Assembly (NCBI GenBank): GCA_030704615.1
Contig: CM060733.1
Span: 76,570,001-76,634,000 of the forward strand
From: Takakia lepidozioides
Taxonomy: Eukaryota; Plantae; Bryophyta
DNA: 64,000 nt
Reading direction: 5' to 3'
Positions 1 to 64,000 of this stretch are shown in pieces. The first letter of the stretch is position 1. Each line of letters begins with the position of its first letter. Below the pieces are notes generated by a model. It saw only the letters and a program-made list of their open reading frames with translations, ran no database searches and had not been told where the DNA came from. The translations under genes and the position numbers were made by a program.

Positions 1-324
1 ATATATTAGTCCATAGGTGTCAAATGGCAAATGATTTTGCCACTTCAAAGTTATATATATAAAAAGTTCTCCAAAATGGCTCTCTTATGTCCAAATTTCA
101 ATGGAATTCATCAATGGCACATATACATTTTTGAGTTCCATGTGTTTTCATTCGCTGTGGAAACAGTCCACTGTTGTTGTCCTCAAAAGTCCATAGCGTT
201 CTCATTTTTTATCGGATTGTCAATTGGATAGTTGCTATAGGTAGATATTGAAGCTAGGAATCCAATGCTATATACATTTATTGGTATTAGTGATAATATT
301 GAAAAGTATTGAAGATGGCATCAA

Positions 325-1870
325 TTGCAGTCACAAAAAACTGTGCCGATAACGTCCATTTTGGTCCAGTCAACCCTACATCCACCCTTCGACGATAAGG
401 AGAAGAAAAAAAGAAAAGTCCCACTTCCGCGAAGACTCTACCTGCAGTTGGACAATTGCATGAAGGAAAACAAAAACAGGTGGATGTTGGCTTTTCTGTC
501 GCTCCTAACTGCGAGAGGAGTGTTTGAAGAGATTCAGATGGGATTTCTCATGGTTGGCCTATACCCATGAGGACATCGACGGATTCTTCAGTTATTTATC
601 GAAGAAGCTGAAGCAAAACAACACCTACGTTCTCTCCGATCTTATGAGATTTTTTTATGATACAAGATCTGCAATTTATTCCTCAAATCATTCAAGAGGT
701 GCCAGATTTCAAGGCGTATGTGGACGGTTGCATTCTCGATGGAAAAAAAGGCTTTAGTTGGGTAAACATAAATGCATGTATTTCGATTCTATGTAGCCGA
801 AGATGGTTGGCTTGTCATGAAGTTTAAGAAGTTTGCTACTGATTCTGAGTGGCTCCCCAAAAAAGGTGCGGTGAAGATGTGGAAGTCGAATCCCGATGGA
901 TCTCCAAAGTTGCCTGTAGCAGTACAACCTAGGGCTGTAAAAAAAACACCAATTTGGGATGTGGGAGATGATTCATTCGATAAATAGTCTTTTATCAAAA
1001 CTGGAATTAAAAAATACAGGGAGTTCTGGAAGAAGGGGATGTTGCTTGACGATCATTATCGTGACATCATGATACAGTATGATCAATACTGGGAAGCAAT
1101 CCTTGCAGAACTTGATCTTCCCATTCCTGGAGAATCACGACATTCAATCGCGCTTAAAGAGGGTTTTTGGCCCTCAACCAAGTGGGCTGTCAACCACCAT
1201 AGAGCCGAAATCCATACACCTGCAGAGGATGATCTGTCGGAAGAAGATGAAATCATGGAGCCATATTGTGGTCCCCGGTGTGATAGACCGAAGCAGCCTC
1301 TAAATCCGTTCAATGACTTTGAGAATAGATTCTTCGTCTTGGTTCGACCAATAGATTCCTTGCCAAATCCAATGGTAACAACTCGCTCCTCCACCATGTT
1401 GAGCTCAATCCGCTCAACCAGCAGAAACACATCCGCTAATGTGGGTTGGGCCGCTTGTAACAGGGTTGCATCCCGCACCCTTCTCTTGAGCTCCTTGTCC
1501 AAAATTCCATACCAGAACTGGACTGCCTGAGCTTCAGTAACCCCTTGGGTCATGTGGTCCGCGACAGAGGATCCAGGAATTTTAAGAAGGTTCACGTCGA
1601 ATGGTGGAGACCCAAGAAAGGAGGTAGCCCTTCCGATTTGGACAAGTACAGAGATTGTTGGTCCAAAGTTTGGGAGTTCAATCCAGATGATCCCCCTCAG
1701 TGGACTCACATTAACTTTGTCGTTTGGACAATGCCCGCCAGAAAAAACACAACACGTAATAGCTCTAAGAAAATTACCGCGGTGGAGGCGGAGAAAGCAC
1801 GAGCAAATTTGGATGAGGCCAATCAACAGTCAGACAATGAAGACAATGCAACCTCGGGCGGAGAACAAGG
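325..1870 (+). pseudogene. Degraded DDE-type transposase-like gene (DUF7869/Sola-like) with frameshifts and stops
   Basis: Motifs LYLQLDNCMKENKN...FLMVG(H)THEDIDGFFS, split by a 1-bp insertion at ~559, followed by HVFRFY...KMWK. The reading continues across ORFs 524-757, 772-987, 1039-1350 and 1545-1874. Confidence 0.6.
1350..1550 (-). mobile_element. Ty3/Gypsy gag-like fragment embedded antisense in the transposase pseudogene
   Basis: The minus-strand translation TQGVTEAQAVQFWYGILDKELKRRVRDATLLQAAQPTLADVFLLVERIELN resembles a retrotransposon capsid C-terminal region. The plus-strand host reading (FFVLVRP... / ...GHVVRDRGSRNFKKVHVEWW) is interrupted here. Confidence 0.5.
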
Positions 1871-2584
1871 TTGACAAGGACATATTGTGGAGGTTCACTC
1901 CTCGGCATGTTTTCAAGAATAAAACTAATGTTTTACCTCCACTCTCCATTTGTTTCTCTTCACGTGTTCAAATATTAATCTACCTCTTTGCCAGCCACCA
2001 GCTTTTTTCCGGACCTCATCTCTGTAACGTTTCAAGAACCTCGAGTGATCATCCGGAGTTCCTAGTTTTCCTGATGTCATTGCTTCTTTCTCTTTGCAGT
2101 TCCTCTCTCACATTACACCCATTTCTTTTGGTTCTCTAGTTCTCACCAAAGTGTCTTCTCCTCAACAGATTCGTCCATCTCCTTCATTCTCGGTCCACAT
2201 GGTCGTATTGTTGGGCTCAATATGATTGATCTAAAAAATGTCCTGAGTATAAACCGCGTGGCAATTTGTGAAAGTTGTTGCTTCAATGGACAAGCTTTCT
2301 CGCGGTTTACTGCTTGTGAATCTTGTGAATCTTCTCCCATTACTCGTCAGTAGCTTTTTGTAAGTCTGGCTTTAAGGACAGAGTTACATTTCTTTTACTG
2401 CCTTTTCGGACTATCTTAAGATTCTTCTCAATTTTCTTCGTCACTAATCAGTCCTGAACTTCGCTTTGCCACCCGTTATTCCGTGTCATCTCAGGTCAAT
2501 TTATCTTGGGTCTGTTTATCTTATTAGGATCTTCTAAAGACAATACTTCTGGGGCCTTCAGTCCTTACATTGTCCTCATCTTAA

Positions 2585-3480
2585 ACCATATACCCTAAAC
2601 CTAATTCGAATGTTTGATGCGCATTCTTCAAGGGTTACAAGGTTGGGCATAATAGAATGGCCCTTGGGATATTTCATTCAAGTCTATTTTCTTAGGTGAC
2701 AAGTCACTTGTACACTTTCCCAGATTTTTTGGTCCATTCATACCCAGTAGTATGTATACTACACTACTCAACTCCGTACCCTAAAACTCCAATGTCTGAT
2801 GCCTATTTAATTTATTGCTTCCAGTTTTGGGTGCAGTCAAAGTGGAGGGGATATTTCCTGAATTGTTGTACGACCTCCACGTAAAGACTCACATTCCATA
2901 ATTGTTTGTCCATTTATAGTTCTCTAAACCCTAAACCCTAAGCCCTTAAACTTAACTCCATTGTTTGATGCGCATTCTTCATAGATTAGATACAATTTGT
3001 GGTTGAGAAATTTTATTCCCTAAACCCTAAATCATAGGTGACAAGTCATATTTACCCTTCCCAATATTTTCTTTTCCATTCATACCGAGTACTATGGTTA
3101 GTACCCTCGCAAACTCTATACCCTAAAACCTAATTTCAATGTTTGATGCTTATTTATTTATTACTTCCAATTTTGGGTATGGTCGAAGTGGTGGGGATAA
3201 TATTTCATGAATTGTTCTACGTATGGGTAAAGACTCAAACTCCATAATTGTTTGTCCATTTACAGTTTTCTAAAACCCTAAACCCTAAACCAAACTCCAC
3301 TGTTTGATTCACATTCCTTATAGAAATTTGGATACAATCTGTGGTTGGTATATTTCATTAACAAATTTTCATAGGTGCCAAGTCATCTGTACACTTTCCC
3401 ATATTTTCTTTTCCATTCATACCAAGTACTATGTTTCAATGTACCATAGCCAAACTCTATAACCTAAAACCTAATTCCAG
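2585..3480. repeat. Imperfect ~340-bp tandem repeat (~2.7 copies) containing CCCTAAA telomere-like motifs
   Basis: taggtgacaagtca-like blocks at ~2694, ~3035 and ~3372; taaaccctaaaccctaa-like runs at ~2925 and ~3272. Confidence 0.75.
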
Positions 3481-4134
3481 CTTGGTTCAATGATTTTATA
3501 GCTGAATCTACATGATACTCTTCCACAATATTTGGTTGTCAGAATGATACCTAAATATTTTGAAACATAATTCACATGTTTCATTGAAATCCAACCTTAT
3601 TCCATTCAACGTTTTAATCCATCAATTGAAAACTTGCAATACATTGGTTCATGGTACTACTATACTATAAGCATGGTATGGATGTTTATTTTTCATTTGT
3701 ATATTATCTTCTTGAATCATTTGTTTATGTCATACATCTATCAATTTATTAATAACTTCATTCAATCGATCTTATCTTTATAATTTTCTGATGCAAAGTA
3801 TGTCATTCGACTTACCATTCGATATTTCATGAATGGGATTGTGCAACTTCACAAGTTAAATGACTCAATATTCCACGATATTATTATTAATACCTGAATT
3901 AATTTTAATTATGTTATATATTAAGTTTGGTCCGGATTTAAGCCAAAAGTCCGGAATTACTTAAAATAGGGTTGCAAGCTTCACTCAATGCTGCACATTG
4001 CGTTGATATGAACATATTAGGCGTGATGCAGACACAATCCTCTAGCACAATGGATCAGTCGAATAGTGGATATGTAGAGGCAACAAGGCCAACGCAAGGG
4101 CAATGTAGAGGGTCGAGGAGCAGCTAATTCACGA

Positions 4135-4520
4135 CGGTAGAGGCAGAGCAATTGGGATCACAATGAAATGTTTGCTCTAATAAAATGCAAGCATGATGAG
4201 CATGTGGTGCAGAAGGCACTTGTTGATCTTTGGGCGCACATGCTTGGTGCCTGCAGTAGTGAAGTGGGCCAAAATTGCGGAGGAACTCCATTTAAGAATA
4301 TATATAAAGACAAATGGAACGACTTGGATTCTGACTACAAAAAGGTGTCATAATATCATAAGGGAACCGACCACAATAATTCTTATTTTGACAACGATTG
4401 ATGAGTGTGACTAGGCTCACTTACCACGTCAGTTCAACAACAATTTCTACGACGCCATTGAGGCATTCCAGGGGGAGCACATAATCAATGCACCACTTCA
4501 CGTGCAGGATTTAAACGCCC
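4135..4520 (+). pseudogene. Myb/SANT-like (trihelix-type) DNA-binding domain pseudogene, possibly a PIF/Harbinger accessory ORF
   Basis: RQSNWDHNEMFALIKCK...KWAKIAEE...KDKWNDLDSDYKKV*YHKGT...HLPRQFNNNFYDAIEAF, read across frameshifts and stops. Confidence 0.6.
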
Positions 4521-5807
4521 CTAGGGATGGTAATTACATTGCACCAATACTGGACATTGATACACAAGAAGGAGCAATGTGATTTAGTACAACCACAACG
4601 TTCGCTTATGGAAGATTTCTTGGTGACGACTATTTACCGGGACAACACATACGTGGAGAACCTGATATATACATGTTGTCAAGCTGGATGAGCTCTCTAA
4701 GAGCACACCTCATTACCCTCATATTGTGAATCTACTAATGATGTTCATCTTCAGACTCCAAATAACCAGAAAATGGCCAGTCCACTCACTGATGAGAATA
4801 TAATAGACTTCGGAGCTCGTATATGAGCTGATAGTTGTACATGATTCATATTGTACAAGATTTTGTGAAGCGGCATGATTGAATTTGTAGTAATAAGACT
4901 TCGGAGCTCATACTGATAGATGTACAAGATTTTCATATTTTACCCAAATGAAAATCGATTCAAATTTTGGTCTATACAGCGAGACAAATTGTAGTCACCA
5001 CAGCCATCCTACCGGCCTTCAATGTCATTGAATTTGATTGAATGCAATCTTTTGCCTCCACCTCATTTAGGTGGGCTCTATAAGCATGGCCCTCTTAAAA
5101 AGTAAAGTTGGAACCTAAACCATCTTCAAACGAATAGAAATGACAATATATAAGATGACCAATGATGTAAATGTGGCTAACAGCTAGAATGTCAGTTGTT
5201 AGATTTATTTTTAATCCACACTATCTCTCCCCCTTCTGGCCCCCTTCCCTTCCCTCTCCTCCTCTCCCCTCCTCGTTCAATCACCTTGCATGTGTGCGAT
5301 GGGTCTCTTGCCCACATGCACCAAGGCAAAGAAATGTTCCATCATACGAATGACATAAATAATATTGTGTCAGCTGTTTCTCAGCACATTGCACAAAGCT
5401 GTTGAAGTCTAGAATGCAAAGATTGGTGCATATCCCAAGAGTCAAGCGCACGCTAGCTCATCTCATATCCAAAGTGGCATGTTGTTAATCGAGATATATA
5501 CGATGTAGAATAGCGTGCCTAAAACAATTCGAAAAAAAACATCTTTTCAACCCATGACAAGTCCCACTTGATGTCTAAACAAAAAGCAAAAGTTATGTGC
5601 TTTAGGATGCTTCGGCCAGTGTTGGACACGAGAAGGTGGCGGTTAGGAAAGCAAGTATAGTCACAAGACAAAAATCCCAAAATCTTTCTCAATTGATCTT
5701 CAGTATCATGTTGTTCATGCAAAGCCCACCGAGTTAGCTGAATCTTTGTAGCAATGTTATTCTTATGTTCTGCTGGAGGTGGTGGTGGCGCAGAAGACAA
5801 TACCTCA

Positions 5808-6870
5808 TGTTGAGATGGCGGTAGAACTAGAAGAAGCCATTGCTACGAAGATTTGAAACGAATTATGATGTATATTAAGTCTCTATAGTTCTCATGGTCC
5901 ATAGTTAAATCTCTATAGTTCCTCCTTTCGGGTTTGGGAACTCAATAGGTGATCCATCGTGACAAAAAGATGATTAGATTTGCTACAACCAGTGACTGCC
6001 GGCACTTATTCAGTCTTGCTATGTTTGTCCTGATCTCGTTGTGGCTTCTCTTTTGCTATTAGCTTCCACTCCTCTTCCTTGATGTGCCTGCATCGCTTGA
6101 AGAACATGCAGAACTTTTTGTTCTTATCTTTGACGTTGACCGTTGATTTTTCGTACATGTTATATTGTTGTTTGCCTTTGAAGTTAATCATCAAAAGCTT
6201 GTCTCCAAAATTTGTGGCAGCTTTCATAAGCTTCTTCCAAGATCCTATTCAAAACAAGATCTAAAGGCAAATCATTTCCTAGGGTGTTAAGGGAAGTCAC
6301 CATCACATGGAAAGATGCAAGTGGGAGGCTGTGAAGCAAACAAGCAACAAGAATCATGTCAGAGACATTTATCTTTGCTGATTTGAAATAAACAAGTAGA
6401 TTTTTGAACTTAGTCAAACGCAAGCTCAAGTCTTCTCCTTCTGAAATCTTGAAGATCAAAAGGCAAGTACAGAGGGCTAGTATGCTGATAGCATCTTCGT
6501 CTCCATGTCGCTTTTCTAGTAGATCCCATGCTTCTTTTGCGGTTGTGGCGTTCCTAATATACTGGAACTCCTCCTTCAAAACATTAGAGAATACGTGAAA
6601 ACGTGTTGTAGCATCTCTATGCTTTTATTCCTTCGTAATCGGTTCAGGTGTTTTTTCTACTCCTATGACAATCTCAAGTAAATCATCACACTTGAGCAAC
6701 ACCTTCATCATCTCCTTCCAATCGGCGTAGTTAGAATGATCTAACTTTTTTACCAAAGCCAAACTACTGGTGGCACATGGGCTCATAACCTATTGAGATT
6801 GCACTAGAAGAATCCATTAATGCTACGAAGATATGAAACGAATCCTACTGTATATTAAGCCTATCAGCTA
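5808..6870 (-). mobile_element. Internally deleted Ty1/Copia remnant: gag only, between two partial LTR copies
   Basis: Gag 6786->~6010 reads MSP...KLDHSNYADWKEMMKVLL...*...IRNATTAKEAWDLLEK...LLHSLP and ends in a degenerate Zn knuckle. PBS GGTTATGAGCCC lies at 6790-6779. A direct repeat t(g/a)ttgagat...ctagaagaa...gctacgaagat.tgaaacgaat starts at 5808 and 6791. Confidence 0.8.
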
Positions 6871-7830
6871 GTAGACACAATGCACGTGTGAGATGAACAA
6901 AAACAATATGAGAAATTGAAAGATTACAAACAGCTTGATTTTCCCAGCACTCATAGTGCGTAGACCAGCTCTCTCTCTATTATGCTAGTTTATGCATTGC
7001 GCACGGTGAGCTTGTGAAGCAGCTCGTTATATTGCTAACAATTCCACCGACAATCATTAATGGCACCGTCCTACTTATTCTATATCTATAGATGCAGGTG
7101 GCTCTGCCGACTTATGATGATAAGCATTATCTTAAGGTGAGATAAAGATTGATGTCGCAAAAAGGAATGAGCTATACAAAGAAGACTGCAATCTAGCTAT
7201 TTTTAACACCTTCCACTTTATGATCCGTGATTCAACACCTGCGCCTTTCCCAACACCTTAGAATCCAATACTAAACAACCTAGCACTAACAAGCATATTT
7301 AACTTGAAGCCAAGCAACATACTAACTCGCATATCCACCATATAAGCAACAATGTGTGCAGCGTAGTGAATGTAATTGTGCCCTGCGCGCTGAGGACGCG
7401 CAAAACTACTCAATAAAATGAAAAGTTCTCACAACACATTGATGCAACATCGAGTTATTATAGAAACCCTCACGATCCGCGCACAATTAAAGACAAACGT
7501 AGCCTGGACCAAATTCACATCATCTTTGCTCCATGCAAGAAGCAAATATGAAGCATTAAAGCAAAACGCGAATCACAAGGCCATAACACCATCTGCGCTA
7601 GCTCAGGGAAGAGAAAAAGAAAAAATCGTGGGAAAACACAAATTGTCGGGTGGCTAGGGCAGTCCTTGCAGGTGGACATGCACTCAACCCCCATGACCCC
7701 ACACGCCGCCGTCAATGGTGATAGGGCACATGGTTTGTCCTGGCTGCCGTGGGTCAACCCCGATACTAGAGCTCTTCTCACACTTGTTAGTAGTTAAACT
7801 GCAGATATTAGGTATTTTATCAACCTCTAA

Positions 7831-8603
7831 GGGCCGGTTTATACGAGGGCATGTGCCCAAGACCAAGCTAGAAACAAGAAATCCTATTGGTCAAGAGCCT
7901 CCAATCGGGCCCAAGCGGTTTATACGAGGGTCGGGGCCCAAGACCTGCACGAAAATGACATGGCTACCTACATGGCATGATTTATGGCGCCAAACTCTTG
8001 GGCCCAACCCAACAAGAGGAACGCTCCTAGGATGGAGACCCAACTCTTTCCCTTGGGCCCAATAAACCTACCATTAAGATGTATATTTTTAAGCCTATCA
8101 CAGCCGTAGGATTGAAACAGATCATAAATGAGGTTGTATGCAGACTAGAGACTCTCGACAGCCACCTTGCGGCAAGCACTCAACGCAGGTGCTGACCGTA
8201 GAATCATCAGCCCTCTCTAGCTCTTGGACCTCCTCCTTCCATAATAAACACAAACATCATCAACAGTCCAAATTGCTCGTTTATAAGTTGTTGCAATGCC
8301 AAAATGGTTGTAATCACGCGCTCGAAGGCCATGAAGAGGACCAAGGCCACAAGAATATTATGCCTGTTTGCTTCCATAGTTTAGGGATACACTATTTGAT
8401 GGGAGATAACGTGAAGAGTAAAAGATAGAGAATGGAAGGAGGGGGAGAGTGGGCCTTAGGCTTGGGCCCAATAGGTTTGCACAAAGAGGGCCCAATTCCT
8501 TGAAAATTGTATTTTAATCGGTTCATTAAGCCTGATTGTGGGCCCAAAAGCTCTAGTATTGGGCCCATGCTTTCTTGGCCCAGGCCCTCGTGCAAACCAG
8601 CCC
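7831..8603. mobile_element. PIF/Harbinger (Tourist-like) non-autonomous element
   Basis: TIR GGGCCGGTTTATACGAGGGC versus reverse complement GGGCTGGTTTGCACGAGGGC (17/20). TAA flanks both sides (7828-30, 8604-06). Confidence 0.8.
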
Positions 8604-9413
8604 TAAGTAATAGTTCACACCAGTGTTGTGCAGGTTCTGCCTTTTTAAGCAACCCGCGGGGTCCGGGTGCGGGTTGTTTTTTGGAGCCAAGTCCGGGTCT
8701 GGATCCGGGTTTTAGAAATTTGGAAAATCCGGGTCCGGGTTTGTCAACACGGACTCGGGTTAGGGTCCGGGTAGTTGTTGGGAAATATTAGTGGGTTCAC
8801 GGTTCGGATCCGGGTCCTAATTAATTGATTAAATAAATTTAAAAAATAAGATTAATTAGGGATAAAATTATTTTTGGCTGAAAAAAACTTTAAATCCTAA
8901 TAATGAATTTTATTTTAAGAGTCATTCCTTCAAAATATACCATGAATAGGAATAGGTATATGTATACCATGAATAAGGATTAAAATAGAAGTTTGAGTTC
9001 CATTTTATATTTTTCAATTCTTTAAACATGTTAAGAATAGTAATATGTCTCAAGGATAGCATGGATTTGTGGGATCTGGCCTAATAATAATATATGATGC
9101 CTCCTTTGGGAGGTGTAAATTATGGTCCCATATGGCACAACTTTGTGACACCACTGTGTGGATTGAACCCACAACCGCTTTTGAGGTGGTATGTGGCCAT
9201 TACCACTGGGCTACAACGTGGTGGCTGCAGTGGCCTATTGCTGCTCCACACATAACCTACCAAACTAGGGCTTCGCGTTGCTCCGCACTACTAGCGACGA
9301 CTTCTGAGAAGGACGCCCGGACGGATGGGCCATACTGGAGGAACTTGAGAGAGAGTTGGAGGGGTTTTCCATGGGTTGTCTTGGTACAACAAGTAGATTT
9401 GGACTATGATAAA

Positions 9414-9893
9414 TCAGTATTTTTTTATTATCCGTTGTGAGCATGCATTGGAAAAATTCTTGTGACGGAAATTCATCCAATATCGGATGTTACACTTGAT
9501 TGCAACGAGATCCCCTGAACGTACGGATTGTCCATCCATTTTTTGGCCATTTTCGTTAAGGACTTCTATTGTATTGTACATCCCGTCATTGTTTGTTTTG
9601 TGACGTTTGTTGTTATTGGACGTCGATCCAGAGTTGTTTGTGTTGTTTTTTAGGAGCTTTTTCGTGAAGCTCATGTTGTTTTCACCCATCCACCTCGTGT
9701 CCTCGCCTCTCCTCTTCCAATGATCGGACCATTCCGTTATTGTATTTGCGTAGTCGAACTGGAAATGGCTGTCTTCTATCAATATTGTGAAGTTTGCGTC
9801 TTTTAGTTCTTCGGCGAAAGTCACGAATCTGTAATTCCCGGTTTTGCCAAGGTAGGGGAATTTTGCAATACCTACGAAGATACTTTGACGAGG
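9414..9893 (-). other. Orphan ORF fragment, weakly resembling phage gp2.5-type OB-fold ssDNA-binding proteins
   Basis: Open frame IFVGIAKFPYLGKTGN...FTILIED...MSFTKKL...IEVLNENGQKMDGQSVRSGDLVAIKCNIRYW. The family resemblance is by eye only. Confidence 0.3.
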
Positions 9894-10015
9894 TCATCAT
9901 GGACCTCTTTCCCCTTTTCCAGGGCTCCCAGGCTTGCATACACATTGCAAATGCAACCGAACGTGATGTGGTTGGGCTTCACCCCTTCACGCATCATTTG
10001 CTCATACGCCTGTAC
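9885..10015 (-). pseudogene. PLS-class PPR fragment (end of P motif plus L motif)
   Basis: YEQMMREGVKPNHITFGCICNVYASLGALEKGKEVHDDLVK, similar to the repeats at 16546-18334. Confidence 0.8.
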
Positions 10016-10334
10016 CTCTGTTTACTAACTTTGAAAGTTTCGAGGTTGAACCTCACCTTGAGTTAAAATTATAGTAGTGTCAAGGCTGCCCTTCACTCAT
10101 CCATGTTACAAACCGGAAATGAGTTCAGGGTTTTATGCCTAACTGTTGTTTGGACATTCTGCATTCTTCCAACATGGCCTTGGACACATCAGCTTTCCAA
10201 GTTAACTTTCAAGTCAACTTCATTTTAGTAGGGTCAGTTCCTCTTGCCTAATATTCAGGCACTTGAAATCTCCTCTTCCCGTTCTGCCAGGACTTCACCT
10301 GTTGGACTGGATGTTGGCAGATCCACTACTTTCG

Positions 10335-10515
10335 TCTCCAGACACAAAACTAATGGCCAGCTTCTCACTGTGGTGGCAAACAGAAAATTCCTTTTCTGTT
10401 TTTCTACAGCGACCTGGCTCATTTCTAACTCCTCTAACCTTCATCATTCTTCTCACCTTTGCAGTATTATCCCAATTACCAGCTGCAGCATAGATGGTTG
10501 ATAGCAACAACATCC
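10335..10515 (-). pseudogene. E-domain plus truncated DYW cytidine-deaminase domain remnant
   Basis: LLLSTIYAAAGNWDNTAKVRRMMKVRGVRNEPG (E2/PG box) joined directly to EKEFSVCHHSEKLAISF (DYW HxE motif). The CxxC motif and DYW terminus are absent. Confidence 0.8.
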
Positions 10516-10640
10516 AAAATCCAAGAGTATCACATTCCTGTTGGCTGAGGTAGAGGCATACACCTGAATGCCAAGCACCTGTTGCTTGTGCCCTAAGTCC
10601 AGCAGCAGATCTCGCAACTTCTGCTCTGACATACGTTTCT

Positions 10641-10952
10641 GAATCTGCTGAAATGCCTCCTTGGTTTAAAGTCTGTGGAAGAAGAGGAGGGTACATGAAA
10701 GGGTGCATGACTTGCCTGCGGATGCTGTCAACCTTCACTCCTATTCCAAGAGGAGCTTCTTTTTCCCCACACATATGCAGCCATCACAGCCTCCAAGAAT
10801 CTGCTGAAATGCCTCCTTGGTTTAAAGTCTGTGGAAGAAGAGGAGGGTACATGAAAGGGTGCATGACTTGCCTGCGGATGTTGTCAACCTTCACTCCTGT
10901 TCCAGGAGGAGCTTCTTTTTCCCCACACATATGCAGCCATCATAGCCTCCAA
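10641..10952. repeat. Near-perfect 156-bp (52-codon) tandem duplication
   Basis: gaatctgctgaaatgcctcc...agcctccaa at 10641-10796 and 10797-10952, with about 5 mismatches. Confidence 0.95.
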
Positions 10953-11100
10953 ACTGTCGGTGGTACCCTTGCCTGCTGTATCCATGAACCTTCTGATTGA
11001 TTTTTGGACAGTAGAGAAAGTAAACTTAGAAGAATGGAGGCTATAAATTCCACAGTTCCTATGCTCAATTGCGCCTGCTACTCTCTGTAATCTAACAGAC

Positions 11101-11950
11101 ATTCATCTTCTTGCCTCGATTGTCCCACCATTGACTGGGGTCAGAAAAGTATTCATTCCACAGCTTCTCCTCGTCTATGTTACCTGTTTCGGGATACTTT
11201 CTTGCTGTCACATTGGCAGTATCAATCCCACACGCATGTTGTGCATATCCTGCAATCATAGCACTCCATGATACCACATTTTGTTCAGCCATCCTGACGA
11301 ACACTCCCTTTGCATCTTCAGTGCTTCCGCCTTTGGCATACATGTCAATGAGGGCATTGTTTAGAATGACATCTGGTACAATTCCAGCTTTGACGATATC
11401 ACCATGGACCTCTTTGCCCTTTTCCAGGCTTGCACACACATTGAAAATGGAAATGAATGTGACCTGGTCTGGGTTCAACCCTTCCTGAATCATTTGCTCA
11501 TAGGTCTCCAAAGCCTTCATCCCGCACCCACGCTGAGCATATCCAGTGATCATTGCGTTCCACGAGATCACATCTCGTTCAGCCATCATTATATTCCACG
11601 TGATCACACCTTGTTCAGGCATTTTGTTGAACACTCAGTGTGCATCCACAATACTCCCACACTTCACATACATGTTAACAAGGGTGTTGCATAGAAAAAC
11701 GTTGGGCTTGAATCCACTTTGGATAATGTGAGCATGCACCTGTTTTCCGGCTTCTAGGCCTTTCATCTTGATGCACTTATGCAAGAGACAGACATAAGTA
11801 TCTAAATCTGCTGAATTTGCTGAAACCCTTCAAAATCTGTAGAGCCTCTTTCAGTTGCCATGCCTCACATAGCATCCTCACGTGCCCAGAAGTGCCAGAA
11901 GCGGTATTGTGGACTCCCTCTCTTGGTCCTCCCTTGGAAGCTGTGGCCAT
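11101..11950 (-). pseudogene. PLS-class PPR pseudogene copy B, fused at its 3' end to an OSB-type PDF-motif fragment
   Basis: Starts MATASKGGPREGVH...LCEAWQLKEALQIL, followed by a frameshift and stop, then PLS repeats (VISWNAMITGYAQ...LEKGKEVHGDIVKAGIVPDVILNNALIDMYAK). Ends in EEKLWNEYFSDPSQWWDNRGKKMN. Confidence 0.85.
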
Positions 11951-12288
11951 GGTGGAGCACCTGATTTCAAATATGCCGCTGCCGCTGTTTCCAGTTGACC
12001 ATCTACCCATGCAGGTTTCCTGTAGCTATCAATCCATAGGGAATCATGGGCACTATTGTGCCTGATATCCATCCCTCTTGGATGAATCTGGACCCACACT
12101 CTATCCCTGCTCTCCTTTAGCTATCCCTTACTCAGCACCATTAATGCATAGACCTTGCCCTTGCTGCTAGAAGCTGACAATGACAGCTGAATTTTTTCTA
12201 GCAAACACCCAAACCCTACTGATCACACACTAGCTCCTACTCTGAATTGGTCCCAAGACTTTAAAAATGTGCTGGGGAGAGATTGTAC

Positions 12289-15200
12289 TCATAAGACGTT
12301 GTTTGCCGTAGCCTTGTGGCCATTGACCCCGCGCCCAATTTGAGCGGGAACAAAAGGGACAGAACCTACCTCTGTCAGGGGCTGACGTTGGTAGTAAGAC
12401 TTACCTCCATATAAAGAATTAATCCGGGTTTTCCAGATATCCTCTAGAAATCCCTTCACACAAGCATCAATCTGCTGTGTGTGACTTGCCCAAAAACTAG
12501 ACCTCAGGAGGGCTTGGGCTTTTGGCTCAGCCTCGAGACTTTCAAAGTTGGTAAACAGGGGTACAGGCACAATTCCCTTAATAGATTTGAAGAGAGCGTC
12601 TCTTTGGTGAGAGAACCCCGGACAGTGTATCAGAAAATGAATACTGTCTTCAGATTGCCCACACAACGGGCAATTGCACTCTCCCTTTCCTCTCTGCTTC
12701 AGTTTGTTGTTCAAAGGTAGGCTTCCTGTCCTGAGTTTAAATTGCAGTCTAGTGCCGAGAGTGGGTAGACCCTTGAGGTCATCCAAGATGTCCTCCCCCA
12801 TGTCACAGACTGGAAACAAGTTCAGGGAAGTTTTCTGCCTAACTTCATTTTCATCAGACAATCTCATGGCAACAGACATGGCTGAGGACACTACAGCCTC
12901 TAAGTCAGATTTATCCAGCAGGGTCAAGACTTGCGGATCCAGGTCCAGGTCCTTGAGGATCTCTTCTACTCTCTTCTGCCAGGACTTAGCCTGTTTGACA
13001 GGGCGGTCCTGTTTCCAAGATATAGAGTCGATTAACTTAGGATATCTGGTGTTGGGCATATGTTGCAGCTGACCCCACCATCTGACCTAGAATTCATCTC
13101 GTCGGGAGCTTAAGGACGGAATGCCAAACTCACCCCGAACAGCCACATTGGCTGTTTTGGAGCATGCTGACATACACTCCTTAAGCACCCCCACTTGAAT
13201 GGATTCTAGAGACTTAGCCTGGTTGGAGTTATCAACCCATATAGCAGATCCGTACTCCAAGGCAGGTCTAATAATGCGACAAAGCATGGTTTTCTTAACC
13301 TCAGAGTTGACCCCTCTGCAGTGGAAAAATTTAGTGAGCCCCAGAGCTTTGCCCTTGCCAGTTTGAACAACTTTCCGGATATGTGCATCCCAATTACAAT
13401 TGGAGGAGAACTCAACGCCCAGGTAAGTGTAGGAAGGGAGGACCGGGATCTCTTAGCTACCCCACTGCCACTTAAGATCACTTCCTCCCTCTCCTCTGTC
13501 GTTGAATGCTACCACTGCACATTTGCTGACATTAGCCTCTAGCCCCCAAAGATCAAAGTATCTCTTCGCGCAATCAATCAACTCCTGGAGATTGGTTGGA
13601 GTCTCCCCTATGCCTGCGAAGTCATCCGCAAACATAAGGGCTGGTATGGTGGTATCACCCACCCTTAACCCAAATCCCTCACTTTCCACATCCTCGAGGA
13701 GTTGATTGATGAAAACATTGAAGAGCAGAGGGGAGAGAGTACATCCTTGAGCTACACCTTGGTCTATGTCAAAGAAGTTGGACTTCTGTCCGTTAACAGG
13801 GACACAGCTTTTGGTGTGAGCATACAAGTTGTGGACAACTCTCCACATCTTTCCCTTGATCCCACAAGACCAGAGGCGGAACCATAGGCCATCTCTCCAC
13901 ACTGTGTCATAAGCCTTTTTGACATCCAGGAAAAAAACTTAAGTGGGTTTCCCTTCTTTTTTCCTTCCCTGGATAATCTGGCTTAGAGTGAAGATATGAT
14001 CCACACAGCCCCTGTTTCGCCGAAAGCCAGCTTGGCCTTCGTGGAAACAACCTCTAGACTCCAGATCAACCTCGAGACGAGTACTTATAACTCTGCAGAA
14101 TGTCTTGCCAACAGCATTGAGGAGCGTGATGCCACGTAGTTCCCCGGTTCTTCTCTGTCACCCTTCTTGTATAGATTGACAATGACCCCCTGTCGCCAGC
14201 GAAAGGGGATCATTTCAGTCTTCCAGATAAGGTTAAAGAGGAGAACTAGGGCCTCTATCATGGGATCGCCACCGTGCTTAATAAGCTCGTTGACAATACC
14301 ATCAGGTCCACCAGCTTTATATCCATTTAAATGTTCAATTGCTTCCACAATCTCAGAAGAACTAATGGGAGCATTATAAGCCATTGAAATATACTCCAGT
14401 TCATCAGGGCTGTTTTGAATCATAGGAACGGTCCAACTTTGTCCCCATTCAGCAGAAGACCCCTCACTGTTAGACCTAGAAGTTCTGCCAAGGATACTGT
14501 AGTGAGTTTCAAAGGTTTTGACAATGTCAACCGATGAAGTCACCACGACACCTTTAGTAGTCTTCAGCGCTTGTACTTGCTGACCGTTTTTCGGCTTGTA
14601 CAAACGTTGAAGGGCCAACCAGAATTTCTTGTCATTACCACCATGGTGGTTTGAGTTTATTTCACTGTATAACTTGTCCCAGTATAATTTCTTCTGAGAC
14701 CTAACAAGCTGATTGATATCTTTACGGAGCTGGTAGTACCTCGCCCACAATTCTCTGTTGGTTTCCAAATTGCAGCACTCTTTATAGAGGGCTCGTCTCT
14801 CAGCTATCTTGAGTTTGATCTCATTGGTCCACCAATTAACTGCTCTACCGCAGACAATTAGTTTCCTCCCAATGATCTTGTCAGCCACGGAGGAAACGAA
14901 ACTCTCCCAAGAGTCCACTGCTCTTTCGACTTCATTTCTTGCGTTAACAGAGCGTGACTGAAGTTCTTGGAGCGATTGGACAAAATGAGGGAGAGCCTTT
15001 TGCAAGGCCTGGACGTACTCAGCCTTGACCTCCTCATTGTGGAATTCTTCTATGCGCTTCCGAATCGAACGTTTCACAGATCTCTTGGTGGTGGGAAAAC
15101 ACCTTTTGATCTCAGTCCAAACCAGGAAGTGGTCAGAGGTACCAATATCAGTTTTGTTGATCAACACATTGGCACACTGGGGGAACAAAATTTTGTCCAT

Positions 15201-16545
15201 TATGATATAGTCCACAATGGAACGTTCCCCAGTTTGGGATTTCTCACGAGTCCATTGCACTTGGTCACCACTTGTCCTGTTATTCAAGGTCAAAAGCTGA
15301 AGCTCTTCTAGACAGTTAATTAACCGTCTGCCATTAGAATTCAGCTCGTCCTCACCAAAAGGTCCAATGATATCGTCCTGATGGATCCCTTTGCAACCCG
15401 GGCATTGAAGTCCCCCAATAGTACCACCTGACCTTTGGCAAGGAACAAAGACAAAGAATCCGACCCCTTTTTGACCGCGTTTGGCAGAGGCTGCCTTGAG
15501 AGTACACATCTTACCTGCCCATTTATAACCAATGACATCTCCAACCAGTTTATTCGACGTTTCCCATGTTTCTTGCCCAGCACAGATATGAATATCATTA
15601 GTCCGAAGAACTTGTCCCACTTCAAGTTGTTTCCTTTGGTTGGTCAACCCTGAGAAGTTGAAAGTGGCCAGCCGCAAGCCAGCCCTTTGCGTGTGAATTG
15701 TTTGTCGTCTAGGTAGCTTGTGATTGCTCCTGGACGGCCAACCGTTCTGCAAAGGGTTGACAGTTACCCCATGTGTAGATTTTGCTCGTCTTGTGTAAAC
15801 TTTGAGAATTGGTAAACCATTCAGGGTACCAAATCTTTCAGTTACAGGACGCACAGGCTCCGCACACATAGGGGCAGATTGTCCGTCAGACTGCTTGGGG
15901 ACAATTACCCCGTGTATAGATTTTGCTCGTCTTGTAGACTTTGAGGATTGGTAAACCATTTAGAGTACCAAATCCTTCAGTTACACGACGTTCAGGCTCT
16001 GCACACTTAGGGACAGACTGTCCATCTGACGGCTTGGAGACAATTACCCCGTGTATAGAATTTGTTCGTCTTGTGTAAACCTTGAGGATTGGTAAGCCAT
16101 TCAGAGTACCAAATCCTTCAGATTCAGGACGTTCAGGTTCCGTACACTTAGGGGCATCTTGTCTTTCTGGCTGTTTGGATTCAACCTCATCCAGAGCATC
16201 AAACCGATTAGAAACTCTCAAGTTGAAGTTGTTGCCCTTGGTTGTCTTCCTAGAGCGCCCGTTTGAATCACCAATGTCTAAGACCGTTCTCCAGCCAGTC
16301 AAAGGGACGAAACTTCTTTGAGATTGAATTGATGCGGGACTCTATTAGAAGCACTTTTGGTCATTGCAACCTTCAACGTACCCCTGTTATCAAGTCTCGA
16401 GATGGTACCATTAGCCATGAAATCCAAGCCTAAGCTAGAGCATGTAGTTTTAAAGGACACATCGTCCATCCTGGGATTCACCCCAAAAACTACACATGAA
16501 GCCCTAGATTTGGCATAAGTAACCAATTCCCAGGGATCACCCTGA
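12289..16545 (-). mobile_element. Non-LTR retrotransposon (LINE, RTE/RTE-X-like), degraded: APE endonuclease, reverse transcriptase and C-terminal CCHC
   Basis: APE motifs ATFNFSGL, QETW, LLGDFNAR, VDYII and SDHFLV. RT motifs GPDGI, QAGFR, LDVKKAYDTV, GVAQGCTLSPLLF and FADD. CPLC..EDSIHFLIHC near the C-terminus. Several frameshifts and stops. Confidence 0.9.
15760..16160 (-). repeat. Three ~141-bp (47-aa) tandem repeats just upstream of the LINE endonuclease
   Basis: Unit KCTEPERPESEGFGTLNGLPILKVYTRRTNSIHGVIVSKPSDGQSVP. The middle copy has a 2-bp deletion. Confidence 0.85.
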
Positions 16546-18334
16546 GGCATACATGTCCAGGAGGGTATTGTTCAGAATGACATCTAGTACAATCCCAGCT
16601 TTGATGATGTCACCATGGACCTTCCTACCCTTTTCCAGGGTTGCCAGGCCCGCACACGCATTGCAAACACAAACAAATGTGACCCGGTTGGGCTTCACAC
16701 CTTCCTGCATCATTTGCTCATAAGTCTCCAAAGCCTCCATCCCACACCCATGCTGCACATATCCTGCAATCATCGAACTCCATGACACTACATCTCGTTC
16801 AGCCATATTGTCAAACTCTCCCTTTGCACCTCTGATGTTGCTGCATTTGGCATACATGTCCACAAGGGTATTGTTCAGAATCAGATCTGGTACGATTCCA
16901 GCTTTGATGATGTCTTCATGGACCTCTTTGCCTTTTTCCAGTGCTGACAGGCTCGCGCATGCATTGCAAATGCAAGTGAATGTGACCCGGTTGGGCTTCA
17001 CCCCTTCCTGCATCATTTGCTCATAGGTCTCCAAACCCTCCAGCTCATATCCATGCTGGGCATATCCTGCAATCATTATATTCCAGGACACTACATCCCG
17101 TTCAGCCATATTCTCGAACACTCCCTTTGCATCTCCACATTTGGCATACATGTCCATGAGGGCAGTGTTCAGAATGACATCTGATACAATTCCAGCTTTG
17201 ATAATCTCACCATGGACCTCTTTGCCCTTTTCCAGGGCTGCCAGGCTCACACATGCATTGCAAATACAAACAAATGTGGCCCGGTTGGGCTTCACCCTTC
17301 CTGCATCATTTGCTCATAGGTCTCCAAAGCCTCCATGCCACACCCATGCTGCACATATCCTGCAATCATCGCATTCCAGGACACCACGTCTCATTCGGTC
17401 ATATTTTTGAACGTTCCTTTGCATCTTCGATGCTGCCACATTGGGCATACATGTCCACGAGGGTAGTGTTCAGAATGACATCTGGTACAAGTCCAGCTTT
17501 GATTACATCACCATGGACCTCTTTGCCCTTTTCCAGGGCTGCCAGGCTCACACACGCATTGCAGACACACACAAATGTGATCCGGTTGGGCTTCACTCCT
17601 TCCTGCATCATTTGCTCATAGGTCTCCAAAGCCTCTATGCCACACCCATGCCTGACATATCCTGCGATTATTGCATTCCAGGACACCACATCCTGTGCAG
17701 CCATATTGTCGAACACCCCCTTTGCATCTTTGATGCTGCCGCATTTGTCATACATTCCCATGAGGGTTTTGTTCAGAATGACACCTGGTACAATTCCAGC
17801 TTTGATGATGTCACCATGGATCTCTTTGCCATTTTCCAGGGCTGCCAGGCTTGCACATGCATTGCAAACGCAAACGAATGTGACCCGGTTGGGCGTCACC
17901 CCTTCCTGCATCATTTGCTCATATGTCTCCAAGGCATTCTTACCACACCCATACTTGGTAAATCCTACCATCATTGTATTCCATGTGAACAAACCTCGTT
18001 CAGGCATTTTGTTGAACACTTGGTGTGCAGCCATGATGCTCCCGCATTAAACATACATGTTCACAAGGGTGTTCTGTAGAAAAACATTTGGTTTGAATCC
18101 ACTTTGGGTAATGTGAGAGTGCACCTGCTTTCCCATTTCCAGGCCTTTCATCTTGACGCACGCATGCAAGAGACAGACACAAGTATCTGTACCTGCTGAA
18201 ATGCTTCCTTGGTTCAAAATTTGAAGAGCCTCTTTCAGTTTCCCTGCCTCACATAGTGTCCTCATATACCCGGAATTTCCAGAAGAGGTCCTGTGGACTC
18301 CCTCTCTTGGTCCTCTTTTGGAGGTTGTGGTCAT
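16546..18334 (-). pseudogene. PLS-class PPR pseudogene copy A (~5 near-identical P-L-S triplets), truncated by the LINE
   Basis: ATG at 18334 (MTTTSKRGPREGVH...), TAA at 18049-47 and frameshifts near 17400 and 17295. The ~303-bp triplets read [74 protein letters not shown]. Confidence 0.92.
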
Positions 18335-19472
18335 TGTGAGAGTGCCTGATTTTATCAATTGTGCCCCTGCTGCTGCTTGCAGTTGACCATCTAATCATGC
18401 AGGTTTCTTGTAGCTATCAATAAGACGACCTCCCAAAACCAAGAAGACCCTCCCAAGTACCTTGTAAACACCAAGAAAAACCCTTGCGCAATGCAATTTC
18501 ATGGCCTGTTTAGGAACAACAACCTATGATACAGACAGGGACAGCCACTTTTGCAGAACAGAAAACCTTCTTCACATCATGTAAGAAGAAAGAGAGGCGT
18601 CCTAGGGGTAAACCCTCTAAACCTTGATATGTAGGTTGTCCCACCATTGTGAAGGATAAATATGCTCACCTTTTTCCCTGGGATTCTCACTGGAGAACGC
18701 TCTCCTGGATGCGCCGTTTGAAGAAATGCCCTCCGCACAGTCGAGCTCTGCCAAACCTATCTAAACCTATTCTAAATGCCAGGCCTTATCAACCTATGTA
18801 GCCATTGCGCTCGCGCTCTCTCTCTCTCTCCTTTGAACATTAAACAGAAGCAGGGAGGAAAAGGGTCAGTCTCGACGAAGTACCGTTCAAGAAGTTATTT
18901 TCGGATTTTTCGGGCAATCCGGGCAGATAGAAAGAAATTGACGACGTACGAAACGTGGCGACGACAGGTGGCTACGACACGTGGCAACGATGATGTGGCA
19001 CTATGGCACCCTATTCCTGCTCTATGCTAAACTAGCTCTCGACCTTCGGTTGTCGCTAGAATCTAAGGTGGACCCCACATACCCCATCTAAAAGTAAGAT
19101 CCGGACCTGACCTGCTACATTGGCCTGCCGGTAGGGGTTAACGGGTTCTGGACCCGGCAGGCGGGTCCGGGTGCAGGTAACCTGGATCCTAACCCACCCG
19201 CCTTCAAAACCCAGATCCGCACAACACTGGTTCACACATTCCCATCGTCAAGCTTTTCACTTGGATCACCAATTTGAGGTCTTTCTTTTAAAAAGGAACG
19301 AGAATGGTCATACTTTTGTGCCAACAGTTATACCAAATTTTTTAGTATAATAGAAATATGCAATGAGTTAAAATAATTTATAAATTGTATAAAGCTAACA
19401 AAGGGCTTCCTCCCCTTTTCCTCTAAAAGAAAACAAATTTCATTGTAAGAGATACCAAAAAGTAATAGCTAA

Positions 19473-20212
19473 CCCCTAAAGGACGAAGCGAGGGGTCCAC
19501 CTCCCCTAGATGTGAGTGGATGGAGGTGGGCCCCAAGATAAAGTGAAGGGGTTAGGGAGAAGCACACGTGTGAATTTAAAGCGCATCAAAATATTAAAAT
19601 TTCTGTTCCCTAGATTTTTTTTAAAGTCCAAATTAGGCGTTGACTTGTCTACGTGGCAGGCTAAATGAGGAATCTTGCAAACAACATCTAGGGCTCAGAT
19701 TTTATCAAAATTCCAAATTTTTTTGACAATGCACTTGGTAATGTTAGTGTGCACTTACTTACCACAGGAGTTAGAAAAAAAATATCATGTCATGGCTCTA
19801 CTTGGGTAAGAGGCCAATCCATATAATTTACCCCTAGATTTCACATACAAAGCACCCCCACTTTATTTTTGGCAGATTCACCTGATTTTTGGTGTGAGGG
19901 TTTGGGATGTAGCACTACACTAGAATATGACACTTTTTTTCCCAGAAATTTTTTGCAACATTGATTTTTTTCTTGGTCAAAAATCAAGTTTTGGTTTTTG
20001 TTTTTCATTTTCCAAAAAATGCACCATTTTCAATTGTTATAATCTCCCAAACAAAATGGTGGAATCTCAAAAAATTTGGGGTGCATGTGCATCTGGTAGG
20101 TAGGTATGACTTTGTACAGTTCATCCATGTGGATGAAGGGGGGTTAGGGAGCCAGAGGCTTACATGTGAAGTTTTGTCCCAAAATCCAAAAAGAGGTCTC
20201 ATCCTTTAAGGG
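19473..20212. mobile_element. piggyBac-like non-autonomous element
   Basis: Ends CCCCTAAAGGACGA and (reverse complement) CCCTTAAAGGATGA match at 12/14. An identical CTAA 4-mer flanks both sides (19469-72, 20213-16). Confidence 0.55.
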
Positions 20213-21194
20213 CTAAACATTGTGTTAGAGTGCTATTACCTAAACTATCATTTTAGTGATATACAACTTGTGCCCATACTTTGCTAAAAACTCATTGTAA
20301 GCAAAATAAGCAAAATTACAGAAAAGAAAAATTAAAAACAGAGGTGGTGAGAACAATCCTACTTAAAAATGCATTGTTACCCCTGAGTAGTTTGTGGTGG
20401 GAAGGTTGAGACATGGTCACGGTATGCCCAATTTGCTTTTCTAATGAGGAATCATGTGCCTCCGGTTTCTCCAGCAAAGCTTCTTCTTACATCTATTTTT
20501 TACCAACAAAACTCTCCATTTTTAAAAACATTGTGAGCTTGTTGCCAACTTGGCTTGGACTTTGATTTTTATTCATTCTATGGTATTTGGCAGCATTTTG
20601 CTCACACTTTTCCTTTGCTTTCATTGCTCAATAATATTCAGCCGGGTCAGTCTTTAGCTGCATGCTCTAAGATACCAATTTTCTGCAACTGGCATCCCCT
20701 GTGTTACTGGACAGTCATTTGTCGTTATTGACCATATGAACTACATCCTGTTTCAATATTTCATCTGTACATATGGATGAAATATTCCATGTACACCTGT
20801 CTTGAACTAATTCGTTTGCCAATCTGTAATATCGGTACAATATTCGAGAACCTTTTGCAGCGTCCCGGGCAGGCTGGGGCAGGCCGATAAAAAAAAGTAA
20901 AAATCAGTAGCTCAGATGGTTAAGTGCACTGAGTGCCACCCAGATGATTCTGGGGTCAAATTTTGCTACTGACGGGTGTTGGTATGGTTCCTGGGCGGTG
21001 TCCCACTCATTCGCCTCCATGGCGCATAAATGAAAGAGGTTATTTTCTCCTCTCACTACTCAGGGGCCTGATTTGTGAGCTGTCGCTCCCAGGTGTTTCC
21101 CTTTAAAAATAAATAAAAATAAAAATAAAAATTGGGCCGAGCAGAACGGGATTTGTGCACCTGAACCATGCCAACTGTCTGGCATCCAGGTGAA

Positions 21195-21480
21195 TTCATC
21201 CATCCATCCATCTTTCCAGTCCACCGACCTCCATCCATCCAGTCGAACGTCGTCCATCCTTTGTTCGTCCATTCCACTCACCCTCAGCCATCCATTCAAA
21301 CGTCGTCCATCCTTTGTTCGTCTCTTCCACTCACCTCTATCCATCCGTGAAACGTCGTCCATCCTTTGTTCGTCTCTTCCACTCACCTCCATCCATCCAG
21401 TTAAACGTCGTCCATCCTTTGTTCGTTTCGTCCACTCACCTCTATCCATCCAGTCCAACGTCTCCATCCTTTGTTTCTCG
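21195..21480. repeat. ~55-60-bp tandem repeat (~5 copies), TCCA-rich
   Basis: Repeated aacgtcgtccatcctttgttcgt...ccactcacc(tc)...ccatcc. Confidence 0.85.
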
Positions 21481-22728
21481 TTTTCATTCTACAGAGTTCG
21501 TCGTTGGTGCTTTCACTACTTTACGAGGATATCATTATTCTCATATATAATTTCCAGCTAATCAAAAAGCCTGCTACCCAAAAAAACAAAGCTTGATGTA
21601 TTTTATGGTGAAATGAAATATGCGATGAGCTGGCAGGTGCCAAAAATTACGGGATTAGTTAAACGAAAAGTGAAGACCTAGATTTACTTTTGTCACCGTT
21701 GGTACCCCTTGTGCGGGGTAGGCTCCTTCCTGGCTCGCGAGAGAGAAGACCCTGTCTGCCTCGCTCGCTCGCTCTCCGTGTATGGACTGCGCCTGGGATG
21801 GACGCGCTGTGCATCTACAACCGTTCCGCGCTGTTTCGGAGGGCTTCATTCCACGCGCCAACACTTTGATTTGCTTTTCTCCGTGGTCTGATGTTTCGGA
21901 ATGCTGTAGCGATCTCTGTCTGTTGCTCTGTGAAATGTCTGGAAGATCTGCGTGGTTACGTCTCAATGGAAAGTGATGATGATTGTCTTAATCAGTGCGC
22001 GTCTGCTTGACATGATATTCCTGAAGGGAACTACATTCGTACTCGGAGGTTGTGTATAAAGTATCAGGATCGCAATTGCGAGCGAATCGTTTGGCGAGTT
22101 GTCGTGGATGGGAGAAAGTTGACAGACAGGCGGGAGTTGTTGGAACAGGATGAGATGTCTGTATGCGGAGCTGCAGACTAAATTCCACACTGCACCCCTA
22201 TTCCTCGTATCTCCTACTGAAGCGAACATACTCTGCCTCTCAAGCTTAAGTTGCTGAGGAACTGATAATACTTGCACAGATAGTCTCCGCGGAAAACATG
22301 TCCCAAGCCACCTAGTGGATTTTGCTTGCTCATTCTGTCGAATTTGAAGAGGATTAAGAAATAGAATCATTTGACCCGCTTCCCGCTCATTCCAGTGGCT
22401 GAGGGACATAAGCCGGTATTCCATCGAGCGACAAGCAACTCTCCGAGTTAACAGCATCAGACTTCATAACGGCTCAGCATATACTTATCGATTGATGTGA
22501 CGGCTCCTGGCTGCAGCAATGCACAATATGATGTTGTTTCAAGAGCTTCATTCTTCAGGATTTCTCCTGATCCGCTACTAGATGAGTTACCGTCCTTTCG
22601 CATTGGGCCACTTTGCGTAAGAGAACTACTTTCGCATTCATCCAGCCAAGGAAGACGAGTACTTAGCCGCAGAGTCTTAAGCACCTTAGTGAAACGTTCA
22701 TAAGAATTGAGTTGGCGGCAACCTAACA

Positions 22729-22907
22729 ATGGCACCATCTGCCACAGCAATGTCGAGTATAAAACATGGAACATCGACTGGCGCTGACATCAATGTCCTT
22801 GGGACTCCTTTTCCTCCATTGAAAGTGGAGTTTTCAGGTGAATAAAATTGAGTTTCTATTTATTTATTGATCGTCACCTGCAGATAGAATGCCTCTAGTC
22901 AACCAAC

Positions 22908-23004
<97 letters not shown>

Positions 23005-26000
23005 TGCCTTCTTTGGTGGGGTGGATTTGCACTACCATTAGATTGCTGGGTCAAAGCATCTGCTGATTGTCAGGGCAGGCTGTGGGTAGTACGATCACTT
23101 TGAGACGAGTTAATGTGGTCAATTAACCAGTCTAAAACCAAAATGGCTGCAGACGATGACCTCAGAGAAACAGCTTATGAGATACTTGTGGCTGCCAGTG
23201 GGAGTTCTGCAATGAGTGCAAGGAGCATGGGGCCTGGAGGTCGAAGCAAAGCTGCTGAGAAATCTCTTACCTCGGCTGCCGCCAGTCGCGTGAAGAAGGC
23301 TCTAGGTCTTCATTCCAAGGGTCCTAAGGATCTGCAAAGCTCATCATCATCTAAAATTAAGAAGCCTGTCACAGTTGCGGAAATCATGAGGGTACAAATG
23401 CAGGTCTCTGAACAAAGTGATATGCGGACTCGGCGGGCTCTCTCTCGGGCTGCAGCAGGACAGGTACTAACAGGGATTTCTGTCCTTTGAAACAAACACT
23501 ATTTTTTTCTAGCCTCTCGTGAAAGATTCTGGCTTGCTGCTTCATTGACATGCATCCTCACGGAGGCTGAATGTTATGTCCTCTATGATGCTTAACTATG
23601 CACATAAGCTCTCTTGAACTCGATTAATATCCAGGAAACTATCTGTAATTCCATGGCTGGGGGGCAGCCCGAGGAAACTTAGTTTTCAAGCGGATTAGCA
23701 GGTTGGTCTGCTGCTGGCAGTGTGGTACTGACAGTCTGGAGTAGTTCAATGAGACTAATGCAGAGGAAAGCCCCTACAAAGCTTCACAACATTACTTCTG
23801 GCATTGGTCCCCCCATAACTATAGATGCAGCAAGTATCACCTTCCACTGAGCTGAACAGATCGATTGGATAGAACTGTGAGCAGTTTTTTACTCGAAGGC
23901 TGGTTCAAAACTTCCGAATTCCAGCAGCATTCAAATTGGAAGTTTGTCTGTGATATACAGCAGCTCCAAGGAAATCTTGTATCAGACAACAAAGTTATTA
24001 CCCTTTTACAGTTCCAAGTCTTCATGTCATGTTGATGACTCGTCTTTTGCTAAGAATTGCCCTTCGTAGAGAGGGAAGTTGAAACCCTGTTCTGCTTTTG
24101 GTGACGTTGATGGATTTGGTGTTGTTGATTTTCCAGGCCAGTAAGCGCAGTGAGTTGATGTTGGTTCCACTGGAACTGTTGCAAAACATTGGGTCTTCTG
24201 CCTTCACAGATCAGAAAGAATATCAACGTTGGTTGAAGCGCCAGCTACGAGTGTTGGAAGCAGGTCTTCTTGCCCATCCCTTGGTGCAAGGAGATGGGGG
24301 GCTAGACTCACTTCGTTTGAAACAAACCTTACAGGACATGCCTAACAAATCTGTGGAAACAGGAAAGAATTCAGAGACTATGCAAGCCTTGCGCAATGCA
24401 GCTATGGGACGTGCTACAAGGGCCTTAAATGGCGAGTATGCGGATTGCCTTCACTGGGCCGACGGGTTCCCTTTGAATGTATATCTGTACAAGGCACTCC
24501 TCCATGCTTGCTTTGACACTCTTGAAGAAGGTTCAGTGGTTGACGAGGTGGATGACATGCTTGACTTGATCAAGAAGACATGGGGAGTCTTGGGCATTGA
24601 CCAAATGACACACAATTTGTGCTTTATGTGGGTCCTATTCCATCAATTCGTGGTAACTGGCCAAACAGAAGCTGACCTTCTTGGGGCTTCTGAGACACAG
24701 ATGATCGAGGTTGCCAAGGATGCAAAGCTGCAAGTGCAGCCTGATCAGTTACAGCTGCTGAATGCTACACTTAGCACAATGCAATCTTGGGCAGAGAAAA
24801 GGCTTCTAGCATACCATGACTCATTTCCTGGGGGAGCCAAGGGGCCGATGGAGGGATTACTGTCACTGGCTATCTCAGCTGCCGAAATTCTCCATGAGGA
24901 TATATCACAGGAGTATCGGCGCCGACGGAAGGACGACTCCAATGTTGCAAGCAGCCGTATTGATGTCTATGTCCGTTCATCCATCAGGACTGCATTTGCC
25001 CAGGTAATTGAAATCATGGCATTGCTTGATGTCCTTTTATGGATTAGTGTCCAGTGTTTTCTGATGTCTGCTGAGATACCCAAGTTAGCTCTACCTTGGT
25101 AGATTATACTCGACAGAGTGGTTGGCTGTAGTCGTTAACTGATTGACCACCTGTTTACACTGATATTGAGGTGATAAGGTTTTCCTGAACATAGCATCAA
25201 CCTAAAGGTTCTATGTTCTGCCACTTCTTCAGGTAGGTGTCCCACAGCTCAAGCTTAAAAAGCTAGTCTGTGCAGTCTTCTCGTGATGTTTTTGGAAGGC
25301 CCACCAGTCAACCTGTTGTTGGAAGACACTTATGTCTTAAGTCGTCCACATTAATGAGGGGAACAGGCGGATGACGATGAGGATGGCAGATGGAATGAAT
25401 TTAATATACAGTATTAGGCATCTGACGGAAAACAAACACCCTGACATTACCTGTACATGATATTCGAGGAGTTCATGATGGATGATTGGATTTGTTACAC
25501 AACTGCACACGGTCCTCACAGATGATGGAGAGCGTGGATATGAGGAGGAGATCGTTCAAGGGCACTGGTGGGCCCCCTCCAGCACTAGCAATCTTGGCAA
25601 ATGACACATCAACTCTTGCATCAGAGGAAGTAGACAACTTCAGCCCTGTGCTAAAGAGATGGCACCCATACGCAGCAGGTGTTGCTGCTGCCACACTCCA
25701 TGCTTGCTACAGGAGAGAATTCAAACAATATCTGTCAGGGACAACCTCTCTAACAACTGACACAGTGCAAATACTGGAGGCAGCTGACCAACTGGAGAAG
25801 CACCTAGTACAAATTGCAGTGGAAGATGGTGTTGAGTGTGAAGATGGAGGGAAGGGATTGATCCGAGAGATGCCACCCTTTGAAGCGGACACTGCTGTGG
25901 CAGATCTATCCAAGAAGTGGGTTTCAGACAAGCTGGAGAGAATGGGAGACTGGGTGAGTCGCAACGTCCAACAAGAGGTACCGTACCTTGCATACACTCT

Positions 26001-28077
26001 CTCTCCACACACACCCAGCTTTTGTAAGAAAGCAATTGCTGAAGGAAATCTCCCATGAGGGATTGTATACGACTCATGACTGAAGGAATTCGCAGAGCTA
26101 CTCAATCATACTGAGTTACTCTAATAGTAGTCATTTTTTCGGAAAATGAAAATGTGGCAAAAAAGACTATTCTGTGCAATCATAGCACTGGGGTTCTTCA
26201 ATGCCACCAACTGGAAACCCGTGATACGCAGAGTGGCCACACTTTGTGGGCTAGATAGGATTGTGATATGGTAACGGTTTACGGCGTTGTTGAACCTAGG
26301 GCAGTGAAGCCTGTGGTTTCAATATCATTACTCATAGAAGACCCTTGATTTACAGAAGGACAGAAGACGGGGACATGATTGGATTTCAGTCACCTTGTTA
26401 CCTGATTGCTTACCCCATGTGAAAGTCCCAGCGCATTAGTCATGTAGATCCATAGAGGATCAACCTTCTTCGAAGTTCCACCAAGTTTCCTGAATTTGGT
26501 GAGTCTCCTTCGCAGTCTAACAGACAGATTTGGGTGGTTTGTGCAGCAATGGCAGCCGAATGCCATTAGAGAGCGTTATGCCCGCTCGGTGGTGGAGGTG
26601 CTTCGGATCATGGAGGAAACACTAGAAGCCTTTTTTGAACTACCTGTATCACAATACCCTGACCTCTTGCAAGACTTGGTGACCGGGTTAGATAAGGCGC
26701 TGCAGCGCTATGCTTCCCAAACTGTAGCCCCCTGTGGTATGCTCCCTTGCTCCATGATATTTAATACTCAAACTGGATTTAGACACCATGTTGTCAAATT
26801 CCTTGAAAGCTGATTCTTTGCTTGACTGTTTCTGGATCCGAGGACACTTCGTGGTTTTACAAGCACCTGTGCTGCTTTCAGAGCCAGCTGCCTTGCATGT
26901 AGTGATATACTTGTGCTCACTCAATTATGCTATGGGACAGTGCTTGCTCGGGTGACTTTCTGTGAGAGAAAATCCGCCTTGCAACTCCTCTTACTTCCAA
27001 TCTCAGCATCTTTACCTGCCTACTGACCTCTTTCCAACAGGCAGGATGAATTGGTAAGAGGAGGAAAGCGTTGATCCTTTTGTGCATCCCAACTCACAAA
27101 GATGGTATATCCTGCATGAACTGAAGGATAGAATCAAGCTACGCTGTGAACCTGATCTTTGACCTAAATGCTTCTCTATTCGGGTTTTTGCAGGCACCAA
27201 AGACTTGCACATTCCGTCTTTACCACCTCTCACACGATGCAAGACCAGCAGCAAGTCATGGCTTGGCTTGCACAAGAGCAAAGGGAGGGCTGAAGAAAGC
27301 AATGGCAGCACTACACACCGGGGGCCTGCTACTGGTGGGGATGCCTTCAGTCTGCCCTATCTATGTGTCCGCATCAATACCCTACAACACATCATCACAG
27401 AACTGGAGTTCATTGAAAAGAAGATCCGTTTTGGCTGGCAAAAAGACCCCACTGTTACGTCCAATGGTGGTAAAAGTGCTAAGAGTGCGAAGTCGAAACC
27501 TGCCGCTCCCCCTCCAGTTGCCTTATCAGTCGACAGCAGTTTCAAGAGAACAAGGGGGCAAGTCCAGGAGGGTGTCCAGCAGCTGATTGAACTTGCTGCA
27601 TATAGGGTTGCTTTCTCAGACTTAAGGGGTACATTTTGGGAGGGGCTTTATGTGGGAAGGGTGGCAAATGCCAGAATCTCTAGTGTTACTGAGCAGCTGG
27701 ACGCCAAATTAGGGATCATAGCTGACACTTCTTCAGATCGCCTAAGGAATCCTGTTGTGGGGGCCCTTATGCGGGCGTGCTTTGAATGTTTCCTGTTAGT
27801 TCTTTTGGCTGGCGGGCCATCTCGTGCATTCACAGTTAGCGACGCAGACATCCTTAAGGAGGATTTTGGAAACCTCAAGGACCTCTTCAAGGCTGATGGA
27901 GAGGGGTTGCCATCAGATGTGGTGGAAAAGGCAGCTGCCCGTGCAGCACAGGTCCTGTCGTTGTTTGATCTTCCCAGTAATGAGCTCATTGAAATTTTCA
28001 CATCTTTGGATGGGGTGGCAAGCAGATCAGGATCCAGACTCTCCCTTCCCCCGACTACAGGAGTTTGGAGCGCATCA
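22729..28077 (+). CDS. DUF810/Munc13-homology (unc-13/PATROL1-family) membrane-trafficking protein; 6 coding exons, 3' end lost in assembly gap
   Basis: Exons 22729-22837, 23153-23463, 24137-25003, 25522-25977, 26547-26736 and 27194->28077 have GT-AG borders and compatible phases. Motifs include DDLRETAYEILVA, SLTSAAASRVKKALG, LVPLELLQ, HWADGFPLNVYLY, WAEKRLLAYHDSF, LCVRINTLQHI, LLVLLAGGPSRAF and LPPTTGVW. Confidence 0.93.
22912..23001. repeat. (GA)45 microsatellite in intron 1 of the DUF810 gene
   Basis: Uninterrupted GA run. Confidence 0.98.
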
Positions 28078-28577
28078 NNNNNNNNNNNNNNNNNNNNNNN
28101 NNNNNNNNNNNNNNNNNNNNNNNNNNNNNNNNNNNNNNNNNNNNNNNNNNNNNNNNNNNNNNNNNNNNNNNNNNNNNNNNNNNNNNNNNNNNNNNNNNNN
28201 NNNNNNNNNNNNNNNNNNNNNNNNNNNNNNNNNNNNNNNNNNNNNNNNNNNNNNNNNNNNNNNNNNNNNNNNNNNNNNNNNNNNNNNNNNNNNNNNNNNN
28301 NNNNNNNNNNNNNNNNNNNNNNNNNNNNNNNNNNNNNNNNNNNNNNNNNNNNNNNNNNNNNNNNNNNNNNNNNNNNNNNNNNNNNNNNNNNNNNNNNNNN
28401 NNNNNNNNNNNNNNNNNNNNNNNNNNNNNNNNNNNNNNNNNNNNNNNNNNNNNNNNNNNNNNNNNNNNNNNNNNNNNNNNNNNNNNNNNNNNNNNNNNNN
28501 NNNNNNNNNNNNNNNNNNNNNNNNNNNNNNNNNNNNNNNNNNNNNNNNNNNNNNNNNNNNNNNNNNNNNNNNNNNNN
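28078..28577. other. Assembly gap (500 N)
   Basis: Run of N. Confidence 1.
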
Positions 28578-31193
28578 CATCTTGAGACGACCTATCAGGG
28601 GGCGTCTTGGATGATGAGGGAAGAGAATTCGTAGTGGCTTATGCCGGTCGAACAACGCTGCAGAGACTAAATTTAGCTCATATGAGGGAGAGTGTTTAGC
28701 TGCAGTGTGGGCCGTGGCACACTTCAGGTGCTATCTAAACGGTAATCTCTTCACCCTTGTCACGGATCACCAGCCACTCAAGTGGTTGATGGAGTCAGAC
28801 AAGCTTACGGAGAAGCTTGCATGGTGGGCACTCATACTTCAAGAATATGACTTTCACGTTGTGCATCAACCGGATTTGGTTAATCGGGATGCGGATAGGT
28901 TGAGTCGCAATCCATGCATGAGCCAGCAGGATGACACTGGAGCTCGGTGGCATGGTGAGACGGACGAGGAGATGGTGCCCGGATGGCACACATCTTCATT
29001 TCCGTGTATCTTGGCAGCGGAAGGGCAGGTTGGACGTACAACAGGGATGACTGTAAGCCGAGTGTCTGAGGACCCTGAGGCCAGCGATGAGCCACGTGGC
29101 ACTAGAGATATACATGAGGATTCAGATGTGTTGGACTATCTCCGCACTGGAGACACAGCAGCCACTGTAACTGCCAAAGAGAAGGATCGGATCCTACAAC
29201 GAGCCAAGAGGTTCAAGTGGGAGGGGACACACCTACTCCGAGTATGGGAGGATGATCGAGTGAGGATTGTGCCTCACCCAGCACAGCGGGCACGGTTAGT
29301 GCGGCATGCCCATGAGGAGTTGGGGCATTTTGGGGTGCGACGCACCCATAGTCTACTGCAGTGGCAGTATTGGTGGCATGGTATGCACACAGAGGTGCAA
29401 CAATTTGTGGCTAGGTGCATGGTATGTGACAGGGTGCGTGCTTTATTTAACGCCCCTACACCACAATTACACCCTCTTCCGATCATGGGATTGGGCTACA
29501 GGTGGAGTCTTGACTACGCAGGGCCGTTGCCACCCACAACAAGTACGTGTTGGTGATGGTGGAGCACTTCTCCAAGTGGATCGAGTTGGTTCCATTGCCT
29601 GATAAAGCTAGTGAGGGAGCTGCGTATGCATTCTTGGATCGTGTACTTAGCCGATTCGGTGCTCCAACTGAGGTACTCACGGATCAAGGGAGAGAGTTCT
29701 TGGGGGAGTTTCAGGCGTTGTGTGACAAGGCCTTATTAGACCATCGCACCACTTCTCGGGATCATCCTCAGGCCGATGGCTTGGCAGAGAGGGTTGTGCA
29801 AACGGTTAAGAGGGGTTTGCGCAAGTATGGCTTGCAGAAGAGACACCTTAGAGATTGGGACCTTCAGCTACCCTGGTTAGCCATGGGCTACAGGTTCAGC
29901 AAGCAAGCATCACTCGTTCTCGCCTTATTTCCTTCTCTTTGGCCGAGAGCCAGATGTGTCTGCATCTATTCGCAGGGAGGTTGCAGTAGTCCTCAATCCT
30001 GACAATCCGGATGTGTGGGATGTGTATGTGGTCAGCGCGTGGAATTGTTCAAGAAAGTCATGCCCATGGCGAACCTTGCCATTTGCACAATATCGTGATA
30101 CGTTGAGGTATGCTATTATACGTGGTGGGGGCTATCGTCCTGGGGTTCGGAGATTTCACCCTGGTGACTATGTTTATCTGCAGCAGACTGCTCCAACGAC
30201 CCTGGATGTGACTACAGGATGTGTTATTTCGAGAGGTATTGCCCTCAGGCGTCCTGATCTTGGAGGGTCGGGATGACATGACTTGGAAAGACCATGTGCA
30301 TAATTGCGCGCCATGTCACCTTCCGAATGTCGATGGCAGGATTGACCCAAACCTGGCAGTGGTACCTACAAGTTTGAGGTGCATGTTATGTGGGTCTACT
30401 AGAGGGGCAGCCACCATGCTGGTGTGTGATCGATGCTCTAGAGGTTGGCATATGGGATGCTTGACTCCACCTCTTGAGATGGTTCCTGATAGGGATTGGT
30501 TATGTCTGCATTGCATTGGATAGTGGGAGTGGATACAACCATGGAAGGCTAACAAGAATGCAAGGCCAAGCTACTAGGAGACCAACACACGAGATTCTGG
30601 CTCAAGTTCACAGATTGCAAGACGACGACTAACGATGGGACTACTCTTGTACCCGGCCTCTTGGTCTGTAGAGTTTGAGTACAATAGGAACAGTGATAGA
30701 GGACTTAGTACGGCTGTGGCTATTACATCTTGTAGCTATCTGGAGTTAAAAGGACCTAACCACCAGCTAGGGGGGCGATTGTGATAGACTACTTTATTGT
30801 GCATATATGTGTGGTGTGGTTTGGACATCGATGTAGTTGTGTAGTGATACGTATGCGCACGACAGCTGTCAAGTTAAATAAACACAGTGTGAAACTAACT
30901 AGAATAAATCTAGTTATTTGTATTTAACACTTGAAATTAGTTCAAATGTTAAGTCAGGTGTCAAGATTAGCTTGACACCTGAACCATCTTATCTTCACGA
31001 GCTCGTCAGTCGTGCGGCTCATCTCTCTCGAGTTGAGCCTGCACGACCGAGCTCCCTCACTGCTTAACATCTGAGTGTACTTATGGAGGGAGAGTAGGAT
31101 GTTGTGGGGTGGAGTCCCCATAGCTTGGGGTGCCCCTGGCTCGACTCTTATTTTAACGAGTGATTGTGTTGTGTTTGTGTTTCTATGTCATCA
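28578..31193 (+). mobile_element. 3' half of a Ty3/Gypsy LTR retrotransposon: RNase H, integrase, C-terminal PHD finger, PPT and 3' LTR
   Basis: RNase H SSYEGECLAAVWAVAHFR...LVTDHQPLKWL; HHCC zinc finger HEELGHFG...CMVC; integrase core WSLDYAGP / LTDQGREF / GLAERVVQTVK; PHD CMLC...CDRC..GWHMGC...WLCLHC; PPT agggggg at ~30769-30775. Frameshifted. Confidence 0.92.
30780..31193 (+). repeat. Putative 3' LTR of the Gypsy element
   Basis: Begins TGTGATAG just after the PPT and ends ...CTATGTCATCA. The right boundary is approximate. Confidence 0.6.
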
Positions 31194-32779
31194 GACACTG
31201 TGAGTTTAGTTTTTAGATCATTGTGGTAGACCAGAGAGGAAAATGAATAATCCCTCGGACAAGAATCTTGGTGGAGATGGAGGGCAGAAATGTCATAATT
31301 AGGATGGATGAAGTACGGAGTATCTAGAGAAAGGTGTATGGAATACCAAATGCCCATGTAATCAATTATTATCTACAACCCCCACTAAATCAACCACTAG
31401 TGGTTGTAGATAATTTATTGAGGGTTAATATAATAGGCAAATAGTATGCATAGGCGTACCAAATTTCCATGTCTTCATCCCACTTGTTCATTAAATATTC
31501 TCTAATAAACTTTTAGATCCCTTAACATTATGTTTAGATGCTTTCATTTTTTATTTATTGGGCATTTGGTAGAGAGAGAGGAGACTCTGGCCGAAGCCGG
31601 CGTAACTAAGAGCCACTTCGCCTTGCGGCTACTGCCCTTTTGCGGGGGTGGGCCCTATAATGGGCATTTGGTATATAAAAGAATGTCATTTGACCACGTC
31701 CCTCAATAAATCAACCTACTTGTACACCACCAAAGTTAGTGGCACCACCAACTTTGTTGGCGCCACCAACGTAACTAGTGGTGCTCGACATATCTTGGAG
31801 AGCCTTGCAAGTGCACATGAAATTTCACAACCACCCAACAATTGTTGAGACATGGCACTAGACAACTCACTCACATATGTGTGGCTAGCTGGGTTCATGA
31901 TATGGGACATGGATTCCATCATTGTCTTACTATTTTCTCTACCTAGAACTATCGTGATATGTATCATACAAGATCATCCTTCCCGGGGTCTCTTCGCTCT
32001 CCTCCCCGCCGCCACCTTAACCATTTCCTTAGTCATGACAGCTAACATTTCATGTTTCTTCCATATTTTCAGAACCTCAGTTATTATTAACGCTTTCCTT
32101 AGCAGTCCTGCCATTCTTACTGGAACTAACGCACGTGCAGTGCACTCTTCTCTCTCTATCGTTATTGCTTCGAATTCCCTCTTCGTCTCGCTGTTCAAGC
32201 ATGTGCTTAGCCATGGTCCTTACTTTCAAGGCCTGCATTTTGGCTACGCGCTTCTTACGACCAATCTTGTGATCGATTTCACCTCTTATGTTGCAACCCT
32301 CATCACCAGAACCTTGCGGCCTCTTCCGTGTCCCCATTAAATAGTCATCGACACTTAGGCTGCTAAAGCTTGTCAATGGAATGCCCCCAACCACCGCAGG
32401 TTGTACCGGCTCTTTAAGAACAGGGCATATAGATCATACTCGTATGTGGTCACCTTGATCGTTGGGCTTATTGATTGCTGCTTAGGACTGCTCCCATGGC
32501 TGCTTCTGGTCTCTAGTACTGCTCTTTCTTCCAGAGATGGACCCTTCCAAGATCTCATTTTGAGCCTGCTCCTGCCCCACTCAGAATTTGCTGCCCCTTG
32601 CAACTTCCCATCACGAGGCTGCCTGCCAAAATAAGCGTTTCTCCCCCCTGCCACCAAGAGTTGCTTAACAAGGATCTTACCTCCAGATGTTTGAACCCAC
32701 CAATCTCGGTTTTGATCCGCTTTGCAATGGACCCACGTGTTGCCTTGATGACTGACCCCACTTGGCCAATACAGATCCG

Positions 32780-35262
32780 AGGAATGCTAACTCATAAGCC
32801 TGCTCATGAGCTCACGTGAGCCTGTGAGCTTGACTAGGCTTACGTAAGCTTGGGAAAGGGTCTGTAACCGCGGATATTTCACCTATTTCCGTGCATTTCT
32901 GTACATTCGCCTCTTGCCAATAATTATCCCATGATTGAATGACAACATCGGCCACAACAACTTGTTGAGCGAAAAAGAATGTAATCACAAAAATCAATTT
33001 CATTGACGATACCCAAGTTTATGCTCATGTGAGTTCAATTTTGGACAAGAGCTTGAAAGGGAGAAACCACAAAAATAAATAAAGATTTAAAAAAAAATGC
33101 TGACGAAACCCAAGTTTGTGCTCACGTGAGTTCAACTTTGGACATTCTTAGATACGATGAGTTTACACTGTCGAACAACGAAATACTGCACATGGTGTCC
33201 TATTTATGGGTAGTTGCAGGCTACGATGATTATATTTTTGTGTCACAGCACGTGGTTTACATGACATAGTTTGATTCAATTGTACCTTAGAGACGAATTT
33301 TTATTACAACGATGAATTGGGATTCCCTCTTACTACTACAAGCTCTAATCTTTAAATTCTCACCAAGAAATGAAGTTGATTTGTCGAAGTAATGGACTTT
33401 GTCACAATCCATAAAAAAGGTGTTATGGACTTTTTGCACTCACTATAGAAAACAAATATGATAAAAGAGACTCATATTAGTATTGCTCTACTCTTAAAGA
33501 TACTAAAGTCCTATAGAGACCATAAAAAAAAATGAAAGTTCTTACTTCTATATATTATTGTGACTGATTTTTGCCAAAATACATGAATGCATGGAAACAA
33601 AATAAAACAATGGACTTGCTTCACTAAGAGGTACATTTTATGTAGATGAAGAGTAGCTTGAGTCCCACTATGTGAGATAATGAAAATATAAAAAATAAGA
33701 AATAAAATAAGAAAATAAAAATAATGTCTGTTACTAGGAAAAATAAAAATAATGCCATAGTATTTGTTACCGTCAACTTTAGATAATCCATATCTTTCAG
33801 CATGGATAAATCTAGCGACTCAAGTTTTTCCATAATCATTAAATCAAAATTGTAAAAACCCTTGGGACTTCTTGTGTAGGCCACCCTTGGAGTTTTCTGA
33901 GCCATCGTAGCTTGCTTTCACCCTTATTTTGGATGTCCTATTACTTTCCCTTCATTGCCTCTTATGTAGGTGTTGACGCCCACATAATTCATGGGCCTCC
34001 CACAAGTCCTCCAATGACACAATATTTTTTTTTTTCAAAAATAATAAAGTGGGGACTTATGTGGGTGTTGACGCCCACATAATTCATGGACCTCCCACAC
34101 GTCCTCCAATGGCACAAAAAAAAATTAAAATTAAAATTAAAATTGAGAATTTGTATGGGTGTTGCCCACATAACTCATGGATCTCCTGCAAGTCCTCCAA
34201 TGACAAAAAAAACCCCCCTCCCTTAAATTTTTGATTTTTTAAAATATAAAATATGAGGACTTATGTGGGCGTTGATGCCCACATAATTTGTGGACCTCCC
34301 ACAAGTTTTTCAATGACAAAACCAAAAATAAAAATAAAAATAAAAATAAAAAATCCAAAATTTTCAGAAAAAAACATTAATATAAAATATGAAGACTTAT
34401 ATGGGCGTTGACGCCCACATAATTCGTGGACCTCCTATCTTCCAATGACCAAAAAATAGATTAAATTATTTTTCAAAAAATAAATTAATATAAAATGTGA
34501 GGACTTATGTGGATGTTGACGTCCACATAATTCGTGGACCTATCGCAAGTCTTCCAATGACACAATAAAAAATAAAACTTTCAAATTATTTCGAAAAAAA
34601 ACAAAAAACATATCGTAACATAACATAGTTTTGTGAGGTCTAGGAATTATGTGGTCGTCAACGTCCACATAAATCCTTACACCTAATTATAGGCACATAA
34701 TGAATACAACGATACGATTCCATTTTTTCAAATGACGTTGTGGTATTCTCGTGGGAATAGGTCTACATTTGTCTTTGCTTATGACCACTGAGTGTGACGC
34801 CCAAGCTTATGTTTAGTGGGTCAAGCGTGAGCTTGGGTTCATAGGCTCAAGTGAGTAAACTTATGGCGTAGCTTCCTTCCATGCTCTGGGATGACACAAT
34901 CTGGAAGATGACATGTAACCCATTATGCACCTACAGGCGTCGATTTCTCCTGCTTTGTCCTACCACAAAGAGCTCTTTCTGAGACATTTAAGACTTCAGG
35001 AGTAGATGATAAAGGTGGATGGAAAAATGTGCATGATAAAGCTAAGTTATAAAGGTACATGATAAAAGTGGATGGTAAAGGTGCATGATAAAGGTGAATG
35101 ATAATGTGACAATGACTGAAAAAAGAAATTAATACCGCGGAAATAAGAACCTCCCGCGGACATACGTCCAATATGATGGAAATAATTGCATGACGTGCCG
35201 TGAGCTTGGCTGGGCTCACAGGCTCACAGGTTCACGCCTCCAGGCTCACGATATAGCATTGT
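32780..35262. mobile_element. Possible old non-autonomous TIR element (hAT-like) with GTGAGC/GCTCAC subterminal motifs
   Basis: Left end aggaatgcta plus a gtgagcc cluster; right end ggctcac cluster plus tagcattgtg. The flanking 8-mers match at only 5/8. Confidence 0.35.
33960..34680. repeat. Array of 7 palindromic-core repeats (TTATGTGGGCGTTGACGCCCACATAA) separated by AT-rich spacers; last copy inverted
   Basis: Cores at ~33962, 34057, 34151, 34261, 34397 and 34505, with an inverted copy at ~34647. Confidence 0.9.
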
Positions 35263-35989
35263 GCCAGAGCATGTTGGTACACCCCCCATCAGCAGTAGTG
35301 TGGTCGAGTGCAGATCCAAACCAAGCTTCGCTGTCAATGTCATATTGAACTTCTCTGTCTTACATACCGCAGTGATAAACATGGATTTAAATATCTACAA
35401 TTATGATTTGTGTTCCATTGAACTGACATCCATTATCTTTTTCCAGCCTTCCAAACCATCAAGTCGAGAAACCAATGCTCCAAGGCCCTGCGTGTATTCA
35501 GTGCAAATAAAATTCAAGACATCGATCGCACCAGCCATGTTTGGGCTTGCCAGACATATGTACCAACCTTCATTTACATTGTAGTCATGAATCAGAAATT
35601 GTACATAGCCACACAACACAGTGACATATAAGTACTACCATGCATGCATGACAATGTACAAAAAGACATAACAATAAATAATTGGTACACATCATTGCAA
35701 CACACGCAGGTGGGTCAGTTATTTACATAACGGGTAGCCCCTACTGAATTAGAACCATGCTCTTGTCGCTGTTTTTGCTCCCAGAAATTTCGAATCGAAG
35801 TGGAGAACGACCACTTGTTTTAGCCTACACATAAGATATGAGAGCTAATATCAGTGTCATCCTCTAAGCAGCGAACCAAATGACAAAAGACCTCACTAGC
35901 TTAATATATTGACAAATGTCACTTGACAGACAGATTTACGAAATGTTCCTCAACGCCACTGAGACCACTACGTCCAGATCTCAAGGGGA

Positions 35990-36440
35990 TACCAACATGT
36001 TATCTTTTGTCATTCGGGCGTGTTCCATTGCCTCACTAATTCTGCCCAAGTCTTGTCCGCAACATAGTGGGATTTAGGCTTCCTACGGGAGTACACTGTT
36101 CTAAACAGTTTGATGCGCAAATATTTAATCACGTCTCCAATCTCAGTCCGAAGCTGGACGTCAGTTAATACGGGAGGTAAATATTCCCAATTTTTTGATA
36201 ATATCTCACAAACCTCATCAATCACACCTTGAGGTTGAAAATAGATGGAAACAAACAAAGTCCAGCAGACGTTGGCAATGTCATCACAGTTGTAACCCTT
36301 TTTGCCTTGCGCAAAAAATTGTTTCTGTCCCTGCCAGTTAAATGTTTAACATCTAGAATTATACTCGAATCACGAGCTTTTTTTACTCCCTCGGAACCTG
36401 CAATATGGGGCCCTGTGTGCGAGCCACTACTGAACATGAG
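35990..36440 (-). pseudogene. CACTA TnpA/Ptta-like accessory protein fragment
   Basis: ...LRIKLFRTVYSRRKPKSHYVADKTWAELVRQWNTPE resembles the P..V...W..LV..W..PE signature, and it lies next to CACTA-type arrays. Confidence 0.45.
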
Positions 36441-36519
36441 TCACTATTGAACAATTGCGTTTTTCTGCGGATAATTAATGTAACATTCCCCTTCAGGCAA
36501 CTTCTCTACTCCATCATGG

Positions 36520-37270
36520 AAGCAGCTTATTGAGACCACCAGTACTGGTGTTCCCATAAAATTCAAAATAATTTAATTAATTTAAGACCGTCGATGCTGG
36601 CGATCCTATTATAATTAATAAATATTTAAATTCAAGACCACCACCTCTGATCGTCCTAATTTTAAGAAAGATAATTAATCGTTAGCTCTGACAGCCTCAG
36701 TTTTGAAGAAATTATTTAATAAATTTGGGACCGCAAGCTCTCGCGGTCCTAATTGTTTTTTAAATATTTAATAAAACATGACAGACAAAGCTGCGATCCC
36801 ACGTTTTATATTTTTTGGGATAAAATCGGGACCGCCAGAGTTGACACTACCAAATTTCCTAATTTTTTTCCTTAAGTTGTTTTGGATAAAATCTGGACTA
36901 CCATAGCTGGCGGTCACAATTTTCTTTTTGGAAGGTAAAATTGGGTTCGCCAAAGCTGGCGGTCTCAATTTTTTATTTTAAAAAAAATATTTTTGTGGAT
37001 AAGAATGAGACCACTAGACCTAGTGGGATTTTTTTAATTTTTTTTGATGACTGCCAACGGTTTTAATGGTTAATTTGAAACCGCCGAAACTGGTGGTCCC
37101 GATTCTTTTTTGAAATAATTTTATTTTTCTTGAGATTAAATTCGGACCGACAGAGGCGACGTTTTCTTTTAGTTTTTTTAACTTTAATTTAGTAAAATCG
37201 GGACCGTCGGCTCTAGTGGTCCCGATATTTGTTTTTCAATAAAATCAGGACCACTAGTTGTCCCGATTTT
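36520..37270. repeat. AT-rich array of degenerate palindromic GACCGCC-AGAGCT-GGCGGTC motifs (CACTA-type subterminal repeats)
   Basis: More than 10 copies of gggaccgccagag.tggcggtcc variants separated by A/T tracts. Confidence 0.7.
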
Positions 37271-37315
37271 ATCTAGTAAAACATCTCGTCCCCTGTTCGG
37301 TTTAAAATAATTAAT

Positions 37316-37349
<34 letters not shown>

Positions 37350-38381
37350 CCCTATATGCTGCAACACGTTGTACATGTCATTATACGAGACTGAATAAAA
37401 ATGAAGGTCAAATTCACATATGCGGCACCTCACTTAGATGGTGCTTTGGAGACCTGTGATAGATGGTTATTTCAGTTTGTACGGGAGCATAATATCGATG
37501 TGTGATAATACTTATTACTAGACAACTTCAGTTTTATCTATGTGATTTATTGGAAGAGTAGTGGAATATCAAAGCACTTTCAATATAATATGTGAAATGA
37601 TTTAGATGAAGTCATCTGATGAGGGGATTTTGTACATGTAGAGCTAATTGACTATTGCATGTGGATTTTTGTTTTTTGTACATATAGAATGTATGTGCAT
37701 ATGTCTTACTGATTATATTGATAAGGTTTGGAATGTGCTCAAATAGACATTGTGTTGATGTTCAAAATTTGTATGATAGAAAATTTCCATTAATAATACT
37801 TTAATATCCTCTATCTTTCGTATATTGAATTAAATTTTCTCTTGTTCCAGCAGTCCCAATCTCTTTATTTATTTTGGGATTGAATCAGAATCACAAGCTG
37901 GTGGTCCTATTTTTATTTTATTAAAAACAAATCGAGAATGTCAGAGCTGATGGTTTTTTTTGTAATTATTTTTGTATATATCAATACATATATAAAATCA
38001 GGAACGTCACGTTTATTTTAGTGCTTTTATTGATAGGATTATTGAGCTGCTTTGGTTTATAGGCAACATGGGCTGGCCTTTAATTTTGAAGCTTTTATAT
38101 AGAGAAGAAAGTCTAGTGATGAATTTGAATAGTTGTCGTCTATTATATCTCAAACATATGTACTTTTGAATCGTTCCTATGCATAAAAACACACGTCAAG
38201 ATTCACATGTGACTATAAGATAAACAAACTCAATAAATAACAAATTTACAAACATTTAGAAATGCAATTACATTGCATACCTCAACCATAAGATGCCCAT
38301 TATCAGATGTGCAAATGTTCACAAATGGATCTGCGTCAACAAGTGTCTCCCCAATACATTTAGTTTATGATTGAAGGACTT

Positions 38382-39018
38382 TGTCACGGACATAGCCCAG
38401 AAGAACTCATTAGTAATCATCAAAAATTACCAAATTACTGAAATTTACTAAGTTACTAGAAATTACTATGATTTATCAAGAATTATCATGAGTTATTATG
38501 AGTTCATAAGTTACAAAGAGTTACCAAATTACTAAGAATAACTCGGATAACTGCTCATGAAGCTTCCTTGGTTGAAGAAACTTCTTATGAAACTTCATTT
38601 GGTTGAGGAAGCTTCTCAGGATACTTCCTTTGGCTGGAGAAGCTTCTCAAGAGACCATGTGGTTGAAGAAACTTCTTCAGAAACTTCCTAGGAACTAGTA
38701 TATATATAGGAGGCGAGACTGGACACTCCTCAGTCTCGCCAACACAAGTTCGAGCTACTCTTACTTCCAATTCCAGTATTCCTGCCCAATTTCCAATATA
38801 TGGTATTCTAGTCCAGTTTCTAGTATTCCAGTATTCCAGTACTCAAGTACAGTTCCAAGATCTTATATTCTTGTCCTTATGTAAAGACTACATAAAGTTC
38901 ATTTGATTCATGTTCACCCATAGTGTGTATTCGACCACGCCGACCTTGACTCCTTGTCTAGTCTTGTACCTCTAATCTGATATCTTGTTTGAGTTCAGTC
39001 ATGTTCTCGTCCTTGACA
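38382..39018 (+). mobile_element. Solo LTR (637 bp)
   Basis: Termini TGTCACGGAC...GTCCTTGACA, perfect 5-bp TSD GACTT (38377-81, 39019-23) and an internal TATATATAGG at ~38701. Confidence 0.92.
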
Positions 39019-40009
39019 GACTTATGCTTTAAAGCTCTTCCAATATCTTATTTTTCTCAAATACAGGTAACTCATTGTTTGATTTGGTGGACTTCATAGA
39101 GAACTCAAAGTCATCTTTCACAGCCTCTTCTGCCGACCACACATTTGTGAACAAAATGCCGAAACACCATAACTCTCAACACTTTATGAACCTCAATATC
39201 GAATGTGGCCCAATTGGGACCCTATACAACCCACTGTAGCTTTAGCACAAGATGGATTATCGCATATGACCATGTTTGTTATCCTTTGAGCATCCCCCTC
39301 AGCAACTATGCATGTTTGCATCACTGAACATTACAAAGGAAACAATTTTGTGTAGTATTTCATCCACGTATCAACCATAAGATACATGGAATTGCTTGAG
39401 ATCTTGCTACGAGCATGAGCAAGAGTAGACATGGACATCAATCCTGACATTTTTACTCTATATAATACCTCAAGAACATCAAATGACCAAAAAATTGAAA
39501 TATTTATTTCTTCATGTCCACAAATGCTTGATGAGTTAGCTTCAACCTCAGTATGTTGTTATCGAGAGATGATACAAACACCTCCAAGTATGTCTAAAAT
39601 AATATTTTTGTATAAGTACCAATATATAACATACAACTTTGCAACCAAATATTTTGAAAGCAAAATAAACCAAATGTATACATACCTCAGGATCATTGAA
39701 AATTTGTATCCATGCCTCGATTAGGATTTGCCGCAATGGACTTTATAAATCCGCAGTTGCATCATCGACAAATGTGAACTTATTTTCTCATAAAGTGTAT
39801 TTAATCTTCAATGGTGTAAACCAAACTTGTGACATGATTGTGTCGGTTACGTTATATTACGTTAAGTCGCATCAGATTAGACGCTAACGTGACCTATGCC
39901 ACGTCCATATTTTTATTATAAAAATAAATATGTATGAGGGATAAGAAAAGCTATCATATCACATTGACTGACATGTTGGCATATTAACAACACGACAATT
40001 AATTAAAAA

Positions 40010-40870
40010 ATAAAATAATTACTGCGACTACCATATATAGATGATCGCATCCAAATAAAAATTTAAAAAATACATACGACCGCCAATAATGTTAGTCGTA
40101 CATAATGTTCTAAAAAATACGTGCAATCGCTAAAATACGGCATTCGCATGATATTTTCTTTACTTAGAAATATATATTACTGCCAAAATCTGGCAATTGT
40201 AAGATGTTTTTAATAAAAAATATGTGCGACCACCAAAATTTGACGGTTGTATGTAATTTATTTTTAAATAATTATATGCGACGGCCCAAATTTGGCAGTC
40301 GTATGTAATTTAATTTAAATAAGTGTAATATAATGTAATTTAAATAAGTGCGATCGACAATTCTAGCTGTAGCACATATTAAAAAATAAACAATTACATG
40401 CAACTACCAACCTTGACGTTTGCATCAATTTCTTTAAAAATAAATCTCCAAAAATATATTAAAAATATTACATTCGATCACGGGCCTTAGTGATCACATC
40501 TATTTTCTTTAAAAATAAAAATTTATTTATTTTATTTTGTTTTACTTTCTCAAAATTATGAGCAATCGCCAATTATGGCGGCCGCACCTATGCGAATAAA
40601 AAATACCTACGACCCCCAGCCTTGACAATCACACTGATGTTTTGAAAAATAAGAGTGTTTTTTTTCCGAAAATATGTACGCCCGCCATTTATGGTAGTCG
40701 CACCTATTAAGAAAATAAAACATATATGTGACCGCCATAATTAACTGTACTTGTTGCAATCAAAAGAATAAAAAAATATATGTGACGTTCAATTATGGAT
40801 AATGGTGGTCGTATATATTATAAAATAAATGAATGTATGCGACCGCCATAATTGGTTGCACCTATGAAAA
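40010..40870. repeat. AT-rich array of TGCGACCGCC/GGCGGTCGCA motifs (CACTA-type subterminal repeats)
   Basis: About 12 degenerate palindromic copies. Confidence 0.65.
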
Positions 40871-41546
40871 CCCGAAAACGTCGCCTCACTTTAGAGTGCT
40901 GTTACTGTTGCTTGATAAATATTCAATGTTACATACTTTATAAATTTTGCGTTTGTAAGTTTATATCCAACGGTTCGAAATTGATTTATTCACATATTAA
41001 AAAAAAATTATGATCTAAATATAAATAATACGGAAGTATGTTTGATTCTTGAAACAAGTGTAGTACGTTAACTATTTATACATGTGTTCAAGACCTCCCA
41101 ACTATATGGCTCTGCAGCCCACGTTAGTTCCTGATCTGCTTTCTAGATGACTGATTCCATCTGGTCCACCTCTCCTGCTTTTCCGTAAGTGCATGTTTGA
41201 TTGTTGGCGCAAATGAATTTAACAAAAGTTATGTTCGCCTGAATGTGGCGCAAATCATCCATGAAAGTTGTAGGGCGCTAACTCGTCCGTGAATTGCATG
41301 GTCGATGATTTTTTTTTTTTAGGATAACTTGTCGGTACTGTAGGTCGAAATGCCAAAACTTTTGATCTTGACGCGGGTGGAAGGGATTGCATTGGGTTTA
41401 TCCCCGAGGACGTCGCATCTGCAAATGTACAAAAAAAAATTTGGGTCGATAGTCGTCTTTTTCTCGAAATACGGTCTTTGTAACCTTCCGTGCATTTGAC
41501 TTCATCACTATGAAGTCCAAATCATCTTGCTCATTTCTGTTGTGCC

Positions 41547-42391
41547 CTATCTTCATGCCAATTTCTCCAATTTGGGTGTGTTATGGCTTGGTGGATTTGT
41601 AGCAAATAGGGTGATGAAGATGTGTTAGCCTTCAAAGCCATAAAGATTTTCAAGGGGTTGTGGTCTGGCCCCCAGTATAGCTGCACTTGTTGTTCAAGTT
41701 TCCAAACATTTAGCTACTTTGATGGGCTTATCTTTTTGCCAATTTCTCCATTTGTGGTGTGCTATGGTTTGACACATTTCTAACAACTAGTGTGATCATT
41801 ATATGGTGACCTTCAGAGCTTTGGAATTTCTTAAGGGGTTCTCAAGGGGTTGTGGTCTGGCCCCCAAGTAGTTCAAGTTTCCGGACTTTCAACTATTCAG
41901 ATGGGCCTATCTCCTTGCCAATTGCTCCAATTGTGGTGTGCTATGGCTTGAAAAATTCTAACAACTAGTGTGATCAAGTCATGGTGGCCTCCTGAGCTCT
42001 GAATTCTCTTAAGAGGTTGTGGTCTGGCCTCCAACGAATCTGCACTTGTAGTTCAAGTTTTCGGACTTTCAACTATTCAAATGGGCCTATTTCCTTGCCA
42101 ATTGCTCCAATTGTGGTGTGCTATGGCTTGGAGAATTTCTCATAACTAGTGTGATCAAAATATTATGGCCTCCAGAGATTTAAGGGGTTGTGGTCTGGCC
42201 CCCAACAGATCTGCATTTGTTGTTCAAGTTTCCGGACGTTCAGGTATTCAGATGGACCTATCTCCTTGTCAATTGCTCCAATTGTGGTGTGCTATAGCTT
42301 GAAACATTTCTAACAACTAGTGTAATCAAGTTATGGTGGCCTCATGAGCTCTGAATTTTCTTAAGGGGTTTTGGTCTGGCCCCCACCAGAT
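41547..42391. repeat. ~180-bp tandem repeat, ~4.7 copies
   Basis: Unit ctatctccttgccaattgctccaattgtggtgtgctatggcttg...aaggggttgtggtctggccccca...gttcaagtttccgg starts at ~41547, 41728, 41907, 42087 and 42258. Confidence 0.9.
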
Positions 42392-43439
42392 GTTTTTTAT
42401 TTTTTATTTTCGTAAATATATATTACTTGTGGATCTCATTTCATTTTATGTGCATCTTTTCTTTTATGTTTTGTTTGGTTTTCAATGACCTAGTATGTAG
42501 ACTTTGAGAATGAGCCATGGAGGCATTACACTGGCAGAGCCTCAGCGAATGAATTTTCGTTCTTGCACTTAGTTGTCTCAAATCTCCAACCTGTTGTTGT
42601 TTTCGATTTGTTTTCCAGTCTCGAAGCCTCTTCTATTGTTTGCGCAGCTGAGTTGTAAGAATAAGAAGAATGATCACACTCCAAACTTTCTTCATCATCC
42701 CAATATCCACATGATCCACACTCCTCTTGGATGTGCGTACAATGTCTATTATGTATGTAATTTTTTATTTTTTTTATTTTTTTTTATTTTTCTTTTTTTT
42801 GGTCCATTGTTTAGTTGTCTCTGTTTTCCCAAGCGTTTATGGAAAAAATATAGAGCATAGAGCAGACGGATTCATATTCATAAGATGTGGTCCATCCACC
42901 AACAAGCATGTGTTTTTAAAATGATCATACGGAATGTTTGTAACACTCCAACATATGCATGCAACATCAGGTAAGCACGGGAAAAAAAACAAGTAAATGT
43001 TTTAAAAAAAAAATCATGTACTCAAGATATACAATCAATATGTATTCATAACGCGTAGTTTGTGTCAGTTCACAATATAATTCACCCGCCAAAAGTACAA
43101 GACGTCGTTTCGGCGTGGACTACACAACAGCCCCGACGACGAGATGGAAAGGGAGTGTGGTGTCCCCGGCCAGCGATGCACAGTTTTGGACGGCGACACC
43201 GTGCGTCGTTTTCCATTTTTTGAGGGTAAAACACACCAACGCCAACGCATTTCCTTCATCCATCCCTATATATAAAACGACGTTGTTGTCACAGGCTCGG
43301 ATTGTACTCGTTTTCAATGATCTAGAAGGTCTGCCCTTCCCGTTCTTCTCCTCAAGGTTGTCAGTCTAATGTCGGGCACAGATCATTACACCGCAACCCG
43401 TTCCACGTCAATTACGAAAAGCTGGTCCCTACATCGCGG

Positions 43440-43800
43440 ATGGGGGAGACGCCGATCAAAGGTCGTCGGATCAAGACCTCTATGGATCCAACGCTCTGGG
43501 GGTCCCTTCCTGTCAAGTTGCAGGAGCCGGTGGTGGCGACCACACTCGAGGTGTTCCGAAATCGTATCGTATGCAAACGGTGGAACTCGTTCCCTTCATC
43601 AATATCGTTCTTACGCGCACGTGCCGCTGTCACGTCCGGCTCCGAATGCTTGACGACCTTGGTTATGTTGGACTCCGTGCACACCAATCGGACCGTCTCC
43701 GCTTACAATTTCAACAGCAACCGGTGGTTGCAATTGGACACCGGCGTGCCGCCCGTTTGGGGCTCAAATCCTGCTACGTCTTTTTTATATGTGGTACGAT
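43440..43800 (+). pseudogene. F-box (F-box/kelch-type) gene 5' fragment
   Basis: MDPTLWGSLPVKLQEPVVATTLEVFRNRIVCKRWNSFPSSISFL...SAYNFNSNRW. TATA-like ctatatataaa at ~43267. Truncated. Confidence 0.7.
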
Positions 43801-44219
43801 ATGTGAATTTCACTTTACTGTAATGAGTACAATGTTATTTTTTTTTATGAAGTGGTAGTAGAAATCGATAAAGGCAGGCCAAAATGAACTAATTAATATG
43901 ACCAAATTTAAATTATGTAACGCATGTTTGGCCATATCCGAGTTATATGAAACCTGTTTGACGTAGTTCTTGGGGGGGTAGCTTCAGGGCTTACAATGCT
44001 ACCCACCTACACCTCATTTTTGGGCGCTTGCAAAAAGTCTATAGATTTCTTCAAAGTATATAAGATTATCTATTTAAAAAAAATAAAAAATAAAGGAAAA
44101 CACCTAGGAGCTATAGCTCACAAATTATCACGGTCGGCCCACTTTTCACCCATCAATCGACCGAGAAAACAAAGAACAAAAAAATAAAAATCATCACGGT
44201 ATTAATTTTTTTATTATGG

Positions 44220-44750
44220 ATTAATATCAGAATCGTCAAAATAGGCAGCCCAAATTTTTATTATTTATGATTTTTGAATATCGAAACCGCCAGAGCAGGC
44301 GGTCCCAATGTTTATTTAACTTTTAATTTATTAAAATCAGGATCGCCAGCACTGACGATCATCATAGTAATAATTAAAAATTATAATAAAAGATGGGATT
44401 GTCAGCTCAGACAGTCCTGATATTAATATTAAAAAAATTAAAAAATTAACATTATGACCATTAATTATGATGGTCTTGATATCAATAAATATTAATAATA
44501 TCACCTCTGATTGATCTTGATATTAATTTTAAAAAATATATAATAATATTTAGAACCACCAACATTAGTGGTCCCAATAATAATAATAAAATAATTTAAA
44601 ATTTAAGACCGCTTGCTCCAATTAATATCTGGATTAATAAATATTAATAAAATAATAATAATTTTTTGAAATCGTCAGCTTTGAGCGTCTCAATATTAAT
44701 TTAGAAAATAATAAATTATAACAGAAATTGGAATTTCCAAATCTATAAAT

Positions 44751-44782
<32 letters not shown>

Positions 44783-44850
44783 CTTTGTCTGATGACTCCG
44801 ATTTTAATTTTAAAAAAATGTAAAAATATTAACCACTGTGACGTCCTAAG
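44220..44850. repeat. AT-rich CACTA-type subterminal repeat array
   Basis: Same GACCGCC..GGCGGTC motif family as 36520-37270. Confidence 0.6.
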
Positions 44851-44927
44851 GTCGCCTAACTGTCGTTTGGTCGTCATCATCGCCCAGTAGTCCCTCGGAG
44901 CCGGACGATCGTCCCACAACTCATTTT

Positions 44928-45420
44928 TTATAAAATAAAATGGGTTCGATCACATAGACATGCATGAAAAATCTTATAGCCCATCCCTATGGAGTCTAAG
45001 CCTTCACGCGCCTCTTTGCGTAATCGTGACATTTTGGGTTTCAAATATGGAGTAAAGATGTGGTCCGCAATAGTTTGCATTATTGCAGACATCCCAACTT
45101 TACTTATGTCAAATCGAATTTGAAGATTGAGCAATAATAGGATGGTGGAAAGTCGACTCACTTTCGCTCCTTCATATAAGGAAGCTCTGGTCTCATTTTC
45201 CATGTCATTTGAGGAAGCCGTTTCAGGATTATCGACTGAGATTTCTTCTCCATGGGATGCATCAGTCACATAATGCATTAAAATATCATCCAAAGTTTGT
45301 ACATCCTCAGGGTTAATTCCATGTTCACTTTCATCCTTATCATCGTTTGGTACTTCAACGATGAAGGCGGCGTCTCGCCCACGGCTCCACCGGATGTACT
45401 TGGGTTATTTTCGGATGACG
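44928..45420 (-). pseudogene. CACTA/EnSpm transposase (TnpD) N-terminal fragment
   Basis: SLYEGAKVSRLSTILLLLNLQ...EAREGLDSIGMGYKIFHACLCD matches the LYEG...YxxIHACxND region upstream of the Transposase_21 core. Confidence 0.8.
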
Positions 45421-46869
45421 TACTGAGAGAAAAGATCGAATGGGACAAACCAGGTCCTTATATGAACAAATGAACATATCGGCATATAATGTGTCGTGCA
45501 ACGCTAGTAAGCGTTCACTGATGGAAAAAGTAAAAGTCTCCCTGTCTACAACCTTTCTGTCAGTCAAACAAATATCTGATTTCCTGCAGTATTGGGTCTT
45601 TTTTCGTCTGACCTCGGATATATGTCATTTTTCTTTGCAACAACATCTTGCGCTCACGCTTTGTGGATGAAGCATGAGCCTAGCTCACAGGCTCACAGGG
45701 CTAGGCTTACGCCGTAGCTGCGCTGTTTGAAAAAATACACTTTTACAGAGTCATGTCCATGGAAAACACTGTCATGAATGTAGTCATAGCTACTTCTATG
45801 TTTCGGCTCAAGAATACTGTCAGTATATCCTCTGCTGCCATAACCCATTCTGAGAACATTCACTTCATTCCGTATGTTAGGAGAGCTCAATGTCACAATT
45901 GCGATATCCACCATTTCACAATATCCTCCAGAAACATATTAGCAATGTTGGATTTGGCAATCAGCTCCATGACCTTGGGCAATGTCAACTCTGAAATCCT
46001 TGCTTCCTCTCCCACCTCTTGGTCAATATAACACCACTGTCTCCAATCTGGATATGTTTGTTGAGTAAATGCTTGCAAAACTTCCGTCTCTGAAAATAAA
46101 CTCATACTTGGGTGCAACAAAAGCAAAGGTAAAATCATGGGGTCATCCAAACCCCGATTTTGTACCCTACGTTTGCTAAGAATGTTGAAGATGTCGAACA
46201 CCCAAGCACTGTGCCACAACATACATTTATAAGCAAAAAATATTAGTCTTGAGGCATGGAGGTAATTCGCTTATATATTAACCCTTAAGTGTCAAACTAA
46301 CCTAAAACGGGTCGGTTAGGTTTCTTGAACCGTCTAATTTTTACTGAAATTAACTACGAATTGAGTCAAAGTTAGCTCATTATGCAAGTAAAAAGTTTTT
46401 ACACACAGTAACATTGACTAATCTTTAAAATTATATATATGTAGGGCTAACTCATCTTTTTTGGCATGTTTTTGTTGTGTCATCTTGCCTGAATTGCTTG
46501 CATAGGAATTGCGGTCAGGTTAGGGAAAGAATTTATATCCTAAGGACGGCTAGTCCCATATACATCCCAATACATGAGTAGGGTTGCATACTAACGTGAT
46601 GTCAGGTTGCGTCAGGTCATGTCAGATATGACGTAAGACGTGGGCCTCTGTCACATCAGTCACGTCTACGTCACATCATCAGTTTCACATTAAAACAAGT
46701 ACAAAATATAGTGGGTAAAAAACATGTCACATAAGCTAAAAGATACGAAAAAATAGTCACATGGCCTAAACAACAACCAAAAGAATGTCATGTCAACTAT
46801 ACAAACAATACATATATTTCAGAAGTATGATTGTCTAATTAGCTCCGACATATGTCTTCAAAATTTAAT

Positions 46870-47500
46870 TAAATAAAATTGGGGCCACAAGTGTTGGTGG
46901 TCACGTATAATTTTAAAATACTTAAATTGATTTGAAACTATTGGTGTAGGCGATCTCATTATCATTAAAAAACTGTTTAAATTGAGGATTGCCAGCTCTG
47001 ACAGTCAAAATATCTAATAAGTCGGGACCGTCGGTTCTGAAGATCCCGACTTACGAAAATATTTAATAAATTGGGACAACCAGCTGTGGCGGTCCCGAAT
47101 TAAAAAAAACAGACGTTTAATAAAACAGACCGTCAACAGGATTGTCAGAGCTGGTGGTCATAATTTTTATTTATTTATTTATTTAGGATAAAATTGGGAC
47201 CCCCAGAGCTGGTGATATATTTTCAATTAATTATTTAAAATTGAGACCGCGAGTTCTGGCCGTCCCATTTTTGTTAATGTTTTTAAGAAATTAACATAGA
47301 GACCGTCTGAGCTGGTGGTCCTAATATTTTATTTTATTTTTCATTAATTTATTAATTAATGTACTGTCATAATTGACTATCCCAATTTTAAAAAAAATTT
47401 AAATAGAGAACTGTACCAATCATTTTAAATATTTTATTAGAATCGGAAAAAAATCGAGAAAAAACATGATCGTTACAACCAGTGTTGGGCGGTTATCAGC
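46870..47500. repeat. AT-rich CACTA-type subterminal repeat array
   Basis: gggaccgtc..., gagaccgcgag.tctggc.gtccc and agagctggtggtc copies. Confidence 0.6.
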
Positions 47501-48032
47501 TTTTTGTGAGGTCCTCCAGTGCAGGTTCTTTGCCCATTGGCTCTTCCTTATAACCTCTATATGCAGTTAAATGAACAAAATAAAAACAGTGTGATCGCAT
47601 CCTTGGGGGGTTCAAATGATTTTGTTTTGTTTTGAAACTTTGCATGCGTGTTGCGCTCATATTGCAGCACATGCGAGCCAATGATGAGCTGGAACGAGAG
47701 AAACTGATTTGGCTCCTGAAGTGCAAGCCTATGGAAAGCTGTGCACATTCAATGGGTGCAACGCTCCATCTGGGTTGGTTAGAGTCTGAACATTTTCAAG
47801 TCATGCAGTCTGAATCGGGAATTTCCAGAGGAGTTCACCCGTGAAACGATTGTTTATCATTTTGGAAAAAATTGCGTCGAAAATCTCCATGTGTATGGTA
47901 ATGTGGGTGGATTTGTGATGGATGACCACATCGTCCCTGATACACCCCATGATGCTACAATGAATTTGTTTCCTCACTTTGGGCCGTAACACTATGCTCA
48001 TGAGTGGGAGTTGTTGCATGCGCGCAATATTT

Positions 48033-48475
48033 AAGGTTAGTGCTACCAGGATCGTCAACGATCGTGGTTCCCAACACCTGCACATACAGTTGGAACTTGG
48101 TCTAAGGTTTTTAGTTTTTTAGTTTTTTTTAAATTTCCTATATATTTTTTATTTTGAACTTAGCAGCATGAGGCCAAATCCACGATCGAGGCAAATGGAC
48201 GTAAATAAGGGGGTTTTTTTTTTGGGGGCCTTAGCTGCATAAGGTTATCCACGATCGTTAATTATCGAGGCAAATGGACGTATATAAGGTCATTTTTATT
48301 TAATTTATCTTACATATTTTCATTGCATTGATCATTAACGGTTCGTGGATGGCTCCATGCAGCTAAGGCGGCCAAAATATTAATAATAATAAAGTAAAAA
48401 ACTTAGGCCGATAAGTTACAGTATTTACAGATGCGGGGAAGTACAATTGTTGACGACCTTGATAGCACTACCTTC
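48033..48475. mobile_element. Fold-back MITE with ~90-bp imperfect TIRs
   Basis: Left aaggttagtgctaccaggatcgtcaacgatcgtggttccc... versus right reverse complement aaggtagtgctatcaaggtcgtcaacaattgtacttccc.... No clear TSD. Confidence 0.65.
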
Positions 48476-49589
48476 TGGAAGCACCTTGGTAGCACTACCT
48501 TCACCTACTGTTGTGTTTTGTTCATATTTTTTTGCACTGTTACTGGAAAAATGATGGTCTCCCTGTTATAATATACACATGTTCGTGGAAATTGGCGTCT
48601 GTCCGCAGTAATAAGTGTTAGTCTGCGGTTATGGGCTCGATAATCGTGTGCCGAAATGTGAGGCTCATAGGCTCACGGGGCCAAACTCACATTCTAGCAT
48701 TCAATCTTTTCAAAGATGTCCACTGTGGGTGAGGGCAGTGGAGCAATGACATTAGGCCGTGAGGCTACGTTCATGTTTTGATAACGTGACGTGAGCCTAT
48801 GCTCGCGGTTGTCCACGTGGCTGAATTCATGGCCCACCCCACGTCATCAACTAATAAGGGTGTTTATTCCCATGGACACGACTCCCCTATTACTGCAAAA
48901 CAAATTGGAGATTGATTAAGACATTTGTTACCATCATGTTGTATGTCTTGTCCTGCAAAACAGATCCGAAGATGAGGATGGTATATACCTATCCATATCG
49001 TGGAGGAGAAACATCTATGAAACGATAACAAGCCCAAGCCTATCATATCTCCAGCAACCCTAACCCCAATCATTTCATATTGTCTCTACTGCACCATGAC
49101 AGAGAGCTCATAAGTACAATATGTAGCAGAGACAATAAGAGAGGTATGGAGTTGCTGCACACTTGTTTTTCAGCCCCTGTCAAAACCATAAAAATAAATA
49201 AAAATAAAATAGTTTTTTTTATTAATTTGTTTTTTGGGTGTGTGTGCATTTGTGTATGTGTTGCAAAATAAATGTACATCGATGACACTTGTTTTCTAGC
49301 CCTCATCAAAACTTTTATATATATATACGTGTGTGTGTGTGTGTTGTTTTCCAGCCCTCGTCAAAATCACAAAAATAAATAAATAAACAAAAAATCAGAA
49401 AGATATTGTTTTTTGATGCTGCAAAACAAGTGTGTGTTGAATTGTTTTCCAGGCCATATCAACAATAAATAAATAAATAATCTGGTTTTGATTGGGGCTG
49501 AAAAATAAATGTGCGTCAACACGCACTTGTTTTATATCAACCCCAAACCTCTCATATTGCCAAACGGACTCACGTTCCCTTACCAGATC

Positions 49590-64000: not shown

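What the first reader, a model, noticed from the sequence alone, without database searches (positions are those of the whole stretch)
8621..19229. Pack-hAT carrying a co-oriented assembly of RNA-editing-factor (PLS-PPR/E/DYW) parts
Seen: an 11-bp TIR and a perfect 8-bp TSD (GTTCACAC) bound 10.6 kb with no transposase. On the minus strand the cargo is, in order: leader plus PPR-A (5 PLS triplets), a LINE, leader plus PPR-B, an OSB-like motif, the N-terminal piece of a third PPR (QTLNQGGISADSETYV), an E+DYW remnant, a PPR fragment and an orphan ORF. Established: PLS-E-DYW proteins are organellar C-to-U editing specificity factors, and Pack-type TIR elements capture and shuffle host genes. Inference: DNA transposons are copying and recombining editing-factor modules, a possible route to PPR family expansion in a heavily editing lineage.
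Basis: partly seen in the sequence, partly recalled or inferred. Interest (0 to 1): 0.9.

Follow-up and report, generated by a model that had tools for sequence, protein, structure and literature searches.

The report
hAT transposon carrying dead PPR genes
A 10.6-kb cut-and-paste (hAT-type) transposon without its own transposase carries three broken, same-direction copies of one plant RNA-editing-factor gene family; it is a real but fairly ordinary case of a transposon carrying host gene copies, and none of those copies can work.

Summary
An exact 11-bp inverted repeat and an exact 8-bp duplication (GTTCACAC) bound window 8621-19229. TIR start, duplication pattern and CCGGGT-rich subtermini fit a hAT element; no transposase was found inside. 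All cargo lies on the minus strand: PLS-type PPR arrays A and B, an E/DYW remnant, a PPR fragment, a LINE and an ORF without relatives.

The interpretation needs correcting. The "OSB-like motif" and the "leaders" are not separate captured parts. They are the native 5' exons of one gene family: PPR proteins with an N-terminal OSB-type PDF motif, annotated in the lycophyte Diphasiastrum complanatum. There the motif's first half is its own exon, and two window copies keep its splice donor.

The cargo is therefore three degenerate, internally deleted tandem copies of one family, copied as DNA rather than as retrocopies. It is not a shuffle of unrelated modules. All copies are pseudogenes.

It is a new member of a known kind (Pack-hAT). 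First-stage notes, unverified, report similar PPR-bearing TIR elements elsewhere in this genome. One lies in this window, and I checked its ends.

The parts
8613..8620 (.). left target-site duplication GTTCACAC
   Evidence: identical to 19230-19237; fits the hAT pattern nTnnnnAn (established knowledge)
8621..8631 (+). left TIR CAGTGTTGTGC
   Evidence: starts CAGTG, which fits the hAT YARNG rule
8632..8830 (+). left subterminal region with 7 CCGGGT hexamers
   Evidence: 7 of the window's 12 plus-strand CCGGGT lie at 8663-8810. GGATCYGGGTTTT is shared with the right end
9150..9235 (-). tRNA-like stretch with A- and B-box-like motifs, possibly a SINE head
   Evidence: read; fold shows acceptor and T arm. 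ARAGORN and Rfam are negative, so this is tentative
9414..9824 (-). 136-aa ORF without relatives, probably not a gene
   Evidence: no Pfam family; no homologue
9883..10006 (-). isolated PPR fragment (part of one PLS unit)
   Evidence: 80-85% identical to PPR-A units
10346..10513 (-). copy C: E2 motif (10409-10513) and about 20 aa of DYW domain (10346-10405), with the PG-box region deleted between them and the C-terminal half missing
   Evidence: Pfam E_motif E 4.4e-7; tblastn to a D. complanatum E-DYW product, residues 44-78, and to P0057 residues 336-355; no Pfam DYW hit
10641..10952 (-). 156-bp tandem duplication (97%) holding the N-terminal PPR piece of copy C (QTLNQGGISADS)
   Evidence: 10628-10670 matches 18176-18218 at 84%
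   Evidence: tblastn against D. complanatum P0162 and P0121, 78% over 18 aa, E 1e-7 to 4e-8; aligned
11222..12081 (-). copy B: second half of the PDF motif (11965-12081, degenerate), N-terminal PPR and about 3 PLS motifs, with stops
12289..16545 (-). LINE (endonuclease, RT, zf-RVT; 139-bp tandem repeat at 15759-16179). Exact ends not determined, and no TSD of 8 bp or more was found
16546..18421 (-). copy A: N-terminal leader (18150-18421) and 5.1 PLS triplets. It has one in-frame stop and two frameshifts, and ends abruptly at the LINE
18422..18480 (-). piece shared with the second element (60318-60376, 81%). In D. complanatum a weakly similar stretch lies upstream of the PDF exon
18621..18657 (-). 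copy A: PDF first-half exon, degenerate, followed by AAG|GT
   Evidence: 84% to L003 10218-10254; alignment; core CAATGGTGGGACAA
19080..19218 (-). right subterminal region (CCGGGT/ACCCGG variants)
19219..19229 (-). right TIR
19230..19237 (.). right target-site duplication GTTCACAC

Best explanation
Window 8621-19229 is a non-autonomous hAT-superfamily transposon. A hAT transposase encoded elsewhere would bind the 11-bp TIRs and the CCGGGT-type subterminal repeats, cut the element out and paste it in, which made the 8-bp duplication (inferred).

Its interior is a decayed tandem cluster of three partial copies (A, B, C) of one host gene family. That family is PLS-class PPR(-E-DYW) proteins with an N-terminal OSB-type PDF motif. 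The copies were made as genomic DNA: two PDF-exon copies in the window (copy A here and one in the second element at 57845-60697) still keep the exon's splice donor.

The cluster got between the hAT ends in one of two ways. Two neighbouring ends may have mobilised the DNA between them. Or the element captured one gene, and unequal recombination among the 303-bp PLS repeats followed. A LINE, and perhaps a SINE, also sit inside.

All PPR copies are pseudogenes, so the element has no editing function. It shows that PPR gene DNA can be moved by a cut-and-paste element.
For: - Exact TIR and TSD are present. Such a pair arose by chance in 1 of 100 simulated windows.
- The TIR starts CAGTG, and the TSD has T at position 2 and A at position 7.
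- Seven of the window's 12 plus-strand CCGGGT hexamers lie within 190 bp of the left TIR, and the GGATCYGGGTTTT motif is shared by both ends.
- No transposase domain was found.
- The cargo is PPR, E and a DYW remnant.
- D. complanatum PPR proteins P0121, P0162 and P0270 carry the motif EQLWQEFF.DP.QWWDNR..KKSPKYPDFKHK.
- The window matches the motif's first half at 11169-11116, 18655-18605 and 60092-60030, and its second half at 12081-11965.
- In locus L003 the first half is a separate exon ending AAG|GT, and it is present three times in tandem. Window copies A and D keep AAG|GT.
- Pack-hAT elements, and acquisition by mobilising DNA between neighbouring insertions, are described in PMC8903248.
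Against: - No second copy of the ends exists in the window or in 54 kb of D. complanatum PPR loci. The element is a singleton as far as I could see, and packFinder would discard singletons.
- The right subterminal region has only two exact hexamers.
- No donor gene closer than about 55% protein identity was found.
- The LINE has no detectable TSD, so its timing is open.
Confidence: 0.7

Rival explanations
1. Serial capture and shuffling: the hAT element picked up separate modules from several different genes, such as PPR arrays, an OSB gene piece and an E-DYW piece, and recombined them into a new arrangement.
For: Homology blocks end sharply: A/B at 18421|12033, and A/second element at 18422-18480. 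B runs straight into the next copy's PDF exon in one ORF. The interior holds deletions and a tandem duplication.
Against: All modules belong to one annotated gene family and stand in its native order: PDF exon, leader, PLS, E, DYW. The apparently swapped order of pieces is explained by tandem PDF exons in the native gene. No OB-fold or SSB domain of an OSB gene is present.
Confidence: 0.12
2. Nested arrival: a small hAT element inserted here first, and the PPR material came in later inside other mobile DNA or by local duplication. The hAT element then never moved the PPR copies.
For: At least one later insertion (the LINE) is inside. A second TIR element with the same kind of cargo lies 39 kb away.
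Against: No internal TIR-plus-TSD pair bounds any PPR piece. No poly-A or retrocopy marks were seen, and the introns are retained.
Confidence: 0.1
3. Chance ends: this is a decayed tandem PPR pseudogene cluster in its original place, and the 11-bp inverted repeat with matching 8-mers is coincidence.
For: About 1 window in 100 gives such a pair by chance. The scan read thousands of windows, so some chance pairs are expected. No second family copy was seen.
Against: Independent hAT hallmarks coincide: the CAGTG start, the nTnnnnAn TSD, a CCGGGT cluster right next to the TIR, and a shared subterminal motif at both ends.
Confidence: 0.08

Closest known systems
Pack-hAT / Pack-TYPE transposons of maize and rice (Gisby and Catoni 2022, PMC8903248)
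   Same: A transposase-less element with TIRs and an 8-bp TSD, holding host gene sequence. The proposed acquisition, mobilising DNA between neighbouring ends, is the same.
   Different: The host is lycophyte-like. The cargo is several tandem copies of one family rather than fragments of different genes. Family membership (two or more copies) is not shown. At 10.6 kb the element is large.
Ac/Ds of maize (hAT)
   Same: 8-bp TSD, an 11-bp TIR starting CAG, and short subterminal hexamer repeats of the kind that bind transposase in Ac/Ds.
   Different: The hexamer is CCGGGT rather than AAACGG. No autonomous partner is known here.
PDF-motif PPR proteins of Diphasiastrum complanatum (O6H91_21G032400, O6H91_Y458200)
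   Same: The N-terminal PDF motif is split by an intron after WWDNR..K, and is followed by an N-terminal PPR and regular PLS triplets.
   Different: The window copies are 45-57% identical at protein level and are broken by stops, frameshifts and deletions. None has a complete E-DYW.
Retroposition model of PPR expansion in early land plants (PMC13386178)
   Same: It also explains dispersed PPR duplicates flanked by transposable elements in lycophytes.
   Different: Here two PDF-exon copies keep the splice donor of an exon-intron boundary, there is no poly-A, and the copies lie inside a DNA transposon. The duplication was therefore at DNA level.

Membership tests
hAT superfamily, non-autonomous element | 8-bp target-site duplication | tested here: met
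   GTTCACAC on both sides, exact
hAT superfamily, non-autonomous element | TSD pattern nTnnnnAn and short TIR starting YARNG | tested here: met
   The TSD has T at position 2 and A at position 7, and the TIR starts CAGTG (read). The rules themselves come from established knowledge, not from a tool
hAT superfamily, non-autonomous element | short repeated subterminal motifs at both ends | tested here: met
   Seven CCGGGT within 190 bp at the left end, two at the right, and a shared GGATCYGGGTTTT motif. The right end is weaker
hAT superfamily, non-autonomous element | autonomous partner with BED/DDE/hATC transposase and the same ends | not testable with these tools
   None inside; no plant genome search was available
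Pack-TYPE (Pack-hAT) as in PMC8903248 | no transposase, and host gene-derived interior | tested here: met
Pack-TYPE (Pack-hAT) as in PMC8903248 | belongs to a cluster of two or more elements (singletons are discarded) | not testable with these tools
Functional PLS-E-DYW editing factor | uninterrupted reading frame through the PLS array, E1/E2 and DYW | tested here: not met
   Stops and frameshifts in A and B; C lacks the PLS array
Functional PLS-E-DYW editing factor | DYW deaminase domain with HxE and CxxCH | tested here: not met
   Only about 20 aa around HSE are present; no Pfam DYW_deaminase hit
PDF-motif PPR gene family | N-terminal PDF motif, first half on its own exon, then PLS repeats | tested here: met
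OSB (organellar ssDNA-binding) gene fragment | OB-fold/SSB domain next to the PDF motif | tested here: not met
   No SSB or OB-fold hit in any ORF. The motif's context is PPR, as in D. complanatum PPR proteins

The most novel reading that the evidence does not exclude
In this lycophyte-like genome, cut-and-paste transposons (hAT and other TIR families) may be a regular vehicle that copies and disperses intron-bearing PDF-PPR-DYW genes. That would be a DNA-level route to PPR family growth, beside or instead of the retroposition route proposed in 2026. Two such elements lie in this one window, and many unverified first-stage notes in the same genome point the same way.
Probability: 0.2. Interest if true: 0.65.

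Novelty: new member of a known kind. Interest (0 to 1): 0.36.

Why it matters
PPR-DYW proteins decide which organellar RNA sites are edited, and the family has grown to thousands of genes in lycophytes, hornworts and some mosses. A recent survey (PMC13386178) attributes that growth to retroposition.

This locus is a clear single case of PPR gene DNA sitting inside a DNA transposon with a splice donor of its 5' exon structure retained. If such elements prove common and sometimes carry intact genes, the account of how editing-factor families expand would need a second mechanism. As it stands, the locus is one dead element.

Tried and rejected
There is therefore no test of misassembly, copy number, empty site or expression.
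- Other copies in the window: none found for either end, and the flanks are unique.
- Exact-protein look-ups of window ORFs: not on record. Several D. complanatum proteins were also not on record.
- Three D. complanatum PPR loci (L001-L003): they share only 65-73% PPR DNA with the window, with no hAT ends and no TIR-plus-TSD pair. The species of the window is therefore not proven. It has Lycopodiaceae affinity, based on best protein hits at 55-57%.
- Orphan ORF: no homologue.
- OSB motif: the Atlas look-up, a paper search for WWDNR and a region search (timed out, blank) gave nothing.
- tRNA/SINE idea: ARAGORN and Rfam negative, and the fold is not better than shuffles.
- LINE target-site duplication: none of 8 bp or more.
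- A Pfam Transpos_assoc hit (38.7 bits summed, no single passing stretch) on PPR ORF 16537-17295: I take it as a repeat-summing artefact of the Cys-rich PPR motif, not as a transposase.
Full report
**1. The observation**

The left end reads TSD GTTCACAC (8613-8620) followed by CAGTGTTGTGC (8621-8631). The right end reads the reverse complement of the same 11-mer (19219-19229), followed by GTTCACAC (19230-19237).

I counted every perfect 11-bp inverted pair within 20 kb that is flanked by a perfect 8-bp direct repeat, with low-complexity sequence and a 500-N gap masked. The window holds two: this one and 57845-60697. One such pair appeared in 100 first-order Markov simulations. With thousands of windows scanned, that alone would not be enough.

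Several independent hAT hallmarks coincide, however:
- The TIR starts CAGTG, which fits the YARNG rule.
- The TSD has T at position 2 and A at position 7, which fits nTnnnnAn.
- Seven of the window's twelve plus-strand CCGGGT hexamers lie at 8663-8810, right next to the left TIR.
- The right end has two exact hexamers plus variants.
- Both ends share GGATCYGGGTTTT just inside the TIR.

I take the ends as real hAT-type ends, with a probability of about 0.9.

**2. The cargo**

Everything recognisable lies on the minus strand.

- PPR-A (16546-18421) is an N-terminal leader plus 5.1 copies of a 303-bp (101-aa) PLS triplet at 82% identity. It has one in-frame stop and two frameshifts, and it stops abruptly at the LINE.
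- The LINE (about 12289-16545) has a reverse-transcriptase domain (E 2.4e-16) and weak endonuclease and zf-RVT matches. It also has a 139-bp tandem repeat near its 5' end. I found no target-site duplication for it, so whether it arrived before or after the hAT element's last move is open.
- PPR-B (11222-12081) shares the leader with A (81% over 273 bp) and has about three PLS motifs and several stops.
- Next comes a ...FSDPSQWWDNRGKK stretch (11116-11169).
- A 156-bp tandem duplication (10641-10952, 97%) holds the QTLNQGGISADS piece.
- An E motif follows (Pfam E 4.4e-7), then about 20 aa of DYW domain around HSEKLAISF. These match a D. complanatum E-DYW product and P0057, but Pfam does not detect DYW_deaminase.
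- A 124-bp PPR fragment lies at 9883-10006.
- A 136-aa ORF (9414-9824) has no family and no homologue.

No ORF shows a transposase domain.

**3. What the "leader" and the "OSB-like motif" are**

The closest annotated proteins come from the lycophyte Diphasiastrum complanatum, at 55-57% identity for the PLS array and 47% for the N-terminus.

D. complanatum PPR proteins P0121, P0162 and P0270, and two JGI proteins, carry EQLWQEFF.DP.QWWDNR..KKSPKYPDFKHK..EGLWIES.LNPPWVK near the N-terminus. This is the PDF motif that defines OSB proteins, about 50 aa long and present in one to three copies (PMC6963530).

tblastn places the parts of the motif as follows:

| Part of the motif | Window position | Match |
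|---|---|---|
| First half | 11169-11116 | 78% over 18 aa, E 1e-7 |
| First half | 18655-18605 | weak: 59% over 17 aa, E 0.2 |
| First half | 60092-60030 | 52-57% over 21 aa, E 8e-4 to 3e-3 |
| Second half, degenerate | 12081-11965, inside B's "leader" | E 2e-5 |

In the D. complanatum locus L003 (gene O6H91_Y458200) the first half is a separate small exon, CAG|G...WWDNRLMK|GT. An intron follows, and the next exon starts at SPKYPDFKHK. Two further copies of that exon stand in tandem about 0.8 and 1.8 kb upstream. The window copies at 18621-18657 and 60030-60092 still end in AAG|GT.

So the OSB-like motif and the leaders are the native 5' exons of one gene family, and the copies were made from genomic DNA, not from mRNA. 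The seemingly swapped order of the 18422-18480 piece and the PDF exon between this element and the one at 57.8-60.7 kb is what tandem PDF exons in the native gene would give.

**4. Resulting anatomy**

Read on the minus strand, the element holds three copies:
- Copy A: PDF exon, intron remnant, leader and five PLS triplets, then truncated.
- Copy B: second PDF half, leader and three PLS motifs, then truncated.
- Copy C: PDF exon, a duplicated leader tail, the whole PLS array deleted, then E2 and a DYW fragment.

A stray PLS fragment follows. These are three co-oriented, degenerate, internally deleted tandem copies of one PDF-PPR-E-DYW family. Co-orientation therefore needs no special explanation.

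**5. Mechanism**

Shown:
- hAT-type ends and TSD.
- No transposase inside.
- Host-gene cargo with a retained splice donor.
- All copies dead.

Inferred:
- The whole unit was pasted here by a hAT transposase supplied in trans.
- The cluster came to lie between the ends in one of two ways. Two neighbouring hAT ends may have mobilised the DNA between them, a route documented for Pack-TYPE elements (PMC8903248). Or one gene was captured and unequal recombination followed among the very similar 303-bp repeats.

**6. What could not be done**

No tool here searches a plant genome.

Copy number of the family, an empty site, misassembly and expression therefore remain untested. The second copy that the published Pack-TYPE pipeline demands is not shown.

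No close donor gene was found. The window's species is not proven, because three fetched D. complanatum loci share only PPR similarity of 65-73% with it.

**7. Comparison and novelty**

Pack-hAT elements are known from maize (PMC8903248). The 2026 survey of editing factors ascribes PPR expansion in lycophytes to retroposition and reports mostly LTR elements near the duplicates (PMC13386178). It does not use the word 'transposon', and the passages I read describe no DNA-transposon carriage.

This locus is a new member of a known kind. It is a single counter-example to a purely retropositional picture, but it carries only pseudogenes.

The second 8-bp-TSD element in this window (TIR CCTGGGGGGTGCAC, TSD CTAGTTGC) carries pieces of the same family. 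Several unverified first-stage notes report PPR-bearing TIR elements elsewhere in this genome. This keeps open, at about 0.2, the wider reading that DNA transposons regularly move PPR genes here.

Noticed in passing
window 57845-60697: A second element with a 14-bp TIR (CCTGGGGGGTGCAC) and an exact 8-bp TSD (CTAGTTGC). On its minus strand it carries a PDF exon (60030-60092), a piece shared with copy A (60318-60376) and short PPR-unit repeats (58671-59921). It was already noted as s1-476553.
   Followed up: partly
window 53100-54700 (+): A further PLS-PPR pseudogene with an E motif, about 68% identical in DNA to PPR-A and with many frameshifts. No TIR-plus-TSD pair that I could find encloses it.
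   Followed up: partly
L003 8368-10275 (D. complanatum MU835231.1): Three tandem copies of the small PDF-motif exon (each CAG|...WWD(N/K)R..K|GT) lie upstream of PPR gene O6H91_Y458200. This suggests PPR proteins with several PDF motifs, or alternative first exons.
   Followed up: partly
window 28081-28580: A 500-N assembly gap lies between a PATROL1-like exon (27205-28080, Pfam E 3e-81) and an LTR-retrotransposon RNase H/integrase ORF (28705-29556).
   Followed up: no
window 9150-9235 (-): A tRNA-like stretch with A-box and B-box-like motifs inside the element, possibly a SINE head. ARAGORN and Rfam do not call it.
   Followed up: partly
window 16537-17295 (-): Pfam Transpos_assoc (PF13963) scores 38.7 bits summed over the PLS repeats, with no single passing stretch. 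This is probably an artefact of the Cys-rich PPR motif and could mislead automatic transposon annotation.
   Followed up: no
window 15759-16179: The LINE's 5' region holds three tandem 139-bp units (84% identical) that repeat a 47-aa peptide (...GFGTLNGLPILKVYTRR...).
   Followed up: no
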